Shown piece after piece: positions 1-64,000 of a stretch of DNA of 64,000 nt. The DNA is from Limnothrix sp. BL-A-16 (GTDB lineage Bacteria > Cyanobacteriota > Cyanobacteriia > CACIAM-69d). The notes beneath the pieces were generated by a model that was not told the origin of the DNA, ran no database searches, and was given only the letters and a program-made list of their open reading frames with translations. The stretch covers positions 3,168,001-3,232,000 of the forward strand of contig CP166615.1 in NCBI GenBank assembly GCA_041937175.2, given 5' to 3'. The position numbers and the translations under genes were made by a program. Position 1 is the stretch's first letter. Each line of letters begins with the position of its first letter.

Positions 1-144
1 ATGGAACTCGAAGCTCGTGCCCAGTTGTCCCAAACCGCCGGTCGCGATCCACTGGAGCAATCTTTTCAAGCCCTAGAATCTAACCAGCGCCTAGAGCGGG
101 ACTTAGAACAACTGAAAGCCCGTCGTCCCCCAGAGCTTCGGTAA
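1..144 (+). CDS. 3' end of PspA/IM30-family protein (partial, truncated by window edge)
   Basis: Frame 1 reads MELEARAQLSQTAGRDPLEQSFQALESNQRLERDLEQLKARRPPELR*, similar to the C-terminal helices of the adjacent Vipp1; pspA-vipp1 tandems are common in cyanobacteria. Confidence 0.7.
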   Translation: MELEARAQLSQTAGRDPLEQSFQALESNQRLERDLEQLKARRPPELR

Positions 145-483
145 TTCAGCAGCAACACAAGTCCGCCCTAGGGCAACTCCCGGCAGCAATTCCCAGCGGC
201 GATTCCCAAACCTCCTAGCCGCCAAAATCCCCGGTCTTGGGCAATTGCACAGGGCCCGGGCCCATCGGCCCCCCAATAGCCGATCGCGGCGGGAGAGCTA
301 ACCGAACTTGCCATGGGCCGCTGATTTTCGGTATCTAGGCTAATAGGACGATCGCAACTGCCGGTCTTGATCACGCGGCCGTTGACCGATGGAGTTGGTA
401 GTTTGGATAAAGCAGTTGGCCTTGGGGCCAAGCTTCCCAATCCCGATCGCTTCCCCGATTTAACCAGCAGGAGAGCCACCGTC

Positions 484-1263
484 ATGGGCCTTTTCGATCG
501 CGTCAGCCGCCTGATTCGGGCCAATGTCAACGACATTGTGAACAAAGCCGAGGATCCCGAGAAAATCCTTGAGCAATCGATCATCGACATGCAAGAAGAC
601 CTGGTGCAAATGCGCCAGGCCGTTGCCCGGGCGATCTCCGCTCAACAAAAAATTCAGCAGCAACATAACCAGGCCCAAAGTGAGGCCAACCTGTGGCGAC
701 AGCGCGCCCAACTGGCTCTCCAAAAAGGCGATGAAAGCTTGGCTCGCGAAGCCCTCAACCGCAAAAAGGTGCAAGAGGAAGCCGCCACCACCCTCAAGGC
801 CCAACTGGATCAGCAAGTGGGAATGGTGGATCAGCTCAAGCGTAATCTGATCGCTCTGGAAGGGAAAATCTCGGAAGCCAAAACCAAGAAAGACATGCTC
901 AAGGCCCGGGCCCAAGCTGCCAAGGCCAACGAGCAACTGCAAGGGGCCCTCAGCTCCATGAACACCGGCAGCGCCATGGCCGCCTTTGAGCGGATGGAAG
1001 AAAAAGTGCTGGAAATGGAAGCCCGTTCCACGGCAGCTTTGGAATTGAGTGGCGCTTCGTTGGAGCAACAATTCGCATCCCTGGAAGCCGGGAGCGATGT
1101 GGATGATGAACTGGCGGCCATGAAGGCACAAATGTTGGGCGGTTCCCCAACGCCAGCGGGGGCCCTGCCGGCCAGCAATGCCGCACCGGCCACGGAGGCA
1201 AAAGACGCAGCGATCGATGCCGAGTTAGAAGCCCTGCGCCGTCAGCTCAACGACACCAAGTAG
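484..1263 (+). CDS. vipp1: Vipp1/IM30 (PspA family, ESCRT-III-like) thylakoid membrane protein
   Basis: MGLFDRVSRLIRANVND..KAEDPEKILEQ N-terminus and the Vipp1-specific C-terminal extension (DAELEALRRQL); ATG at 484. Confidence 0.93.
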   Translation: MGLFDRVSRLIRANVNDIVNKAEDPEKILEQSIIDMQEDLVQMRQAVARAISAQQKIQQQHNQAQSEANLWRQRAQLALQKGDESLAREALNRKKVQEEAATTLKAQLDQQVGMVDQLKRNLIALEGKISEAKTKKDMLKARAQAAKANEQLQGALSSMNTGSAMAAFERMEEKVLEMEARSTAALELSGASLEQQFASLEAGSDVDDELAAMKAQMLGGSPTPAGALPASNAAPATEAKDAAIDAELEALRRQLNDTK

Positions 1264-1310
1264 GCAGGACACCAAAACTGCCAAACCAAAACCGCGATCG
1301 AGTCCGGGCG

Positions 1311-1335
1311 GGGGCGTGCGGCCGTGCGCCCCTAT
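1311..1335. repeat. GTAG-type REP-like hairpin downstream of vipp1
   Basis: GGGGCGTGCGGCCGTGCGCCCCTAT imperfect palindrome resembling the REP arms at 21116/21196. Confidence 0.4.
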
Positions 1336-1477
1336 GCATTGCCCATACAGTGGTGGATCAACGCATTTTGCGACCTAACCCGCAGGCGGCCGCCCCCTCG
1401 AAATATGGCCCTTACCGCCAAGACACCTGTGGATTTAAGATGCAAAAGGCGAATTTTCAGAAGCAAGGACAACGATC

Positions 1478-1825
1478 GTGAGTCAAGTGCGAGTCATTTC
1501 GGATGCCGAATTTGAAAGCGACGTGCTGGGAGCCTCGGGAACGCCCGTTTTAGCGTATTTTTGGGCATCTTGGTGTGGGCCTTGCCGGTTGATGAGTCCG
1601 AGTGTGGAATGGGCGGCGACCACCTGGGGCGATCGGCTTCAGATCGTGAAGTTGGAAGTGGACCCCAACCCCGTCAGCGTCAAACATTGCCAGGTGGAAG
1701 GGGTGCCCGCCCTCCGGCTGTTTCAGGATGGCCAATTGCTGGACACCAGCGAAGGGGCCCTGACCAAGGAAAAGTTGGCGGACTTCCTCACGCCGCATGT
1801 GGGCGCAGTGCCCAGCGCGGTTTAA
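1478..1825 (+). CDS. Thioredoxin
   Basis: FWASWCGPC active site, cis-Pro motif (VEGVPAL), 115 aa. Confidence 0.9.
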   Translation: MSQVRVISDAEFESDVLGASGTPVLAYFWASWCGPCRLMSPSVEWAATTWGDRLQIVKLEVDPNPVSVKHCQVEGVPALRLFQDGQLLDTSEGALTKEKLADFLTPHVGAVPSAV

Positions 1826-1859
1826 GGGACATCGCAGCAGCATCCTGAGGCTTCAATCC

Positions 1860-3077
1860 ATGCAATTTGCCGATCGACTGAAACCGCTGCAATTCAACGT
1901 GTTTGCGGCCATGGATCGGGCGAAGGCAGCAGCGGCTGAAACCCACGAGATTGTGGATTTATCGCTGGGATCGGTGGACTTGCCCACTTCGCCCCACGTG
2001 CTGGCGGCGATCGGGGAAGCGCTTCAGGATCCCAGCACCCACGGCTACCAACTCTTTCGCAATACGGCGGCCTTTCGACAGGCGGTGGCCGATCGCTACG
2101 AGCGGCAATTTGGCCTGGCGATCGACCCGGAAACGGAAGTGCTAGCCCTGATTGGCTCCCAGGAAGGAACCGCTCACTTACCCCTGGCGGTTTTAAACCC
2201 GGGGGATGTGGCCCTGCTGGGCGATCCGGGCTATCCCTCCCACTACGGTGGCGTGCATTTGGCGGGCGGTGAGGTTTATCCCATGCCGCTGTTGGCGCAA
2301 CATGGCTATTTGCCGCAGTTTGACCAAATTCCGGCGGCCGTGGTCGATCGGGCGCGGCTAATGGTGCTGAACTATCCCCACAACCCGACCACAGCGGTGG
2401 CTAACCTGGACTTTTTCCGGCGGGCGGTGGCGTTTTGTCAGCAGCACGGCATCGTGTTGATTCATGATTTTGCCTACGACGGGATGGCCTTTGGCGATCG
2501 CCCGCCGTCGGTGTTGCAAGCGGATCCAGACAAGACGGTTTCGATCGAGTTTTTCACCCTGTCTAAGGCCTTTAATATGGGCGGCTTTCGGGCGGGCTAT
2601 GCGATCGGGAACCGCGACTTGATTGCAGCCCTGCGCAGTGTCAAGGCCGCCGTGGACTTTAACCAATACCAAGGCATTTTCAGGGGGGCGATCGCAGCGC
2701 TTCAGGGGCCCCAAGCCGATGTGCAGGAACGGTTAGAAATTTTTCGCGATCGCCGGGATGCGTTTGTGGCCGCCATGAATCGGATTGGTTGGCCCCTGGA
2801 AACGCCCCAAGCAACCATGTTCGCCTGGGCTAAGTTGCCGCCGCCTTGGGAAAACCAGTCGATCGAATTCTGTAAGCAACTGGTGGCCGCCACGGGCATC
2901 GCCGTGGCCCCGGGGGTGGGCTTTGGCCCTTCCGGTGAAGGCTATGTGCGTTTTGCCCTGGTGCAAACCCCGGAACAGTTGGCGCATTCGGTCGATCGCA
3001 TTGCCACCTTTTTACAAACCGGCTTGCCAGCCGACCACAAAGGTCAGGGCCTGTTGTCACTTCCTGGAATCCAGTAA
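1860..3077 (+). CDS. PLP-dependent class I/II aminotransferase (LL-DAP aminotransferase-like)
   Basis: LNYPHNPT, HDFAY, TLSKAFNMGGFRAG (PLP lysine), GEGYVRFAL; ATG at 1860. Confidence 0.88.
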   Translation: MQFADRLKPLQFNVFAAMDRAKAAAAETHEIVDLSLGSVDLPTSPHVLAAIGEALQDPSTHGYQLFRNTAAFRQAVADRYERQFGLAIDPETEVLALIGSQEGTAHLPLAVLNPGDVALLGDPGYPSHYGGVHLAGGEVYPMPLLAQHGYLPQFDQIPAAVVDRARLMVLNYPHNPTTAVANLDFFRRAVAFCQQHGIVLIHDFAYDGMAFGDRPPSVLQADPDKTVSIEFFTLSKAFNMGGFRAGYAIGNRDLIAALRSVKAAVDFNQYQGIFRGAIAALQGPQADVQERLEIFRDRRDAFVAAMNRIGWPLETPQATMFAWAKLPPPWENQSIEFCKQLVAATGIAVAPGVGFGPSGEGYVRFALVQTPEQLAHSVDRIATFLQTGLPADHKGQGLLSLPGIQ

Positions 3078-3100
3078 AAACGGCTGATCTTCCATACCCT

Positions 3101-3232
3101 AACCACCCTAGACAAGGAGCTTAAGCCCCTTGCCCCTACGATCCAACCACCCTAGACAAGGGGCTTAAGCCCCTTGCCCTTACGATCCGCCAACGGTGGA
3201 ATAAGGGTTTCAGGCGATATGACGACAAGCCC
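3101..3232 (-). repeat. 44-bp tandem duplication containing the 20-bp palindrome, fused to the left half of the MITE (reverse orientation)
   Basis: AACCACCCTAGACAAGG(A/G)GCTTAAGCCCCTTGCCC(C/T)TACGATCC x2 (3101-3188); the reverse complement of 3157-3232 matches the MITE left half GGGCTTGTCGTCATATCGCCTGAAACCC. Confidence 0.8.
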
Positions 3233-3318
3233 TAATCACTGCAAAGGTTAGTCACCACAAAGGTTAATCAACGGCTGAATGATTGCTGAAAGGCAGATTA
3301 ACCTTTTGCCCTCAGTCC

Positions 3319-4503
3319 CTACCAAGGATTGCTGAAAGTGCGCACCGGTCGCCCGCCGATGTTGGATTGGGATGGCTGCGTCACCGGTTCCGGAGCCACG
3401 GCCGGTTGGCTGGGCGGCGGGGCGATCGCGGGGCTGTTGGGAACCGTGTTGTAACCGGCGTTTAAGGGTACACCGGAACCCGTGGAGCCATAGCCTGGCA
3501 TCGGAGCCGTTGGGATTTTGGGCAAAGTGCTGCCCGCCGTTGCCGGGCCGGAGCCATAGCTGGGATAGCCCGTGGGACTGCCAAAGCCGCCATAGTTCAC
3601 ATTGCCGGCCCCAGCATTGGGAACCGCCACATTCGGCAGTGTGGGATTGGTTGTGCCGCTGCCGATGGTGGGAGTTGTGCCGCTGGAACCCGTGACGGGA
3701 ACCGTGGGCGTTGTGGTGTTGGTGCTGCTGCTGGGGGTTGTGCCGCTGGAATCGCTGCTGCCATCACCATTGTTCAGGTAGAGGCGATCGAGCGCCGCTT
3801 GCAGGGGACTCACGGGCTGGCCGGTGGTTGTTCCATTGCCATTGAGCATGGTCGAGCTGCCTCCCACACCGTAGCTGCTGCCATTGGCATTGGCGGCCCG
3901 AGGGTCATTGCTCAAAAATTGATTCACCGCCCTTGGGGCCAAACCACTGCCCTCGCCACCGCGCGATCGACTGCCCACGGGGCCCGCCGAACCACCACTG
4001 AGCAACTGCAAAATATCCGCTAGCTCAGAGTTGGCGTTGTTCGCCGTTTTTTCTTCATCCTGGCGATCGCGTTTATTGCGATTGTTCCGGCGCTGGTTTT
4101 GGGGCAGGGTTAGCTCCGTTGCCAACACATTAGACGAGTCAATATCAGCCGCCACCGAATCATCATCGGGCTGAGACTCCAGAATCGAGAGCCAATCTAC
4201 CTTGTCCGGCTCAGGTTCGGCATTAGTCCAGCGATCGGGATTTTTCCAAAACACCCAAGCCCCCAAGGTTGCCATCGAAATCGCCATGGCCGGCAACCAG
4301 ATGAAGGGTTCGCCCAACCAGCGCAGATTTCTGAGCACCAGCGTTAGGCTGAAGGTTTCGCGCAATTGCGACACCCAACCCTCATGGGTTCCTGGCTCAT
4401 GGGTTCCTGAGTGCGCCTTGTGGCCGTGATGACCCGCCGGGTGATGACTCGATGGGTGATGGCCCGATGAGTGATGGTGATGCTCGGACATAGTTAGGGT
4501 CAC
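3319..4503 (-). CDS. Hypothetical single-pass membrane protein with His-rich N-terminus and long Gly/Ser/Thr/Pro low-complexity tail
   Basis: 394-aa ORF, one hydrophobic segment (FIWLPAMAISMATLGAWVFW). Confidence 0.7.
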   Translation of the reverse strand: MTLTMSEHHHHSSGHHPSSHHPAGHHGHKAHSGTHEPGTHEGWVSQLRETFSLTLVLRNLRWLGEPFIWLPAMAISMATLGAWVFWKNPDRWTNAEPEPDKVDWLSILESQPDDDSVAADIDSSNVLATELTLPQNQRRNNRNKRDRQDEEKTANNANSELADILQLLSGGSAGPVGSRSRGGEGSGLAPRAVNQFLSNDPRAANANGSSYGVGGSSTMLNGNGTTTGQPVSPLQAALDRLYLNNGDGSSDSSGTTPSSSTNTTTPTVPVTGSSGTTPTIGSGTTNPTLPNVAVPNAGAGNVNYGGFGSPTGYPSYGSGPATAGSTLPKIPTAPMPGYGSTGSGVPLNAGYNTVPNSPAIAPPPSQPAVAPEPVTQPSQSNIGGRPVRTFSNPW

Positions 4504-4837
4504 CAGAGCAGGATCAGAGAGTGGTTGGAGAGCGGGTCGGGGCTGGGGAGGCTGAACGAGAGCCGCTGGACGGAGACAGGGTAGAAGCGAGCGAAACCCC
4601 TAGACGAGAACGAGCCTTGGAGCGATGGCTCATTTTTAGGTAACAATTGCTGCTTCCATTCTATCGGGTCTGGCAACCCTGAAGCCAGGGCCTACCCCCA
4701 ACGCCTGGGGCCCGCCCCCTGAAATTCGCCAGTACCCAAACGGAGAACCGACACCAGCGATCGCCCCAAACGGCCCAACCTTGGTTTAGGGTGGCTTCTG
4801 GCTAATCAGTTGCCGGGATTCCCGAAAGGTTTGTTGG

Positions 4838-6577
4838 ATGAAAAACGCATGGGCTTGGATAGGGGCGCGATCGGGCGATCGACGCTGGAGCATGGTGCTC
4901 AGTGGAGCCATGGCGTTGTTTTATGGCTGGCAATCGGTGAAGTGGGCCACCCGCAATCCCTATATCGTGCAAGACGATGTGCGCCAGCATGTGTTTTGGG
5001 CTTTTCGCTACCTGGATCCTGGCCTCTTTCCCGGTGACTGGATTGCTGACTATTACCAATCCGTTGCGCCCCTGGGCTATCAGTGGCTCTATCACGGAGC
5101 CGCCCTCCTGGGCTGGGATCCCCTAACGGTCAGTAAATATTGGCCGGTGATTTTGGGTTTGGTGACCACGGCCCTGACCTGGCGAGTGATGATTCGGCTG
5201 TTGCCCGTGCCTTGGGTTGCCCTGTTGGGTTGCATTTTGGTGAATCAAAGCCTGTGGATGGAGGATGATTTGGCCTCGTCCACGCCGCGAGCCTTTGCCA
5301 CGCCCCTGGTGTTGGCGGTGATGGATGCGCTGCTGAGTCGATCGCTCTGGGGTTGTTTAGGGGCGATCGCCCTCAGTGGTCTGTTTTATCCCATGGTGGC
5401 GGTGGTGGCGGCGGCGGCCTTAGCGGTGAATTTGGGCCGGCGCTGGTGGGCCACCCGTCGGGGGCGATCGCATCCCGAGGCCCTGACTCCCCTGGACTGG
5501 CGCTTGGCGATCGGGGGCATTGCCATGGCGGTTGCGGTGCTGTTGCCGGAATTGCTTACCAGCAGCGAGTTCGGCCCCGTGATCAGCCGATCCCAAGCCG
5601 CCGCCCTGCCGGAATTTAACTTTGTGGGTAATGAATACGGGCGATCGTTCTTTTTTCACCCCAATCCGCTGATTTTTTGGCTGTTTGCCCCCCGTAGCGG
5701 CTTCCTGTGGGTGGGATTTGTGCCCCCGATCGCCCTGGCGGCCTTGGCCTTGCCCCGCTGGTTGAGCCGGCCCGCCCGCGCCCGTCAATTTCCCTTAGCC
5801 AGTAGCCTTTCGCCTCACTTCGCCATGCTGGGCGACTGGGTTTGGGGTGGTTTGGGACTGTTTCTCGCTGCCCATGCCCTGCTGTTTCGGTTGTATTTAC
5901 CCAATCGCTACGGCTATGTGCCCTTGCGGGTGGTGTTACCGGTGGCAGGGGCGATCGCCCTGGGCCTGTGGCTCGATCGGCAAATGCAAGCCACCCAACC
6001 CCAAAAACCGCGTTGGTTCTGGCCCCTGGTGAGCCTTGTTCTCAGCCTGTCGATCGTTGTGCCCATGGTTCCTAACTTAGCCGTGTCCAGCCAATTGCAA
6101 ATGGAAGGACGCATGGCCGAAGTCTATGAATTTCTGCAAAAACAACCGAAGGATATCCTAGTGGTTTCCCTGTCCAAGGAAGCGGATTTCATTCCTATCT
6201 TTGCCCGGCGATCGATTCTCGCCAGCCGCGAATTTGCCCTGCCTTACCATTGGGGCTATTACCGAGTTTTACGTCAACGCATTGAAGATACCATCCGCGC
6301 TCAATACACCAGCAACCTATCAGAGGTGAAAGCTTTCTTGCGGAAATATCAAGTGAATTTCTGGTTATTAGAACCCTGGTCACTCTCAAAGTCTGACTTG
6401 GCGGATAACACTTGGTTACAACAATTTCAGCCGCTCATTCAAGACGTGAGTAACCGACTCGATCGCGGTGAACCCCCAGCTTTGGAACGGGCGATCGCTC
6501 CCTGTTCAGTTCTCGAGAATAAGCGCCTCCAACTGCTCGATGCCCGCTGCATTTTGCAGCTACCATCAGAACCCTAG
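4838..6577 (+). CDS. Polytopic membrane protein, possibly a GT-C-fold glycosyltransferase
   Basis: 579 aa, many TM helices, QDD motif in the first external loop, soluble C-terminal domain. Confidence 0.6.
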   Translation: MKNAWAWIGARSGDRRWSMVLSGAMALFYGWQSVKWATRNPYIVQDDVRQHVFWAFRYLDPGLFPGDWIADYYQSVAPLGYQWLYHGAALLGWDPLTVSKYWPVILGLVTTALTWRVMIRLLPVPWVALLGCILVNQSLWMEDDLASSTPRAFATPLVLAVMDALLSRSLWGCLGAIALSGLFYPMVAVVAAAALAVNLGRRWWATRRGRSHPEALTPLDWRLAIGGIAMAVAVLLPELLTSSEFGPVISRSQAAALPEFNFVGNEYGRSFFFHPNPLIFWLFAPRSGFLWVGFVPPIALAALALPRWLSRPARARQFPLASSLSPHFAMLGDWVWGGLGLFLAAHALLFRLYLPNRYGYVPLRVVLPVAGAIALGLWLDRQMQATQPQKPRWFWPLVSLVLSLSIVVPMVPNLAVSSQLQMEGRMAEVYEFLQKQPKDILVVSLSKEADFIPIFARRSILASREFALPYHWGYYRVLRQRIEDTIRAQYTSNLSEVKAFLRKYQVNFWLLEPWSLSKSDLADNTWLQQFQPLIQDVSNRLDRGEPPALERAIAPCSVLENKRLQLLDARCILQLPSEP

Positions 6578-6584
6578 GGCATAT

Positions 6585-6674
6585 TCATTTCCTTAAATCA
6601 GCGGTATGACAAAGGCTACTAGCTCGATAGATAGCATCAAAAATATCGAAGAAATGGGCATCATCACGATTCAT
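6585..6674 (-). pseudogene. Internally deleted HEPN/HepT (DUF86) toxin remnant
   Basis: Overlaps the MNT stop; reads MNRDDAHFFDIFDAI (DUF86-like start); a shifted frame reads ELVAFVIPLI* (DUF86-like end); no RX4H core. Confidence 0.55.
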
Positions 6675-6981
6675 AAATAATTACTGCGGTACTTAAAATT
6701 TCCTGGCGACGAATCCAGTTGCTACCTTCTTGAATCGCCTCTTTGATGACCAGATCAACAGGGCGATCGAGCAGATCTTCAAGTTGATGCTTGATTCTAA
6801 CGAGGGTCAATAATCCTTGAGGAGCATCGGGTGCGAAGGAAATCAACAGATCAATATCGCTATTTTCTCGAAAGTCTTCTCGCAAAACAGAACCAAAGAG
6901 GGCTAGTTCAGCAATTTTCCATTGCCGACAGACTTCGATCAGCTTCTCCTCAGGAATTGCAAGGCGATTTGTTGGAAACAT
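6664..6981 (-). CDS. MNT minimal nucleotidyltransferase (MntA-type antitoxin)
   Basis: LFGSVLREDFRENSDIDLL (GSX10DXD), 105 aa. Confidence 0.9.
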   Translation of the reverse strand: MFPTNRLAIPEEKLIEVCRQWKIAELALFGSVLREDFRENSDIDLLISFAPDAPQGLLTLVRIKHQLEDLLDRPVDLVIKEAIQEGSNWIRRQEILSTAVIIYES

Positions 6982-6982
6982 C

Positions 6983-7549
6983 CTAACTAAAAATATCGGC
7001 GACTTTCAAGGTGAAATCAGCAAATAGGGGCGAGGTTAATTCGTCTTCGGCGAAGAGGGTGAAAACGAGTTCTAAACGGGCTTGCGATCGCCGATAGATC
7101 TCAACGGTTTGTTGTTGCCAATCCACGATCCAATATTCCCGCACCCCGACTCGGGAGTAGAGCTTGAGTTTCACTTGGCGATCGCGCGCAATGTCTTGGG
7201 GTGCTTGGGAAATCACCTCAACAACTAACTCAGGAGCCGCCGTGAAATGCCCCGCTTCATCAACGCAGCTTGCGGCTTTTTCATCGCTGATCCAAATCAA
7301 ATCGGGGATGACGTTTGCTTCTCCCGCAAAAATTAACCCCGGTGTTTGTAGGGCTTCTCCAGTGCGATTGTCTGAGTCTTGGGTGGGGAGCGATCGGCAG
7401 AGGCACGTTAATACTCGCTGGTGTTTCCAGTGGGGGGCGCGGGTCACGTATAGGTCTCCGTCGATGATTTCGTAGCGATCGCCGGTGTCGGGGAAGAGTG
7501 CTAAATCGGCGGTTGTCCACGGATTTTTCGGGTCAGCATTGGCAACCAT
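6983..7549 (-). CDS. Uma2 family (DUF820) PD-(D/E)XK endonuclease
   Basis: RYEIIDG, PDL, APELVVEVIS, KLKLYSRVGVREYWIVD. Confidence 0.92.
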   Translation of the reverse strand: MVANADPKNPWTTADLALFPDTGDRYEIIDGDLYVTRAPHWKHQRVLTCLCRSLPTQDSDNRTGEALQTPGLIFAGEANVIPDLIWISDEKAASCVDEAGHFTAAPELVVEVISQAPQDIARDRQVKLKLYSRVGVREYWIVDWQQQTVEIYRRSQARLELVFTLFAEDELTSPLFADFTLKVADIFS

Positions 7550-7640
7550 GGGGGTTCACGCTGGGTAGGTAGCAGCGGTGCTGGGGCGTTATGTTGATTG
7601 TACTGACTGGGGCAGGGCGATCGTAGCGGGCATCGGTTTT

Positions 7641-7976
7641 CTAAGCTGCGCCGTAGTTGGTGTATTGGCGTTTGTAGGGTGGTTGGAGACCGAGAATAAT
7701 GTCTTCTCGGGGGACACCCATCGCGATTAATTCTTCGGCGGGATTTTGGTCGGTTAGGTTTTGTTGGAGCCAGATTTTGCCGTCTTTGATGTCGAAATGA
7801 ATGATGCAGTGATAGACGCGGTTGAACTCTTGCCAACCGACGTTCATCCATTGGTAATGGTCGCGATCGCTATCAAAGATCAATTGCACTTCGACGTTTT
7901 CTGCTACGGGATCATCTTGGGCATATTGGCTCAGTAGGGTTTGAATATATTGTCGGTATTGGGCTATTTTTTCCAT
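7641..7976 (-). CDS. xisI: XisI protein
   Basis: FDSDRDHYQWMNVGW..HFDIKDGKIWLQQNLT..GVPREDIILG. Confidence 0.92.
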   Translation of the reverse strand: MEKIAQYRQYIQTLLSQYAQDDPVAENVEVQLIFDSDRDHYQWMNVGWQEFNRVYHCIIHFDIKDGKIWLQQNLTDQNPAEELIAMGVPREDIILGLQPPYKRQYTNYGAA

Positions 7977-8380
7977 TGGATGATCCTCTCCTGAGCTGGA
8001 TCGTAAACAACAATTGAGACTTGATACCGCTCTACGGCTGCCTGAGTGAATTCGTATTGAAAAAATGTTTGGTAAGAATCAACTGGAACGGCTAGATAGA
8101 GGGTTCGTTCTGGTTCGATCGATTCTAGGGCAAGGCGATAGCTGAGGAATTGGCCGAGAGCAGCATAGAAGTCTGTGACGGCGGAAGGGTTCAGAAAGCT
8201 TTTGATTTCGACGGCGATTTTTTCACCGGATCGTTCTGCGGCGAGTAGTCGTTCTGCGGCGAGATCAACGCGAAAGTTAACATTGCCAAATTTGAATCTG
8301 AGGGGATCATCAGTAATCACCCATTGTTCTTTTTCTAGGGCGTGTTTAACGGCTTCGTGGAACAGATCTTTGGCAGCCAT
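7964..8380 (-). CDS. xisH: XisH family protein
   Basis: MAAKDLFHEAVKHALEKEQWVITDDP..IAVEIKSF..ALGQFLSYR; overlaps xisI. Confidence 0.92.
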   Translation of the reverse strand: MAAKDLFHEAVKHALEKEQWVITDDPLRFKFGNVNFRVDLAAERLLAAERSGEKIAVEIKSFLNPSAVTDFYAALGQFLSYRLALESIEPERTLYLAVPVDSYQTFFQYEFTQAAVERYQVSIVVYDPAQERIIQWKK

Positions 8381-8540
8381 AGACGTTGGGCAGAGTTACC
8401 GAATTTTAGCATTCCGATCCGGCTGCGTCTGGGTTTGAGGCAGGGCGATCGCTTGCTCCGGTTGGCGGTTAGCTAAAATGGTGGGGAGCTAGTTTAGCGC
8501 TGTCGAGGTTGGGGATACATTCACGGGTTGGAGGTTGTCG

Positions 8541-8783
8541 ATGCAAATCACGATTACTTTGCCGCCGGATTTGGAGGGATATTTGCTGCGTCAGGCGGCT
8601 CAGACTGACCTTCCTTTGCCGTTGATTGTGCTACAGATTCTTCGGCAACTGATCCAGATGCCACCGGGTGTTACGACTCAGTGGCCGGAGGCTGTTTTGA
8701 ATTATGAGCCAGATCCCGATTTCCCTGAGTTTGAGTCCTATCGTAATGAGTTGATTGATCCCCAAGAAATAGAGTTATTTTGA
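8541..8783 (+). CDS. Putative antitoxin of the downstream VapC toxin
   Basis: Small acidic ORF with beta-strand/helix N-terminus; TGATG coupling to the PIN gene; ATG at 8541 (TTG at 8535 possible). Confidence 0.7.
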   Translation: MQITITLPPDLEGYLLRQAAQTDLPLPLIVLQILRQLIQMPPGVTTQWPEAVLNYEPDPDFPEFESYRNELIDPQEIELF

Positions 8784-9190
8784 TGCGCTATCTTTTGGAT
8801 ACTTGCGTCATCAGTGACTTTGTTAAGGGTGATGCACCAACAATAATTCGGTTTCGGAATACGCCCCCGACGGATATTGCAATTTCGGCAATTACGGTGA
8901 TGGAGTTACGTTATGGTTTGGCGATTAATCCACAACGCGCAGGGAAGGTTGAACCAATAATTTCTGACATTCTGGCATCTGTAACCATATTGCCATTTGG
9001 ACTGGCTGAAGCGGAAAGATCGGCTGAGGTTCGGGCTATTTTGAAATCACAGGGTCAACCGATCGGGGCTTATGATGTGTTGATTGCGGCGACGGCGCTT
9101 GCACATCAATTAATTATGGTGACTGCTAATCAGCGAGAGTTCGAGCGAGTTCCTGGGCTATCGATTGAAAATTGGCGACAGGCAGATTAG
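8783..9190 (+). CDS. vapC: VapC family PIN-domain toxin
   Basis: YLLDTCVIS, ITVMELRYG, IGAYDVLIAATA, VTANQREFERV. Confidence 0.92.
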   Translation: MRYLLDTCVISDFVKGDAPTIIRFRNTPPTDIAISAITVMELRYGLAINPQRAGKVEPIISDILASVTILPFGLAEAERSAEVRAILKSQGQPIGAYDVLIAATALAHQLIMVTANQREFERVPGLSIENWRQAD

Positions 9191-9316
9191 GGATTACTGA
9201 AGTGTTTCTAGAACTCAACAAAATTTTATCACTTTAGTATTTTTATTTGGTGGTTTGTTGTGCCAGGTTTAGGGCAGTGTTTTGGTGACTATCCACCGAG
9301 GGATTGAGGCGGCCTC

Positions 9317-12300
9317 ATGGACGAGCAACGACTTCAGGCTTATTTGCAATTGATTCAGCAGTTGTTGGCTTGTCCGGCGGGGGAAGAGGAAAGCGTTTTG
9401 CAAGCCCAGGTGGAGTTGGTGGATGCGGGGCTGGTGGAGGTGATGGGACAGGTAGCTGACCTAATGGTGGAAAAAGGAGACAACAACGCCGGCCGATTGC
9501 GACAGTTTTCTGAGCAGGTGGCGCAGGCGTTGGGGCTGGAGTCAGCGACGGCGAGTGGTGCGGAGGATATGGATCAGTTTGTGGGGGAGGTGATGGAGCA
9601 GATTCTCCAAACCCAAGGCAATCCAGCGCAGGTTTATGGGTTTTGGCAGGTCGATTTAAATCGATTTAACGAAGCATTTTTGGCAACGCTGCCTATCACT
9701 TTTCGCCGCTTGATCGGGCAAAATGACCCCAAACTAATTGCGGCTATCTTTGCTAGGTTTGGAAACTTGATTCAACAATTTCCAATCGGTTCGCATTGGT
9801 TGAATCTGGAATGTGCAATTACGGTCTACGAACAGGCGCTGATGATCTACACCTGCGAAGCGCTTCTCGAAGATTGGGCCATGACCCAAAACAACCTGGC
9901 AACTGCTTACAGCAATCGAATCCGAGGGGAGAAGGCGGACAACCTAGAACTAGCGATCACCGCCTACAAACGGGCGCTGGAAGTCCTCACCCGCGATGCT
10001 TGTCCTGAAAATTGGGCAGGGACTCAAAACAATCTGGCCAATGCTTACAGCAATCGAATTCGAGGGGAGCGGGCGGACAACCTAGAACTAGCAATCACCG
10101 CCTACAAACGGGCGCTGGAAGTCTACACCCGCGATACTTTTCCTGAAAATTGGGCCATGACTCAAAACAACCTGGGAGAAGCTTACCGCTCTCGAATCCG
10201 AGGGGAGAAGGCGGACAACCTAGAACTAGCGATCACCGCCTACAAACGGGCACTGGAAGTCAGAACTCGCGATGCTTTTCCCAAAGATTGGGCAGGGACT
10301 CAAAACAATCTAGCCAATGGTTACGGTGCTCGAATCCGAGGGGAACGGGCGGACAACTTAGAACTAGCGATCACCGCTTACAAACGAGCGCTGGAAGTCT
10401 ACACCCGCGATACTTTTCCTGAAAATTGGGCCATGACCCAAAACAACTTAGCAACTGCCTACAGCAATCGAATCTGCGGGGAACGGGCGGATAACCTAGA
10501 ACTAGCGATCACCGCTTACAAACGAGCGCTGGAAGTCCGTACCCGCGAGGCGTTTCCTGAAGCTTGGGCAGCGACCCAAAACAACCTGGCAAATGCTTAC
10601 AGCGATCGCATCAGAGGAGAACGGGCGCACAACCTAGAACAAGCGATCACCGCTTACGAACGGGCGCTGGAAGTCTACACCCGCAATGCTTTTCCCGAAA
10701 ATTGGGCCATGACCCAAAACAACCTGGGAGAAGCTTATCGCGATCGCATCCGAGGGGAGCGGGCAGACAACCTGGAGCGAGCAATCATCGCTTGCGAACG
10801 GGCGCTGGAAGTCTATGCCCGCGATACTTTTCCACAAAATTGGGCCATGACCCAAAACAACTTAGCAACTGCCTACAGCAATCGAATCTGCGGGGAGCGG
10901 GCGGACAACCTAGAACTAGCGATCACTGCCTACAAACGGGCGCTGGAAATCTACACCCGCAATGCTTTTCCACAAGATTGGGCAGGGACTCAAAATAACC
11001 TGGCAAATGCTTACGTCGCTCGTATCCAAGGGGAACGGGCAGATAACCTGGAGCAGTCGATCGCCGCCTACAAACGGGCGCTGGAAGTCTACACCCATGA
11101 TGCTTTTCCTGAACAATGGGCAATGACCCAAAACAACCTGGCAAATACTTACAGCCAGAGAATTCGAGGGGAACGGGCGGACAACCCGGAACGGGCGATC
11201 ACTGCTTACGAACAGGCGCTGGAAGTCCGCACCCGCGAGGCGTTTCCCGAAGATTGGGCAGCGACCCAAAACAACCTAGCAATTGCTTACCGCGATCGCA
11301 TCCGAGGGGAACGGGCGGATAACCTCGAACAAGCGATCGCTGCCTACGAACGGGCGCTGGAAGTCTTCACCCGCGAGGCCTTTCCGAATGACTGTCGCCG
11401 TACTTCTCGATCGCTCGGCGATCTTCAAAGCGAGTTGCAAAACTGGGATGCTGCGACCCAAGCCTATGGGCAAGCCCTCGCCGCTGCGGAAGATCTCTAC
11501 CAAGCCTGCACCCTGCTCGACAGCCAAGCCGGTGAGCTAAAAGCAACCGCCAACCTGCCCCGCCGCGCCGCCTATGCCTACGCCAAAGCCAGTCAACTCG
11601 CCACAGCCCTCGAAACGATCGAACGGGGCCGCGCCCGGGGCCTCAGCGAACGACTCCAACGCGATCGCGCTGACCTCGCACAACTCCAACAACAGCGCCC
11701 TGACCTGTTCGATCGCTACCGCGACATCACCAACCAACTGCAAAACCTGGAAAGCCAACAACGCGACCAGCAAGTCCGCGATCGCCAAGCCATCACCCCC
11801 GAACAACACCGCAACGAAGCCCAAAGACTCCGCCAGGAATTGACCGAGGCGATCGCCCAAATTCGCCAAGTCCCCGGCTATGAAACCTTCCTGCAAGCAC
11901 CCAGCCTCACCGAAATTCAACAAAACCTCAGCACCGAAGCACCCACCGTCTACCTGATCCCCACCCCCAACGGCAGCCTCGCCCTAATCGCCACGCCCCA
12001 GGCGATCGCCCCCCTGTGGCTCGATGATTTCCCCGAAGCCACCCTCACCGACTTGGTGCAAACCTGGCTCCAGGCTGACAGAGAGTCCAAAGTGGCTAAC
12101 TATGAGTACAGTAAAGACCCGGAATCACTAGCCAAGATGCAGACCCGAAATGAAAAGCGGGAGCAGTGGCACAACGCGATCGACCAGGGAACCCGCCAAC
12201 TGTGGGACAACCTAATGGCTCCCCTAATCGATCGGCTCAAACAACACAACCACACCCAAGCGATCCTGATTCCCACCGGCTTGCTCGGATTGTTGCCCCT

Positions 12301-13099
12301 CCATGCCGCCTGGACAGAAGACCCCAGCCGCCCCACCGGCCGCCGCTACGCCCTCGATGAGCTGACCTTCACCTACGCCCCCAACGCCCAATCCCTCGTG
12401 GCCGCCCGGGCGGTGGCGGATGCCTTGCGGAGCAATATCGCCCAACAATTCCCCGACAGCCACCTCGATTCGATCCTGGCGATCGACAATCCCCGCCAAG
12501 ACCTGCCCAGCTCCGAACGGGAAGTCACGGCCGCCGTCAAAACCTTCCCCCACCCCACCGTCCTGCGCCACGAAAAAGCCACCACCGCAACCGTTGCCGA
12601 CAACCTGGGTCAACAGGCGATCGTCCATTTCTCCTGCCACGGAACCGCCAACTTCAACGAACCCCTCAACAGCGGCCTGCTAATGAGCGATGACCTGTTG
12701 ACCCTGCGCGAGCTATTTAACCTCAAGCTCACCGAAGGCAACAAACGCGGCATCCGGCTCGCCGTCCTCTCCGCCTGCGAAACGGGACTCCCCGGCCTGG
12801 ACTTAGCCGACGAGGCGATCGGCTTGCCCGTCGGACTGTTGCAAGCAGGCGTGGCCGGGGCGATCGCCTCGCTCTGGGCCGTGAGCGACCTCAGCACCAT
12901 GATTCTGCTCACCAAGTTCTACGACCTCTGGCGCAACGATCGCCTCACCCCACCCGCAGCCCTCCGCCAAGCCCAACAATGGCTCCGCAACGCGACCCTT
13001 TCCGAAATTCGCCAGCTCACCGGCATCAGTTTCCGAGGCGCTGAACACCCATTTGCCCACCCCTACTACTGGGCAGGCTTCAGCTACACCGGCATATAA
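9317..13099 (+). CDS. TPR-CHAT caspase-like (C14/C50 clan CD) protease
   Basis: Eleven 46-aa TPR-like repeats followed by a CHAT domain with intact dyad (HFSCHG, VLSACETG) and HPYYWAGF end. Confidence 0.93.
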   Translation: MDEQRLQAYLQLIQQLLACPAGEEESVLQAQVELVDAGLVEVMGQVADLMVEKGDNNAGRLRQFSEQVAQALGLESATASGAEDMDQFVGEVMEQILQTQGNPAQVYGFWQVDLNRFNEAFLATLPITFRRLIGQNDPKLIAAIFARFGNLIQQFPIGSHWLNLECAITVYEQALMIYTCEALLEDWAMTQNNLATAYSNRIRGEKADNLELAITAYKRALEVLTRDACPENWAGTQNNLANAYSNRIRGERADNLELAITAYKRALEVYTRDTFPENWAMTQNNLGEAYRSRIRGEKADNLELAITAYKRALEVRTRDAFPKDWAGTQNNLANGYGARIRGERADNLELAITAYKRALEVYTRDTFPENWAMTQNNLATAYSNRICGERADNLELAITAYKRALEVRTREAFPEAWAATQNNLANAYSDRIRGERAHNLEQAITAYERALEVYTRNAFPENWAMTQNNLGEAYRDRIRGERADNLERAIIACERALEVYARDTFPQNWAMTQNNLATAYSNRICGERADNLELAITAYKRALEIYTRNAFPQDWAGTQNNLANAYVARIQGERADNLEQSIAAYKRALEVYTHDAFPEQWAMTQNNLANTYSQRIRGERADNPERAITAYEQALEVRTREAFPEDWAATQNNLAIAYRDRIRGERADNLEQAIAAYERALEVFTREAFPNDCRRTSRSLGDLQSELQNWDAATQAYGQALAAAEDLYQACTLLDSQAGELKATANLPRRAAYAYAKASQLATALETIERGRARGLSERLQRDRADLAQLQQQRPDLFDRYRDITNQLQNLESQQRDQQVRDRQAITPEQHRNEAQRLRQELTEAIAQIRQVPGYETFLQAPSLTEIQQNLSTEAPTVYLIPTPNGSLALIATPQAIAPLWLDDFPEATLTDLVQTWLQADRESKVANYEYSKDPESLAKMQTRNEKREQWHNAIDQGTRQLWDNLMAPLIDRLKQHNHTQAILIPTGLLGLLPLHAAWTEDPSRPTGRRYALDELTFTYAPNAQSLVAARAVADALRSNIAQQFPDSHLDSILAIDNPRQDLPSSEREVTAAVKTFPHPTVLRHEKATTATVADNLGQQAIVHFSCHGTANFNEPLNSGLLMSDDLLTLRELFNLKLTEGNKRGIRLAVLSACETGLPGLDLADEAIGLPVGLLQAGVAGAIASLWAVSDLSTMILLTKFYDLWRNDRLTPPAALRQAQQWLRNATLSEIRQLTGISFRGAEHPFAHPYYWAGFSYTGI
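9875..11392 (+). repeat. 11 x 138-bp high-identity intragenic tandem repeats (46-aa TPR-like units)
   Basis: WA(M/G/A)TQNNL...RIRGERADNLELAITAYKRALEV units at 138-bp spacing (9875, 10013, ...). Confidence 0.9.
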
Positions 13100-13126
13100 T
13101 CAAATCAACCAACTTGCCATCTCAGA

Positions 13127-13396
13127 ATGCCAGTTCTGTCAATGTTTTATGGGCTAATTGTTTCCATGTACTTCATGGATAACAAAGAGCACAAACGCCC
13201 ACACATCCATATTTCCTATCAAGGCAAAGAAGCGGTTTTCAGTATTCCAGAGGGCGAAGTTCTATCGGGCAGCTTACCTCGAAAACAAACTCGACTAGCA
13301 CAAGCATGGATTGAAATTCATGCAGATGAACTGGTCGCAAACTGGGAGCTGGCGATCGCTGGTCAACCACTTTACAAAATTGAACCACTGAAATAA
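13127..13396 (+). CDS. DUF4160 protein
   Basis: MPVLSMFYGLIVSMYFMDNKEHKRPHIH..WIEIHADELVANW..IEPLK. Confidence 0.88.
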   Translation: MPVLSMFYGLIVSMYFMDNKEHKRPHIHISYQGKEAVFSIPEGEVLSGSLPRKQTRLAQAWIEIHADELVANWELAIAGQPLYKIEPLK

Positions 13397-13662
13397 TGAT
13401 GAATCCTAGGGTTGTCCATGTACTTGCGCGTGATCACTACAAACTTGAAATCCAGTTCACCAATCAAGAAGTGCGAATTTATGACTGCTCAACACTTTTA
13501 GATTTTGGCGTATTTCAAGAACTCAGAGACGAAACTTACTTCCGGAAAGTCAAGGTATTTAACGGCACAGTTACTTGGCCAAATGAGCAAGATATTTGCC
13601 CAGATACGCTCTATCTAGACTCTATCCCTTTACCGATTGCAGCCCAACCGTTGTCAGCATGA
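13396..13662 (+). CDS. DUF2442 protein (partner of DUF4160)
   Basis: YKLEIQFTN..GVFQELRD..TVTWPNEQDICPDTLY; TAATG coupling. Confidence 0.88.
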   Translation: MMNPRVVHVLARDHYKLEIQFTNQEVRIYDCSTLLDFGVFQELRDETYFRKVKVFNGTVTWPNEQDICPDTLYLDSIPLPIAAQPLSA

Positions 13663-14093
13663 ACACCACCTACGATCGCGATTTCTATGCTTGGACACAG
13701 GAGCAAATTGTGCTGCTGCAAAACCGAGATTTCGGGGCGATCGACCTCCCCAACTTAATCGAAGAACTCGCCGCCATGGGTCGCCAAGAACGTGAACAAC
13801 TTGTTAACCGTTTAGGTGTATTGATTGGTCATCTATTGAAATGGCGCTATCAGCCTGATATGCGAACCAACTCCTGGATCGGTACAATTCGCGAACAGCG
13901 GCGACGGATTCAGCGCTTACTCAAAAATAATCCAAGCTTGCAGCCATTTCTAGATGAAGCCTTCCGCGAAGCATATCTTGATGGGCGAGATCTGGCTATT
14001 CAAGATACTAACCTAGAGGATTCAGTCTTTCCAAAGGCTTCACCATTTACGCTGGAATTTGTCCTTTCGGACAATTTAGAGGAATCAATCTAA
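13659..14093 (+). CDS. DUF29 family protein
   Basis: YDRDFYAWTQEQ..NLIEELAAMG..HLLKW..NPSL; ATGA coupling at 13659. Confidence 0.9.
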   Translation: MNTTYDRDFYAWTQEQIVLLQNRDFGAIDLPNLIEELAAMGRQEREQLVNRLGVLIGHLLKWRYQPDMRTNSWIGTIREQRRRIQRLLKNNPSLQPFLDEAFREAYLDGRDLAIQDTNLEDSVFPKASPFTLEFVLSDNLEESI

Positions 14094-14137
14094 TTATCGA
14101 AATCACCTTTAAAGGCTCCCTCTTTCCAAACTACTCC

Positions 14138-14593
14138 ATGCTCTACACCGACGAAGATCTACTTGAAGCTGCTCGCACCATTCGCAGCGAATTGCCAGAT
14201 TTGTTGGATTCCGAAACCGCACAAAGCCTAGACGATCGCCTTGCTGAACTACTAAATCAAGTCCCCTTAGATTTGCGCGATCTACATTACGAAACCATCA
14301 GCGAGATCGCCACTCAAGTCGAAGAGTCTTTAAAAACACACGAGTCCACAAAGACTTGGCTAAAATCTTTTCTGATTGATTCATCCAATCACCAATGCCA
14401 AAGTTTTGAACCTCTTCCCGGTAATGCCAGTTACGTGGCAACCGATAAATATATTTGTCCCCACGGCGACTATCGCTGGTCTCGGCGCAGCATTGGCCAA
14501 CCGATTCCCCGCTGTCCAACCCATGATGTGCTCCTAATCCCGATCGCCGAATTTCAGCAGTTACGGTCTAGCTCATCGCAGGAGAACCCATGA
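14138..14593 (+). CDS. Hypothetical protein with helical N-terminus and C-terminal zinc-ribbon-like motif
   Basis: YICPHGDYRWSRRSIGQPIPRCPTH (CPxG...CPxH). Confidence 0.75.
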   Translation: MLYTDEDLLEAARTIRSELPDLLDSETAQSLDDRLAELLNQVPLDLRDLHYETISEIATQVEESLKTHESTKTWLKSFLIDSSNHQCQSFEPLPGNASYVATDKYICPHGDYRWSRRSIGQPIPRCPTHDVLLIPIAEFQQLRSSSSQENP

Positions 14594-15519
14594 CTGCCAA
14601 GGTGCTCGAAGGTGCAGGCGGCAAGGTTGCAGAACAGTGGATTTCGAGTCTGCTGACTTCTGCCATTGTCTTTTGGGCTGGGGGCTTGGTGGCGGTTATT
14701 CAGCGATTTGGCTGGCAACCCTTCACGGACTGGTTCACCAAACAGCCGGAGCCATTACAGTTGGCTTTGTTGGTCGCTGTATTGGGTGGAGCGATCGCCT
14801 CAGCCGCCGTTGTTGAGCGATTTCAACTAATGGCTTTACGCGGTCTAGAGGGCTATTGGCATCCTATCTTTAATGGCTTGAAAGCTCGATTAATTCGTCA
14901 GCAGATCAAGAATAAAGGAAAGCTTGAAGCACAGTTTCAAGACTTAGATAACCGCCCAAGACGCACCAGTCGCGATCGCCAATTACGCATCAAGCTCGAT
15001 CGCCAACTCAGTGATTTTCCCACCCAAGATATTGATATTATGCCCACGCCATTGGGAAATATCTTGCGGGCAGCGGAGTTACGATCGCTCGATAAATATG
15101 GGCTGGATGCGGTGATTTGTTGGCCGCGATTGTGGTTGTTATTACCCGAGTCTGCCAAAGCAGATTTACAGGCAGCGCGGGCCGAGCTGAACGCGATGGC
15201 TCGGCTGTGGATCTGGAGTTGGCTATTTTTGGTTTGGGTATTCTGGGCTTGGTGGGCAGCCCCGATCGCCATTATTTCGGCGTGCTTTGCCTATCACTGG
15301 GCGATCGCGGCGGCCAAAACCTATGGCGACTTGATCGAAGCCAGTTTTGATCTTTATCGTGGCTTGCTCTACGAGGCTTTGCGATTACCCTTTCCGAAGC
15401 AAGCAGACCAAGAACCAGCCGCCGGACGGATGTTAACTCAATATCTTTGGCGCGGTACTTTGCCAGAGTCCTACAAATTCATTGCAACTTCAGAAGTTTC
15501 TCCAGTCACTGATCAGTAG
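14590..15519 (+). CDS. Hypothetical membrane protein (about 3-4 TM) coupled to the zinc-ribbon ORF
   Basis: Two N-terminal TMs, soluble core MPTPLGNILRAAE..YGLDAVICWPRLW, Trp-rich C-terminal TM hairpin; ATGA overlap. Confidence 0.8.
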   Translation: MTAKVLEGAGGKVAEQWISSLLTSAIVFWAGGLVAVIQRFGWQPFTDWFTKQPEPLQLALLVAVLGGAIASAAVVERFQLMALRGLEGYWHPIFNGLKARLIRQQIKNKGKLEAQFQDLDNRPRRTSRDRQLRIKLDRQLSDFPTQDIDIMPTPLGNILRAAELRSLDKYGLDAVICWPRLWLLLPESAKADLQAARAELNAMARLWIWSWLFLVWVFWAWWAAPIAIISACFAYHWAIAAAKTYGDLIEASFDLYRGLLYEALRLPFPKQADQEPAAGRMLTQYLWRGTLPESYKFIATSEVSPVTDQ

Positions 15520-15707
15520 AAATCCATGCATGAACATTAATCCCATGGCTTTCCCACCTCAGGCGATCGAGCATGGTTGTCTCCCTGAATCTCGATCGCA
15601 ACAAACATAGGCGACAGACTGAGGCGCGATCGCAGACCCGTAATGATTGACGGCGAGGGGGATAATGACCATTCAATCCCCCGATTCCCCTGGGTGACGG
15701 GGCAAGG

Positions 15708-16388
15708 CTAGGAAGCTTTGGGAAACTCGTATCGCTTCAATTCCGTGGTGGTTTGCAGCGCATTGCTGGCATCCCAAATTTGCCACTTCACCGGCCCGAC
15801 CCGATCGGCGTACCACATCACCTTGCGGAAGGCCGTTCCTGCTTTTTCGCCCGTAATTTCCACCCGAATCGTATTAAATTTGCCCGCCGGAACCGTGACT
15901 TCTTCCGTTGCCGCTGCCTTGTAGGATTCGGAGGCATTCGTGGTGGCTGCGCCCACCTGTTGACCAGTCCAAGACCATTGATCGCCCACTTTAGGTGGAT
16001 TTTTTAAAATGGGCTTAATCGGCTCATTCACCGTTTCGTTGGTGATGCCGTTGCGAGCCAACACAAACTTGATTTCCTTGACCCAACCTTCTCCCTTGAG
16101 ATAGAGCAAATTAGACGGCCCAAACCCCAAGTCTTGCTCCGTGGTATAGCGCATTTGCGAGCCGTCGCGATCGGCCCCAATCACCTTGATTAGCAAGTTG
16201 CCCGTTGTGCCCTGTGCCGCATTGGTCGTGGCATATTCCCAACGACCATTCAAGGGAAAGGGGTAATAGTCGGGTGGGGGCGGCGCGGCCCACAGGCCCG
16301 TTGCCGTTAACAGTGCGATCGCCAGGCCCACCATAAACCCAACGGCCCAGCGGACTCCCACAACCTCCCTCAGCCGCTGCCAATTCAT
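15708..16388 (-). CDS. Exported hypothetical protein (beta-rich, DUF3108/TapB-like)
   Basis: Signal peptide/TM followed by YYPF...W and the EEVTVPAGKF..WYADRVGPVK motif; ATG at 16388. Confidence 0.65.
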   Translation of the reverse strand: MNWQRLREVVGVRWAVGFMVGLAIALLTATGLWAAPPPPDYYPFPLNGRWEYATTNAAQGTTGNLLIKVIGADRDGSQMRYTTEQDLGFGPSNLLYLKGEGWVKEIKFVLARNGITNETVNEPIKPILKNPPKVGDQWSWTGQQVGAATTNASESYKAAATEEVTVPAGKFNTIRVEITGEKAGTAFRKVMWYADRVGPVKWQIWDASNALQTTTELKRYEFPKAS

Positions 16389-16780
16389 GGAACTAGCTTG
16401 GTGCTGGTTTTGATGTGGCCGATGTTGCGCAATCTTAAGCCAAAAAAACATCTTTTCAGATCCAGAACAACTGCTCCCATCAAGATAGGCATTACTTGCC
16501 TGATTGCACAGGAAATATGTTGATCTGTTAAGTGCCAATCCAATCAATAAAAATGAGAAGACTTTTTTTGTAATCTCTGATGATTTTAGTTTTGAAATTT
16601 TAAGTTTTTGATTTTAAAGGTTTAAGTATCGATGAGGCTTTGATTTCTGAATTTTGGGTTGGATGTTGTTGAGTCTCAAGAATTTTCAGAATTGGATCAA
16701 CTGGACTGAATTGGAGTGCGTTGGGCAGGTCAGCGGCCTTAAGATTGACGCAATAACCCGCCCAGAAAACCAACATGAAA

Positions 16781-16813
16781 CGGGTGAGTTGATCGCCCGG
16801 ATCAACTCACCCG
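16781..16813 (-). terminator. 14-bp perfect hairpin downstream of glmM
   Basis: CGGGTGAGTTGATC-GCCCG-GATCAACTCACCCG, followed by TTTC on the minus strand. Confidence 0.6.
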
Positions 16814-16829
16814 ATCGGGCGCTGGGAGC

Positions 16830-18326
16830 CTAGCTCAGATGCGATCGCACCACGGCCGCCAGGCGATCGGCCCAGTGGCGCACCAAATCTGCTTCGGCCG
16901 CTTCCACCATCACCCGAATCACCGGCTCCGTTCCCGAAGCCCGCACCAAAATCCGGCCCGCATCGCCCATTTGGGTTTCCGCCTGGGCGATCGCCTCGGC
17001 CACCGGGGCGCAATCTTGCCAGCCCAACCGGCGCGCGCGATCCTCAACCCGCACGTTTTCCAGCAGTTGCGGGTATTTCTGGAAGCTGTCATCCACCCAG
17101 GCCGCGAGCGATCGCCCGGACTGCTTCACCAGGGCCGCCAGGTGCAGCGCCACCAACGTGCCATCGCCACTAACCGCGTAGTGGCGGCAAAGGATGTGAC
17201 CCGACTGCTCACCGCCGAGCATGTAGCCCCGATCAAGCATCGCCTTTTGCACGTATTGATCGCCCACGGCCGTGCGAATCAGGTTGCCACCTTGTTTTTG
17301 CCAAGCCCGCTCAAAGCCCAGGTTCGCCATCACCGTCGAAACGATCGTCGCTTCCGGCAGCTTGTCGCTCGATCGCAGGGTTTGCCCCCAGAAATAAAGG
17401 ATGTAGTCACCATCGACCACGCGCCCCTTGCCATCCACCGCCAACACCCGATCGGCATCCCCATCAAAGGCAAACCCGAGATCCGCTTGATGTTCAACAA
17501 CAGCCGCCTTCAGGGACTCTAAGTGAGTGGAACCGCAGTTCACATTAATTCGATCGCCGTCCGGTTCCCCGTGCAACACGATCACCGCTGCGCCCAACTC
17601 CTCAAACACCGCTGGGGCCACCTTGGCGCTCGCGCCCCAAGCCGTATCCAACACCACCTTCAAACCCGCCAACGGGCGATCGCCCCAGCCCTCTTGCTCC
17701 AGGGTTTGCTCCAAGGACACCGCATAGCCGCGCACCAACTCGGGCCGGAAATAGCCCCGGCCGCAACCGGTCACGGGTTCCAAGCCGGGTAGAACATGGT
17801 GGCGCAAGGCCGATTCAATTTGTTGTTGGGCTTCTTTGGCCAGCTTGTGCCCATCGGGGCCGAAGAACTTCAAGCCGTTGTCGCCGGGCGGGTTGTGGCT
17901 GGCGGAAATCATCGCGCCCCCGATCGCCCCGGTCGCTTCGACTAAATAGGCCACACAGGGAGTCGGGCACAAGCCCACATTCCACACCTCCAGCCCGGCC
18001 GCCGTCAGCCCCGCCGTCAGGGCCGCCGCCAACATTTCGCTGGAGTTGCGGGAATCTTGGCCCACGACGATCGCCCCGTTGCCCGATCGGGCCGCAAACA
18101 CGCGCCCGGCCCAGTAGCCCACATGCAGCGCCAAGCTGGCGGTCAACACCTCGCCCACGCGCCCGCGAATCCCGTCGGTTCCAAACAGGGGCACGCTTTC
18201 GGGAATTTCCAGGGGCGACAACCCATGCAGATTCAGGTTCAAGCTTGGTTGCTCCAAATCCTGGGGTTTTTGGTTCAACCCAAGTTCGCCCGATTCGCGA
18301 CCCAACCGAACAGGAGACGTAACCAT
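16830..18326 (-). CDS. glmM: Phosphoglucosamine mutase
   Basis: [37 protein letters not shown]; probable ATG at 18326. Confidence 0.95.
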
Positions 18327-18519
18327 AATTGCGCTCACTCCACACCAAGGGTTTGTGTTGCTTTCCACACCAAATCGATCTTGCATCCGCACGATCGACA
18401 TAGTTCGCAACTCGCCTGAAGGATAGCACGGGCCGATCGAGGGGGTCGATCGCCCCGGATACCATGGCGGGGTCTGGGGGAGTGAGTAAACTTAAAGCAG
18501 ATGTGAGGAGCGATCGCCC

Positions 18520-19017
18520 ATGTTTGACCAAAACGAGTTAGCCAATCTTGAGAAAAATATCAAGCGCCTTAAGCAGCAGTTAGCGGGCAAACGCGACACC
18601 CTGGTCACGATCGCTTCAGACGAAAAAGTACGGATTCGGCAGCAAATTGAAGATCTACGCTCCGAGATCAACGGCTTGGAGCGGGAATATTGGGAACTGC
18701 TGCATCAGCGATCGATCAGCTTTGAGCCGTCGGAGGATGAAGCTGAACCGATCGTGGCGGAATGGGTTGAGAAAGCCAATCAGTTAGAGACGAATCCGCC
18801 CGCCAACGTGCCTGCTGAGATTTTGCAGCAGGTGCAGGCGGTGGCCAAACGGTTGGATCAGCCGGGTCAATCGGCTGCGATCAAGGTGAAGGGGATGATT
18901 TCGGCGTTGCCACCATTTTTCTCGGTGGGCATTGAGACCGAATTGGATGTGGCGGGATTTGTAAAAGGCAATTTCCCCACTTTTTGGAACTGGGCGGCGG
19001 CACTCGCAAAAAAGTAG
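18520..19017 (+). CDS. Helical hypothetical protein; probable N-terminal (effector) module of a frameshift-fused NLR-like protein
   Basis: GAGGAG SD at 18505-18510, ATG at 18520; coiled-coil N-half; ends ...ALAKK* on A_AAA_AAG_TAG. Confidence 0.8.
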   Translation: MFDQNELANLEKNIKRLKQQLAGKRDTLVTIASDEKVRIRQQIEDLRSEINGLEREYWELLHQRSISFEPSEDEAEPIVAEWVEKANQLETNPPANVPAEILQQVQAVAKRLDQPGQSAAIKVKGMISALPPFFSVGIETELDVAGFVKGNFPTFWNWAAALAKK

Positions 19018-19048
19018 ATGGCCCGGTTCCAACGCCGGGCCAAGAACC
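19008..19048 (+). promoter_or_regulatory. Putative -1 programmed ribosomal frameshift cassette
   Basis: A_AAA_AAG (19008-19014) in the upstream ORF frame, stop TAG, then stem (T)GGCCCGG-8nt-CCGGGCC(A) at 19019-19042; GGTTC/GAACC could form a second stem. Confidence 0.75.
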
Positions 19049-21119
19049 GCCGACAAATTTGCAGGATCGGGGGGTCGATCGCGATCGCTTCTTTGGACGC
19101 GATGACGTATTGCAGGATTTGCACGATCGGTTGGGGCGATCGGATCGGGTGGCGGTGACGAGTGTGGCGGGCATGGGCGGCGTGGGCAAAAGTGAGCTGG
19201 CGGTGCAGTATGCGCGGTGGCGGCTGCGGGAGGGGGACTATCGCGGCGGGGTGGTGTGGCTGGCGGGGGAACGGGCGGGGATTGAGCTATTGGGGTTTGC
19301 GAAGGCGCAGTTTTTCCCGGATGTGGATTTGGCGCAGTTAGGCGATTTACGCGAACAGTTGACGTTTATTTGGTCGCGTTGGCCGGTGCCTGAGGTTCCG
19401 CCGGAGTCGGTGCTGTTGGTGTTTGATGATGTGACGGATTACCGATCGCAGGTGGCGGATCTGTTGCCGAGTGACAAGCGGTTTCGGGCGATCGTCACGA
19501 CGCGGGAGCAGATCCAGGGGATCGATCGGTTGGATTTGGCGGTGCTGGCTCCGGCGGCTGCGTTGGACTTGTTGCGATCAATCGTTGGGGAAGCGCGGAT
19601 CGCGGCGGAACCGGAGACGGCGAGCGAGATCTGTGAATGGCTGGGCTTTTTGCCGTTGGGTTTGGAGTTGGTGGGCTATTATCTCCAGCGCAAGCCGAAT
19701 CTGTCGCTGGCAAAGCTGCTGGAACGGTTGAATGAGAAGCGTTTGGCGGCGAGGGCGTTAATCGATGTGCCGGTGACGCTGACGGCACAGCGGGGGGTCG
19801 CGGCGGCGTTTGAGTTGAGTTGGGAGGCGATCGGCGCGCAGGAGTGGGGCGAGTCGGCGCAGGCGTTGGCGATGCGGCTGAGTCTGTTTGCGGCGGCTCC
19901 GATTCCGTGGGGCTTGATGCAGGACTGTTGGGCGGCGGCGGATGAGGAGGAGTTGGAGGATTGGCGCGATGGGTTAGTGGCGTTGCATCTGATTGAGGAT
20001 GTCACCGGGGAGCGCTATCGGTTGCATCCGCTGATTCGGGAGTTTTTTGCAGCGAAGTTGGCGGCGCGGGCGGAGGCGACAGCCTGGCGGACGGCGTTTG
20101 CGGTGACGTTGACGAAGATTGCGAGAACAATTCCGCAGACTGTGACGCTGGAACAGCAAGCCCAGGTGCGCGAGGCAATGCCCCATCTGGAAGCCGCGAC
20201 GGATTATTGCGACCTACTGAGCGATGATGATTGCGGCTGGCCGTTCACTGGTTTAGCCCGGTTTTACGAAGCCCAAGGCCTGTTCGAGGATGCCGAGCGT
20301 TGCTCTCAGCATTGCCTCGATATGCGCGAAACCCGCTTCGGAGCCGACCACCCTGATACCGCCACCAGCCTCAACAATTTGGCGGCATTGTATGAATCGC
20401 AAGGGAAATACGATCGCGCCGAACCGCTCTACCAACGCGCCTTAGACATCAGAGAACAGCAACTGGGAGCCGACCCCCCCGCTACCGCCACCAGCCTCAA
20501 CAATTTGGCGGGATTGTACCGATCACAAGGGAAATACGATCACGCCGAACCGCTCTTGCAACGCGCCTTAGCGATCAGGGAACGGCAACTGGGAGCCGAC
20601 CACCCCCATACCGCCAGCAGCCTCAACAATTTGGCGCTTTTGTATAAATCGCAAGGGAAATACGATCGCGCCGAACCGCTCTACCAACGCGCCTTAGCGA
20701 TCTATGAACGGCAACTGGGAGCCGACCACCCCAATACCGCCAGCAGCCTCAACAATTTGGCGCTTTTGTATAAATCGCAAGGGAAATACGATCGCGCCGA
20801 ACCGCTCTACCAAAGCGCCTTAGACATCAGAGAACGGCAACTGGGAGCCGACCACCCCGATACCGCCGCCAGCCTCAACAATTTGGCGGTGCTGTATTTC
20901 TATCAAAATCGCTGGGGCGAGGCGGAGCGGTTGCTGGTGCGGGCGCTGCTGATTTGGGCGCAGGTGTTGGGCGAAGCGCATCCCGACACGCAAAGCTCGA
21001 TTCAAAGCTTGTTCAGCCTAATCGGTGCAGCCCTGAACCAGGGACGCGCCGCCGAACTCTCCGACCACCCCGTCACCCAATCCATCCTGCAACAACTCAC
21101 CACCCCACCCAACCCGTAG
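19014..21119 (+). CDS. NB-ARC (STAND NTPase) + TPR protein, NLR-like; -1 frame continuation of 18520-19017
   Basis: FFGRD, Walker A GMGGVGKSE, Walker B LLVFDDV, IVTTR, GFLPLGL, RLHPLIR, then 42-aa TPR repeats; no in-frame ATG before the P-loop. Confidence 0.9.
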   Translation, partial: VDGPVPTPGQEPPTNLQDRGVDRDRFFGRDDVLQDLHDRLGRSDRVAVTSVAGMGGVGKSELAVQYARWRLREGDYRGGVVWLAGERAGIELLGFAKAQFFPDVDLAQLGDLREQLTFIWSRWPVPEVPPESVLLVFDDVTDYRSQVADLLPSDKRFRAIVTTREQIQGIDRLDLAVLAPAAALDLLRSIVGEARIAAEPETASEICEWLGFLPLGLELVGYYLQRKPNLSLAKLLERLNEKRLAARALIDVPVTLTAQRGVAAAFELSWEAIGAQEWGESAQALAMRLSLFAAAPIPWGLMQDCWAAADEEELEDWRDGLVALHLIEDVTGERYRLHPLIREFFAAKLAARAEATAWRTAFAVTLTKIARTIPQTVTLEQQAQVREAMPHLEAATDYCDLLSDDDCGWPFTGLARFYEAQGLFEDAERCSQHCLDMRETRFGADHPDTATSLNNLAALYESQGKYDRAEPLYQRALDIREQQLGADPPATATSLNNLAGLYRSQGKYDHAEPLLQRALAIRERQLGADHPHTASSLNNLALLYKSQGKYDRAEPLYQRALAIYERQLGADHPNTASSLNNLALLYKSQGKYDRAEPLYQSALDIRERQLGADHPDTAASLNNLAVLYFYQNRWGEAERLLVRALLIWAQVLGEAHPDTQSSIQSLFSLIGAALNQGRAAELSDHPVTQSILQQLTTPPNP
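20340..20969 (+). repeat. 5 x 126-bp intragenic TPR repeats (four near-identical)
   Basis: GADHPxTAxSLNNLAxLYxSQGKYDRAEPLYQRALxIxERQL units at 126-bp spacing. Confidence 0.9.
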
Positions 21120-21219
21120 GGGCGCATCGCCATGCGCCCTCCGATACGCGAGATCTCCGCAAACCAATTCGTGGCAACCGATCGACCCGGTTGGAGGGCG
21201 TACAGCGGTACGCCCCTAC
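21116..21219. repeat. REPIN-like element copy 1 (inverted pair of GTAG REPs, 104 bp)
   Basis: GTAGGGGCGCATCGCCATGCGCCC ... GGGCGTACAGCGGTACGCCCCTAC. Confidence 0.8.
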
Positions 21220-21355
21220 CCGATCGCCCTTCCCGCCAAAAACCGGATCGCAATCCCGAGGGGCGATCGACGGTGCGTGGGAGACAAACCCGCCAAACCA
21301 TTACCCCGTAAGCGTTCTCCCACACACCCTACCCGTCGGCCATTGATGCGGGAAC

Positions 21356-21688
21356 ATGGACAAAATGAACTACCCCCAACTGGTGCAACAGGCCCTCGAC
21401 TATCACCACCAACACAGCCAAACCAGCAGCGACCTAGAAACCCACGCCATCTATGACCAACAACGCGATCGCTACCAACTGTTGCGATTTGGCTGGCAGG
21501 GGAGCGATCGCACCTTTGCCTGTGTGGCCTACGTGACGATCGAAAACGGCAAAATCTGGATTCACCGCGACTTCACCGAACCCGGCATCGCCCATCAACT
21601 GCTCGAACAAGGCATCCCCAAAACCGATATCGTCCTGGCTTTTCACGCCCCCAACCTGCGCCCCTACACCGAATTCGCGATCGGTTAA
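21356..21688 (+). CDS. xisI: XisI family protein (solo)
   Basis: YDQQRDRYQLLRFGW..IENGKIWIHRDFTEPGIAHQLLEQGIPKTDIVLAFH. Confidence 0.9.
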   Translation: MDKMNYPQLVQQALDYHHQHSQTSSDLETHAIYDQQRDRYQLLRFGWQGSDRTFACVAYVTIENGKIWIHRDFTEPGIAHQLLEQGIPKTDIVLAFHAPNLRPYTEFAIG

Positions 21689-21746
21689 CCCCCTCGCTGG
21701 GGGAACCCGATCGCCCCCTGATCGTCGCCAAAACCGACCAATTCCC

Positions 21747-21850
21747 GTCGGGACACATCGCCATGCGCCCTCCGATCCGCGAGATCTCCACAAACCAATT
21801 CGTTTCCATGGATTGACCCGGTTGGCGGGCGTACGGCGGTACGCCCCTAC
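21747..21850. repeat. REPIN-like element copy 2 (104 bp, direct repeat of 21116-21219)
   Basis: GTCGGGACACATCGCCATGCGCCC ... GGGCGTACGGCGGTACGCCCCTAC with conserved spacer. Confidence 0.8.
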
Positions 21851-21864
21851 CCGGCGCGGGGTGA

Positions 21865-23454
21865 TTACAACGGGCGATAGACGCGGTAATTCACGTTGGG
21901 GAAGATATTGTCGATCGCCTCCACCTTTTGCAGCCAGCCCGAATCCACCTTGCCCGCGCGAATATCGTCGTAGAGCTTCGTGAACCGCATCATGTGCGAT
22001 CGCGTCCGGCGCACCGCGTAGGGAACCATCGTTCCCGTCCGCATAATGAACGCCCAGTCCGACGACTGCGCCAACAGTAATTCCCGCGCCGCTTGATTCA
22101 GGGCCCGCCACTCCAGCTCATCGGCCGGCTCCAGTTTGGATAGCTCGATCATCCGTTCCGCACCCTTGTGCAGGTGCGGATAAATCCAAGCGTTGGTGTC
22201 ATTCAGCCAATATTCATGGAAGCCCTTATAGCCCCAGCTCGATTGGGACGGGCGACAAACTTGCTGGGTCGGCTGTTTCTGCAAATAATCCGACAGGTGG
22301 GTCATCTGGAAAGTGTTTTGGTCAAACCAAGACTTCCGGAACAGGAAATCCAGGAACCAGGGGCCTTCGTACCACCAGTGCCCAAACAGCTCCGCATCGT
22401 AGGGCGACACCACGATCGGGGGGCGCTGCATCAACCCATTCAGATAGGAAACCTGTTGGCTGCGGTTGAACATGAAGTTGGTGGCATGTTCCGCCGCCTT
22501 TTCCCGCGCCCAGTAGGGATCGTAGAGCGCCTTATCGGACAGGCCCGCCGTCCGGCTGGTGATTTTGTGGTATTTGATGCCCACATTTTTTCGTTGGCCG
22601 TTGGGCATGATGTAGGGCTTGATGTAGTCGTAGTCCGCTTCCCAGCCGATGTCTTTGTAAAACTCTCGGTATTCGGCCGCGCCGGGATAGCCCACTTCGG
22701 AAGACCATACCTGTTGCGAAGATTCGTGGTCGCGGCCAAAGGCGGCCACCCCGGCTTCCGTGAAAATGGGCGAATAGGTACCGAAGCGGGGGCGCGGCCG
22801 GGCGTACAAAATCCCGTGGCCATCGGTGAGGAAGTAGCGCAGGCCGGCATCGGCCACCATCCGTTCCAGGCCTTCGTAGTAGGCGCATTCGGGCAGCCAA
22901 ATGCCTTTGGGGGCGCGGCCGAAGTTTTCTTCGTAGTGGTCAACGGCCACTTTCAGTTGGGCCCACACGGCTTGGGGATACATCTTCATCAGGGGCAAAT
23001 AGCCGTGGGTGGCCCCGCAGGTGATGATGTCGATGTTGCCGGAGTCTTGGAATTTCTTGAAGGCGGTGACGAGATCGCGATCGTACCGTTCCCAAAGTTC
23101 CCGCACTTCCTGGAATTCTTTGATGTAGTGCTCGGCCAGGTAGCGCAGGTGGCCGTTGAATTCGTTGTGGACGTATTCTTTTTCGACGAGTTCTTGCAAC
23201 TGAGCGAGGTGCTGATCGTAGCGGTCTTGCAAGAGGGGGTCGCGGAGCATGGACACCAGGGGCGGGGTCATGCTCATGGTGATTTTGAAGTCTACGCCAT
23301 CGCGCTCGAGTCCTTCAAAGGCGCGTAACAGGGGGACGTAGGTTTCGGTGATGGCTTCGTAGAGCCACTCTTCCTCTAGAACGTAGTCGCTTTCGGGGTG
23401 CCGGACGAAGGGCAGGTGAGCGTGCAGGACGAGGGCGACATAGCCAAGGGTCAT
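21865..23454 (-). CDS. Glycoside hydrolase family 57 (DUF1957) branching-enzyme-like protein
   Basis: LVLHAHLPFV, EAITETYVP, GIWLPECAY, PYDAELFGHWWYEG, LLLAQSSDWAF. Confidence 0.93.
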   Translation of the reverse strand: MTLGYVALVLHAHLPFVRHPESDYVLEEEWLYEAITETYVPLLRAFEGLERDGVDFKITMSMTPPLVSMLRDPLLQDRYDQHLAQLQELVEKEYVHNEFNGHLRYLAEHYIKEFQEVRELWERYDRDLVTAFKKFQDSGNIDIITCGATHGYLPLMKMYPQAVWAQLKVAVDHYEENFGRAPKGIWLPECAYYEGLERMVADAGLRYFLTDGHGILYARPRPRFGTYSPIFTEAGVAAFGRDHESSQQVWSSEVGYPGAAEYREFYKDIGWEADYDYIKPYIMPNGQRKNVGIKYHKITSRTAGLSDKALYDPYWAREKAAEHATNFMFNRSQQVSYLNGLMQRPPIVVSPYDAELFGHWWYEGPWFLDFLFRKSWFDQNTFQMTHLSDYLQKQPTQQVCRPSQSSWGYKGFHEYWLNDTNAWIYPHLHKGAERMIELSKLEPADELEWRALNQAARELLLAQSSDWAFIMRTGTMVPYAVRRTRSHMMRFTKLYDDIRAGKVDSGWLQKVEAIDNIFPNVNYRVYRPL

Positions 23455-23941
23455 AGCAATTGTCCTAGAGCGCAATTAATAAGGCTGAGGCGATCGCTCG
23501 TGGGATCGCCCTGGCCGGATCGGCGTAAAGCTTGGCTTAAGCTTTAGCAGATTTTAAGGCGAAGTGCGACCGGGGGTAGGTCGTGAATTTGACCAGATGT
23601 TGGGCAATCGGGATCTATGGGGATCTGGGGGGATCTGTCGGGATCGGTTGGGATCGGTTGAAGTCTCGGGAGATCCCAGGCAGAAGGGCAGCAAACAACC
23701 CCCTGGCCACTGTAGACGGGGAGACGGCGTGAACTAACGGTGTGCGCCGGGCGTTGTTAATCAATGGGCTGGCGATCACAGGCGATCGGGTGTTGGCTTT
23801 CGATCGCTGGGGAGGGGTTCGGCTGCCCGTTCGCAGGGTGGCTGGGCGGTTGCTCCCAATCAGCGTTGGCCGCGCCAGAATGGAGATGATTCCAGTGGTG
23901 CTCCATGGGCCACTCTGCGCCGAGCACAAGGAGCAAAACCC

Positions 23942-24340
23942 ATGCGTTTAAGCCTGATGGGCGATTCCCTCAGAATTGACTTGGAGGGTTGGGAAAAGCT
24001 GTGGGCTTTTCATTGGCCCCTCTATTTGGAAGTCCCGATCGCGCAAATTCAAGCCGTGCAGTTGGGAGCACCGCCCAGCGACTGGCGAGAACTGCGTGCG
24101 CCGGGTACGTTTCTGCCGGGTGTGATCAAAGCAGGAACCTATTACACAAGGCGTGGCCGGGAGTTTTGGTATGCCACTCATGATGGCGGAGAGTTTCTGA
24201 CGTTGAGGCTGACGGGCCATCAATACGCTCAGGTGGTGTTGACGCTGCTGGATGCGGCTGACTGGCAACAGCGCATCGATCGAGTCATCCCGCCGCCGAC
24301 TCCCGTGGGCTTGGAGCAACTTCAGTTTGGCTCGCTCTAG
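23942..24340 (+). CDS. Conserved hypothetical protein (possibly PH-like)
   Basis: 132 aa; LRAPGTFLPGVIKAGTYY..REFW motif. Confidence 0.7.
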   Translation: MRLSLMGDSLRIDLEGWEKLWAFHWPLYLEVPIAQIQAVQLGAPPSDWRELRAPGTFLPGVIKAGTYYTRRGREFWYATHDGGEFLTLRLTGHQYAQVVLTLLDAADWQQRIDRVIPPPTPVGLEQLQFGSL

Positions 24341-24406
24341 CTTTGGCCCGCCCTAGCTTGGATCGCGATCGCCCATGGACGACTGGCGCTGGGCCCAGGT
24401 TGGCGA

Positions 24407-25843
24407 TCAGAATTCGGCGGTGAGGGGCAACCACACTTCAAAACTGGTGCCGGGTAAATCGAAGGGGCGATCGGGATAGGTTTCTGGCCAACGGGGCGAT
24501 CGCAATCGGAGGTGGCCCCCATGGCGCGCAATGATTTCGTGGGTGATGGCCAGACCCAGGCCCGTTCCTTTCCCGATCGGCTTGGTGGTGAAAAAGGTCT
24601 CAAAGATTTTGGTCTGAATGGCTTCGGGAATGCCGGGGCCGTTGTCGGCAATTTCCACCATCACCCAGCCCGTCACATCCATGGTGCGGGGTTCCACCGC
24701 CGCGATCGAGGCCGGCTCGATCGCCGCCAAATCCGCCGGCAACTCGTTCATGCATTGGGTGCGAATCATGATTGTCGGCTGCCAGCGTTGTCGCTCCAGT
24801 GGCGGAATTTGGTTTTGCACCTCCAGCAGCGCATCCACCGCATTGGCCAGCAGGTTCATAAACACTTGGCTCAGGTGTCCCGACTGGCAAGCCACCAGGG
24901 GCAATTCTCCATAGGTGCGAATCACTTCCACCCCTTCTCGCAGGCGGTTGTTAAGCACGATCAGAGTGCTCTCAATGCAATCGTGCAGGTCGGCAGCCTT
25001 GAAGTTTTCTGACCCCACATGGGAAAAGCTTTGGAGACCGGCAACGGTTTTTTTCAGTTTGTCTGCCCCGATCGCCATGCTGTCGATCAGTTTGGGCAAG
25101 TCCTCCCGCAGGAAGTCGAACTCCATGGTCGATCGCAACCGTTGCAAGGTCTCGGGAACTTCCGGCAGCAGGGCTTCATAGGCCGTCACCAGCTCAATCA
25201 AATCTCGGGCGTATTGGGTCAGATAAACCACATTGCCCGAAATGAAATTCACCGGATTTTTAATTTCATGGGAAATGCCCGCCACCATCCGCCCCAGGCT
25301 GGCCATCTTCTCCGCTTGAATCACCTGAGCGCGGGTTTGTTCTTGAATCCGCTGCATGGCTAGCTCGTGAATTTGGGATTGAGCCACCAGCAACTGGTGA
25401 ATATCCAGCAGACAATAGCAGCCTTCCTGGGATTCCACCGCCAACGGTTCATAGAGCAAATCGGGCGATCGCTCCAGGGCCGCCCGCCCCGCCTGCACCA
25501 CAAGCGTGCTGCCCGACAACACCAACAGCGGCACATGGGCGTATTGATACATTACGCGCAGGGGCCGATGTAGAAATAACTCCGGGCCATATTGCCGGCT
25601 CAGGTGCTTAAAAAAACGCCGCCGCGACAGCAGCCCCGCAAAGGCTCCTCGATCGAGCAATACGGCCCCTGGCAGCAGGGGATCCGCCTCCAAGGCTTGG
25701 GCCAGCTCAATCCCCGGCTGTGACAAATCCATGGCAAAGCAGGATAGGCACAAGTCATTGAGCGTGGACTCCAAATTCAGCGAGGCAGCAAGATTGGGCA
25801 GCACAGCCGGAGCAGCCATGGTTGAAGTGGAAGTGGCAAGCAT
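24407..25843 (-). CDS. Sensor histidine kinase (NtrB-like HisKA + HATPase, CBS-like N-terminal domain)
   Basis: EKMASLGRMVAGISHEIKNP, QVFMNLLANA, DNGPG, FFTTKPIGKGTGLGL. Confidence 0.92.
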   Translation of the reverse strand: MLATSTSTMAAPAVLPNLAASLNLESTLNDLCLSCFAMDLSQPGIELAQALEADPLLPGAVLLDRGAFAGLLSRRRFFKHLSRQYGPELFLHRPLRVMYQYAHVPLLVLSGSTLVVQAGRAALERSPDLLYEPLAVESQEGCYCLLDIHQLLVAQSQIHELAMQRIQEQTRAQVIQAEKMASLGRMVAGISHEIKNPVNFISGNVVYLTQYARDLIELVTAYEALLPEVPETLQRLRSTMEFDFLREDLPKLIDSMAIGADKLKKTVAGLQSFSHVGSENFKAADLHDCIESTLIVLNNRLREGVEVIRTYGELPLVACQSGHLSQVFMNLLANAVDALLEVQNQIPPLERQRWQPTIMIRTQCMNELPADLAAIEPASIAAVEPRTMDVTGWVMVEIADNGPGIPEAIQTKIFETFFTTKPIGKGTGLGLAITHEIIARHGGHLRLRSPRWPETYPDRPFDLPGTSFEVWLPLTAEF

Positions 25844-26669
25844 AGGAAATGAGGGTGCAGAGGGACGGGCGAGCAGCCAACAGGCTCAGAGCATTGCACA
25901 GGGGGCTTTGGGCCAATCTCGGGGCCGAGATTTCATGGGGAAAAATGAATCAGGCTGGCACGCTCGATCGAAATCGCCTTAGATAGCCCATACAACCCCA
26001 AGAAAATCCAGTGTTGATCAACTAATTGCCTTGGCCAAGGGCCTCGGTCAATTGATTCAGTTTAATGAATCGATCGCTTGGAATCGGGGTCTTAAGATTA
26101 CTTGGTTGCAGGTAAGCGTTCCCGACTTCTATCCTTTTCAAGGCTAACATCTTACAGCAGGAAAGACAGAATAGATCTACCATAAAATCTTGTCAAAGCA
26201 TCTGATTTCAATCAGCCCAGCGTTGTCAGGGCAAGGCTTTGCCGTGACAGCAAGTTCATTATTGAATCATCGGCTCAAGAGATCTTCATGATCTTTTTTG
26301 GGGATATTTTTAGGAAATGGGCTAAGGGAATTTTTATTGAAACTTGATCTGTTGATAATATGCGTTTAACCAATACTTAAACAAATGACAGTAACAATCT
26401 TTTCTGCGCTAGGTTTTGCTACCTGGAGCTGTGGCGGCCTTGTTCGATCTTGATTGTTCGATTCTGATTGCCCTATTTTGATTGCCCGATCTTGAGGTTC
26501 AGCACTATTTTGGGTGCTGTTTCTGGTGCTGTTTTTGGTGCTGGGCCATGGGTTCGATCGCGCTCTGTTCGATCGCGTTCTTGAGCCAATTCCCGATCGA
26601 GGTTTGGATATCGCCATTCGATCGGGAATCGATCAGACCCGATCGCGGCCATGAGGGTCAATCAGCAAC

Positions 26670-29558
26670 CTAGCAAAGGGGATGGCGAGCCGATTGGGAA
26701 CGGGGCAAGGAACGAATGGCCGGTGGCAATCCGGCATTGAGAAACAGACCGGCTTCCTCGGCGGGCACGGCTCTGGAGAATAAATAGCCCTGGCCAAAGC
26801 CGCAGCCCAAGTCTCGCAGGTGATCAATTTGGGGCTGGGTTTCAATGCCCTCGGCAATGACGCTGAGGCCCAAATCGTTGGCTAAACCGATGACGGCACG
26901 GACGATCGCCGCGTCGCGCTGATTTTCGAGCATGGCTTGAATGAACGATCGCTCGATTTTGATCGAGTCGATCGGGAATTCCCGCAAATAGTTGAGGGAG
27001 CAGTAGCCCGTGCCAAAGTCATCGAGGCAAATTTTAATCCGCCGTTCCCGCAGTCGATCGAGACAGGCACGGCTGGCGTTGGGATCCAGCGCCAAGGAGG
27101 TTTCGGTGATCTCTAGGCGCAGTTCATAGCCTTCCAGGTCGTAGGCATCCATCAGCACTTCAATCAGGTCGGCCAATTCGGGAACCAGTTGCCGGGCCGA
27201 AAGGTTGACATTCACCCAAATGGGGAACACTTCGGGCATTTGGGTTTTCCAGATGGCAATTTGCTTGCAAGCGGACTGCAACACCCAATTCCCGATCGGG
27301 ACGATCGCCCCGCGATCTTCCGCTAACCCAATGAAAGAAGCGGGCATCATTAACCCGTGGCGCGGGTGTTGCCAACGAATCAGGCTTTCAAACCCCACAA
27401 TCGATCGGGAGTCGAGGGAAACAATCGGTTGGTAATGCAAACAAAATTCCCGCCGCTCGATCGCCCAGCGCAAATCCGTTTCCAGTTGCAAGAGCTGTTC
27501 CGTGTCCGATTGCAGGGCCGCATCAAAAATCACAAAACTGCCATTTCGCTGTTGTTTGGCCCGATGCAAGGCCGCATCCGCATCGCGCAAAATCCGATAG
27601 GGTTGGTCGGGGCGCGAATCTCCGTGGGAATCGGGGCGGCAAACAATGCCCATGCTCGCTTGCAAAAACACATCACGCCCATCCACCACAAAGGGATCGC
27701 GAAACACATCCTGAAGGCGGTGGGCGGCGGCCTTGGCGGCGGCCAACTGCCCCTCGTCGGAGGTGGCGGCGGACTCCACCAACACCACAAACTCATCACC
27801 CCCCGTGCGAGCCAGCACGTAATCGGGGGAAATGGCCTTTTCCAAACGGCCCGCCAGCATCATCAGCAGCCGATCGCCCACCCAATAGCCCAGACTGTTG
27901 TTAATCCGTTTGAAGCCGTCAATATCCAAGAACAACAACACAAAGCGAAACTGCGGATCGCGCCGCCCCCGAGACACCGCTTCCACCAACCGCTCCAAAA
28001 ACCAAGACCGATTCCACAGGCCCGTCAGCACATCATGGGAGGAGTTGTATTGCAATTGGGCTTCTACCCATTTGCGGGAGGTGATGTCTAGCAGGCATCC
28101 TTCGTAATAGAGCAATCGTCCGTTGCGATCGCGCACGGCTTGGGCCCGTTGATCCACCCAAATGCGTTGGCCGTCTTGGCAATAGACCTGACATTCAAAG
28201 TTGCAAGCATCCTGACTTTGTTCCAACAGCTCTAGGAAGCGCACTTCATCGGCCGGGCGCACGTAGAGGCGGCGATCGGTGGCATTCAGGGCCCGCAGGG
28301 CCGCCTCAGGAGACTCATAGCCCAAAATGGCCGCAAAGGCAGGATTGGCATGGAGATAGCGACCATCGGGAGACACCTGAAAAATCCCCTCGATCGCCCG
28401 TTCAAATAGGTTGCGGTAGCGGGCTTCGGCCTGTTTGTGCTGCAAAATGGGCCCCAGTTGGGCGGTGACGATCGCCAACCGGTTCAGCAAGGTTAAGTCC
28501 CGCTCTCGGGGGCTGGTGGCAAACAAAGTCAGCACCGCCAACACATGATCGCCGGTCAGAATGGGCAACACCACGCTCGATCGCAAGCCCACCCCCAGGG
28601 CCATTTGGCTGCGGCTGCAATGGTCGATCGACTCCAGCTCATAGTTGCTGATCCATTCCGGGCGTTTGGTTTGCCAAACTCGTCCCGGTGGCTGGCAACC
28701 CAGTTTCAGGGTCAAATCCAAGCTAGCCTGCCGAAACAAGTTCACCCCCTCGATCGCACAGAACCAAGCGGGGCTGCAAACCAACGACGCACCATCTAGG
28801 CTGGGCACCCAAGCTTCGCCCGCAACCCAGCCGGTTTCTTGGCCCAACACTTGCAACGCTTCTTCCAAAGCGGAGTCAAAATCAGCCGCTGCACTGGTCA
28901 CGGCCACAACCCGGTTCCACAAATCGGCATAGGCCGGGGATTGGGCTTCGGCTAAGGATGAAGCTGCCGCCTCTGCAACGGTGGAAGGGCAAGATTCCGC
29001 ACTGGCTGCACCACCCATGGGCCCCATGGAACGGTTGCCCCCCTGCACCACCCCATCCCCCAACGCCTCAGGATTGGCATGGGCCAGAAAACGGGGCAAT
29101 CGGAGCGATCGGGGAAATTGGGGCGATCGAACCCGAGGCCAGCGCCACCGGCCCAACGAACCAGGAACCGCCCCCAAGGAATCCGCCGCCATCAGGCTTG
29201 GATCCAACACCTTCAGCAGGCGATGGCGCAAGAGGCGATCGCTCAGCCACAGCACCAGGGACAAACCCGTTAAGCCCAGGGGGCCCCACAATTCCGTGTA
29301 GGGGCTGCGAGGCGGCAATTCTGCGGGCCAAGGGGTTGTGGGCGTTGGGCCTGTTCCCAAATCTCGGGGCGATCGCGCCATGGCCGATCGCCCCACCCCC
29401 TCAACACAACCCAAGCAGACCACCAAGGCCACAGCCAGCCCTAACGGGAGAACCGATCGTTGCGGACGACTTTTACCCCCCGGCCGCCGGATTCGGCAGC
29501 TCGATCGGTGATTTTGTTGACTGCGCACTACACCCCAACCATTTCGTCCTTGAGTCAT
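26670..29558 (-). CDS. Membrane-anchored GAF-PAS-GGDEF-EAL c-di-GMP enzyme
   Basis: GAF, PAS (EGIFQ..YYEGCLLDIT), TGGDEF, ESLIRW, DDFGTG, AEGIET, QGYLFS. Confidence 0.9.
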   Translation of the reverse strand: MTQGRNGWGVVRSQQNHRSSCRIRRPGGKSRPQRSVLPLGLAVALVVCLGCVEGVGRSAMARSPRDLGTGPTPTTPWPAELPPRSPYTELWGPLGLTGLSLVLWLSDRLLRHRLLKVLDPSLMAADSLGAVPGSLGRWRWPRVRSPQFPRSLRLPRFLAHANPEALGDGVVQGGNRSMGPMGGAASAESCPSTVAEAAASSLAEAQSPAYADLWNRVVAVTSAAADFDSALEEALQVLGQETGWVAGEAWVPSLDGASLVCSPAWFCAIEGVNLFRQASLDLTLKLGCQPPGRVWQTKRPEWISNYELESIDHCSRSQMALGVGLRSSVVLPILTGDHVLAVLTLFATSPRERDLTLLNRLAIVTAQLGPILQHKQAEARYRNLFERAIEGIFQVSPDGRYLHANPAFAAILGYESPEAALRALNATDRRLYVRPADEVRFLELLEQSQDACNFECQVYCQDGQRIWVDQRAQAVRDRNGRLLYYEGCLLDITSRKWVEAQLQYNSSHDVLTGLWNRSWFLERLVEAVSRGRRDPQFRFVLLFLDIDGFKRINNSLGYWVGDRLLMMLAGRLEKAISPDYVLARTGGDEFVVLVESAATSDEGQLAAAKAAAHRLQDVFRDPFVVDGRDVFLQASMGIVCRPDSHGDSRPDQPYRILRDADAALHRAKQQRNGSFVIFDAALQSDTEQLLQLETDLRWAIERREFCLHYQPIVSLDSRSIVGFESLIRWQHPRHGLMMPASFIGLAEDRGAIVPIGNWVLQSACKQIAIWKTQMPEVFPIWVNVNLSARQLVPELADLIEVLMDAYDLEGYELRLEITETSLALDPNASRACLDRLRERRIKICLDDFGTGYCSLNYLREFPIDSIKIERSFIQAMLENQRDAAIVRAVIGLANDLGLSVIAEGIETQPQIDHLRDLGCGFGQGYLFSRAVPAEEAGLFLNAGLPPAIRSLPRSQSARHPLC

Positions 29559-29766
29559 GCCTGCCCCTACTTATCAGCGACATCAGCCCTAGTTTTGGTA
29601 ATCCCGGGCCGTCGTTTTTGAGTGCTAGCCAGCCATCGCTCATCGATCGTCTACCCCATGGTCGATCGGGAATAACCCAACCAACGCTTTGCAGAATTGG
29701 CGAAAAATCGATTGGCGTTTGGGATTAGCGTTCAATTTTTCGCGCCCAGCTTTTAGTGTCCTCTAT

Positions 29767-30858
29767 TTAAATTGTGACCTTCAAAGCATGATCTTTGGCC
29801 AGTCGTTGATCGCGCCGCACCAACCGACCGTTAAACCCAACAATTTCCCGAGGTAGCTGATCATCACGCAGGGAGCGGAAAGGATTGAGTTGATAACTGC
29901 TATACCGCAAATTGGGAGATCCAAACCGTGCATCAATGACGGTCAAAGTACGGATTGGAGTGCTAGAGGTGCCCAGCCACGATCGCGCACCGCCTCCCAA
30001 ACATCCCAGGTGTAATAGATCGACCGTACCCATGCGCGCCGGAAAGTAAGCATGGTGATGGCCCGTGATGTAGGCCGTGACTTGGGCCCGTTCCAAGAGC
30101 GATTGCACTTGGGTGGTGTCTCGCAACACATTTCCCGGCTGGTTGCGTTGGGGAGTAACCGCATGGAGTGGCATATGACCCAACAACAATCGCACCTGGG
30201 CTGCTCGGCCGACTTCTGAGGTAAACAACTGCTCAGCCCGTAATAATTGTTCCGTACTAATGACGGGCCCCGAAGCATCCCAGGAGACAATTAGGGCATT
30301 TCCCATCCGAAATGCATAAAAAAAAGGGAACCAGGCATCATCCACCCAGTCCCAATTCATTGTTGATCGCTGCCTTCGCCAATAGGCTGCGGCTTCGTTT
30401 CGATCGAGTGCATATTTAAAAGTTCGATCGGGCAAGGTGATGTTTGAAGCGTCGTGATTGCCCAAGGTGAACGCAAAGGGAATCCCCCCTTGGCGCAGCG
30501 GTTGATAGATGGTGCGATCGAAACCGGCCCACATGGCTTGGAACTGCGATCGGGTGAGGCCCAGCTTTTGGCCCGCCACCATGTCCCCGCCACAAACCAC
30601 CAAATCCGGCTGCCAGCGCTGAATCAGGGCGATCGCCTGATGAACCTCCGCGCGGTAATCCGTTTCGCCATAGCCATTGTTCAGATCGCTGATGGCAATG
30701 ATCCGCAAATCACCCCGATCGGGTGGGGGCGTTTGCTCCAAATTGGGAGGACTTTGGGCCCAGGTGCGATCGGCCCGTTGCAGCCAGGTCGCCGCCCCCG
30801 TGGCCAGCACACCACCGGTCAATAGATTTTGAACAAACTGACGACGGGATTGAGTCAC
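29767..30858 (-). CDS. Tat-exported calcineurin-like metallophosphoesterase
   Basis: SRRQFV Tat motif; ISDLN, GGD, GNHD, GHHH. Confidence 0.88.
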   Translation of the reverse strand: MTQSRRQFVQNLLTGGVLATGAATWLQRADRTWAQSPPNLEQTPPPDRGDLRIIAISDLNNGYGETDYRAEVHQAIALIQRWQPDLVVCGGDMVAGQKLGLTRSQFQAMWAGFDRTIYQPLRQGGIPFAFTLGNHDASNITLPDRTFKYALDRNEAAAYWRRQRSTMNWDWVDDAWFPFFYAFRMGNALIVSWDASGPVISTEQLLRAEQLFTSEVGRAAQVRLLLGHMPLHAVTPQRNQPGNVLRDTTQVQSLLERAQVTAYITGHHHAYFPARMGTVDLLHLGCLGGGARSWLGTSSTPIRTLTVIDARFGSPNLRYSSYQLNPFRSLRDDQLPREIVGFNGRLVRRDQRLAKDHALKVTI

Positions 30859-30890
30859 AATGACGGCCTCTGGGGGGTAATCAACCGTGA

Positions 30891-30950
30891 TTGATTAACT
30901 TGCTTGATTAACTTGACTGATTAACTTGACTGATTAACTTGCTTGATTAA
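30891..30950. repeat. 13-bp tandem repeat (about 4.6 copies)
   Basis: (T/C)TGATTAACTTG(C/A) repeated between aroK and the phosphoesterase. Confidence 0.85.
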
Positions 30951-31552
30951 TTTTCGGTGGAGCCAGTCACCTCCGGCCGCAAGACTCCGCGAATGCCCAC
31001 CAGAATTTGATCCACCACTTGGGCGGGGGACTGCTCCGGCTCGATCGCCACTTGCAAGTCCGCTTGGGCATATTGGGCCGATCGACGATCGCGCAATTCC
31101 GCCAAGGCCGCCACCGGGTCGGACGACTGCAACAGGGGCCGCTGGGCAATTTCGGCCGGATCCGCCTGCAAGCGGCCCACGATCGTTTCCAGGGCTGGAT
31201 CTAACCAAATCACCAATCCATGGCGCAAATAACCCCAATTTTCCGGTTGGGTGACAATGCCGCCCCCGGTTGCCACCACCAATCGCTTATAGGCGGACAG
31301 TTGCGCCAAAACCTGAGTTTCCAGTTGGCGAAAGGCCGCCTCGCCTTCGGTAGCAAAAATTTGGGCGATCGACTGGCCCGCAGCCTGCTCAATCAACTGA
31401 TCTGTGTCAAAAAAGCGATAATCCAGGGCGGCAGCTAACTGGCGGCCGGTGCTGCTTTTTCCTGACCCCATTAGCCCGACTAAATACAGACTGGTGCCAC
31501 GAATCAAGGTGGCGAGATGTTGGGGATTGGGTGGATCGGAAAAGTCAGTCAT
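30947..31552 (-). CDS. aroK: Shikimate kinase
   Basis: [34 protein letters not shown]. Confidence 0.95.
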
Positions 31553-31664
31553 GGGACAAGGCAAAAAATGGTGCGGTCTATCGTGCGGTTGCTATAGAAC
31601 ACGATAAGGCAGGACAGAACAAGCCAGAACTAGACAAAATTAGACAAAACTACGAACCAGATCA

Positions 31665-32552
31665 ATGAATCACTCAGAAAGTCTGTGGGGGGCGGCTTGG
31701 CGACGATTTTGTCGCGATCGGCTGGCCCTGTTTGGGCTAATTTGCCTGGGGGCGATCGGGTTGGCGGCCCTGGTGGGCCCGTGGCTCTATCCCCTTTCGC
31801 CCACGGACTTGGACTATGGCCGCGCCTACCAAGGCCCCAGCCTGGCCCATTGGTTGGGCACGAACGATCGGGGGCAGGATTTGTTGGCGCGGGTGCTGTC
31901 CGGTGGGCGGGTGTCCCTGACGGTGGGCATTGCCTCGATGCTGGTGGCGGTCACCCTGGGCACGACGATCGGGGCGGTGGCGGGGTTCTATGGCGGCTGG
32001 GTGGATGGGCTGTTGATGCGGCTCACGGATTTGTTTTTGGCCTTGCCTCAGTTGCCCCTGTTGTTGCTGCTGATTTATCTGTTTCGGGAACCGTTGCGGG
32101 CGATCGCGGGGCCAGAATTGGGGATTTTTCTGCTGGTGATTGGGGCGATCGGTGGGCTGAACTGGATGAGCGTGGCGCGGTTAATTCGGGCTAATTTTCT
32201 GACCCTGCGAGAACAAAATTTCGTGTTGGCGGCCTATGCCTTGGGGGCCCGATCGGGCTGGTTAATTTGGCGGCATATTTTGCCCAACGCGATCGGCCCG
32301 GCCATTGTTGCGGCTTCCTTGGCGGTGGGCACGGCCATTTTGACGGAATCGACCCTGAACTTTTTGGGGCTGGGCTTTCCGCCCGATGTGCCCACTTGGG
32401 GGCGAATGCTCTACGATGCCCAGAATTTTTTGGAAACCGCGCCGCATATGGCCATTTTTCCGGGGCTGGCGATTTTTATGACGGTTTTAAGCGCCAATTT
32501 CATCGGGGATGGGCTGCGGGATGCGATCGACCCACAACAGCGATCGTCCTGA
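31665..32552 (+). CDS. Peptide/nickel ABC transporter permease (OppC/DppC family)
   Basis: HWLGTNDRGQDLLAR, EAA-like loop, HILPN, NFIGDGLRDAIDP. Confidence 0.92.
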   Translation: MNHSESLWGAAWRRFCRDRLALFGLICLGAIGLAALVGPWLYPLSPTDLDYGRAYQGPSLAHWLGTNDRGQDLLARVLSGGRVSLTVGIASMLVAVTLGTTIGAVAGFYGGWVDGLLMRLTDLFLALPQLPLLLLLIYLFREPLRAIAGPELGIFLLVIGAIGGLNWMSVARLIRANFLTLREQNFVLAAYALGARSGWLIWRHILPNAIGPAIVAASLAVGTAILTESTLNFLGLGFPPDVPTWGRMLYDAQNFLETAPHMAIFPGLAIFMTVLSANFIGDGLRDAIDPQQRSS

Positions 32553-32611
32553 GGTCGCCCTGACGATCGCCCAGTTACCCTGTTTGAATAGGAACAGCGT
32601 TTTCATTACCC

Positions 32612-33961
32612 ATGGGCGATCGCATGATTCGACAGTTGACGGCGAGCCTGGCAGCCGTAATGGTGGGCAGCACGATCGCGCCGCCGGGTTGGGCCAGCCA
32701 GCCCAGCGAACCCGTCACCCCCGCCAACGTGGTCAACAAAATCGAAGCGTTGTGGGAGGGGGAATACGAACGCCAATTCAACCGCGACTTACCCGCCCGA
32801 CGCATTTCGGCGGCGATTGTCTCAGAGCAGTTGCGGGAAATGGAACGGCGCACCGGCCAGCGATCGGCGCTGCTGTACATGATGCCCCGGGACAACGATG
32901 TGGAATTGGTGTTGGTCACCGGCCGCAGCGAACCCAGAATTGAAATCATTCCCGGCGCGTCCCAAGCAACCGTCAATGAAGCGGTGAAGCTGCTGACCGT
33001 TGCGATCACCAACCCGGTGCAGCGAAACGGGGTGAACTATTTACCCTATGCAAGACGCTTGCACAATTGGCTGATTGCCCCGATCGAGTCACAGCTCCAG
33101 GCGGAAGGGATTGAGCTGCTGATTTTTTGCCCTGGGGAGGGGCTGCGATCGGCTCCCTTGGCAGCCCTGCACGATGGCCAGCGCTTTTTGATTGAAAAAT
33201 ACGCGATCGCTCGAATTCCCGGCTTCAGTCTCTTTGATCCACAAGCGGGCAACCTCCAGCGATCGCGGGTGCTGGCCATGGGCGCGTCGCAATTTGAAGA
33301 CACCACCAACCTCAGCCCCTTGCCCGGCGTGCCGATCGAGCTGGAAGCAATTGTGGGCAACGGAGATCGGCCCGGTCTGTGGCCCGGTCGTTATTTCTTG
33401 AACAACCAGTTCACCTTGGGCGCGTTGCAACGGGAACGCCAACGCAGCGACTACGGCATTGTGCATTTGGCGACCCATGCGGAATTCAAAGCCGGTCGCC
33501 CCGAAGCGTCGTTTATTCAGTTTTGGCAAGAGCGATTGAGCTTGGCACAAATCCAGGCGATCGACTGGATCAGCAAGCCGGTGGAATTGTTGGTGCTCAG
33601 TGCTTGTCGAACCGCCGTGGGCGATCGGGAGGCGGAGTTGGGCTTTGCGGGCATGGCGATCGCGTCCGGGGTCAAAGCCTCGATCGCCAGTCTTTGGTAC
33701 GTGAGCGATCGGGGAACCCTGGCCCTGATGAACGAGTTTTATCGCCAATTGCGCCAGGCCCCCACCAAGTCAGAAGCCCTGCGCCAAGCCCAATTGGCCC
33801 TCCTGCGCGGCCAGGTGCGCATTGAGGGCAATGAGTTACGCGGCTCCGGGGCCCGGGGTGGCACGGTGTTTCTGCCGCCGGATATTGCGGCCACCGGCCA
33901 GGAACTGCTATCGCACCCCTACTATTGGGCCGCGTTCACCGTCATCGGCAATCCTTGGTAG
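32612..33961 (+). CDS. Stand-alone CHAT domain protein with putative signal peptide
   Basis: VHLATHAEF, LLVLSACRTA, ASLWYVSD, HPYYWAAF; alternative ATG at 32624. Confidence 0.88.
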   Translation: MGDRMIRQLTASLAAVMVGSTIAPPGWASQPSEPVTPANVVNKIEALWEGEYERQFNRDLPARRISAAIVSEQLREMERRTGQRSALLYMMPRDNDVELVLVTGRSEPRIEIIPGASQATVNEAVKLLTVAITNPVQRNGVNYLPYARRLHNWLIAPIESQLQAEGIELLIFCPGEGLRSAPLAALHDGQRFLIEKYAIARIPGFSLFDPQAGNLQRSRVLAMGASQFEDTTNLSPLPGVPIELEAIVGNGDRPGLWPGRYFLNNQFTLGALQRERQRSDYGIVHLATHAEFKAGRPEASFIQFWQERLSLAQIQAIDWISKPVELLVLSACRTAVGDREAELGFAGMAIASGVKASIASLWYVSDRGTLALMNEFYRQLRQAPTKSEALRQAQLALLRGQVRIEGNELRGSGARGGTVFLPPDIAATGQELLSHPYYWAAFTVIGNPW

Positions 33962-34031
33962 CGTCTGGCCCCGCAAAGGATGCCTAAACAGCCACCATCA
34001 CAACTCTGTGCGCCCCCAAGATCAACCCAGA

Positions 34032-34051
34032 CAAGGGGCTTAAGCCCCTTG
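34032..34051. repeat. 20-bp palindrome CAAGGGGCTTAAGCCCCTTG (empty site)
   Basis: Perfect palindrome between convergent genes. Confidence 0.85.
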
Positions 34052-34116
34052 CCCCCAGGACGGTTGATGCTTGGATTGATGCTTATGTTGGTATCGATCA
34101 ATCGCCCATCAGAGGG

Positions 34117-34557
34117 TCAATCGCCCATCAGGGGGTCGATCGCCCCGGGGCCCGTAATGCATTTAGTGATGTAGTCATTCACTAGGTGATAGGCTTCGGC
34201 GTTGAGTTCCGGGTGCAACACCATGTCTTGGCCATTGTCCGGCAACCAAAACACCAGCCGCCCATTAGCCGATCGGGAAAAGGCCCGAATCGTTTTCAGA
34301 TTGATGGTGTATTCCCGTCGATCGTAAACCAAACTCACCCAGTAACAGTCGGCGTTGGCATCCGGCAGGCGATCGATAAATTCCATCACCTGCCGGTAGG
34401 CCGTTGGATGATCCTGGGGAACCAAGACAACGGGCATGGCAGAGTCCGGCAGCCAAAACGAGATCCGCTGGCTGCTGTCACGCGCAAAAAACCGAATACT
34501 CGCCAAATTCACGAGATATTCGTTGCGTTCGTAGGAAAACTGAATCCAATGTGCCAC
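34117..34557 (-). CDS. Hypothetical protein made of two tandem copies of a ~70-aa domain
   Basis: HWIQFSYERNEYLVNL..ISFWLPD and YWVSLVYDRREYTINL..LVFWLPD. Confidence 0.75.
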   Translation of the reverse strand: MAHWIQFSYERNEYLVNLASIRFFARDSSQRISFWLPDSAMPVVLVPQDHPTAYRQVMEFIDRLPDANADCYWVSLVYDRREYTINLKTIRAFSRSANGRLVFWLPDNGQDMVLHPELNAEAYHLVNDYITKCITGPGAIDPLMGD

Positions 34558-34602
34558 AGCCGCGCGATCGCCCGAACGACATCAACCTTACTCTACAAGA
34601 CT

Positions 34603-36530
<1,928 letters not shown>

Positions 36531-36620
36531 TCAATTCTGCCATAGGGCCTTGGTGCGATCGCTGGGATTTTAGGGCGATCGCCCCTGGCCCCAGGCACTC
36601 AAAACGCTCAGTCTCCCTTG

Positions 36621-38048
36621 CTAATCGGCGGCGATCGTGTGAATTTTCAGGAAATTGGTACTCCCGGCCTTGCCAAAGGGGACACCGCCCATCACCAAAA
36701 CCTTATCCCCCGGCGCTGCATATTGACGAGCCAACAAATCTTGCTCCACCAGCGCCAACGCAGAGGCCAACGTTTCCCCATTAAATCCCTTCAGCAAAAT
36801 GGGCCTGACTCCCCAACTTAAACTCAAGCGGTGATAAACCTTGGGATCGGGCGTATAGGCAACGATGGCGGTTTTAGGACGTTCCGCCGATGCCAGTTGG
36901 GCGGTGTATCCCGTTTCGGTGAAGGCCACAATGCATTGCAAATCGATCGTTTCATCGATCGCGTGCAGGGCTTCACTGATGGCATCCGTATCCTCATTTT
37001 GATTGGGTGGATAGTTCACAAATTGAATCGAGGGTTCCACCTCCGTGGCAATCCGCGCCAACATTTTCACAGACTCGATCGGGTAGCTGCCCACCGCCGA
37101 TTCACCGGACAACATCACCGCATCCGTACCATCCATAATCGCATTCGCCACATCACTGGCCTCCGCCCGCGTGGGTCGCGGATTATGGATCATGCTGTCC
37201 AACATTTGGGTTGCCGTAATCACCGGAATTCCCTTTTGATTACAGAGGCGAATGATCTGTTTTTGAATCAGGGGCACTTTCTCCGGGCGCATTTCCACTC
37301 CCAAGTCCCCTCGCGCCACCATCACCGCATCACATTCATCAATAATTGCCTGCAAATTGGCGATCGCCTGCGGTTTTTCCAACTTGGCCAACACCGGAAT
37401 TTCCGCGCCCCGAGCCGCCAACAATGCCTTCAAAACCTGCACATCTTCTGGCTTGCGCACAAAGCTCAAAGAAATCAGATCAACCCCCTGCGCAATCCCA
37501 AATTCCAAATCCCGTTTATCTTTGTCGGTAATGGAAGGTAACTGCAAATCTAGGCTGGGAAAATTCACCCCTTTGCGACTTTTGAGAATGCCACCTTCGA
37601 TGACCTGGCAATGAACCGCATGACCATCAATCTGTTGCACAGATAACTCCAACAGCCCGTCATCCAGCAACACTTGCGTGCCGGGTTCCGCTTCAGCAGC
37701 CAAGTGGGGATAGTCAATGCCAACGGTGTTGGGTTGATTTTGATACTCCGCGATCGGGACGAGGGTTAAAACTTCTCCTTCTATGAGGGGCATGCCTTCG
37801 GGTGGTAAATCACCCACGCGGATTTTTGGCCCTTGCAAATCTTGTAGCAACATCAGAGGCAAATCCAGTTCTTCGGACGCTTGCCGCAGTCGCCAAATTC
37901 GCTCCGCATGATCATCATAGTGACCATGGGAAAAATTCAACCGCGCCACATTCATGCCCGCCAACAGCATTTTGCGGATCATCTCTGGAGAATCGCTGGC
38001 CGGCCCGATCGTGGCCACAATTTTGGTGCGATGGGTTAACGGTTTCAT
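36621..38048 (-). CDS. pyk: Pyruvate kinase
   Basis: RTKIVATIGPAS, ARLNFSHG, DLQGPKIR, MVARGDLG, ATQMLDSM, MLSGESA. Confidence 0.97.
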   Translation of the reverse strand: MKPLTHRTKIVATIGPASDSPEMIRKMLLAGMNVARLNFSHGHYDDHAERIWRLRQASEELDLPLMLLQDLQGPKIRVGDLPPEGMPLIEGEVLTLVPIAEYQNQPNTVGIDYPHLAAEAEPGTQVLLDDGLLELSVQQIDGHAVHCQVIEGGILKSRKGVNFPSLDLQLPSITDKDKRDLEFGIAQGVDLISLSFVRKPEDVQVLKALLAARGAEIPVLAKLEKPQAIANLQAIIDECDAVMVARGDLGVEMRPEKVPLIQKQIIRLCNQKGIPVITATQMLDSMIHNPRPTRAEASDVANAIMDGTDAVMLSGESAVGSYPIESVKMLARIATEVEPSIQFVNYPPNQNEDTDAISEALHAIDETIDLQCIVAFTETGYTAQLASAERPKTAIVAYTPDPKVYHRLSLSWGVRPILLKGFNGETLASALALVEQDLLARQYAAPGDKVLVMGGVPFGKAGSTNFLKIHTIAAD

Positions 38049-38175
38049 ATCATTCTTGCCTAACTGACAATACCGGCATCAAATGCGGAACCTGAAGCGA
38101 TTCACCCTAACGCAATATTCCTCATGATTCAGATCCAATCATTCAGATCAGAACAGCGGCAACTTCAGCACCTTT

Positions 38176-38219
38176 AGCAACATTAATGTTGAATAATGAA
38201 ATTAAACGTTAATGTTGCT
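38176..38219. promoter_or_regulatory. Inverted-repeat operator candidate upstream of pyk
   Basis: AGCAACATTAATGTT-N14-AACGTTAATGTTGCT (15-bp IR, 1 mismatch). Confidence 0.4.
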
Positions 38220-38839
38220 GATGGATAGCAAATTGCGCCATGGGAATTGATCGCGGATCCCTAAAAATTGGATCATCGATACCCCAATCTTGGTTTTAAA
38301 GACCGAGAACTGTCAATAAAGAAATTAGGAAGATTTGCTTACTGTGCTCTGCAATACCAAACTTGCGGAATTGATCGTGAATTCAATTTATTATTAAATT
38401 TCATGTTAAATCTATGATTATATTCATCATTAAATTTGTTCATTCAATCATTTGTCTATAGGGTGAACAATGCTCACCAATTAACTGCTTGATGGTAGTA
38501 AAAATATGAATTGCTAATTCATTTTAAGAAAAGATTTTCTTCATGTATTGATTAATTTTTTGAGATGAGTAACTATTTAATTTGAAATCAGAATTATCAA
38601 CTCAAGTTTTTTGATTTCTTACGCTGATTCTAAATTTTTACGCCAATTCAGGGATTGCGTGATTTTCGGAATGCTATCTTAATCAGGTCATTGACAGACC
38701 GCCTATTGAACTAATGATCATGAATAAACTATCGGAAATTGCGAATGCGGTCATTTTTGTGGCGCTGCTGAGTTTTATTGGCTTGAGTCTGTTTCGGATT
38801 GGAGCCCATTTTTGGCCGATCGTGACAGGAGGTTAGGGG

Positions 38840-40138
38840 ATGAGTTTGGACGATCGCCCGAACATGAACCGATCGGGGCGAGTGGTGGTGGTGGGCGGCG
38901 GGGCCGCGGGCTTTTTTGGGGCGATCGCCTGTGCGCGATCGAATCCTGACTTGGACGTGACCATTTTGGAGGCGGGGCCCCAATTTCTGAGCAAGGTGCT
39001 GATTTCTGGAGGCGGCCGTTGCAATGTGACCCACGCTTGCTTTGAGCCATCCCAGTTGGTGCAGCACTATCCACGCGGAGCCAAGGCCCTGCGGGGGGTG
39101 TTTAGCCGGTTTCAACCCCGCGATACGGTGACTTGGTTTGTGGGGGAGGGGGTGTTGCTGAAAACCGAGCCGGATGGGCGGATGTTTCCGATTACGGATC
39201 GATCGAGCACCATTGCCGATTGCTTGATGCGGGCGGCAGAAAAAGCGGGCGTGCGGCTGCGATCGCGGGCGGCGGTCAGCAATATTACCCACGAGGCGGG
39301 ACAATTCCAAGTTCAGTTGCGATCGGGGGAAACTTTGACGGCCGATCGGGTGTTGCTGGCCACGGGCAGCCAGCCGACGGCCTACCGCTGGGCGGCGGGG
39401 TTGGGCCATCCGATCGTGTCGCCGGTTCCCTCGTTGTTCACCCTGGCCATTCCCGATCCCCGGCTGGACACGCTGGCGGGGTTGGCCGTGGAGCGGGCCC
39501 AGGTGCGGCTGGTTTTGCCGGCGGCCGATCGGGGCAGCAAAGGCAAAAAGCCGCCGGACTCGGAACAAATTGGCCCGGTGCTGATTACCCATTGGGGCCT
39601 GAGCGGGCCGGCGGTGTTGCGGTTGTCGGCCTGGGCGGCGCGATCGCTCCACGAAGCTCACTATCGGGCCCTGTTGCGGGTGAACTGGCTGGGCACGGCT
39701 TCGGCCGAAGAGGCCCGCGATCGGCTGCGGGTTCTGAAGCAACAAAACCCACGCAAGGCCGTATCCACCGCCGGGCCGCCGGAGTTACCGAAACGGCTTT
39801 GGCAAAAATTGGTAGAAGCGGTGGGCGTGGCGGCGGATTTTCGCTGGGCCGACTTACCCAAGGGGCCGATCGAGGCGTTGGTGCGCGAGTTGGTGCAAGG
39901 AGAATTCAAAATCACCGGCAAGGCGGTCTTCAAGGAAGAGTTTGTGACCTGTGGCGGCATTGATTTGAAATCCGTGGACTTCAAAACCCTGGAAAGCCGC
40001 TCTTGCCCAGGGTTGCACTTTGCCGGTGAAATCTTGGACATTGACGGCATCACGGGCGGGTTCAATTTCCAAAGCGCCTGGTCTACGGGTTGGATTGCGG
40101 GCCAGGCGATCGCCCAGGGAGCTGTTGCCGTTGATTAG
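38840..40138 (+). CDS. HI0933/YhiN (BaiN-like) flavoprotein
   Basis: VVGGGAAG, KVLISGGGRCNVT, LITHWGLSGP, VTCGGI, GEILDIDGITGGFNFQ. Confidence 0.92.
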   Translation: MSLDDRPNMNRSGRVVVVGGGAAGFFGAIACARSNPDLDVTILEAGPQFLSKVLISGGGRCNVTHACFEPSQLVQHYPRGAKALRGVFSRFQPRDTVTWFVGEGVLLKTEPDGRMFPITDRSSTIADCLMRAAEKAGVRLRSRAAVSNITHEAGQFQVQLRSGETLTADRVLLATGSQPTAYRWAAGLGHPIVSPVPSLFTLAIPDPRLDTLAGLAVERAQVRLVLPAADRGSKGKKPPDSEQIGPVLITHWGLSGPAVLRLSAWAARSLHEAHYRALLRVNWLGTASAEEARDRLRVLKQQNPRKAVSTAGPPELPKRLWQKLVEAVGVAADFRWADLPKGPIEALVRELVQGEFKITGKAVFKEEFVTCGGIDLKSVDFKTLESRSCPGLHFAGEILDIDGITGGFNFQSAWSTGWIAGQAIAQGAVAVD

Positions 40139-40176
40139 CCCTGCCTTAGGGGGTTAGGAGTCGTGGATTCTGCGAC

Positions 40177-42228
40177 CTAAGCCGACAAGGACGGCACGCT
40201 ACAAACATTGGGCCAGTCGATCGCCGTGGCAGACTCGATCGGGCGATCGGCCGGCTCCTGCTGTCGCTTAATCACAATCAGGGTGATGTCATCAAAAATC
40301 TTGGCCTCACCAATGTGGCGATACACATCATCCACCACCAATTTACAAATCTCCTGGGGGGTGCGATGGTGCTCGGTTCGCAACAACCGACAGAGGCGAT
40401 CGGCCCCATAAAGCTGATTGCTGTGGTCGGCCGCCTCGGTCAGGCCGTCCGTATACAGCACCACCAAATCGCCAGGATGGAGATAAACCTCCGCTTCGGC
40501 AATGAAACTACTGACATCCGCTTCAATCCCGAGGGGAAAGCCCAAATCCAAGGTATCGACCCGATCGATCGCGCCATCCGCCCGCACCACGATCGCCTCC
40601 TCATGCTGACCGCTCAGGCGCAGTGAACCCCGTTCATAAACCAACAGGGAAAGGGTCATGTTTCGGTACGATCGCATCCGCCTGGTGTTGTCATACACCA
40701 AGCGGTTGAGGGTGTTGATCGTTTTCACCTGATCAATTTCGCCCACCGCTTGCAAGGTGCGCACCGCCGCCTGCACCATCAGCATCACCATGCCGCTTTC
40801 CAGACCATGGCCCGTCACGTCGCCAATGCTGATTTCCACCCGACCATCCCGGTGCAGCACGTCGTAGTAATCGCCGCCCACCTCATCGGCCGGCTCCATG
40901 TAGGCGGCAATTTCCAAATCCGCCGTGTTCAGCAAATCTTCTTCCTTAGGCAGAATCATTTGGTGCAACCGACGCACCACAGACAACTCCGCCCCCATTC
41001 GGCGATTTTCGTCCGCGAGCTGTTGGTTCAGGGTCACAATTTCTTGATTAGCCCGCGCCAGGTCGTAGGTTCGCTCAGTGACGCGCTGCTCCAAGGTTTC
41101 CAAATGCACTTGCAGTTGGGTGACCATCCGCGCAAAGGAGGTGGCCAATGCGCCGATTTCATCTTCCCGATCGGTGGGTAAGGGTTGATCCCAATGGCCA
41201 CGGGCGATCGCCTGGGAAGCCCGATTCAGGGCCACAATTGGCTCCACCAACCGACCCGCCATCCAATAGGACACCACCACCACCAGCAACAGCACCATGC
41301 TGGACACCATCAGGAGCGATCGAGTTTGGGTGGCCAAGGCCTCTTGCAGGGACTTCAGCGAGAGGGTGACCAGGGCGGATCCTTGCAGGGTTTGTGACTG
41401 ATCGCGCAACGGCACAATCACATGCAGCAGATTGCCATTCACCACGCGGGCGGTGGCCTGGGTGGTGAGGCTATTGCGCAAGAGAGACAATTGCTGCTCG
41501 GCCAATTGCTTCCCGAGTCCACTTTCCGGGCGAGCTTGACCCGCAATCACCTTGCCTTGCAAGTCAATCACCCAAATGCCCAGCACGTCCGGTTCCCGCA
41601 GCAACTCTTCAATTAGGCGATCGAGACCCAGGGCCTGGCGCAGGGATTCCAAAAAGGCCACATGGTTCCCCACTTGCACAATGCGGCGCTGATCAATCCC
41701 CGGAACCCCCACATATTGAAAGACGCGATCGTCAATTTCCCGCCGCCGAGGTTCTTGAATCACCATCTTGGCCTTGCCCGTCAACAGAGGCCAAAACACA
41801 TGGGCTTGGGGTTGTTTTTTCGGATCGGGATTAAAACAAAAAACCGCCTCCCCGGGCGGTCGCAAGCGGGCACATCCATCCGCATCAGAAATCCAAACTT
41901 CATCAATGATCGAATCAGCCAGGATTTTGTTAATTCGTTGTTGGAGTTGGGCGGTTGGTTCGCCGCGTTTTTGGCTCAAATCCACCAGTTGGGCTAAGGC
42001 CGTGGCCGTGGCGGCCATTTGCTGGCCCAATTTGTTTTCCACCGTGGTCGGCACATCCCGCAACACCGACAGGGCCCGGCTGAGGGTGTTGGCCAAGCGC
42101 ACGCCGTCCGTTTCGGAGCGCCGAATCAATTCGTGATGGGTGTTCCAGTGGAAAATGGCAATGGTGGGTAAAACGGCCACCACCGCCACTCCCGCCATCA
42201 TGAATAGCAAGCGTCTTTGTAAATTCAT
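40177..42228 (-). CDS. Membrane sensor HAMP + PP2C (SpoIIE) phosphatase
   Basis: Two TMs flanking an extracytoplasmic domain, HAMP (DEIGALA), EVGGDYYD, GDVTGHG, LYTDGLTEA, DDIT. Confidence 0.92.
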   Translation of the reverse strand: MNLQRRLLFMMAGVAVVAVLPTIAIFHWNTHHELIRRSETDGVRLANTLSRALSVLRDVPTTVENKLGQQMAATATALAQLVDLSQKRGEPTAQLQQRINKILADSIIDEVWISDADGCARLRPPGEAVFCFNPDPKKQPQAHVFWPLLTGKAKMVIQEPRRREIDDRVFQYVGVPGIDQRRIVQVGNHVAFLESLRQALGLDRLIEELLREPDVLGIWVIDLQGKVIAGQARPESGLGKQLAEQQLSLLRNSLTTQATARVVNGNLLHVIVPLRDQSQTLQGSALVTLSLKSLQEALATQTRSLLMVSSMVLLLVVVVSYWMAGRLVEPIVALNRASQAIARGHWDQPLPTDREDEIGALATSFARMVTQLQVHLETLEQRVTERTYDLARANQEIVTLNQQLADENRRMGAELSVVRRLHQMILPKEEDLLNTADLEIAAYMEPADEVGGDYYDVLHRDGRVEISIGDVTGHGLESGMVMLMVQAAVRTLQAVGEIDQVKTINTLNRLVYDNTRRMRSYRNMTLSLLVYERGSLRLSGQHEEAIVVRADGAIDRVDTLDLGFPLGIEADVSSFIAEAEVYLHPGDLVVLYTDGLTEAADHSNQLYGADRLCRLLRTEHHRTPQEICKLVVDDVYRHIGEAKIFDDITLIVIKRQQEPADRPIESATAIDWPNVCSVPSLSA

Positions 42229-42397
42229 ACGTAAATGTTACTTAAAAAAATTTGTTATTTAAAATGTTTGTCCACCCTCCCAATCCTAGGCCATGTGATC
42301 AGTTGCGCTCCAAGATTGACCCTATGCAAGACCAGTCAACTTTGGGATTAACGCAGTTCAAAACCCCATGTAGAACCTAGCTCATTCAGAGCCAACC

Positions 42398-43456
42398 CTA
42401 ATGAATTCGCATTTCAACGGCCGATCGAAGGGCGATCGTTTCGTTGCTGAGTTCGTCAGCCACCACCACCCGATCGCGCCCCTGTTGTTTGGCGGCATAC
42501 AGGGCCCGATCGGCCCGGGACACCAACAGGGTGGGCGAGGTGGTCAAGGAGGGCGAGATGGCCGCCACCCCAACGCTCACCGTCACACAAGGGTTAACAA
42601 CCGATCGGGGATGGGGCAGGCTCAACCCCAACACGGCCTGGCGAATGCGGGTTCCCACCAATTCCGCCTGCTGCAAAGTGGCGCGGGGCAACAAGACCGC
42701 AAATTCTTCGCCCCCATAGCGAGCCACCAAATCCGAGGTCGATCGAGCCACCTGGGCGATCGCCATCGCCACCTGCTGCAAACAAACATCCCCCGCCACA
42801 TGGCCCAGCAAATCGTTGTAGGCCTTGAACGAGTCCACATCCACCATCACCAAGGCCAACGACTCAGACCGACTGCCGCGCGTCTGCCATTGCTGTTCCA
42901 AATATTCATCAAACCGCCGCCGATTGGCCACGCGCGTCAAGGCATCCATCGTGGCCTTGGCTCCCGCTTCCGTGGCTTGCACATAGAGCTGCTCAATCAT
43001 GGCATCCCCATGCTCAATAATCAGCCGCAGCACATGCTCCAGGTCTTCCCGTTCTCGGGTAATGGTTCCCAACAGCGATTGCAGTTTTTGTTCCGCGTTC
43101 CGGTGTTGGTGGGCCTCGAGGGTTAACCGCTCATTGGCGCTCAACAGCTCGTTTTCAATCACGCTGCTATGCTCGATCGTGGTTTGCAAAACCCACTCCA
43201 GATCTCGCTTCTGTTGGGCCACTTGCTTCAAAATCGTCTGCAATCGCTGCTGTTGGCGACGGTACAGCGACAGGGTGGACTGTAGTTCGTTTTCAATACA
43301 GTCACCATGGATGGCGGTGGTTTCAAGGGCGATCTGGAGATCGCGGTTGCTTTGCTCTAAAGCAGCCACCTGCTGGCGAAGGCGTTTGTTTTCTTCAATC
43401 AACGCTTGTGGATCAGACGATGCCGCCGGATCGGGCAGCGACTGGGGATCGCGCAC
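42398..43456 (-). CDS. Diguanylate cyclase with repeated N-terminal coiled-coil motif
   Basis: DALTRVANRRRF, DVDSFKAYND, ARYGGEEF; probable GTG start at 43456 with GGAG SD (ORF extends to 43573). Confidence 0.9.
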   Translation of the reverse strand: MRDPQSLPDPAASSDPQALIEENKRLRQQVAALEQSNRDLQIALETTAIHGDCIENELQSTLSLYRRQQQRLQTILKQVAQQKRDLEWVLQTTIEHSSVIENELLSANERLTLEAHQHRNAEQKLQSLLGTITREREDLEHVLRLIIEHGDAMIEQLYVQATEAGAKATMDALTRVANRRRFDEYLEQQWQTRGSRSESLALVMVDVDSFKAYNDLLGHVAGDVCLQQVAMAIAQVARSTSDLVARYGGEEFAVLLPRATLQQAELVGTRIRQAVLGLSLPHPRSVVNPCVTVSVGVAAISPSLTTSPTLLVSRADRALYAAKQQGRDRVVVADELSNETIALRSAVEMRIH

Positions 43457-43822
43457 AGTATCTCCAAACAGACGCGGTATAGGCCGCTTGTAGAGGGTAG
43501 AGCCGAGGGAGCGATCAACATCAACGCCACAGCCTAGGGATTGAACCGATGGATGTTGAACCAAGCGTTGCACAGACCTGGAAGGATCAAGGGCGATTCA
43601 GGGAACCCATGCTGCGTGATCGATGCCGTAGGATTGCTCACCGCAGGATTACCCACCGAATGATGGCTTGTCATGATGATGACTCAGTGGTGACGACTCA
43701 AGGTCGATCGACGTTGAGCGATCTACTCCGAGCGATCCCTTCTGAGTGAGCCATTCTGAGTCATCTCTTCTGAGCGAGCCATCCGGTCATGACCCACGAA
43801 ACTATCTCCAAGCTCATGATTG

Positions 43823-44164
43823 CTAAGTTAGCACTAGTTCAATGCTGGGCATGAGGCGCTGGAGATTTTTGAGCGATCGCGTTTGCCAAACAATATTAGC
43901 GGATCCTTTAAAAGTTAACTTTGCTGTCCCCCGCTGCCGCAACCGAACTACAAACATAGACAGCATACTGATACCGGAGCTATTGAGGAATTCGAGTTCC
44001 TTGAGGTCAACAATGATGTGCTCGGACTCTTCCGCCGCCGCTTCCAAAATATCAAGCACGGGACGGTAAGCCTCAAGGCCGTCCAGACGCAGGGAACCCC
44101 GACAGAGAATCGTTGACGTGGCGGGGTCATACTGAATGCTGTAGTCCGGTTGTTTTAGTTCCAT
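43823..44164 (-). CDS. STAS-like anti-anti-sigma factor (slr1659-like)
   Basis: VDLKELEFLNSSGISMLS..WQTRSLKNLQRLMP. Confidence 0.82.
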   Translation of the reverse strand: MELKQPDYSIQYDPATSTILCRGSLRLDGLEAYRPVLDILEAAAEESEHIIVDLKELEFLNSSGISMLSMFVVRLRQRGTAKLTFKGSANIVWQTRSLKNLQRLMPSIELVLT

Positions 44165-44583
44165 ACGAATGAGTGGTGGGAAATTGCGGAGGACTGGGGC
44201 ATTGGAGAAAACCAGGAGCTAAGGGGTATTAATGAAAAGATAGGGTCATGATGTCAGGCGGAAGGGCTGGGGGCGAACCACTGAGAAGGCGCGATCGAAT
44301 CGCGATCTTGCGGTGATGCTTGACCGGTGTGGCCGCATCTTCAGATCCCGTTGGTAGATCCCGTTGGTAGATCCCGTTACTAGATCCAGTCAGTCACGCG
44401 AATGAGCTATCGCAGTTGGTGCAGTTTCACCATGCGATCGAGCCTTAACTATCCTTACATGAACTTGCTCTGGGCCATGCAAGGTTTCGGGATCCCCCCA
44501 TCACCGAAATGCTGGCAAGAGTTTGACAATATCTTGATCTCTTTGCTCAGTTCCAGGGCGATCGACATTTTAATAGTCAATCA

Positions 44584-45165
44584 CTACACTGTGAGTCGGG
44601 CCATCACACTGATCGCAACGGAGTTGTCATCATTAGTAGACGGTGTAAATCGCCACCCCATTTTCACTCCGTAATCTGCCATGATTGAAATTAGCCCCAG
44701 GCAGGATTCATTGGACTCTTCACGCCCCATTTGCTCTAGTCGCTGAGCATAAAGTAGGTCAAGATCAGTCGTCAAAATATCATGGATGTGCTTCTGAAAC
44801 CGGATGGCGCGATCGGCCGTTGTGCTGTTGCAAACCAGCAGCAAGATGCTGGATTCATAGAGATAGAGGGAAATGGTGACCGGGCTGTTCACCTGCTCAT
44901 TGCTGAACTTAATTGCATTCTCAATGAGTTCATTAGCAACATAGCTAATACAAGCCTTAACATTCTCTTGAGTGCTGGAGCTATTGGCCGCGTCCTCATT
45001 ATTGCCCGGGAAAAAGGTGGCGAAATAGTCGCCCAAAAAATCGGCCGATAGTCCATAGTTGCGCCAACGAATTTTGCGAGCTTGCGCACTCGGTGAAAAT
45101 CCCAAGGTTAGGTATTCTTGGGTATCAGGTAGGGAATCGTAGAACTCGCCTAAGGTTACATTCAT
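44584..45165 (-). CDS. HATPase-like anti-sigma/kinase regulator (slr1658-like)
   Basis: RWRNYGLSADFLGDY, ISYVANELIENAIKF, LGLISIMADY. Confidence 0.8.
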   Translation of the reverse strand: MNVTLGEFYDSLPDTQEYLTLGFSPSAQARKIRWRNYGLSADFLGDYFATFFPGNNEDAANSSSTQENVKACISYVANELIENAIKFSNEQVNSPVTISLYLYESSILLLVCNSTTADRAIRFQKHIHDILTTDLDLLYAQRLEQMGREESNESCLGLISIMADYGVKMGWRFTPSTNDDNSVAISVMARLTV

Positions 45166-45454
45166 CACGCTTATGCATTGACCAAGCTAAGAACAGGATA
45201 AGGCAAAATTTTCCGAGAGTAGAGGGCTGAATTCAGCATCAACAATGTTTTGGAAACTCCAAGTCATACCTTAAGCTACCAAAACATTCGCACCATCACA
45301 GTTTTGCTGGCTGGTTCAGGAGAGCCTGGATTCAGCCCTGGTGCATGATTGAAGGGCTTTCTCCTGGCGCGATCGAGGGCAATGGTTGACTCAAAATCAT
45401 GACTTCAAAGGCTCCACCGAATTTTTAGGATGATCTTTTAGGACGATCAGCAGG

Positions 45455-46279
45455 ATGATCAGACTTTCCAAAACCCGATTCTCTCCAGTGACCCCGATCG
45501 CGCTTCGGTTAATGAGTCGGCAGGCGCTGGCGATCGCCCGGCGGATTTTGCAGGAGCTGTGGCGACGCAAGCGCAGTTTGGTGTTTTGGTCACTGTTTCC
45601 GGCGCTGGTGTTGGTGCTGAATGGATTGATTTTGGCGGAGCGGGCCCAACTGCCGATCGCGGCGGCCTTTGAGCGGGCGGCTCCGGTTTCCTGGGTGGGG
45701 GCGGCCCTGTTTTTTAGCTGCCTGGGCGGCACGGTGGCAACCCTGGTGGGCGAGCGAGAGTCGGGCACGTTTCGGCGGCTGGGCCTGTCGCCCCTGGGTG
45801 GCATGGCCTATTTTTTGGGAATTAGCCTCGCTCATGGGGCGATCGCCCTAGGCCAGGCGGTCATTGTGGGGATCATTGCCACGGCCGTGGGGGCCCAATT
45901 CCAGGGGGCCTGGTGGTTGGGCGGGGCGATCGGGCTGCTGAGTGTGTTGGCCTATGTGGGGGTGGGCTTTGTACTGGGGGGACAATTTGCCCGGCGCACG
46001 GAGGATGTGAATGCGTTGGTGGCGGCCTTGGGCGTGCCCCTGCTGATTTTGGGCGGCAGCTTTGTGCCCGCTTGGCTGTTTCCGCCCCTGTTGCAACAGT
46101 TGGCCCGTTTTGACCCGATTTACCACATGAATGAGGCCCTGCTGCGGGTGGCCAGCGAGGGAGCCACGGCCGCGGAGATTGCCTTGCATCTGTGGGTGCT
46201 GGGCGGGGTGGCGATCGGGGGCTTGGGCCTGAGCGCGGTGACCTATCAACAACTGTTACGGCGCGATCGTTGCCTTTAG
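45455..46279 (+). CDS. ABC-2 type transporter permease
   Basis: Six TMs, ERESGTFRRL, LGGSFVP, FDPIYHMNEAL; start may be ATG at 45512. Confidence 0.85.
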   Translation: MIRLSKTRFSPVTPIALRLMSRQALAIARRILQELWRRKRSLVFWSLFPALVLVLNGLILAERAQLPIAAAFERAAPVSWVGAALFFSCLGGTVATLVGERESGTFRRLGLSPLGGMAYFLGISLAHGAIALGQAVIVGIIATAVGAQFQGAWWLGGAIGLLSVLAYVGVGFVLGGQFARRTEDVNALVAALGVPLLILGGSFVPAWLFPPLLQQLARFDPIYHMNEALLRVASEGATAAEIALHLWVLGGVAIGGLGLSAVTYQQLLRRDRCL

Positions 46280-46356
46280 AACGCTCCATTCTGGGGAACG
46301 CGCTACGCTGAACTTGCAGTCGTTTTGGCCCTTTCCGAGGGGCCTTGCTCCCAACC

Positions 46357-47346
46357 ATGCCTAGCTATCCCGGAATTTCCAGCGAAGCCTTTCGTCATCC
46401 GCTCGATCGCGAAGCCGAGCAAGCCCTGCGAAGCCTGCCGGGATTTGACTTGGTGGCCCGCAAATTTCTAGAAGTGGCGGTCGATCGGCCCCAATATCTC
46501 TACCACATGGGCAACAGCGTCCAAGTGGGGCCCCGTCAATACGCCAGCCTGCATCAGCTCCTGCGGGAGTGCTTGCGAGACCTTGATGTGTTCCCGGAGC
46601 CGGCCCTGTTTGTCAGCCAAAGCTATCAGGTCAACGCCTTCACCATTGGTCAAGAACAGCCCACCCTGGTGCTCACCACCGCCCTGCTGGAATTGCTGAA
46701 CGAAGCCGAATTGCGCGTGGTGTTGGCCCACGAACTGGGACATTTGAAATGTGGCCACAGCACCCTCACCCAAATGGCCATTTGGACGCTGTATGCGGCT
46801 TCCATGGTGGGGCAAATGACCATGGGCTTAAGCAACATGCTGATTAGCAACGCATTGGTCATGGCGTTTTACGAGTGGAAGCGCAAGGCCGAACTGTCGG
46901 CCGATCGAGCCGCCCTGATTGCCACCGACGATCTCGATACCGTCTTGATGACCATGGTGAAAGTGGCCGGCGGTAGTCCCAAACATTTGCAAGAACTGAG
47001 CCTTGCGGAATTCAAAAAGCAAGCCCGCGACTACCAATCCCTGGACGCGGATGCCATGAACCAGGCTTATAAATTCTTTCTTTACAACAACTTGCCCCAG
47101 GGCATGTACAGCAGCCATCCCTTCCCCGTGGAGCGAGCCAGCTATCTCCAAGATTGGGCCACTTCGGCGGAATATCAAGCCATTCGGCGCGGGGACTACC
47201 AACGGGATGTGGCTCAAGGGGCCGTGAATGTGACGGCGAATGCAACCACCACGGCCCGATCGACCGGCAACACCGAAGCCGATCGCCTGCGCCAACAAAT
47301 TGAAGACCTGCAACGGGAACTCGATCGCCTGCGCCCAGCTCGATAG
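46357..47346 (+). CDS. M48 family zinc metallopeptidase
   Basis: VNAFT, LAHELGH (HExxH), AELSADRA, SHPFP. Confidence 0.92.
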   Translation: MPSYPGISSEAFRHPLDREAEQALRSLPGFDLVARKFLEVAVDRPQYLYHMGNSVQVGPRQYASLHQLLRECLRDLDVFPEPALFVSQSYQVNAFTIGQEQPTLVLTTALLELLNEAELRVVLAHELGHLKCGHSTLTQMAIWTLYAASMVGQMTMGLSNMLISNALVMAFYEWKRKAELSADRAALIATDDLDTVLMTMVKVAGGSPKHLQELSLAEFKKQARDYQSLDADAMNQAYKFFLYNNLPQGMYSSHPFPVERASYLQDWATSAEYQAIRRGDYQRDVAQGAVNVTANATTTARSTGNTEADRLRQQIEDLQRELDRLRPAR

Positions 47347-47475
47347 CGGCTTGTCGGCATTGGCAGGAATTTTGGGCCGATCGCAGCAATTCAGCAGCCA
47401 TTGATCAGAGTTTGTGGGAATTCAATCGTAACGATCCCACCCTTCAACGACGCACAATCCCAAAAACAAGAAAAA

Positions 47476-47531
47476 CAAGGGGCTTAAGCCCCTTGTCTCA
47501 AAAATTGAAAACAGAGAGCTTAAGCCCCTTG
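47476..47531. repeat. Two copies of the 20-bp palindrome (one degenerate)
   Basis: CAAGGGGCTTAAGCCCCTTG at 47476 and CAGAGAGCTTAAGCCCCTTG at 47512, between convergent genes. Confidence 0.8.
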
Positions 47532-47565
47532 TCTACCCCCATTGGTACTAGGGGCATTTTGCAAG

Positions 47566-47958
47566 TTATTCTTCGCCCTTGCCGTCCACTTGCACCAGGC
47601 GAATGTGCTTGTAGCCCAGCTTGATCTCAAACTCATCGCCCGGCTTCAGACCCATGCTTTGGGTATAGGTCGAACCAATCACGATTTGGCCATTTTGATG
47701 CACCGTCACACGATAGGTCGGTTCGCGGCCCCGACCATCCTTGGCACTTTCCGGATCAATCCGCGTGCCTTTTGCTTCCAACAATGCATCATAAAACTCA
47801 GCCAAGTTCACCTGGACTTGGCCGCTTTTGGTCTCTTTGTAGTAGCCGCAGCGCTTTGCTTTTTCGCGACGGGGCAGATTCGAGAGTTCCTTCAGTTTTT
47901 GCAGTAGGGCTTTACCCTTCAGCGGTGTGGGTTGTTGAGCAGTTGCGGAATCACTCAT
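47566..47958 (-). CDS. Cyanobacterial AbrB-like transcriptional regulator (cyAbrB)
   Basis: PLKGKALLQK..AKRCGYY..GRGREPTYRVTVHQNGQIVIGSTYT..GDEFEIKLGYKHI. Confidence 0.93.
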   Translation of the reverse strand: MSDSATAQQPTPLKGKALLQKLKELSNLPRREKAKRCGYYKETKSGQVQVNLAEFYDALLEAKGTRIDPESAKDGRGREPTYRVTVHQNGQIVIGSTYTQSMGLKPGDEFEIKLGYKHIRLVQVDGKGEE

Positions 47959-48932
47959 TGCTGTCAAACATTCAGTTCAGTTAAAAAAGCCTAGCTCGGC
48001 TGAAGCGGGGTTCCTCAGATGCAATTGCCCTTTAACCCAAGAACGCCGCCGACTTAGCCTAGCGCGTCCCCTAGTCGAGGCCAATTGTTCTGAACTTCCC
48101 CAATTCAGACATCACCTCCTCAGAGACTCTTCGACTCATTGGAGGGTGATCAAACCCCGATCGATCTTGGCTGGATCGATTGTTCGATTTGACTGGATTA
48201 GCCCCCTCAAAAATCAGGGATTTGCCATAATCTGGCAAAATCCAGCGGTAATTCTACAAACGATCAAACCGCACAATCTTGCATCGAAGGATGGTCAGGG
48301 AGGATGTCTCTCTCGATCGGAATTAGGTTTTACCGGTGTTGATCATGCTCTGACAGGCAGCCTAAATTTAGACCGGCCAATGCCAATCATGGCTGAAGCC
48401 TAGGATTTACCCATAAAAATTGATCGCCTAGAGACTAAGCACGGAGATAAATTTTTGAGGCAGCTTAGATGCGCTCCTGGGCAGAATCCAGAAAAACACC
48501 GGAATCGAGATTGACTACCTTAAGACTATAGCCCCAAGCGGCAGAAATTTGAATCGGACTGCTCAAAATTTTTAGATTAAAAAAAGCTCTTGGCTCCCTA
48601 TAGATTGATCTATCCCCCAGGGTGGGTTCGATTGCTTTGATCAGTTCGGGATGACGGCCTTTGCCGCTAAGGCTAAAGCGGGGCTGGCCAAAAGCAAAGA
48701 CAAGGGGAGCGGAAAAAATAGAAAATGTATCCTCTTCAGGGAAGAAGCACTGCAAATTGGGTGTTTTCGGATGATTTTTACGAAAGGGGGCAAGGCGATC
48801 GGACGATGGGCGCGGGATGCTCAAACCCTCCTCAAAAAACATCGCAGATTGTGTGGTGGGGGAGCGGGTCTCCCAGCAATTTGCGACTAGACTAGTATCA
48901 AATCCCTGCCGTATTTGCCGAATCGACCAGCC

Positions 48933-50078
48933 GTGCAAGTCACTTTCCAAATCATGCGTCGGGAACCCGGATCGTCTCCTCGGGTTCAGTCCTATCGCCT
49001 CGACAATGTTTTACCCGGAAATACGATTCTGGATTGCCTGAATCGTATCAAGTGGGAGCAAGATGGCAGTCTTGGCTTTCGTAAGAATTGTCGCAATACG
49101 ATTTGCGGAAGTTGCGCCATGCGGATTAATGGCCGATCGCGCCTGGCCTGTAAAGAAAATGTTTCGGAGATGTTGACCCGGGCGATCGGGACGGATGAGC
49201 GCGGTGAACCGGTGATTACTGTGGCTCCGATGGGCAATTTACCGGTGATTCGAGATTTGGTGGTGGATCTGCAACCGTTTTGGGCCCGGTTGGAATCGAT
49301 TCACCCGTCGGTGAGTCGGGCGGAACAGTTGGCGGCGGCGGAAACGGTGGCGGCCCAGGAGCGATCGCCCCAGCAAAATCAGACAGTCCCAACCAATCAG
49401 GCCAATCAGGCAAGTCAATTTTTAGATCAACCTCTAGATCAACCTTTGCGGGAAACGCGCCAAACGCCGGATCAGCGGGCCCTTTTGGAGCAGGCGGGCA
49501 ACTGCATCGCTTGTGGGGCCTGCTATTCGGAGTGCAATGCGGTGATGGTGAATCCGCAGTTTGCGGGGCCCCAAGCCCTGGCAAAGGCGCAACGGTTGGT
49601 GGACGATACGCGCGATCGGGCCACGGCGGAACGGTTAAGCCAGTTGGGTGAGGATGGCAGCGGCGTTTGGGGTTGCACGCGCTGTTTTGCTTGCAATGAG
49701 GTTTGCCCGATGGAGGTGAACCCGCTCGATCGCATCTCGCGCATTAAATCGGTATTGTTGGCGCAGGCGGCGACGGCCGGCGAGGCGATCGAACGACCTT
49801 TACGCCACCGCCAAACCCTGGTGCAGATGGTGCGTGAGGGGGGGTGGATTGATGAGCGTCAGTTTGCCATTCGGGTCATTGGCAATTCGGGACGCGATTG
49901 GCGGGGGCTGGCCAGTTTGGCTCCGGTGGGCTGGCGGATGGTGGCTCGGGGCAAAATGCCGCTTACGTTTGAAAAATCCGAGGGCACTGACCAGGTGCGG
50001 GGTCTGATTGATGCGGTGCGGGCGGTGGAAGCGGCCCAAGGCACGGCCCAACCACCCCCGCCCGATCGCGAGTCCTAG
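48933..50078 (+). CDS. sdhB: Succinate dehydrogenase/fumarate reductase iron-sulfur subunit
   Basis: FRKNCRNTICGSCAMRING..LAC, CIACGACYSEC, CTRCFACNEVCP; probable GTG start at 48933. Confidence 0.92.
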   Translation: MQVTFQIMRREPGSSPRVQSYRLDNVLPGNTILDCLNRIKWEQDGSLGFRKNCRNTICGSCAMRINGRSRLACKENVSEMLTRAIGTDERGEPVITVAPMGNLPVIRDLVVDLQPFWARLESIHPSVSRAEQLAAAETVAAQERSPQQNQTVPTNQANQASQFLDQPLDQPLRETRQTPDQRALLEQAGNCIACGACYSECNAVMVNPQFAGPQALAKAQRLVDDTRDRATAERLSQLGEDGSGVWGCTRCFACNEVCPMEVNPLDRISRIKSVLLAQAATAGEAIERPLRHRQTLVQMVREGGWIDERQFAIRVIGNSGRDWRGLASLAPVGWRMVARGKMPLTFEKSEGTDQVRGLIDAVRAVEAAQGTAQPPPPDRES

Positions 50079-50124
50079 GGATCGCGAATCCTGGGAATCC
50101 CGTTGTTGAGATCAAACGTAGTTC

Positions 50125-51672
50125 CTAACGAGAACCAAAGGGATCGGGAACCGCTGGCCGGCCCAGCTTGGCCCACAGTTCTGCCTCAATGCGTTTGACG
50201 ATCGACTGTTCATCCAAAGTGGCCAACACGCGCCCGATCGCAGCCCTTGGCCCATCGGGGCCCCAGGAGGCATCGTTGGCTAGGTAGGTTTTGGTCGCTT
50301 GGCCGATCGCATAGGAAGAAACCCCGGCGATCGCGGCTTGGGTGGCGGCGATCGACAGATAGGGCACGGTGGTGATCCCGCCAGTGGCGACGGTGGACAG
50401 GCCCAGAAATCCCTTGAGGGCGCTGAGGCCCAATCGGGCGATCCATTCTCCGGCGCTGAGGCCCCCTAGCCCGATCGCAATGGTTTTCATCAGGGCGATC
50501 GCACCCCGTTGGCCCATGGGAATTCCGTAGAGCCGCGAGAGGGCCAAAATGGTGGCCAGGTCGATCGCCGCGCCCCCCACCAAGTCCAACACCACCACGG
50601 GATTCACCGCCACAGCAATCGCTTTGGCAATCGTGCCATTCCAAATCAGCCGATCGGCAGAGCGATCCCGCAGGGCCAACTTGCGCGACAGGATTCGATC
50701 GCCCGCCGCTTGGGCATAAAGCAACGAGTTCAGGGCCACCAGGGCTTTGCCCTCCCTTGCCAACACCTCCAAAATTTTCAGCTTCAGACTTTCCACCTGG
50801 GGCGCACCCCGTTGCAAATCCGCCGCGATCGTCCCGTCGGGCCGCTGCACCACCTGGGCCACCAGGGGAGCCGCCGCCACCATCACAATCTCATCGGGCG
50901 ACAGCAGCTCCCGCACCCGATCGTCCCGAATCTTTTCGTAAATGGCCTGCCGATCGGCCTCGGGAAACTGATCAATCTTGTTCAACACCAGCAGAATCGG
51001 CTTACCCGCTTCCCGCAACTGAGACAGGGCCTCGCATTCCACTTGGGTCATGTCCCCGGCCACCACAAACAGAATCAGATCCGACGCTTGCCCCACTTCC
51101 CGAGCCAGGGCCGCCCGTGCCGCCCCATTCACTTCATCAATGCCCGGCGTGTCCACCAGTTCCACTTGGCCCAAACTGGATGGCACTGTCCAATGGATGC
51201 TCCGGCTAGATTGGGTTACGCCGTGGGTGGGGCCCGTTTCAAAGACCGATCGCCCCAACAGGGCATTGAGCAAGGAAGACTTGCCGCGACTGACGGCCCC
51301 AAACACGGCAATCTGCACCCGCTGATCCTCCAGCTTGTCCAGCATTTGCGCCAAACCCTCCAGATCTGGCTCCAGGCCCGATCGCTCCCGGGGGGTCAAG
51401 TCCAACCGCTCCATCAGCGATCGCAGGGCCGATCGGGCTTGGCGATAGGCCAACTCCGCATCTAAATCCGCCAAAGACTCGATCGCCGCGTCCAATTCCC
51501 GATCGACCGCATCCCACTCATCTAGGCGATCGCTGCTCTCAAAATCATCACCCTCGAAATCATCACTCTCAAAGTCCCCGCGATCCAAGCCACTCCCATC
51601 AGCGTCAGTGGGTCGATCAATCGGCCCTTCCATGGCCTCAGAAAATTCAGAATTTGGCGGATTGGCAGCCAT
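50125..51672 (-). CDS. Era-like GTP-binding protein with DUF697 (YcjF-like) C-terminus
   Basis: GAVSRGKSSLLN, DTPG, NKID, hydrophobic C-terminal domain. Confidence 0.88.
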   Translation of the reverse strand: MAANPPNSEFSEAMEGPIDRPTDADGSGLDRGDFESDDFEGDDFESSDRLDEWDAVDRELDAAIESLADLDAELAYRQARSALRSLMERLDLTPRERSGLEPDLEGLAQMLDKLEDQRVQIAVFGAVSRGKSSLLNALLGRSVFETGPTHGVTQSSRSIHWTVPSSLGQVELVDTPGIDEVNGAARAALAREVGQASDLILFVVAGDMTQVECEALSQLREAGKPILLVLNKIDQFPEADRQAIYEKIRDDRVRELLSPDEIVMVAAAPLVAQVVQRPDGTIAADLQRGAPQVESLKLKILEVLAREGKALVALNSLLYAQAAGDRILSRKLALRDRSADRLIWNGTIAKAIAVAVNPVVVLDLVGGAAIDLATILALSRLYGIPMGQRGAIALMKTIAIGLGGLSAGEWIARLGLSALKGFLGLSTVATGGITTVPYLSIAATQAAIAGVSSYAIGQATKTYLANDASWGPDGPRAAIGRVLATLDEQSIVKRIEAELWAKLGRPAVPDPFGSR

Positions 51673-51781
51673 GGGCGATCGGGAATAACCATTGAGAATA
51701 GAAATTGATTTAAGCCACACCTGTCAGAGACTGTCTGAAAAGTATCTTTGGACTACAAACCAGCGACAATAGTCGTGAAGG

Positions 51782-52013
51782 CAAGGGGCTTAGGGGGTGT
51801 CGTCAAATCGCCTGAAACCTTTATTCCGCCGTTGACAGATCGCGGGGGACAAGGAGCTTAGGGGGTGTCGTCAAATCGCCTGAAACCTTGATTCCGCCGT
51901 TGACAGATCGCGGGGGACAAGGGGCTTAAGCCCCTTGTTACAACGATTGGGGTCAGGATAATCAACTGTTTTCGCCTGACCCTCGGAAATGACGATAGCC
52001 CCTAATCCCCTTG
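51782..52013 (+). mobile_element. MITE (51861-52002, 142 bp) plus duplicated left half (51793-51858), inserted in a split palindrome
   Basis: CAAGGGGCT-TA-[GGGGGTGTCGTCA..CAAGGAGCT]-TA-[GGGGGTGTCGTCA...TGACGATAGCCCC]-TA-ATCCCCTTG. Confidence 0.8.
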
Positions 52014-52092
52014 TTTTCGTCGATCACCGGGGCGATCGCTGGGACAAGCATGGTTTTAATATTGACTGCTCAGACATCCACTCAGCATTAAA

Positions 52093-52992
52093 TCAGCATT
52101 GGATCAGACCTTTTTTGGCGATTAATAATTCCTGACCCGCCTTCGATCGCCGGCCTTGGGTATTGGTCATACTGTAGGGCTTAGTCCAGGGTAAACAGTC
52201 CGCCCAATCGGCCGGATAGAGATCCTGAATTGCTTCACAATTATCGATCGTCATTAGCCAATTGTGGGGACAGTCGCGCAAGGACTCGGCTAATTGTTGA
52301 TGATTAAAACCCTTGTGTAAATCACCCGATCGCCCATATAACCGCGATTGTTCCGCTGAAAAATAGGGCGGATCGAGAAAAATAAACACATCCTCACCGG
52401 GCGCATGAATCAGTTCCCGATAATCGCCCAGGGTCAAGCGCACGCCCGCTAACCGACCCTGCAAATTTTCCAGCCGTTGAATGCTGGACTCGGTGAACCG
52501 ACCGCAATAGGCCGCCGCCGTCATGCCGCCGGATTCCGTGAGGCCGCTGGCGGTGCTGCGATTCAAAATAAAAAATCGCGCCGCATTATGGAGCCGATCG
52601 CCCGGTAAGTTCGCCAGTTTTTGTTGATAGCGATCGCGAAATGCCACCCATTGATCGCACTTGCGCCGCTCGCCGTCGTAGTCATCCCGCAGCGATCGCA
52701 CCAACCGGGCTAGGGCGATCGCATCGATTTGCACCTGTTGCCAAAAATCCATCAACAACGGATTCGCATCATTGGCCCAAAATGCTTGCGCCACCTGCGA
52801 CCCGATCGCATGGAGCAACACACTGCCGCCCCCCAAAAACGGCTCCCGATATTCCTTCGCCGATCGAAAATAGGGCGTAAAAATCGGCAGGTCTTTTTGT
52901 TTCCCCCCCGGATATCGCAGGGGCGATCGCCAATCGCGCCAGTCAACAGCGGTCACAGGGCGATCGGGTGAATCAGGAGTCATCGTTTTCAT
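52093..52992 (-). CDS. Orphan DNA adenine methyltransferase (D12/Dam-like, alpha class)
   Basis: SPLRYPGGK, EPFLGGGSV, NDAN, FLDPPY, ELLI. Confidence 0.9.
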   Translation of the reverse strand: MKTMTPDSPDRPVTAVDWRDWRSPLRYPGGKQKDLPIFTPYFRSAKEYREPFLGGGSVLLHAIGSQVAQAFWANDANPLLMDFWQQVQIDAIALARLVRSLRDDYDGERRKCDQWVAFRDRYQQKLANLPGDRLHNAARFFILNRSTASGLTESGGMTAAAYCGRFTESSIQRLENLQGRLAGVRLTLGDYRELIHAPGEDVFIFLDPPYFSAEQSRLYGRSGDLHKGFNHQQLAESLRDCPHNWLMTIDNCEAIQDLYPADWADCLPWTKPYSMTNTQGRRSKAGQELLIAKKGLIQC

Positions 52993-53010
52993 GGAGCGTT
53001 GATTGGCTAA

Positions 53011-53153
53011 GGGGGTGTCGTTACAATCGCCCGAAACCCTGGTTCTGTCGTTAGCAGATCGTTAGGCAGCAAGGGGCTTAAGCCCCTTGTTACGACAACT
53101 GGTGCCTGGAAAATTCATCATTTCAGCTTGTGACTCGCAAGCAACGGCAGGGC
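53011..53153 (+). mobile_element. Degenerate MITE copy (about 143 bp)
   Basis: GGGGGTGTCGTTACAATCGCCCGAAACCC..., internal palindrome at 53070-53089, eroded right end. Confidence 0.7.
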
Positions 53154-53335
53154 TTACGGCCGTGAGCCTCTAAGGATTTTGATGGGGTTGATTCGTGACC
53201 TTCAATCGCCTCCGCGCCAATCAACGGGCGATCGCCAGTGACGCGATAGAATAAGACCTCTGAATCGGCCCGGCAAGTTGCCCGCCGATCGCCCGTTTAC
53301 CCGATCGGACTGACGCACCCTCGACCGAGCTGGGG

Positions 53336-53355
53336 CAAGGGGCTTAAGCCCCTTG
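53336..53355. repeat. 20-bp palindrome (empty site) upstream of leuC
   Basis: CAAGGGGCTTAAGCCCCTTG. Confidence 0.85.
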
Positions 53356-53421
53356 TCTGAGTAGACTATCGCGCTAGTCCTCAATCTGAGAGATACACCC
53401 ACCACAGAGCGATCGCCCGTC

Positions 53422-54831
53422 ATGAGCCAAGGAACCCTCTTCGACAAAGTTTGGGATTTGCACACCGTCGCCACATTGCCCTCGGGCCAAACCCAACTGT
53501 TCGTTGGCCTGCATCTGATCCACGAAGTGACCAGCCCCCAAGCCTTCGCGATGCTGCGCGAACGTGGGCTACAGGTTCCCTTCCCCCAACGCACCGTGGC
53601 CACCGTTGATCACATTGTCCCCACCCAACTGCAACAACGCCAGCGGCCCTTCATCGATTCCCTGGCCGAGGACATGATCGTGGCCCTTGAGCAAAGCTGC
53701 CAAGAATTCGGGATTCGGTTCTATAACATCGGTTCCGGCAAGCAAGGCATTGTCCACGTGATTGCCCCCGAACAGGGCTTGACCCAACCGGGCATGACGA
53801 TCGCCTGTGGTGACAGCCACACCTCCACCCACGGCGCATTCGGGGCCATTTCCTTTGGGATTGGCACTAGCCAAGTGCGCGACGTGCTGGCTTCCCAAAC
53901 CCTGGCCATGACCAAGCCGAAAGTGCGCCGCGTGGAAGTGAACGGCGACCTGCGCCCCGGGGTCTACGCCAAAGACGTGGTGTTGCACATCATCCGCAAG
54001 CTAGGCGTGAAAGGCGGCGTGGGCTATGCCTACGAATATGCAGGCACGACCTTTGAGGCGATGAGCATGGAAGAACGGATGACCGTTTGCAACATGAGCA
54101 TCGAAGGCGGCGCGCGCTGCGGCTACGTGAACCCCGACCCAATCACGTTCGACTATTTGCAAGGGCGCGAGTTTGCCCCCAAGGGAGCCGATTGGGATGC
54201 GGCGGTGGCTTGGTGGACAAGCGTTCGCAGCGATGCAGATGCCCAATACGACGATGTGGTGGTGTTCGATGCGGCGGAGATTGAACCGACCGTCACTTGG
54301 GGGATCACGCCTGGTCAGGGCATTGGCGTGACGGAAACGATCCCGACCGTAGACGAACTGGAGGAGGGCGATCGCTCGATCGCCAAGGAAGCCTACGACT
54401 ACATGCAGCTCGCCCCGGGCCAGGCGATCGCCGGAACCAAAATCGACGTGTGCTTCATCGGCAGTTGCACCAATGGCCGGATCAGCGATTTGCGCGAAGC
54501 CGCCAAAGTCGCCCAGGGTCGCCAAGTGGTCGAAGGGATCACCGCCTTCGTCGTCCCCGGTTCCGAATCCGTGAAGCAAGCGGCCGAAGCGGAAGGCCTG
54601 CACGAAATCTTCAAGGCCGCCGGGTTTGAGTGGCGGGAAGCCGGTTGCTCCATGTGTTTGGCCATGAACCCAGACAAGTTGCAGGGCAGCCAAATCAGTG
54701 CCTCGTCCTCGAACCGCAACTTCAAGGGCCGTCAGGGTTCCGCCAGCGGCCGCACGTTGCTGATGAGTCCGGCCATGGTGGCCGCCGCCGCTGTGACCGG
54801 CACGGTTACCGACGTGCGCGAGTTGCTGTAG
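53422..54831 (+). CDS. leuC: 3-isopropylmalate dehydratase large subunit
   Basis: [43 protein letters not shown]. Confidence 0.97.
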
Positions 54832-54867
54832 CCGCGAGCAGGGCTTGTTCGCTGAAATTGCGGGTGA

Positions 54868-54892
54868 GGGCAGGTTTCAATCCTGCCCCTAC
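54868..54892. repeat. Single GTAG-type REP-like hairpin after leuC
   Basis: GGGCAGG-TTTCAAT-CCTGCCC-CTAC. Confidence 0.45.
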
Positions 54893-54951
54893 CGCCGGCC
54901 GTGCTTGATACAATTGCCGACATCTGCAAATCACGCCAATCAGGTGAACCT

Positions 54952-55713
54952 ATGAGTGCAATGTCCCAACTGCAATCCGCCCTCGATCGCGGCCAAGCGC
55001 TGAAAGCGATCGCTGGTTTGAACAATTTCGACGGCGATCGGGTCGAAGCGATCGTCAAAGCAGCCGAGCTGGGCGGTGCAACCTTCGTGGACATTGCCGC
55101 CGACCCCGCCTTGGTGCAGCGGATCAAGGCGATCACCAGCCTGCCCGTTTGCGTGTCTGCCGTGGAACCCGCCAAGTTTGTGGACTGCGTGGCGGCCGGC
55201 GCTGACCTGATTGAAATCGGGAACTTCGACAGCTTCTATGCCCAAGGCATTCGCTTTGAAGCGGCTGAAGTGTTGGCCATGACCCAAGAAACCCGCCGCC
55301 TGCTGCCCGATGTGCTGCTGTCGGTGACGGTTCCCCACATTTTGGCCCTCGATGAGCAAGTGGCCCTGGCTGAAGCGCTGGTGGCCGCTGGCGCAGACAT
55401 CATCCAAACCGAAGGCGGCACCAGCAGCCAACCCGCCCACGCCGGTAGCCTGGGCTTGATCGAGAAGGCCGCTCCCACCCTGGCGGCTGCCTACGAAATC
55501 AGCCGCGCCGTGTCCGTGCAGGTGCTTTGCGCGTCGGGCATTTCGGCGGTGACGGCTCCCCTGGCGATCGCGGCGGGTGCTGCGGGCGTGGGCGTGGGTT
55601 CGGCCATCAACAAGCTGGACAACGAAATCGCCATGGTGGCTGCTGTTCGCTCGATCGTTGAGTCCCTGCAAACGGTGGCCACTGTGGGTGCTGGTTGCGG
55701 CATCGATCAGTAG
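54952..55713 (+). CDS. DUF561 (Ycf23-like) TIM-barrel protein
   Basis: LKAIAGLNNFD, GGATFVDIAAD, IEIGNFDSFY, LSVTVPH, IQTEGG. Confidence 0.88.
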   Translation: MSAMSQLQSALDRGQALKAIAGLNNFDGDRVEAIVKAAELGGATFVDIAADPALVQRIKAITSLPVCVSAVEPAKFVDCVAAGADLIEIGNFDSFYAQGIRFEAAEVLAMTQETRRLLPDVLLSVTVPHILALDEQVALAEALVAAGADIIQTEGGTSSQPAHAGSLGLIEKAAPTLAAAYEISRAVSVQVLCASGISAVTAPLAIAAGAAGVGVGSAINKLDNEIAMVAAVRSIVESLQTVATVGAGCGIDQ

Positions 55714-55845
55714 ACCGTGATAGTCCCGAAATAGTCCCGATCGCCCCCTCATTGCCCAGGATGGCGGGCGATCGGGATTCAGCCTAAGCTCAGCCAGCAA
55801 CCTCACGGATAGCTGATTTTTCAAAAACCTCAAAAATGAGTACAG

Positions 55846-55872
55846 AAGCCGCCTCTCAAGGGTGGCTTTTTT
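55846..55872 (+). terminator. Intrinsic terminator candidate
   Basis: AAGCCGCC-loop-GGTGGCTT followed by a T run. Confidence 0.6.
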
Positions 55873-55941
55873 GGTCTTGTTTTTCTGATTTGATAGGATC
55901 AGTTGCGATCGTCCACCCATTCAGCAACGGCGGGATCATTG

Positions 55942-58900
55942 ATGCTCACTCCTGATCAGCGGCGGGCAGCGGGAGCACCCCAGAGCGTGGCGGTGTTGGC
56001 GGGGGCCGGCACGGGCAAAACCCACATGCTGGCGGCGCGCTACCTGTACCATGTGACGGCGTTTGGCTACTCCCCGATCGAGGTTGTGGCGGTCACCTTC
56101 ACCCGCAAAGCGGCGGAGGAGTTGCGATCGCGCATTCGGCAGGATTTACAACAGCTTTTGGCTACCGAAGCCGCTGCCCTGGCCAGTGGCCATTCATCAG
56201 CTCTGACTAAGCTCTACGATCGCTGGCCGGGCTGTGACCTATTGGCGGATTTGGAAGCGGCAGCGGTTAATACGTTTCATGCCGTGGCGGGACAAATTTG
56301 CCGAGAACAAGCGCACCATTTAGAATTAGCGCCCAACTTCACGATTCAAGAGCCTTGGGAAACGAGTCTTTGGCAAAAGGAGCAGCTAGATTTGGCGTTG
56401 GATGAACTGCCAGAGGTTCATTACACCGCTGTGCCCTATTCCACGTTGCGCCCCATTTTGGAAGGATTATTAGCCGATCGCTACACGGCGGAACAGGCCT
56501 TAAAGCGCGATCGCACCGATTGGGAAACACAGGTCAAAATTTGGCGACAAGCAGCGCTCGATCGGCTGGTGAATGCTCCCGGTTGGCAATCGGCACAACA
56601 GTTTTTATCCCAATATGCTGGGAAGCCCGGAGACGGAGCCGAGGAAAATCGGCAGCGAATTTTGGAATTAATGGATGCGATCGCCCAAGATCGCAATTCC
56701 GATCAATGGGGCACTTGGGCAGGCGCTATTAATTTAAGTAAAGGTAGCCAAAAAAATTGGGACTCTAAACAAATTTTTGAATCCGTCAAGGAAGGAATTA
56801 AAACTACGCGAGATCAAATTAAACAGGCTCTGAAAGCAGGAGCCATTCTTTGCGAATTAGGAGAAGTTGACGATCGCTTTGAGGAGAAACTGAAAACCAT
56901 TCGTCAAGTCTATGTTTGGGTACGTTCTCGCTTGGAAGTGGCGAAAAAGCAAGCCCGGCTCATGGACTTTAGCGATTTGGAATGGTATGCCCTCAAGGCG
57001 TTGGAAATGCCAGAAGTTCAAGCCTACTATCATCAACGGTGGCAAGCATTTTTGGTGGACGAATTTCAAGATACAAATCCGGTGCAAAGTGCCTTGCTCG
57101 ATCGCCTGCAACACGATCGGGCAAAGGTGACGATTGTGGGCGACAGCAAGCAATCAATCTATCGATTTCGCCGGGCAGAAGTGGGGCTATTTCAAGATTG
57201 GTGCGATCGCCTGGCCCGGTCTGCCGAGGGCGATCGGGTCAGCTTGTCCCAGAGCTTCCGCACCCATCGGGATTTGGTGGCCGCTGGGAATGCGCTTTGT
57301 GAGCCGTTGTTGAACGAGTTGCACCAACCCTTGCGGGGCGATCGGGCGGAACCACCGCTCGATCGCCCCGTGACCCTGTTGGTATTGCAGGCCACCACCA
57401 AAGCGCAGAAGGTTGCGACCCGGCGGGTGGCCGAGGCCCAAGCGATCGGCCAACGATTGCGCGATTGGGTTGATCAGGGAGTCCTAATTTTCGATAAAGG
57501 CTTGGGAACCACACGCCCGCTGGCATTTCGCGACATTGCCATTTTGGGGCGCACCCATCGGCAACTGAGCATCATTGCCCAAACCCTGACAGCAGCAGGA
57601 TTGCCGGTAAATCTCTGCTCCGGTGATTTGCTGGATACCCGTGAGGCCCAGGATGGAACCGCTTTGCTGCGGTTTTTGGCGGATTCGCAAGATAGCGTGG
57701 CCCTGGTCACGATTTTGCGCAGTCCTTGGTTTGCGGTCAGCGATCGGGCCCTGTTTGCGGTCAGTCGCCAGTTTCCAGCGCCGGAACCCACTGCCCCTGA
57801 TGGATCCCCCGCCCCGCGCCGATCGCCCAATTGGTGGGCTGCTCTGCAAGATTTGCTCACCGATTCAGCAACTTTCAATCAGTTAGACGAGGGCGATCAA
57901 CAGGCCCTAAAACGGGCAGTGGCGCAGTTGCGGCGCTGGCGGGGCGATCGGCGGAGGGAACTGCCCTCCCAGTTGCTGCACCGAGCCGATCGGGCCACGG
58001 GCTACAGTGCCACGATCGCCAACCTACCGGACGGGGCCCGCCGCCTGCGGGATTGGCGCGACTTTGCCGACTGGATCGCCCAATTGGAGGAAGGGGTGGG
58101 CGACACCTTTGGCGTGGTGCGGCGGTTGCGACGCATTGAAACCGTGCGGCGGCTGAATTCTGGTGACCTGAAAACCCTCTTTGCCCGATCGCCCCTGGAA
58201 GCCGGGAACGCCATTGACCTGATGACCATCCATGCGTCCAAGGGGTTGGAATGGCCGGTGGTGGTGTTGCCGGATCTGAATCCCCAGCGAGATTTCCAAC
58301 AGTCAACTTCTTGGCGAATGAGTGCGGACTTGGGATTTGTGTTCCAGTGGCGTGACCAACCCCAGGGAGATTGGCAAATTCCAGCCCTGTGGCAATTGCT
58401 GGCAGCGGCCGATCGGGAAGCGGCCCAGGCAGAAACCCGCCGATTGTTGTACGTTGCCTTGACCCGGGCCCGCGATCGGTTGCTCCTGAGCGCCAATTTG
58501 CCTTGGCAGGAAGAAAAAGCCGAGAAGTCCGGCAAATCGAACCAATCCGAAACCAGCGAGGACGAAACGGGCGATCGCTTCCGGCCCTGGGATTGGGTGC
58601 AAGGGGTGGCCCAGGCCCAAGGCTGGTTGATCGACTGTGTGATGATCCCCGAAGGCTCGCCAGATTTTCCCGATCAACCCAATCAAGCTGATCGCCTCAG
58701 TCAAGCCGATCCCCAGAATCCAAACCATCCAACTGCCCCCGTCGATCGCCCCCAAATTACCACCGATCCTTGCTCGGAAAATGGTCAGCTCCTGTGGGGT
58801 TGGGTGTCTTCCGGCTTGGATGAATTACCCGTGGTGGCCCTCAGTGAATATGCACGCTGTCCCCGGCGGTTTGCTTGGCGCATGGTGGACGATCGCCCCC

Positions 58901-59484
58901 CCAGTGGTGACGGGCCCGCCCGATCGCGCCGAATTGGCACGTTGGTTCACCGGGCAATCGAACGGCGCATTCAAGATGTTGCCACCCTAGCAGCCCAAGA
59001 TCCCGGGTTAGATCTCGAAGCGGTCAGCGAAGCCCTGACCCTTGCCGATCGATTTTGGCAAGATCCCGCCTTGGCCCCCCTGAGTCACGATCCCCAAGCC
59101 CGGCAAGAATTGCCGATCGGGTTTGATTTAGCCCTGCCTCACGGTCAAACCTTACGGCTGAATGGGGTGGCCGATTGGGTGGGAACCGCCGGAGTTTTGG
59201 ACTTCAAGACCGATCGCGATCGCGTGCCCAGTGAGCACCGACTGCAACTGTGGGCCTATGCCCATGCCCTGGGAGTTGATCGGGCTGCGCTGGTGTATTT
59301 GCGCCATCCCGATCGCCCAATCGAATGGTTCACTCAATCCCAACTACAACCCCTGCAAGCCCAAGCGATTGAAGTAGCCCAACGAATTCGATCGGGGCAA
59401 TTTGACCCCACGCCGGGCCCCGCTTGTCGGTTTTGTCCTTACCAAGACACCTGCGATGCGGCTCTACGGGACATTTCAACCTAG
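55942..59484 (+). CDS. UvrD/REP SF1 helicase fused to PD-(D/E)XK nuclease (AddA/AdnB-like)
   Basis: AGAGTGKT, VTFTRKAA, VDEFQDTN, VGDSKQSIYRFR, TIHASKGLEW, YVALTRAR; C-terminal DFKT..QLWAY..CRFCPYQDTC. Confidence 0.92.
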   Translation: MLTPDQRRAAGAPQSVAVLAGAGTGKTHMLAARYLYHVTAFGYSPIEVVAVTFTRKAAEELRSRIRQDLQQLLATEAAALASGHSSALTKLYDRWPGCDLLADLEAAAVNTFHAVAGQICREQAHHLELAPNFTIQEPWETSLWQKEQLDLALDELPEVHYTAVPYSTLRPILEGLLADRYTAEQALKRDRTDWETQVKIWRQAALDRLVNAPGWQSAQQFLSQYAGKPGDGAEENRQRILELMDAIAQDRNSDQWGTWAGAINLSKGSQKNWDSKQIFESVKEGIKTTRDQIKQALKAGAILCELGEVDDRFEEKLKTIRQVYVWVRSRLEVAKKQARLMDFSDLEWYALKALEMPEVQAYYHQRWQAFLVDEFQDTNPVQSALLDRLQHDRAKVTIVGDSKQSIYRFRRAEVGLFQDWCDRLARSAEGDRVSLSQSFRTHRDLVAAGNALCEPLLNELHQPLRGDRAEPPLDRPVTLLVLQATTKAQKVATRRVAEAQAIGQRLRDWVDQGVLIFDKGLGTTRPLAFRDIAILGRTHRQLSIIAQTLTAAGLPVNLCSGDLLDTREAQDGTALLRFLADSQDSVALVTILRSPWFAVSDRALFAVSRQFPAPEPTAPDGSPAPRRSPNWWAALQDLLTDSATFNQLDEGDQQALKRAVAQLRRWRGDRRRELPSQLLHRADRATGYSATIANLPDGARRLRDWRDFADWIAQLEEGVGDTFGVVRRLRRIETVRRLNSGDLKTLFARSPLEAGNAIDLMTIHASKGLEWPVVVLPDLNPQRDFQQSTSWRMSADLGFVFQWRDQPQGDWQIPALWQLLAAADREAAQAETRRLLYVALTRARDRLLLSANLPWQEEKAEKSGKSNQSETSEDETGDRFRPWDWVQGVAQAQGWLIDCVMIPEGSPDFPDQPNQADRLSQADPQNPNHPTAPVDRPQITTDPCSENGQLLWGWVSSGLDELPVVALSEYARCPRRFAWRMVDDRPPSGDGPARSRRIGTLVHRAIERRIQDVATLAAQDPGLDLEAVSEALTLADRFWQDPALAPLSHDPQARQELPIGFDLALPHGQTLRLNGVADWVGTAGVLDFKTDRDRVPSEHRLQLWAYAHALGVDRAALVYLRHPDRPIEWFTQSQLQPLQAQAIEVAQRIRSGQFDPTPGPACRFCPYQDTCDAALRDIST

Positions 59485-59488
59485 GCCA

Positions 59489-61474
59489 TTACCGAGAACT
59501 GGGGCGATCGCGTGGCACATCCCCCGCCAAGGAAGATGGTTGCCGGATTGCCTCATAGGGCAGCGCCACAATTCGATCGCGCCCTTGCTGTTTGGCTTCG
59601 TATAGGGAGCGATCGGCCCCAGTAATTAAATCAGAAATTTCATCCCCCGACTGGGGAATATGGCTCATGATCCCAATGCTTAAAGTCACGTGGCTACTGA
59701 CCTGAGAACCCCTGTGGGGAATCGCCAACTGATGAATTTGACCGCGAATTTGATGCGCTAATTGCACCGCTTCCACTAGCGTTGTATTTGGCAGCAAAAT
59801 TGCAAATTCTTCGCCCCCATAACGTGCCGCCAAATCACTACTGCGGCGGGCATGTTCCCGAAGCACTTGCGCGATCGCCACCAAGCATTGATCGCCCATG
59901 AGGTGGCCATAGGTATCATTATATTTTTTAAAATAATCCGCATCACAGAGCATCAAAGACAAGGGTTGGGTCGATCGCAAACATCGATTCCACTCCGATC
60001 GCAGCACTTCATCAAAGTGGCGACGATTGGCAATTTGCGTTAAGCCATCAATGCGAGCTTGGTGAGCCAACTGCAATTCCAGCCGCTTGCGATCGGTAAT
60101 ATCCATCACTAAAAACCCAACACGATAGGGCTGATCATGCATATCAAAAATTGGAAAATAGGACACCAACCAGGTATTTTCAATGCAGGATTGAGCAGGC
60201 GACTGGGCACTAATTTCCTGATTCAAAATCGAATCACCCGTTGTGAAGACCGCTTGAAACAGTGGCTCCAGATTTGATCGCAACCCAGGAACCACATCCC
60301 AGATTGAACGCCCCAAATGTCCCGATTCCGGTAAGCCATTAATCTTCGCCAATACCTGATTCACCCGCACATAGCGATAGTGATGATCAATAATTCCCAT
60401 CCCCCAAGGGGCTGCTGAAAAAAACGCATCCAGTTGCGCTTCACTCAACCGCAAGTCAGCGGTGCGCTCTTCAATCCTGATTTCCAGCGTCTCCAGCATT
60501 TGCACCAAATCTGACCGAATGGCTTGGCGCTCTTGAACCGTTGCCGACAAAATTAGCCCCGTAATCGAAAGAATCCCGACAAAGGATTGCAACAGAATAA
60601 TGGATTCATTGGGCGTGCGATCGGAGAAGGATCCTGTTCCTTGGGAAGTGGAAATAATTGCTGCCAAGGAAATGATCGCCACTCCCAATGCTGAAACCAG
60701 TTCTCCCAAGCGAAAAACACTCCAAATCAAAATCGCAAAGAGAACGTAAGCCAAAGGATAGCCATAAAAAAAGTCAATCCAAACAATGGCTGCGGTGAAA
60801 ACCACAATGGCACTACTTTCAAAAGTCCAGCCCATTGCCCGATTCAAGCTTGCAAAAATCTGTTGCCATCCCAATTCTTTTAACAATAAAATGGGAGGAG
60901 TAAAGATGAGATGGGCCAAGGTACTCGCCAGCCACCAGGACAACCAGCAAACCCCGTAGTCTTTCCAGGCGATCGTGCCAATCCAATAGGAAATGGTGAT
61001 GCCCATAGTGGCAGAAACAAAGGGCCCGGCAGCCGCAGCCATCACAAAAAATGACGCAGATTGGACTCGATTCAAGGCGCGATCGCGCATGGCTTTTTTC
61101 TGAAAAACCCAGGTGCTAATTAAGGGTTGGAAGCAGTTGGCTAGAGTGCAAACTAAGTTTAAAAGAATAAAACTAGCGAAAGGAAATTTCCAATCAAATA
61201 ATAGCGGAATCAAGCCAAACATCGATCCGCAAATAATTCCAGGAATTGCTTTAAATCGGTAATAGTAAAAAATTGCGAAGGTAAATCCCGAGGGTAACCA
61301 AACTGAAGCAACCTTACCCGGCAAGGAGATAAATTCTAAGCTAATGGCTGCCAAGATAGAGTAAACAACGGCGATCGCTAGGTTAGCGCTAACAACCTTG
61401 AGAGAGTCTTGTCCAGAAAGATGCTGGCGATCAGAATCAATCTCATTGAGAATTCGTTGCCAAAATTTTCTCAT
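59489..61474 (-). CDS. MASE1-PAS-GGDEF diguanylate cyclase
   Basis: VWLPSG MASE1 TMs, PAS_4-like domain, RSSD I-site, RYGGEEF. Confidence 0.92.
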   Translation of the reverse strand: MRKFWQRILNEIDSDRQHLSGQDSLKVVSANLAIAVVYSILAAISLEFISLPGKVASVWLPSGFTFAIFYYYRFKAIPGIICGSMFGLIPLLFDWKFPFASFILLNLVCTLANCFQPLISTWVFQKKAMRDRALNRVQSASFFVMAAAAGPFVSATMGITISYWIGTIAWKDYGVCWLSWWLASTLAHLIFTPPILLLKELGWQQIFASLNRAMGWTFESSAIVVFTAAIVWIDFFYGYPLAYVLFAILIWSVFRLGELVSALGVAIISLAAIISTSQGTGSFSDRTPNESIILLQSFVGILSITGLILSATVQERQAIRSDLVQMLETLEIRIEERTADLRLSEAQLDAFFSAAPWGMGIIDHHYRYVRVNQVLAKINGLPESGHLGRSIWDVVPGLRSNLEPLFQAVFTTGDSILNQEISAQSPAQSCIENTWLVSYFPIFDMHDQPYRVGFLVMDITDRKRLELQLAHQARIDGLTQIANRRHFDEVLRSEWNRCLRSTQPLSLMLCDADYFKKYNDTYGHLMGDQCLVAIAQVLREHARRSSDLAARYGGEEFAILLPNTTLVEAVQLAHQIRGQIHQLAIPHRGSQVSSHVTLSIGIMSHIPQSGDEISDLITGADRSLYEAKQQGRDRIVALPYEAIRQPSSLAGDVPRDRPSSR

Positions 61475-61912
61475 CGTTTCATGGGTCTCTTGATGTTTAT
61501 ATACATGTCAATGCATATAACAGATTTGCAATATTTTAAGTTTACAACTTTTGTCTTATAGATTAATGATCATAAATCCAAAAAAATCAATGGGAAGATT
61601 GTTTTTTTGATCAAATAGATTTTTTCATAAATTTGATTCAAAAATCTGATCTGATAAACACAATCTTAAGGGCCTTGAAAATACGCGATCGCGTAGCGTT
61701 GACCCACCTTGGAAAAAGCACGAAAGAAATGAAAATCCTTAAGAATTTCACCTATTTTTACCCATTGTCGATCCCAAGATCACCAGCCTAAGATAGGCGT
61801 TGCGTTTATACAGCATCCAGCGCTGCATTCTGGTTAACGAATTAACGAAACGTTGACCGAATGCCGATGGATTGTTCACGGAAGTCCTCGATCGAGCAAC
61901 AAGGACATTTTT

Positions 61913-62593
61913 ATGAAATCAATGATTGGACTGGGTTTTGCGAAAACATTGGTTGTCACCCTGCTGACAACGGGGGTCGCCCTGCCGGCGGTGGCGCTTC
62001 CGGTGGCCACAGCCCACAGGGCAACTGCCGCGCAGACCGACAAACAAACCCAAAAGAAGCGGATTGTGGTGCTGGATTTTTATTACGGCAACACGGGTGA
62101 CACGGGCTATTGGTCAAGCTACCGGGGCGGCGCTGCGGGCACGGGGGTGAGCGAGTTGGTGACCAATGCACTGGTGGATGGGGGTAAATATCGGGTGGCC
62201 GATCGCAGCCAGGTGGCCCGCACGAACGGAGAAGTGAGCACGGCGCAGGCGGTGGAAATTGGCAAGGTCAACGGGGTGGATGCGGTGATCATTGGCACGG
62301 TGACGCAATTCACGGTGGAAAGTCGGCGGGCCAGTGGGGGCGCTTTTGGCATTGGCGGCAACTCGGAAGAGACGATCGCCCGGGTGAAGTTGTCGGCCCG
62401 CATTGTGGACACGGCCACGGGTGATATTTTGGGCACGGCGCGGGGTGAAGCGGAGGCCAGTTCCCGCAGCGGTGGCGGCTCGGTGTTTGGCGTTGGTGGC
62501 AGCAGTAGCAGCGCCGATGGCAACGCCCTGTTAAGCAAGGCCGTCGAAGAGGCTGCTGGTAAACTGGCAACGGATATTCAAGCGAAGTTTTAA
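61913..62593 (+). CDS. CsgG/HfaB family exported protein
   Basis: Signal peptide; KRIVVLDF, KYRVADRSQ, GVDAVIIGTVTQF, ARIVDTATGDI. Confidence 0.85.
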   Translation: MKSMIGLGFAKTLVVTLLTTGVALPAVALPVATAHRATAAQTDKQTQKKRIVVLDFYYGNTGDTGYWSSYRGGAAGTGVSELVTNALVDGGKYRVADRSQVARTNGEVSTAQAVEIGKVNGVDAVIIGTVTQFTVESRRASGGAFGIGGNSEETIARVKLSARIVDTATGDILGTARGEAEASSRSGGGSVFGVGGSSSSADGNALLSKAVEEAAGKLATDIQAKF

Positions 62594-62748
62594 GCGGCTT
62601 GGGCGAATCTTGTGCGCTGGTGCTAACCGATGCTCCCAAATAGGGATCCAAACCGATCGCCCTGTTCCATAACTCTTAGCCCATGACTCTTAGAGGGGGC
62701 CTGAAAAGCCAAAACTGCCACCTTGCGGGTCTCATCGATCGACGAAGA

Positions 62749-63057
62749 CAAGGGGCTTAGGGCCTCGCGTCGTTTAACCCGAAACCCTAGATCTGCCGTT
62801 AGCGGATCTCGTGGGGGGCAAGGGGCTTAAGCCCCTTGTTACGACGATTAGGGCAGGGAAGATCAACCGTTTCAGCATCACCTCGAAACATGACGACTCC
62901 CCTAGGGCGTGTCGTCAAATCGCCTGAAACCCTGATTCCACCGTTGGCAGATCGTGAGGGACAAGGGGCTTGAGCATCTTGTTACAACAACTGGGACATA
63001 GAAAATCAATCGTTTTCACCTGATCCTAGGAAATGACGACACGCCCTAAGCCCCTTG
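62749..63057 (+). mobile_element. Two tandem MITEs (62760-62902, 62905-63046) inserted at the centre of one palindrome
   Basis: CAAGGGGCT-TA-[copy1]-TA-[GGGCGTGTCGTCA...TGACGACACGCCC]-TA-AGCCCCTTG; 13-bp perfect TIR on copy 2. Confidence 0.85.
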
Positions 63058-63096
63058 CCCCCACGACTAGATGCTTTTCAGACATCCTCTTAATCC

Positions 63097-64000
63097 ATGG
63101 CGAAATCGTCGTTTCGATCGCGCCGATCGGGGTTTGCTTCTCGCCTGCCGCCGGTCTCGCCCCCTGCCCTGCCGCCCGAGTCTGCCCCACCGTCTCCTGT
63201 CCCGGTGCAGGAACCTGTTACGGCCCTCGCGCCGCTGGCCAATCCCTGGCAACTGACTTGGGGCCATGACTTAGCGCGATCGGGCGATTGGGACGGTGCG
63301 GCGATCGCCTATGGTCAAGCCTTGGCAACCTACCCGGGAGATGGGTTAGCGGCGTTGGCGTTGGCACGGGTGGAACTATGGCGCGATCGGCCCGCTGCGG
63401 CCTGGGCCGTTTTGGAACCCCTGTTGCCCCAATGGCCCAGCGCCGGGCCCCTGCTGCTGACGGCCAGCCAAGCCCAAGCGGCCCAAGGAGAACTGGCCCT
63501 GGCGGAAGATTTGGCATTGCGGGCCTGGTTGGCGAATCCCGATCGCCCGGAAGCTCGCCGTTGGTTAGCCCAGCTCGATCGCCTAGCTCATTCCCCCTTT
63601 CAGCTCATCGATAGCTGGCGGGGGCGACTGGCGGATCATTGGCTTTGGGCCCTGGCCGATCGGTTGGGCCATCAAGAACAGCTCACCCGTCTGGAAACCC
63701 CGACCCCCTTGGACGATCGCCCCTTTGCGGCCCAGGTGGAGAATGGATCCCTCTGGCATTGGCGAGGAATGGTGGGGGTGTTTGATGCCCAGCAACGGTT
63801 AATTTTGGAACTCTCCGATGGGGCCTTGCCCCATTGGTTGCAGACGCAGCCGCCCAGGCCCATGCCAACCGTGCAGGTGGCGGGTCGGGTGGCGGTGGTG
63901 GCCAGCGGTGCAGGGGATGCGATCGACCGTTGGTTTCAAGAACTGTTGCCCCGGCTTCAGGTTTTGCAAAGCTTGGAATCGGAGGGGGGAGCCTTTTGGG
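63097..64000 (+). CDS. TPR-containing protein, possibly GT61/DUF563 glycosyltransferase-like (partial, runs off window)
   Basis: Frame from ATG 63097 is open to the window end: Pro-rich start, TPR-like helices (WDGAAIAYGQALATYP), then VAVVASG..RWFQELLPRL. Confidence 0.6.
   Translation, partial: MAKSSFRSRRSGFASRLPPVSPPALPPESAPPSPVPVQEPVTALAPLANPWQLTWGHDLARSGDWDGAAIAYGQALATYPGDGLAALALARVELWRDRPAAAWAVLEPLLPQWPSAGPLLLTASQAQAAQGELALAEDLALRAWLANPDRPEARRWLAQLDRLAHSPFQLIDSWRGRLADHWLWALADRLGHQEQLTRLETPTPLDDRPFAAQVENGSLWHWRGMVGVFDAQQRLILELSDGALPHWLQTQPPRPMPTVQVAGRVAVVASGAGDAIDRWFQELLPRLQVLQSLESEGGAFW

Follow-up and report, generated by a model that had tools for sequence, protein, structure and literature searches.

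A widespread, unnamed gene trio of TPR-CHAT protease, small Cys/His-tail protein and four-TM protein at a locus of Limnothrix sp. BL-A-16

Introduction

A combination of caspase, TPR repeats and small protein was reportedly described by Burroughs and Aravind in 2020 as CATRA/CATASP. HetF is a CHAT-family protease, and to our knowledge a substrate is known for few bacterial CHAT and caspase proteases, most being without one. Animal protease-activated receptors follow a tethered-ligand logic. Described bacterial protease-effector modules include the EACC1-caspase, Pepco, alpha/beta-hydrolase-caspase, MBL and bacterial gasdermin modules (Evans et al. 2025, PMC12642450), and a bacterial caspase has been shown to cut the hydrolase zymogen at R|G (PMC12642450). 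In NLR amyloid signalling, a motif is common to the NLR and its effector (10.1101/2020.01.06.895854; 10.1101/2024.11.07.622273).

Here we analysed a locus at positions 9317-15519 of the window, the whole 64,000-nucleotide stretch of Limnothrix sp. BL-A-16 DNA under study. Its conserved part is a widespread and unnamed gene trio of TPR-CHAT protease, small protein and four-TM protein. As in the modules of Evans et al. 2025, a constant small gene stands beside a caspase-like protease with interchangeable sensors in cyanobacteria and actinomycetes, and the R|G cleavage motif of the hydrolase module (PMC12642450) resembles the basic-P1 site predicted here. In those modules, however, the protein that is cut also acts as the pore or enzyme, whereas here a soluble substrate with a Cys/His tail is predicted next to a separate four-TM protein. 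The small/TM pair is not among the modules named as surveyed in PMC12642450, and a Pfam search with 96 small and 79 TM members brought up neither EACC1 nor Trypco families (within the models of the Pfam copy used); the small protein is modelled as soluble.

The locus resembles CATRA/CATASP in that a caspase-like TPR protease adjoins a small helical protein, but a search of the locus with CATASP (PF20271) found nothing at E<=1, and no CATASP- or CATRA-named family was found among the matches of the 96 small or 79 TM members. With type III-E Craspase (Csx29/Csx30) and SAVED-CHAT/PCaspase/PCi it has in common a CHAT protease adjoining a predicted substrate, and the best sequence match of the protease among solved structures is a Csx29-type CHAT protein (E 5e-7). 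Unlike type III-E Csx29, it scores 44.3 bits against the NF041237 cut-off of 300 and its neighbours are not Cas genes; no Cas or sigma-factor genes were seen adjoining the locus. As regards gasdermin, the models of both downstream proteins are mostly helical, no gasdermin was among the fold-search matches listed, and there was no PADLOC match. A description of the module was not found in the full-text literature searched, and could appear in Burroughs and Aravind 2020, Nicastro 2023, Johnson 2022 or bioRxiv supplements. Six family accessions were absent from the full texts searched, and six (four common to the full-text set) from the supplements of Kaur 2020 (2 files) and Kaur 2021 (12/13 files).

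Results

An earlier note on this DNA had read six plus-strand genes with short gaps or overlaps, and all six were confirmed at 9317-15519. The gene for a TPR-CHAT caspase-like cysteine protease, a predicted sensor-protease of 1260 aa (9317..13099), is followed after 27 bp by genes that Pfam assigns, as the note had done, to DUF4160 (13127..13396), DUF2442 (13396..13662) and DUF29 (13659..14093), the first two overlapping by TAATG and the last two by ATGA. After a gap of 44 bp comes the gene of the small protein, a predicted substrate or pro-ligand of 151 aa (14138..14593), which is coupled by an ATGA overlap, again as previously described, to that of the 309-aa four-TM protein, the predicted receptor or effector (14590..15519). 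An Rfam search of the window gave 0 matches, and promoter and terminator scans did no better than chance.

The view of the three DUF genes as insertions was supported. They are strain-specific: none of the 80 GTDB loci has any of them between protease and TM gene, and we rejected them as core members on that count. The true unit is therefore the three genes for TPR-CHAT protease, small protein and four-TM protein. Among the CHAT loci, 28/46 are without an insert and 18 carry varied ones, e.g. Uma2, PIN and MNT-HepT. The adjoining DUF4160 and DUF2442 genes form a pair of the dhiTA toxin-antitoxin type, with DUF4160 as the DhiT-like toxin, although at 91 bits the DUF4160 protein stays below the NCBIfam DhiT equivalog cut-off of 100. 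In metagenome run X1, one contig joint omits 13100-13436, a weak observation, as one side of the joint spans just 30 letters.

In an enrichment check set beforehand, homologs of both downstream genes were strongly enriched beside clan-CD proteases. A co-oriented protease of this clan lay within 4 kb in 71/80 GTDB loci, a count of related and thus not independent loci, and in 39 of the 42 whose flanks each extend 4 kb or more. The background was 30/1047 size-matched ORFs of the strain's own genome (2.9%), which is somewhat low since local HMMs found 12 CHAT genes there as against 16 by Pfam. Chance adjacency was rejected by this comparison. The small gene was directly upstream of the TM gene in 78 of the 79 GTDB loci with room for it and in 54/56 metagenome loci.

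The protease itself is exchanged: 47 GTDB loci have TPR-CHAT proteases and 24 have C14 caspases, which carry D-x-C and are spread over no fewer than two distinct, well-supported clades in the TM tree. The C14 caspase is encoded downstream in 16 loci and upstream in 3, and in 5 it is fused to the small-protein tail. In this respect the locus resembles the general type of protease-gated effector module, where constant partner genes accompany a protease whose sensors are interchangeable. The earlier interpretation stood as to linkage and inserts; it had missed the interchangeable protease (TPR-CHAT, caspase-STAND or caspase fusion) and the Gln at the predicted P1 position described below. All four actinobacterial plasmid matches adjoin CHAT genes, and at one distant acidobacterial locus a protease of the papain family is encoded upstream of an LPG/Cys-tail protein. 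The papain-linked locus L174 hints that P1 may follow the protease class. The pair stood without a detected protease in 3/42 full-flank GTDB loci and 6/11 full-flank metagenome loci (about three independent cases), and one distant TM homolog (L175) has neither small protein nor protease. The module occurs in 10/301 cyanobacterial genomes, two of them marginal matches, and in 3/301 genomes of the acidobacterial phylum; with the one pattern used, no viral contig carrying it was confirmed. The TM profile matches 6,287 clusters (743 at E<=1e-30), of which the distant majority has hardly been sampled.

The protease is a CHAT (clan CD) cysteine protease, its CHAT domain (12194..13087, residues 960-1257) scoring 185 bits against a Pfam cut-off of 24 (E 2e-54). 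Its His/Cys dyad is intact, as the note had stated: His1108 (codon 12638-12640) and Cys1154 (12776-12778) match up in alignment with the HG and AC motifs found in solved CHAT proteins of the Csx29 type, and both were kept in 69/69 CHAT domains adjoining the pair. E1069 is present in all 69 and D/E1191 in 65. These residues are predicted to form an acidic pocket of the Arg/Lys type, kept in nearly all adjoining CHAT domains, and from topology we infer that they are placed like the Arg-binding Asp365 and Glu500 of MALT1 (PMC4357240). The sensor-like array (9863..11380, residues 183-688) consists of exactly 11 TPR-like repeats of 46 aa, the number given before, which vary mostly at repeat positions 4, 7, 14, 17 and 18; a blastn search of the strain's own genome found no DGR-like template for this gene.

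In the model of the small protein, four helices (N-domain, residues 1-85) are followed by a loose linker and then by a small beta tail. The tail (C107...C126-P-x-H129, 14456..14524) had been called metal-binding-like, and this held in so far as C107 (77/77), C126 (77/77) and H129 (76/77) are near-invariant; the fourth ligand position varies, being Cys in 43/77 and Gly in 33/77, including this strain, so that the tail is likely a zinc ribbon, though a non-canonical one. Ahead of the tail lies the family motif [KR]|[GS][FY]xxL[PA]G, the predicted scissile motif (residues 88-95, 14399..14422). K/R stands exactly 7 residues ahead of the conserved Gly in 65/94 sequences, compared with 0-21/94 at other offsets, and is followed by G/S in 56 of these 65. 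Only this exact-offset signal discriminates, because a 7-residue control window also contains K/R in 51/94. Among 12,020 locus ORFs, the strict motif was found in 53 small proteins or fusions and in one other ORF. A conserved basic P1 fits a protease substrate, and the conserved P1'-P2' residues (G/S, F/Y) suggest that the new N-terminus would matter.

Neither the small nor the TM protein had a Pfam or PDB match, and ESM Atlas gave matches only to unnamed clusters; for the small protein no Pfam family matched more than 6/96 members even at E 0.05. Foldseek gave no match for its model, and a second fold search, in which the tail was barely tested, gave no clear one (best Z 6.7); the weak CARD rows at Z 5.6-6.3 are compatible with generic helical bundles.

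The 309-aa protein had been described as multi-TM, and single-sequence and family-averaged hydropathy agree on four hydrophobic segments. Its model is all-helical, with a large basic middle domain predicted to be cytoplasmic. It matched nothing in Pfam, NCBIfam or PADLOC, and 0 PADLOC models matched the 96 TM members. Foldseek returned nothing at E<=0.001, and VIA aligned hairpins only (best Z 6.6, rmsd 3.0, 63 aligned); the fold gives no hint of function. No long fused forms were among 640-2000 aa candidates, a weak test. The residues N157, R160, E163, D254 and R257 are invariant and polar, and could point to an enzyme or signal relay instead of a pore.

A predicted complex of TM protein (1-300), small protein (89-140) and Zn scored 0.58 (best control 0.00), in a range (<=0.60) where just 18 solved pairs, along with both mismatches, reach the mark; overall the mark was reached by 116/157 solved and 2/215 mismatched pairs. 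Runs agreed in at least 96% of contacts, with a partner pLDDT of at least 85. The prediction gives a weak indication that the tail binds the TM protein.

In all seven caspase fusions (five GTDB, two metagenome), the helical N-domain is missing, and what remains of the small protein is K-[GS]-FEPLPG and the tail. A profile built only from the N-termini of neighbouring NLRs matched the linker of 7/7 fusions (iE 6e-10 to 8e-4, 12,020 ORFs). The fusion clade thus shows one trait of BASS signalling, a motif common to an NLR N-terminus and the adjoining effector, and this motif is amyloid-like. As in NLR-BASS-Bell and Bab/Agp, a Gly/Asn/Val-rich motif is found on NLR N-termini (Pfam EAD10) and on the effector-side protein; unlike in NLR-BASS-Bell, a caspase, cut site and Cys tail and then the four-TM gene lie downstream, with no Bell domain. 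The motif was assigned to no numbered BASS family, and a search of the strain's own genome did not find it.

In the window's small protein, the predicted P1 is Gln88 instead of the family's usual basic residue, so that this strain's copy may be uncuttable or may be cut 12 residues earlier at K76. Gln88 was present in 13/36 closest sequences, and the S1 acidic residues of the protease are unchanged. Cys87, which replaces Arg at P2, was found in only 2 of the 36. K76-S-F accompanies 12/13 Gln88 alleles and 0/23 Lys88 alleles. The coupling of Gln88 with K76 counts as a single evolutionary event, and the model places K76 within a helix.

Discussion

Our best explanation, to which we give slightly less than an even chance, is that the protease cuts the small protein after Lys/Arg and that the freed C-terminal piece switches on the TM protein, causing membrane damage or an arrest of the infected cell. 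The variable TPR array (elsewhere STAND-WD40 or amyloid-coupled NLRs) would sense an invader and activate the protease. A cut at [KR]|[GS][FY]xxL[PA]G would remove the helical N-domain and create a new N-terminus, and the peptide of about 45 residues with its metal-binding tail would dock on the four-TM protein at its conserved cytoplasmic domain. This would switch on the four-TM protein, with membrane depolarisation and abortive infection as the presumed outcome. We also propose, more speculatively and with considerable doubt, a bacterial protease-activated receptor: a soluble pro-ligand is cut by an immune caspase, its [GS][FY]xxL[PA]G N-terminus and tail gate the four-TM effector, and this output plugs into TPR-CHAT, STAND-caspase and amyloid-coupled NLR sensors alike. 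As in the animal receptors (an analogy, not homology), a cut after a basic residue would expose a small-aromatic N-terminus that activates a membrane protein; unlike there, the ligand would be a separate, predicted cytoplasmic protein.

The tight translational coupling and near-obligate pairing of small and TM genes would also be expected if the intact small protein held the TM protein in check as an antitoxin or plug (or blocked the protease as a pseudo-substrate inhibitor) and its cleavage freed a constitutively toxic effector. The predicted complex would look the same for activation and inhibition, protease-less pairs would be stable TA-like units, and the cleaved inhibitor PCi of the SAVED-CHAT/PCaspase cascade is a precedent (10.1101/2023.06.23.546230). 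We consider such de-repression unlikely, since the strongly conserved residues lie mostly after the cut, in the fragment predicted to bind, so that cleavage would not obviously release the small protein, and the conserved P1'-P2' residues speak for a role of the new N-terminus. A further reading assigns the effector role (Bell/HeLo-like) to the helical N-domain set free by the cut, with the TM protein serving as receptor or immunity protein for it; this could draw on the small helical bundle with its conserved amphipathic first helix. It is very improbable: the domain is absent from all seven caspase-fused versions, two loci (L173, L174) have other sequence in its place and keep the Cys tail, and the lack of any Pfam family matching more than 6/96 members likewise counts against it.

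The trio might instead relay stress or developmental signals by proteolysis in multicellular bacteria, with no killing or anti-phage role and with the TM protein as transducer or enzyme. In cyanobacterial development, PatU3 is cleaved by HetF (PMC9457339), the strain's own genome has 16 CHAT genes, and the TM members are without PADLOC matches. Against this stand the patchy distribution, plasmid copies, NLR-type sensor swapping and the amyloid-like motif common to NLRs, which are typical traits of immune modules and make the relay improbable in our view. A separate question, compatible with our best explanation for the family, is whether this copy is silenced or decaying, given P1 Lys->Gln, P2 Arg->Cys and three TA-type inserts. 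Broken copies were found at other loci (L080, G028), and the occurrence of Gln88 in 13/36 and of Cys87 in only 2 close sequences adds to this picture; on the other side, none of the three ORFs is broken and the catalytic residues are present, Gln88 is the sole allele among the matches listed in two lake metagenomes (X1, X2), and K76-S-F may mark a shifted site. We regard silencing as a real possibility that on balance does not convince us.

For a family of thousands of sequence clusters, which occurs in cyanobacteria and actinomycetes as well as other phyla, the analysis provides a predicted cut site together with candidates for ligand and effector. If our best explanation is true, a two-part output of peptide ligand and membrane effector would be added to protease-gated immunity, in which known modules use the cleaved protein as toxin, and NLR amyloid signalling would be tied to a caspase step.

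The locus and its inserts

The locus contains six co-directional ORFs on the + strand, with short gaps or overlaps, as the earlier note described. Its TPR-CHAT protease (9317-13099) has the 11 sensor-like repeats counted there, each of 46 aa and with DNA identities of 76-94% (over 120 bases compared per repeat), and an intact dyad (His1108/Cys1154). Both downstream genes, unannotated as claimed, are present and encode a small protein (14138-14593, 151 aa) and a TM protein (14590-15519, 309 aa), neither of which matched Pfam, NCBIfam or PADLOC. Across the two families, no Pfam family matched consistently (96 small and 79 TM members) and PADLOC matched 0/96 TM members. The closest named relatives are from Limnothrix (93% for the TM protein), which makes the host a filamentous cyanobacterium. 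Its genome carries 16 CHAT genes and a single member of the TM family. A second CHAT gene of the window encodes 449 aa (32612-33961).

DUF4160, DUF2442 and DUF29 genes (13127-14093) had been regarded as later insertions, which holds: a congeneric genome with the same synteny has another gene (210 aa) in this slot, and in a confamilial genome the slot is empty. Among 46 CHAT-type GTDB loci (from the best 80 of 162), 28 lacked an insert and 18 had varied inserts, including Uma2, PIN and MNT-HepT. DUF4160/DUF2442 is the domain pair of dhiTA, according to the available text of PMC8198452. At the syntenic congeneric locus (L001:9564-10930), identity is ~72% for the TM protein but just ~23% for the small protein, which suggests that the small gene was replaced or evolves fast. 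The TPR-CHAT ORF of L001, like that of L003, is broken inside the repeats, possibly by assembly. Just 5' of the window's protease (6664-9190) lie TA-type and mobile small genes (nucleotidyltransferase, Uma2, XisI, XisH, a small gene with PIN), partly different in the congeneric genome. Located 3 kb 3' of the module (18520-21119), an NB-ARC/TPR NLR-like gene overlaps one for a 165-aa protein whose EAD9 match is weak and below cut-off.

A conserved unit with exchangeable proteases

At 50% identity, the TM family comprises 6,287 clusters under a threshold of E<=0.001 (743 under E<=1e-30). We sampled 80 GTDB loci (the best of 162), 80 metagenome loci (the best of 493) and 4 of 5 plasmid matches; these loci are related by descent, and all linkage counts are descriptive. 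With at least 500 bp upstream, the small gene lay directly 5' of the TM gene in 78/79 GTDB and 54/56 metagenome loci. Enrichment of both homologs beside CHAT-type proteases, the expectation of the earlier note, was found: a clan-CD protease (CHAT or caspase C14) lay on the same strand within 4 kb in 71/80 GTDB loci, and in 39/42 of those flanked on each side by 4 kb or more, compared with 30/1047 ORFs of 250-400 aa in the window's own genome, a slightly low background as local HMMs recovered 12/16 CHAT genes. The metagenome frequency was 32/80, mostly on short contigs; long contigs gave 5/11, the six misses representing about three independent cases. An annotated CHAT gene adjoins the TM gene in 4/4 actinobacterial plasmid loci. 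Three loci without a protease (L106, L122 and L125, small gene upstream of 6983) also lack the basic residue at the small protein's motif.

The module's protease is exchangeable. Of the 80 GTDB loci, 47 had a CHAT gene 5' of the pair, nearly always TPR-CHAT, and 24 a Peptidase C14 partner (16 downstream, 3 upstream, 5 joined to the tail of the small protein), the unfused ones being mostly caspase-nSTAND1 or caspase-NACHT-WD40 genes. In a TM tree (100 rows, quick IQ-TREE, SH-aLRT support only), C14-linked rows fell into a starred clade of 15 rows and, apart from it, a starred pair of fusions; one further row stands alone, possibly by chance. A distant acidobacterial locus (L174:3037-7390) encodes, in order, a papain-family protease, a protein with LPG and a Cys tail at its end and no basic P1 (the residue before the predicted cut), and a distant TM homolog; a second distant TM locus has neither protease nor LPG/Cys-tail protein.

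Adjacent CHAT domains kept His and Cys in 69/69, with E1069 invariant and D/E at position 1191 in 65/69. By inferred topology, these positions would correspond to MALT1 alpha1 Asp365 and L5 Glu500, described as binding the P1 Arg in the available portion of PMC4357240. Cleavage by a bacterial caspase at a conserved R|G is described in the accessible part of Evans et al. (PMC12642450).

A candidate cut site

In the AlphaFold2 model of the small protein (pLDDT 88.8), residues 1-85 form four helices, the linker is of low confidence and the tail folds into a compact beta structure. K/R stood exactly seven residues ahead of conserved Gly95 in 65/94 sequences (other offsets 0-21), followed directly by G/S in 56/65; F/Y occupied the second position past P1 in 68/94. 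The small protein thus looks like a protease substrate, with a putative cut at this motif. In seven caspase fusions (L054, L057, L058, L066, L071, L092, L093) the helical domain is missing, and K-[GS]-FEPLPG with the tail forms the C-terminus right ahead of the TM gene, indicating that motif and tail are probably the half that matters.

Small-gene variants include a tandem duplication of the helical domain (L063:8407-9234), two small genes in one locus (L113:753-2932) and a motif without the Cys tail (L008:2002-2355). On a Streptomyces plasmid (L173:7129-9110), a CHAT gene is followed by an unannotated, frameshifted gene whose product has another N-domain and a Cys/His tail, and then by a TM homolog with a long additional C-terminal region. 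Two sequences (P0212, P0232) are apparently small-TM fusions in one ORF, with garbled junctions that may reflect frameshift errors.

Position 88 is Gln in 13/36 closest sequences, including the window's own, and Lys in 23. K76-S-F occurs in 12/13 Gln88 alleles vs 0/23 Lys88 alleles. Gln88 was the sole allele listed in two lake metagenome runs (X1, X2), where minor Gln76 contigs also occurred; single contigs in X5 and X9 combined Gln76 with Lys88. As it is found in metagenome contigs, the Gln88 allele is natural; it may be non-functional, cut at another place or cleaved by a protease of relaxed specificity. That the window's copy is silenced is conceivable, although we rather doubt it.

The membrane protein and its predicted partner

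The TM protein model is all-helical (pLDDT 90.6), and fold searches with it gave no match. Hydropathy indicates four segments (~18-38, 55-77, 200-219, 223-243). The middle domain, which holds most invariant residues, is predicted to be cytoplasmic because it has ~20 K/R and the two short loops little charge. ESMFold2 scored TM(1-300) with small(89-140) and Zn at 0.58 (best control 0.00), with at least 96% contact agreement between runs and partner pLDDT of at least 85. The mark was reached by 116/157 solved and 2/215 mismatched pairs, and at <=0.60 by only 18 solved and both mismatches, so that the model lends the complex weak support. We consider binding of the tail to the TM protein likely, because near-obligate gene pairing made its prior high.

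Proposed function

Alongside what is observed (gene linkage, intact catalytic residues, a conserved motif and retained domains), we tentatively propose, as the likeliest reading, a chain that has a real, if not quite even, chance of being correct: the sensor repeats would switch on the protease, which would cleave the small protein; the released C-terminal piece would engage the 4-TM protein, and the membrane would be depolarised in an abortive-infection response. It is improbable that cleavage acts by de-repression, and very improbable that the effector is the N-domain of the small protein, the part that the caspase fusions lack.

Signalling other than defence is likewise an unlikely role. 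The linker of the caspase fusions contains a Gly/Asn/Val-rich motif; a profile trained solely on 11 N-termini of neighbouring NLRs, several with a Pfam EAD10 match, recovered 7/7 fusions (iE 6e-10 to 8e-4, among 12,020 ORFs). Such motif sharing is the arrangement of NLR amyloid signalling, which in Bab/Agp leads to anti-phage cell death, as the available text of 10.1101/2020.01.06.895854 and 10.1101/2024.11.07.622273 has it, and gives the module an immune setting in the fusion clade. No occurrence of the motif was found in the window's own genome. At L057, L058, L066 and L071, the fusion module lies among islands, each made up of several NACHT/AAA NLR-like genes with a common EAD10/amyloid-like motif at their N-termini.

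The proposed module would work like the EACC1, Pepco, hydrolase and gasdermin protease modules. It fails the profile tests of both CATASP and Csx29 and is absent from the modules named as surveyed in the accessible part of Evans et al. (PMC12642450). The portions available of Kaur 2020, Kaur 2021, the 2026 ParA preprint, the SAVED-CHAT preprint and PMC13581612 do not describe it; an earlier computational mention is possible. We conclude that the module is a real, conserved and apparently previously undescribed variant of protease-gated effector modules, which offers a cut site and a partner open to direct testing.

Follow-up and report, generated by a model that had tools for sequence, protein, structure and literature searches.

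A probable -1 ribosomal frameshift linking a small helical protein to an NB-ARC/TPR receptor in Limnothrix sp. BL-A-16 and other cyanobacteria

Two open reading frames overlap in the window, a stretch of 64,000 nucleotides from the genome of Limnothrix sp. BL-A-16. The first, ORF1, encodes a short helical protein, and the second encodes an NB-ARC and TPR polypeptide in the -1 frame relative to it. The question raised by this locus is whether these are two neighbouring genes or a single gene whose parts are joined by ribosomal frameshifting. From sequence comparison we consider it probable that ORF1 and the NB-ARC/TPR ORF constitute one recoded gene expressed by -1 frameshifting, with ORF1 as a putative adaptor or effector. 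Most likely, both a free ORF1 protein and a fused receptor would be made from one message.

The reading frames and the slip site

ORF1 (P0001; 18520..19017, plus strand) extends from an ATG at 18520 to a TAG at 19015-19017 and encodes 165 aa. Its frame is closed upstream by a TAA at 18493-18495, and a Shine-Dalgarno-like GAGGAG, presumably functional, is read at 18505..18510 on the plus strand, 9 nt 5' of the ATG. The 3' end reads GCA AAA AAG TAG, and the protein ends with ...ALAKK. The slippery heptamer A_AAA_AAG, of the X_XXY_YYZ type, lies here in frame 0 (19008..19014, plus strand) and directly adjoins the stop codon. The -1 frame, open between 18936 and a stop at 21117-21119, reads KKVDGPVPTPGQEPPTNLQDR across the slip site. 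Its post-slip reading (KKVDGPV..., 19008..21119, plus strand) would add 701 residues to the 165 of ORF1. Pfam models place a STAND NTPase module (AAA_16/NB-ARC) at 19086..19748 and a TPR array of the TPR_10/TPR_12 type, the presumed sensor, at approximately 20250..20990, both on the plus strand. The NB-ARC match (PF00931) scores 44 bits against a cutoff of 23.5 and includes a Walker A motif, GMGGVGKS, at 19170-19193; the C-terminal repeats are matched by TPR_12 (E 4e-84) and TPR_10 (E 6e-84). PADLOC, when applied to this ORF, returned a generic TPR model only. The extent of ORF1, its GAGGAG element, the in-frame heptamer before the stop and the -1 position of the NB-ARC/TPR frame had been described in an earlier note on this DNA, and all were confirmed by sequence.

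A GC-rich hairpin of 9 bp, a candidate stimulator of frameshifting, follows at 19019..19042 on the plus strand with a spacer of 4 nt from the heptamer. Positions 19019-19027 pair with 19034-19042 around a loop of 6 nt, the predicted free energy is -18.6 kcal/mol with a z score of -2.95, and only one of 200 shuffled sequences folds equally well. A GC stem had been noticed here before; its presence stands, but its extent and spacer are those given above. The segments GGTTC (19025-29) and GAACC (19044-48) are complementary, as a possible pseudoknot would require, but three bases of the former are already within the first stem, so the two pairings compete. No Shine-Dalgarno-like stimulator, which is a feature of dnaX and not universal in -1 sites, was found 5' of the heptamer in the window. 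Both tRNA-Lys(CUU) and tRNA-Lys(UUU) are encoded in the genome, and work in E. coli leads one to expect that tRNA-Lys(CUU) reduces slippage on AAG. Reading the hairpin and a T run as a minus-strand terminator was rejected, as the stem and the T run are 5 nt apart and no gene on that strand ends in the vicinity.

The earlier statement that the -1 frame has no ATG before Walker A holds, but TTG codons occur in it at 18984 and 19059. These two codons leave independent initiation possible at this locus when the window is taken by itself. The NB-ARC/TPR polypeptide would carry the N-terminal adaptor or effector only if the slip happens; in-frame equivalents of such a product are P0150 and P0159. 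A total of 1480 AAAAAA[AG] heptamers were counted on both strands of the genome, and the full pattern was found at two loci. The second, at C1:2718363, has an A9 run between genes for a GT4 glycosyltransferase and a methyltransferase; it was set aside as probably due to chance, the downstream gene having its own ATG. Within this one genome the architecture does not exceed chance, and its significance rests on the relatives. The neighbours of the ORF1 locus, encoding a phosphoglucomutase and a GH57 branching enzyme, are on the other strand, and a defence-island context was rejected on account of them.

The AF2 model of ORF1 (pLDDT 87.6) contains seven helices, and the first two, at residues 2-30 and 33-67, form an N-terminal helical hairpin (residues 1-67; 18520..18720, plus strand). 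This hairpin gives a borderline match to EAD9 (PF19962), with an E value of 4.7e-4 and 20.3 bits, under the Pfam cutoff of 25. The ORF1 family comprises 280 representatives at 50% identity. Eleven of 25 members match EAD9 at E<=0.01, the best being the close homologue P0002 with 25.7 bits. Since P0001 itself stays below the gathering cutoff, we term ORF1 EAD9-like without assigning it to the family. It has the small, non-enzymatic and all-helical character of EADs according to the model (hairpin 2-67), and about 100 more conserved residues lie beyond the EAD9-matching part. Elsewhere the ORF1 module is joined to TRADD-N, TIR/SEFIR and COR domains. Structural searches gave nothing at E<=0.001 with Foldseek against the PDB (best 0.16) and a best Z of 9.7 with VIA-align wide, in the range expected of generic helical hairpins. 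A PspA/ESCRT-III-like identity (CdvB, Snf7, CHMP4B and PspA; Pfam PspA_IM30 with E 1e-3) was rejected as not above noise. Matches in the ESM Atlas are cyanobacterial clusters only, without names, and PADLOC returned no defence-system model for ORF1, weak coiled-coil matches aside. Because it is all-helical and matches EAD9 at the borderline, ORF1 is taken as a putative adaptor common to the free and the receptor-tethered forms.

Conservation of the junction in cyanobacteria

An HMM search yielded 73 matches, corresponding to 67 unique cyanobacterial loci, of which 57 have a complete C-terminus. A slip site together with a -1 ORF, 222-1179 aa in length, is present in 36 of the 57 complete loci (class A). 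The others possess the slip site only (nine loci), neither element (eleven) or the -1 ORF only (one). The -1 frame in class A opens 7-82 nt 5' of the ORF1 stop, always just before the heptamer, and no conserved start is found in any of them. The heptamer lies 0-3 codons from the stop (within 19 nt), and in 34 of the 36 loci the distance is 0-1 codon. Thirty-one heptamers are A_AAA_AAG, four are A_AAA_AAA and one is G_GGA_AAA. The A run is longer in four relatives (L068, L070, L042 and L058), reaching A9, and three of these have a weak hairpin or none. The arrangement is spread over at least six GTDB families that carry codes and over the named families Coleofasciculaceae, Microcystaceae, Microcoleaceae, Leptolyngbyaceae and Oscillatoriaceae.

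Of 41 loci with a Lys-Lys tail, 40 encode it by NNA-AAA-AAR, whereas the codons used elsewhere in ORF1 lead one to expect 0.17; these loci are related, fall into 25 sequence clusters and do not represent 41 independent events. Both the AAA codon of the first Lys and the A at the preceding third position are retained in these 40, and the sole exception, L098 with GCG, has no -1 ORF. The slip signal is thus conserved at the nucleotide level beyond the need of the protein. The C-termini of distant homologues are also basic (RR, RK or GK), and because of these and of the nine loci with the heptamer only, the basic tail may be a feature of the protein itself.

The 3' hairpin is enriched among the 25 clusters, whose mean z is -1.36, the mean of 245 control windows being -0.06 (Mann-Whitney p 2.4e-5). 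In about half of the clusters, Microcystis and L040 included, it is weak or missing (z below -1.5 in ten clusters and above it in fifteen), and the stem sequences vary between groups. The expectation of the earlier note that heptamer, stop and hairpin would be conserved together with a downstream -1 domain was therefore borne out for the heptamer and -1 ORF in 36 of 57 loci, but the hairpin is not universal. An SD-like 4-mer occurs 5-20 nt upstream in 19 of the 36 relatives, where it overlaps conserved Lys-Ala codons.

The -1 ORFs at the junction belong to at least seven families and encode NB-ARC+TPR, NB-ARC+DUF7779, NACHT, nSTAND_NTPase4, nSTAND1+FGE-sulfatase, AAA_35, AAA_16 and TM+TPR proteins. 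Mapped onto the ORF1 tree, the partner types require 18 label changes versus a minimum of 8, and one well-supported clade mixes NACHT and NB-ARC partners. Across cyanobacteria the putative slip junction is a conserved and portable joint, connecting the ORF1 module to many STAND NTPases and to TM/TPR proteins.

The first ATG, GTG or TTG of the -1 frame is located 100 nt or more beyond the ORF1 stop in 16 of the 36 loci. In L068 and L070 the P-loop GDEQSGKT even precedes the first such codon (+539 and +578 nt), and dN/dS values of 0.33-0.43 denote purifying selection on the start-less stretch. Fusions at the same junction were also found. P0150 is an in-frame ORF1+nSTAND1 protein whose junction ...FKKALEY...CPYRGL matches the predicted slip product of L082, KKVISFDDCPYRGL, and P0159, P0114 and P0137 are further in-frame fusions; P0072 from Microcystis is a fusion made by deletion. 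Slip-site conservation, the -1 ORFs of at least seven families, the start-less P-loops, the enrichment of the hairpin and these fusions together support the programmed -1 frameshift and the two products of 165 and 866 aa that had been suggested from the window.

Alternative explanations

The same layout would arise from two ordinary neighbouring genes, if the NB-ARC/TPR protein started at one of the TTG codons (18984, 19059) or through coupling or reinitiation close to the ORF1 stop, and if the heptamer were a by-product of the conserved Lys-Lys. Beyond these TTG codons, such an arrangement agrees with the Crinalium plasmid homologue, which is annotated in RefSeq as two separate CDS, and with the homologues that lack the slip site: their C-termini are basic, and an ATG or GTG belonging to the next gene lies 3-12 nt past the stop. 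(The downstream proteins in these slip-less relatives start with a coiled coil of their own, which matches EAD9 weakly in two of four cases, E ~3e-3, with an hhalign probability of 28%.) The nine loci in which the heptamer persists but a long -1 ORF is missing, and the encoded tRNA-Lys(CUU), point the same way. The RefSeq start in Crinalium, however, removes the stretch SQEKLL...LTLG, which six further loci conserve. The selected stretches of L068 and L070 offer no start before the P-loop, the opening of the -1 frame is constant where a start codon is not, the codon choice at Lys-Lys far exceeds expectation, and in-frame fusions share the junction. We accordingly give two separate genes a low probability here; independent initiation is unlikely for the ORF1 family as a whole and possible for this particular locus.

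A change at the RNA level is a still smaller probability. RNA polymerase would slip and add one A, giving a minority of in-frame fusion mRNAs without any slip of the ribosome, and the four relatives with runs of up to A9, three of them with little or no hairpin, fit this. Yet 31 of the 36 sites are exactly A_AAA_AAG with six A's only, and a run of six is shorter than those known to make RNA polymerase slip efficiently. Slippage by the ribosome agrees with the G at position 7, with a heptamer kept strictly in frame and with the enrichment of hairpins on its 3' side. Very unlikely is a broken gene or an assembly error, whereby a single ORF1-NB-ARC gene would have lost one A (A7 to A6). Homopolymer runs are prone to error, and distant relatives do have in-frame ORF1-STAND fusions; against this, many genomes and assemblies, with 36 loci between them, show the same frame layout, a full-length in-frame version is absent from all 57 complete loci, and purifying selection acts on both halves, each of which is intact. 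In three metagenome contigs from relatives (X1 records 4 and 5, X2 record 14) the A6 run is read through with no indel. An A7 in relatives had been named beforehand as the sign of such an error, but they and the contigs show A6, and we regard sequencing error and pseudogene as all but excluded.

A proposed mechanism and its relation to known systems

Under programmed frameshifting, most ribosomes would halt at the TAG at 19015 and release the free helical protein of 165 aa. A fraction would slip back by one base on A_AAA_AAG (19008-14), probably aided by the hairpin (19019-42) and by the stop codon next to the site, and proceed in the -1 frame to yield an ORF1-NB-ARC-TPR protein of 165 + 701 = 866 aa with the junction peptide ...ALAKKVDGPVPTPGQEPPTNLQDR. 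ORF1 would be an EAD-type adaptor or effector module, and its free and tethered copies may bind homotypically; such contacts could serve recruitment or polymerisation once the receptor has oligomerised, or else hold the receptor in check. The ratio of free to tethered copies would be set by the frameshift rate. This homotypic-interaction model is drawn entirely from the borderline EAD9 match and from analogy. That the fusion would be the minority product, that ORF1 would be an 'effector' and that the arrangement would fix stoichiometry or let the receptor nucleate free effector are likewise suggestions, in keeping with the earlier note.

A wider reading is tentative. The junction could be a portable joint of cyanobacterial immune-type receptors, through which an adaptor or effector, in some cases with TRADD-N or TIR, would be made free and, at a fixed low ratio, covalently tethered to a STAND NTPase or TM/TPR sensor in the -1 frame; an activated receptor would then cluster the tethered copies and seed the free pool. 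Such seeding, equally tentative, would resemble the logic of NLR-ASC or NLR/HET-S, but by recoding and not by duplicated adaptor domains. The same joint may serve other N-terminal modules.

IS3-family OrfA/OrfAB and the phage tail chaperones G/GT produce a short protein either alone or fused by a -1 shift to a large downstream part. As in those cases, the slip here would occur at the end of the upstream ORF, and the upstream product would be free or fused; unlike them, the gene is of NLR type and chromosomal (on a plasmid in Crinalium), with no transposase or tail function. Long and short isoforms of tail chaperones by programmed frameshifting are described in the available part of bioRxiv 10.64898/2026.01.04.697583. 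The -1 signal of E. coli dnaX (tau/gamma), in the accessible text of Antonov et al. 2013 (PMC3711429), has the identical A_AAA_AAG, a 3' hairpin and two products with a common N-terminus in a ratio fixed by the slip rate. In dnaX, however, the slipped product is the shorter one and an SD-like element precedes the heptamer, while here the slip would lead to the long product, the stop of ORF1 adjoins the heptamer, the window has no SD-like element and the organism has tRNA-Lys(CUU). That paper also treats magnesium chelatase and other cellular recoded genes with fused homologues, as far as its available text goes, and these share the poly-A slip site, the two-gene annotation and natural in-frame fusions in other species. 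ORF1 is a different protein family and is not among the clusters named in that text or in two supplement files.

In EAD-coupled STAND and conflict systems, helical modules were proposed to couple by homotypic contact (Kaur et al. 2020, eLife, PMC7159879, available portion). In those systems a small helical non-enzymatic module occurs on the core NTPase and again on a stand-alone protein encoded beside it. The published scheme has two encoded EAD copies, whereas one copy would serve both proteins here by way of recoding. Neither the available text of PMC7159879 nor PMC8195603 contains the words frameshift, slippage or recoding. Pairs of Bell-domain and NLR genes with amyloid signalling motifs, with overlapping ORFs in 42% of pairs, were reported from multicellular cyanobacteria in the accessible part of Dyrka et al. 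2020 (bioRxiv 10.1101/2020.01.06.895854), where 'frameshift' has no occurrence. In these pairs, similarly, the gene of a small helical protein immediately precedes an NB-ARC/NACHT-TPR gene and is collinear with it. Bell genes differ in starting independently and in encoding the common short motif twice, and the N-terminus of ORF1 is polar, with no hydrophobic helix. No Bell-type family was matched in ORF1 by Pfam at E<=0.1.

Our search of the literature on frameshifting with EAD, STAND, NLR/NACHT, NB-ARC or anti-phage defence found no such description, and a search on 'EAD9' returned noise only. To our knowledge, conserved programmed frameshifts are few in bacterial cellular genes outside phages and mobile elements. 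If the proposed frameshift is true, a large and diverse family would be added to them, and it would be the first reported recoding-based expression logic for NLR-like (STAND) receptors. One message would provide a free adaptor or effector module together with a receptor bearing it, in a ratio set by the ribosome. The control of adaptor-to-receptor stoichiometry and homotypic recruitment in bacterial NLR/EAD biology would thereby become testable. In public annotation, as exemplified by one RefSeq record, these loci are divided between a 'hypothetical protein' and an NTPase with a truncated N-terminus, so the N-terminal ORF1 module would escape surveys of domain architecture in cyanobacterial NLRs.

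ORF1 and its relatives

ORF1, encoding a 165-aa protein (P0001), extends on the plus strand from the ATG at 18520 to the TAG at 19015-19017. It is preceded by GAGGAG at 18505-18510, and its frame is closed upstream by a TAA at 18493. The gene ends GCA AAA AAG TAG, with the slippery heptamer A_AAA_AAG in frame at 19008-19014 and abutting the stop. On the same strand, the -1 frame has no stop between 18936 and its terminal one at 21117-21119; it reads ...KKVDGPVPTPGQEPPTNLQDR...FFGRDD...GMGGVGKS and matches Pfam NB-ARC (44 bits against a cutoff of 23.5), AAA_16 and, strongly, a TPR_10/TPR_12 array. The observation in the earlier note of ORF1, the in-frame heptamer at its stop and a -1 NB-ARC/TPR ORF was confirmed by coordinates, Pfam and folding. 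Its statement that no ATG precedes the Walker A motif in the -1 frame holds and extends to GTG, but TTG is present at 18984 and 19059.

The window alone is compatible with two ordinary genes. AAAAAA[AG] heptamers number 1480 in this genome, and only one other locus in it shows the full pattern of ORF, A-run, close stop and long -1 ORF, apparently by chance. This match lies outside the window (L105:1546-1570; genome G000, contig C1, ~2718363, minus strand), where an 891-aa GT4 glycosyltransferase ORF terminates in an A9 run and a methyltransferase follows; it is probably a coincidence because the methyltransferase has its own ATG. GCGATCGC palindromes, which we take to be the cyanobacterial HIP1 repeat with no role implied, are frequent, one directly before the ORF1 start (18510-18517) and a pair just past the hairpin (19076-19090).

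A total of 71 ORF1 homologues were found by word-indexed search, with size ranging from 90 to 289 aa and almost all of ~162-169 aa. They are almost all cyanobacterial (Acaryochloris, Leptolyngbyaceae, Microcystis and others), and their C-terminus is, with few exceptions, ...AKK or ...LKK. When 1.84 billion representatives were searched by profile, 280 matched at E<=1e-3, and 153 of these reached E<=1e-10. Homologues are present in 37 of 401 sampled genomes of the phylum, and in 20 of 156 genera. Two or three paralogues, every one with a different downstream partner, occur in each of four genomes (G056, G216, G300 and G194), like the lineage-specific expansions of published effector-associated domain (EAD) families.

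The DNA of 74 loci plus the window was collected and ORF1 was placed by an HMM from the family alignment; the 73 matches collapsed to 67 unique loci, and the C-terminus is complete in 57. The earlier note had proposed checking whether the motif is kept in homologues with a -1 downstream domain, and it is kept in 36 of these 57 (class A), which have an in-frame A-rich X_XXY_YYZ heptamer no more than 19 nt from the stop and a -1 ORF of at least 200 aa. The class A -1 ORFs span 222-1179 aa and open 7-82 nt before the stop. Nine loci have the heptamer with a short -1 ORF (class B), two being at contig ends and the others looking decayed, and eleven have neither feature (class C). The remaining one, L096, has the -1 ORF only; its sister L093 carries A_AAA_AAG 34 nt before the stop. 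No full-length in-frame fusion was found among the 57 complete loci.

Proposed slip signal and translation of the downstream ORF

Class A heptamers comprise 31 A_AAA_AAG, 4 A_AAA_AAA and 1 G_GGA_AAA, and the stop is separated from the heptamer by no codon in 17 loci, by one in another 17 and by three in two. Where ORF1 has Lys-Lys within its last four residues, the pair is encoded by NNA-AAA-AAR in 40 of 41 loci, against an expected 0.31 x 0.56 = 0.17 from codon usage elsewhere in the same genes; since the loci are related, these are not 41 independent trials, and their downstream sequences group into 25 clusters. The residue ahead of the pair differs among loci (Ala, Leu, Val, Pro, Glu, Gly, Ile, Lys). 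The sole exception, L098 (GCG AAA AAG TGA), likewise has no -1 ORF. TAAGG, covering Lys-Ala codons, is found 8-12 nt upstream of the heptamer in L034, L071-L078 and others, at the distance where the SD-like stimulator of dnaX sits, and is inseparable from the protein conservation. The window has GGCGGCGGC, and no SD-like element upstream of its heptamer.

Folding of the 50 nt after the heptamer in the window gave, on the plus strand, a 9-bp stem (19019-19027 with 19034-19042) that closes a loop of 6 nt and is separated from the heptamer by 4 nt; the folding energy is -18.6 kcal/mol (z -2.95). The family mean z over 25 clusters is -1.36, compared with -0.06 in 245 control windows inside the same -1 ORFs (Mann-Whitney p 2.4e-5), and z < -1.5 is reached in 10 of 25 clusters versus 10% of controls. 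Class B loci average z -0.04. The stem sequences vary by group (GGCCCGG, CCTCTGATC, ACCACGATC, ACCTGGA, CACCCTGAT, CCCCGATA), as would be expected of a structural signal. Not every locus has the hairpin: it is weak or absent in Microcystis, L040 and the A9-run loci. A minus-strand terminator at 19019-19052, where the hairpin and a T run score terminator-like, was rejected; no minus-strand gene ends nearby.

A sequencing error or pseudogene could split one gene into two frames, and the earlier note named A7 in reads or close relatives as its sign. This is excluded, as the arrangement recurs, both halves are under selection, and three metagenome contigs of relatives (run X1 records 4 and 5, run X2 record 14) cross the run as A6 without indel. 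Transcriptional slippage is unlikely at A6 and plausible for the few A9 loci. Independent initiation of the downstream ORF is contradicted for the family and still a viable reading of the window locus. An ATG, GTG or TTG precedes the ORF1 stop in the -1 frame of only 4 of the 36 class A loci, and in 16 of 36 the first one lies at least 100 nt past that stop. The first candidate start of L068 (+539 nt) and of L070 (+578 nt) comes only after the P-loop GDEQSGKT, and the 150 codons past the slip site have dN/dS of 0.33-0.43 (dS 0.38-0.83). In the NACHT group the first start codon falls within or past the conserved segment SQEKLLQAVTTEV..LAQSLHNAVWLTLG. At the sequence level, the slip site is conserved with an adjoining stop, the hairpin is enriched, and start-less -1 ORFs are under selection. 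The -1 frameshift proposed in the earlier note for the ORF1/NB-ARC-TPR gene is well supported by this comparative genomics.

The same junction (GCA AAA AAG TTG TAG) occurs on the mobilizable plasmid pCRI9333.05 of Crinalium epipsammum PCC 9333 (NC_019736.1; L106:3590-3830). RefSeq annotates two separate CDS there, a hypothetical protein and a NACHT protein, and the annotated NACHT start, the Met of ..LTLGMERQ.., removes the NACHT-group segment SQEKLLQAVTTEV..LAQSLHNAVWLTLG, which is conserved in six other loci.

Downstream partners and fusions

The -1 ORFs start KKV..., continue into a Pro-rich linker and then diverge. NB-ARC+TPR is the partner in many loci; the others are NB-ARC+DUF7779, NACHT, nSTAND_NTPase4, AAA_16/nSTAND5, nSTAND1+FGE-sulfatase (L082), AAA_35 (L081), and TM+TPR without NTPase (L079, L080, L086, L087). 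Partner types need 18 changes on the ORF1 maximum-likelihood tree, where the minimum is 8. One well-supported clade (95/95) mixes six NACHT with four NB-ARC partners, and L081 and L082 are sisters. The junction was therefore kept while partners were exchanged. Near-relative contigs (X1 record 5, X2 record 14) match ORF1 and the slip site and diverge soon past the hairpin (19028-19063), which would fit partner exchange among close strains.

Full-length ORF1 is joined in frame at the N-terminus of four proteins among the best 150 profile matches: P0150 (1169 aa, nSTAND1), P0159 (1315 aa, AAA_16+TPR), P0114 (575 aa, TM+TPR) and P0137 (367 aa, GUN4). The P0150 junction, ...LFKKALEYDKEVKAINPDVYCPYRGL..., is that of the predicted L082 slip product (KKVISFDDCPYRGL). 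In P0072 (746 aa, Microcystis panniformis, cluster of 59 sequences), ORF1 residues 1-68 are joined to ...SAKKVSIPSIPS... and NB-ARC-TPR. The sequence past this junction equals the -1 reading of the Microcystis locus L045 (L045:5480-7615); an internal ORF1 deletion therefore hard-wired the fusion, leaving a hairpin-NB-ARC-TPR protein without the C-terminal two thirds of ORF1.

ORF1 module and proposed mechanism

The AlphaFold2 model of ORF1, built on the family alignment, is all-helical and confident (pLDDT 87.6), with a long hairpin of residues 2-67 followed by five shorter helices. Foldseek, VIA-align and ESM Atlas gave nothing specific on its fold or cluster identity. EAD9 matches the N-terminal hairpin at a borderline level (20.3 bits in P0001 and 25.7 in the homologue P0002, cutoff 25), and at E<=0.01 in 11 of 25 family members. 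In the account of Kaur et al. 2020 (PMC7159879), EADs are small helical adaptors carried both by a core NTPase and by a separate protein encoded next to it, their coupling by homotypic contact is proposed, and EAD9 is among those that recruit signalling components.

We propose that two tRNA-Lys slip in tandem on A_AAA_AAG, so that free ORF1 would be the main product and ORF1-NB-ARC-TPR the lesser one. The two forms may interact via their common ORF1 module, a step with much less support than the slippage; such contact could seed assembly of the free pool upon receptor oligomerisation, or restrain the receptor. This genome encodes tRNA-Lys(CUU) besides tRNA-Lys(UUU), which, going by work in E. 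coli, should lower slippage.

Slippage by -1 at A_AAA_AAG is a known mechanism, and the setting proposed for it here, NLR-like receptors with an adaptor module, appears to be undescribed. Full-text searches for frameshifting with effector-associated domains, STAND and cyanobacteria, NLR/NACHT, NB-ARC or anti-phage defence gave no relevant match. The term 'frameshift' is absent from the article texts of Kaur 2020 (PMC7159879), Kaur 2021 (PMC8195603) and Dyrka 2020 (bioRxiv 10.1101/2020.01.06.895854), and appears in two bacterial NLR/Avs preprints in unrelated contexts only. The ORF1 family is not named in the searched parts of Antonov et al. 2013 (PMC3711429).

Most of the 11 class C loci are distant homologues that group in a clade of their own on the ORF1 tree. 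In L083, L092, L095 and L097 the next gene has its own ATG or GTG 3-12 nt past the stop and opens with a coiled coil (..KFELR..IEECQ.EI..LE), followed by an NB-ARC-TPR, PPC, GUN4 or periplasmic-binding domain. The coiled coil weakly resembles the ORF1 N-terminus, with EAD9 as top Pfam match in two of four (E ~3e-3) and an hhalign E of 6e-4 at 28% probability. If this likeness is real, it would suggest that these loci have the published two-copy EAD layout and that the slip loci swap the second copy for recoding.

The ORF1 module is also found at the C-terminal end of P0089 (TRADD-N), P0202 (TIR/SEFIR), P0161 (COR) and P0073 (SNF2 helicase). P0073 and P0089, of the close subfamily, end ...AKR or ...AKKS, and the more distant P0161 and P0202 end differently. 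Slippage at these loci, if it occurs, would release an effector-adaptor protein as the free form.
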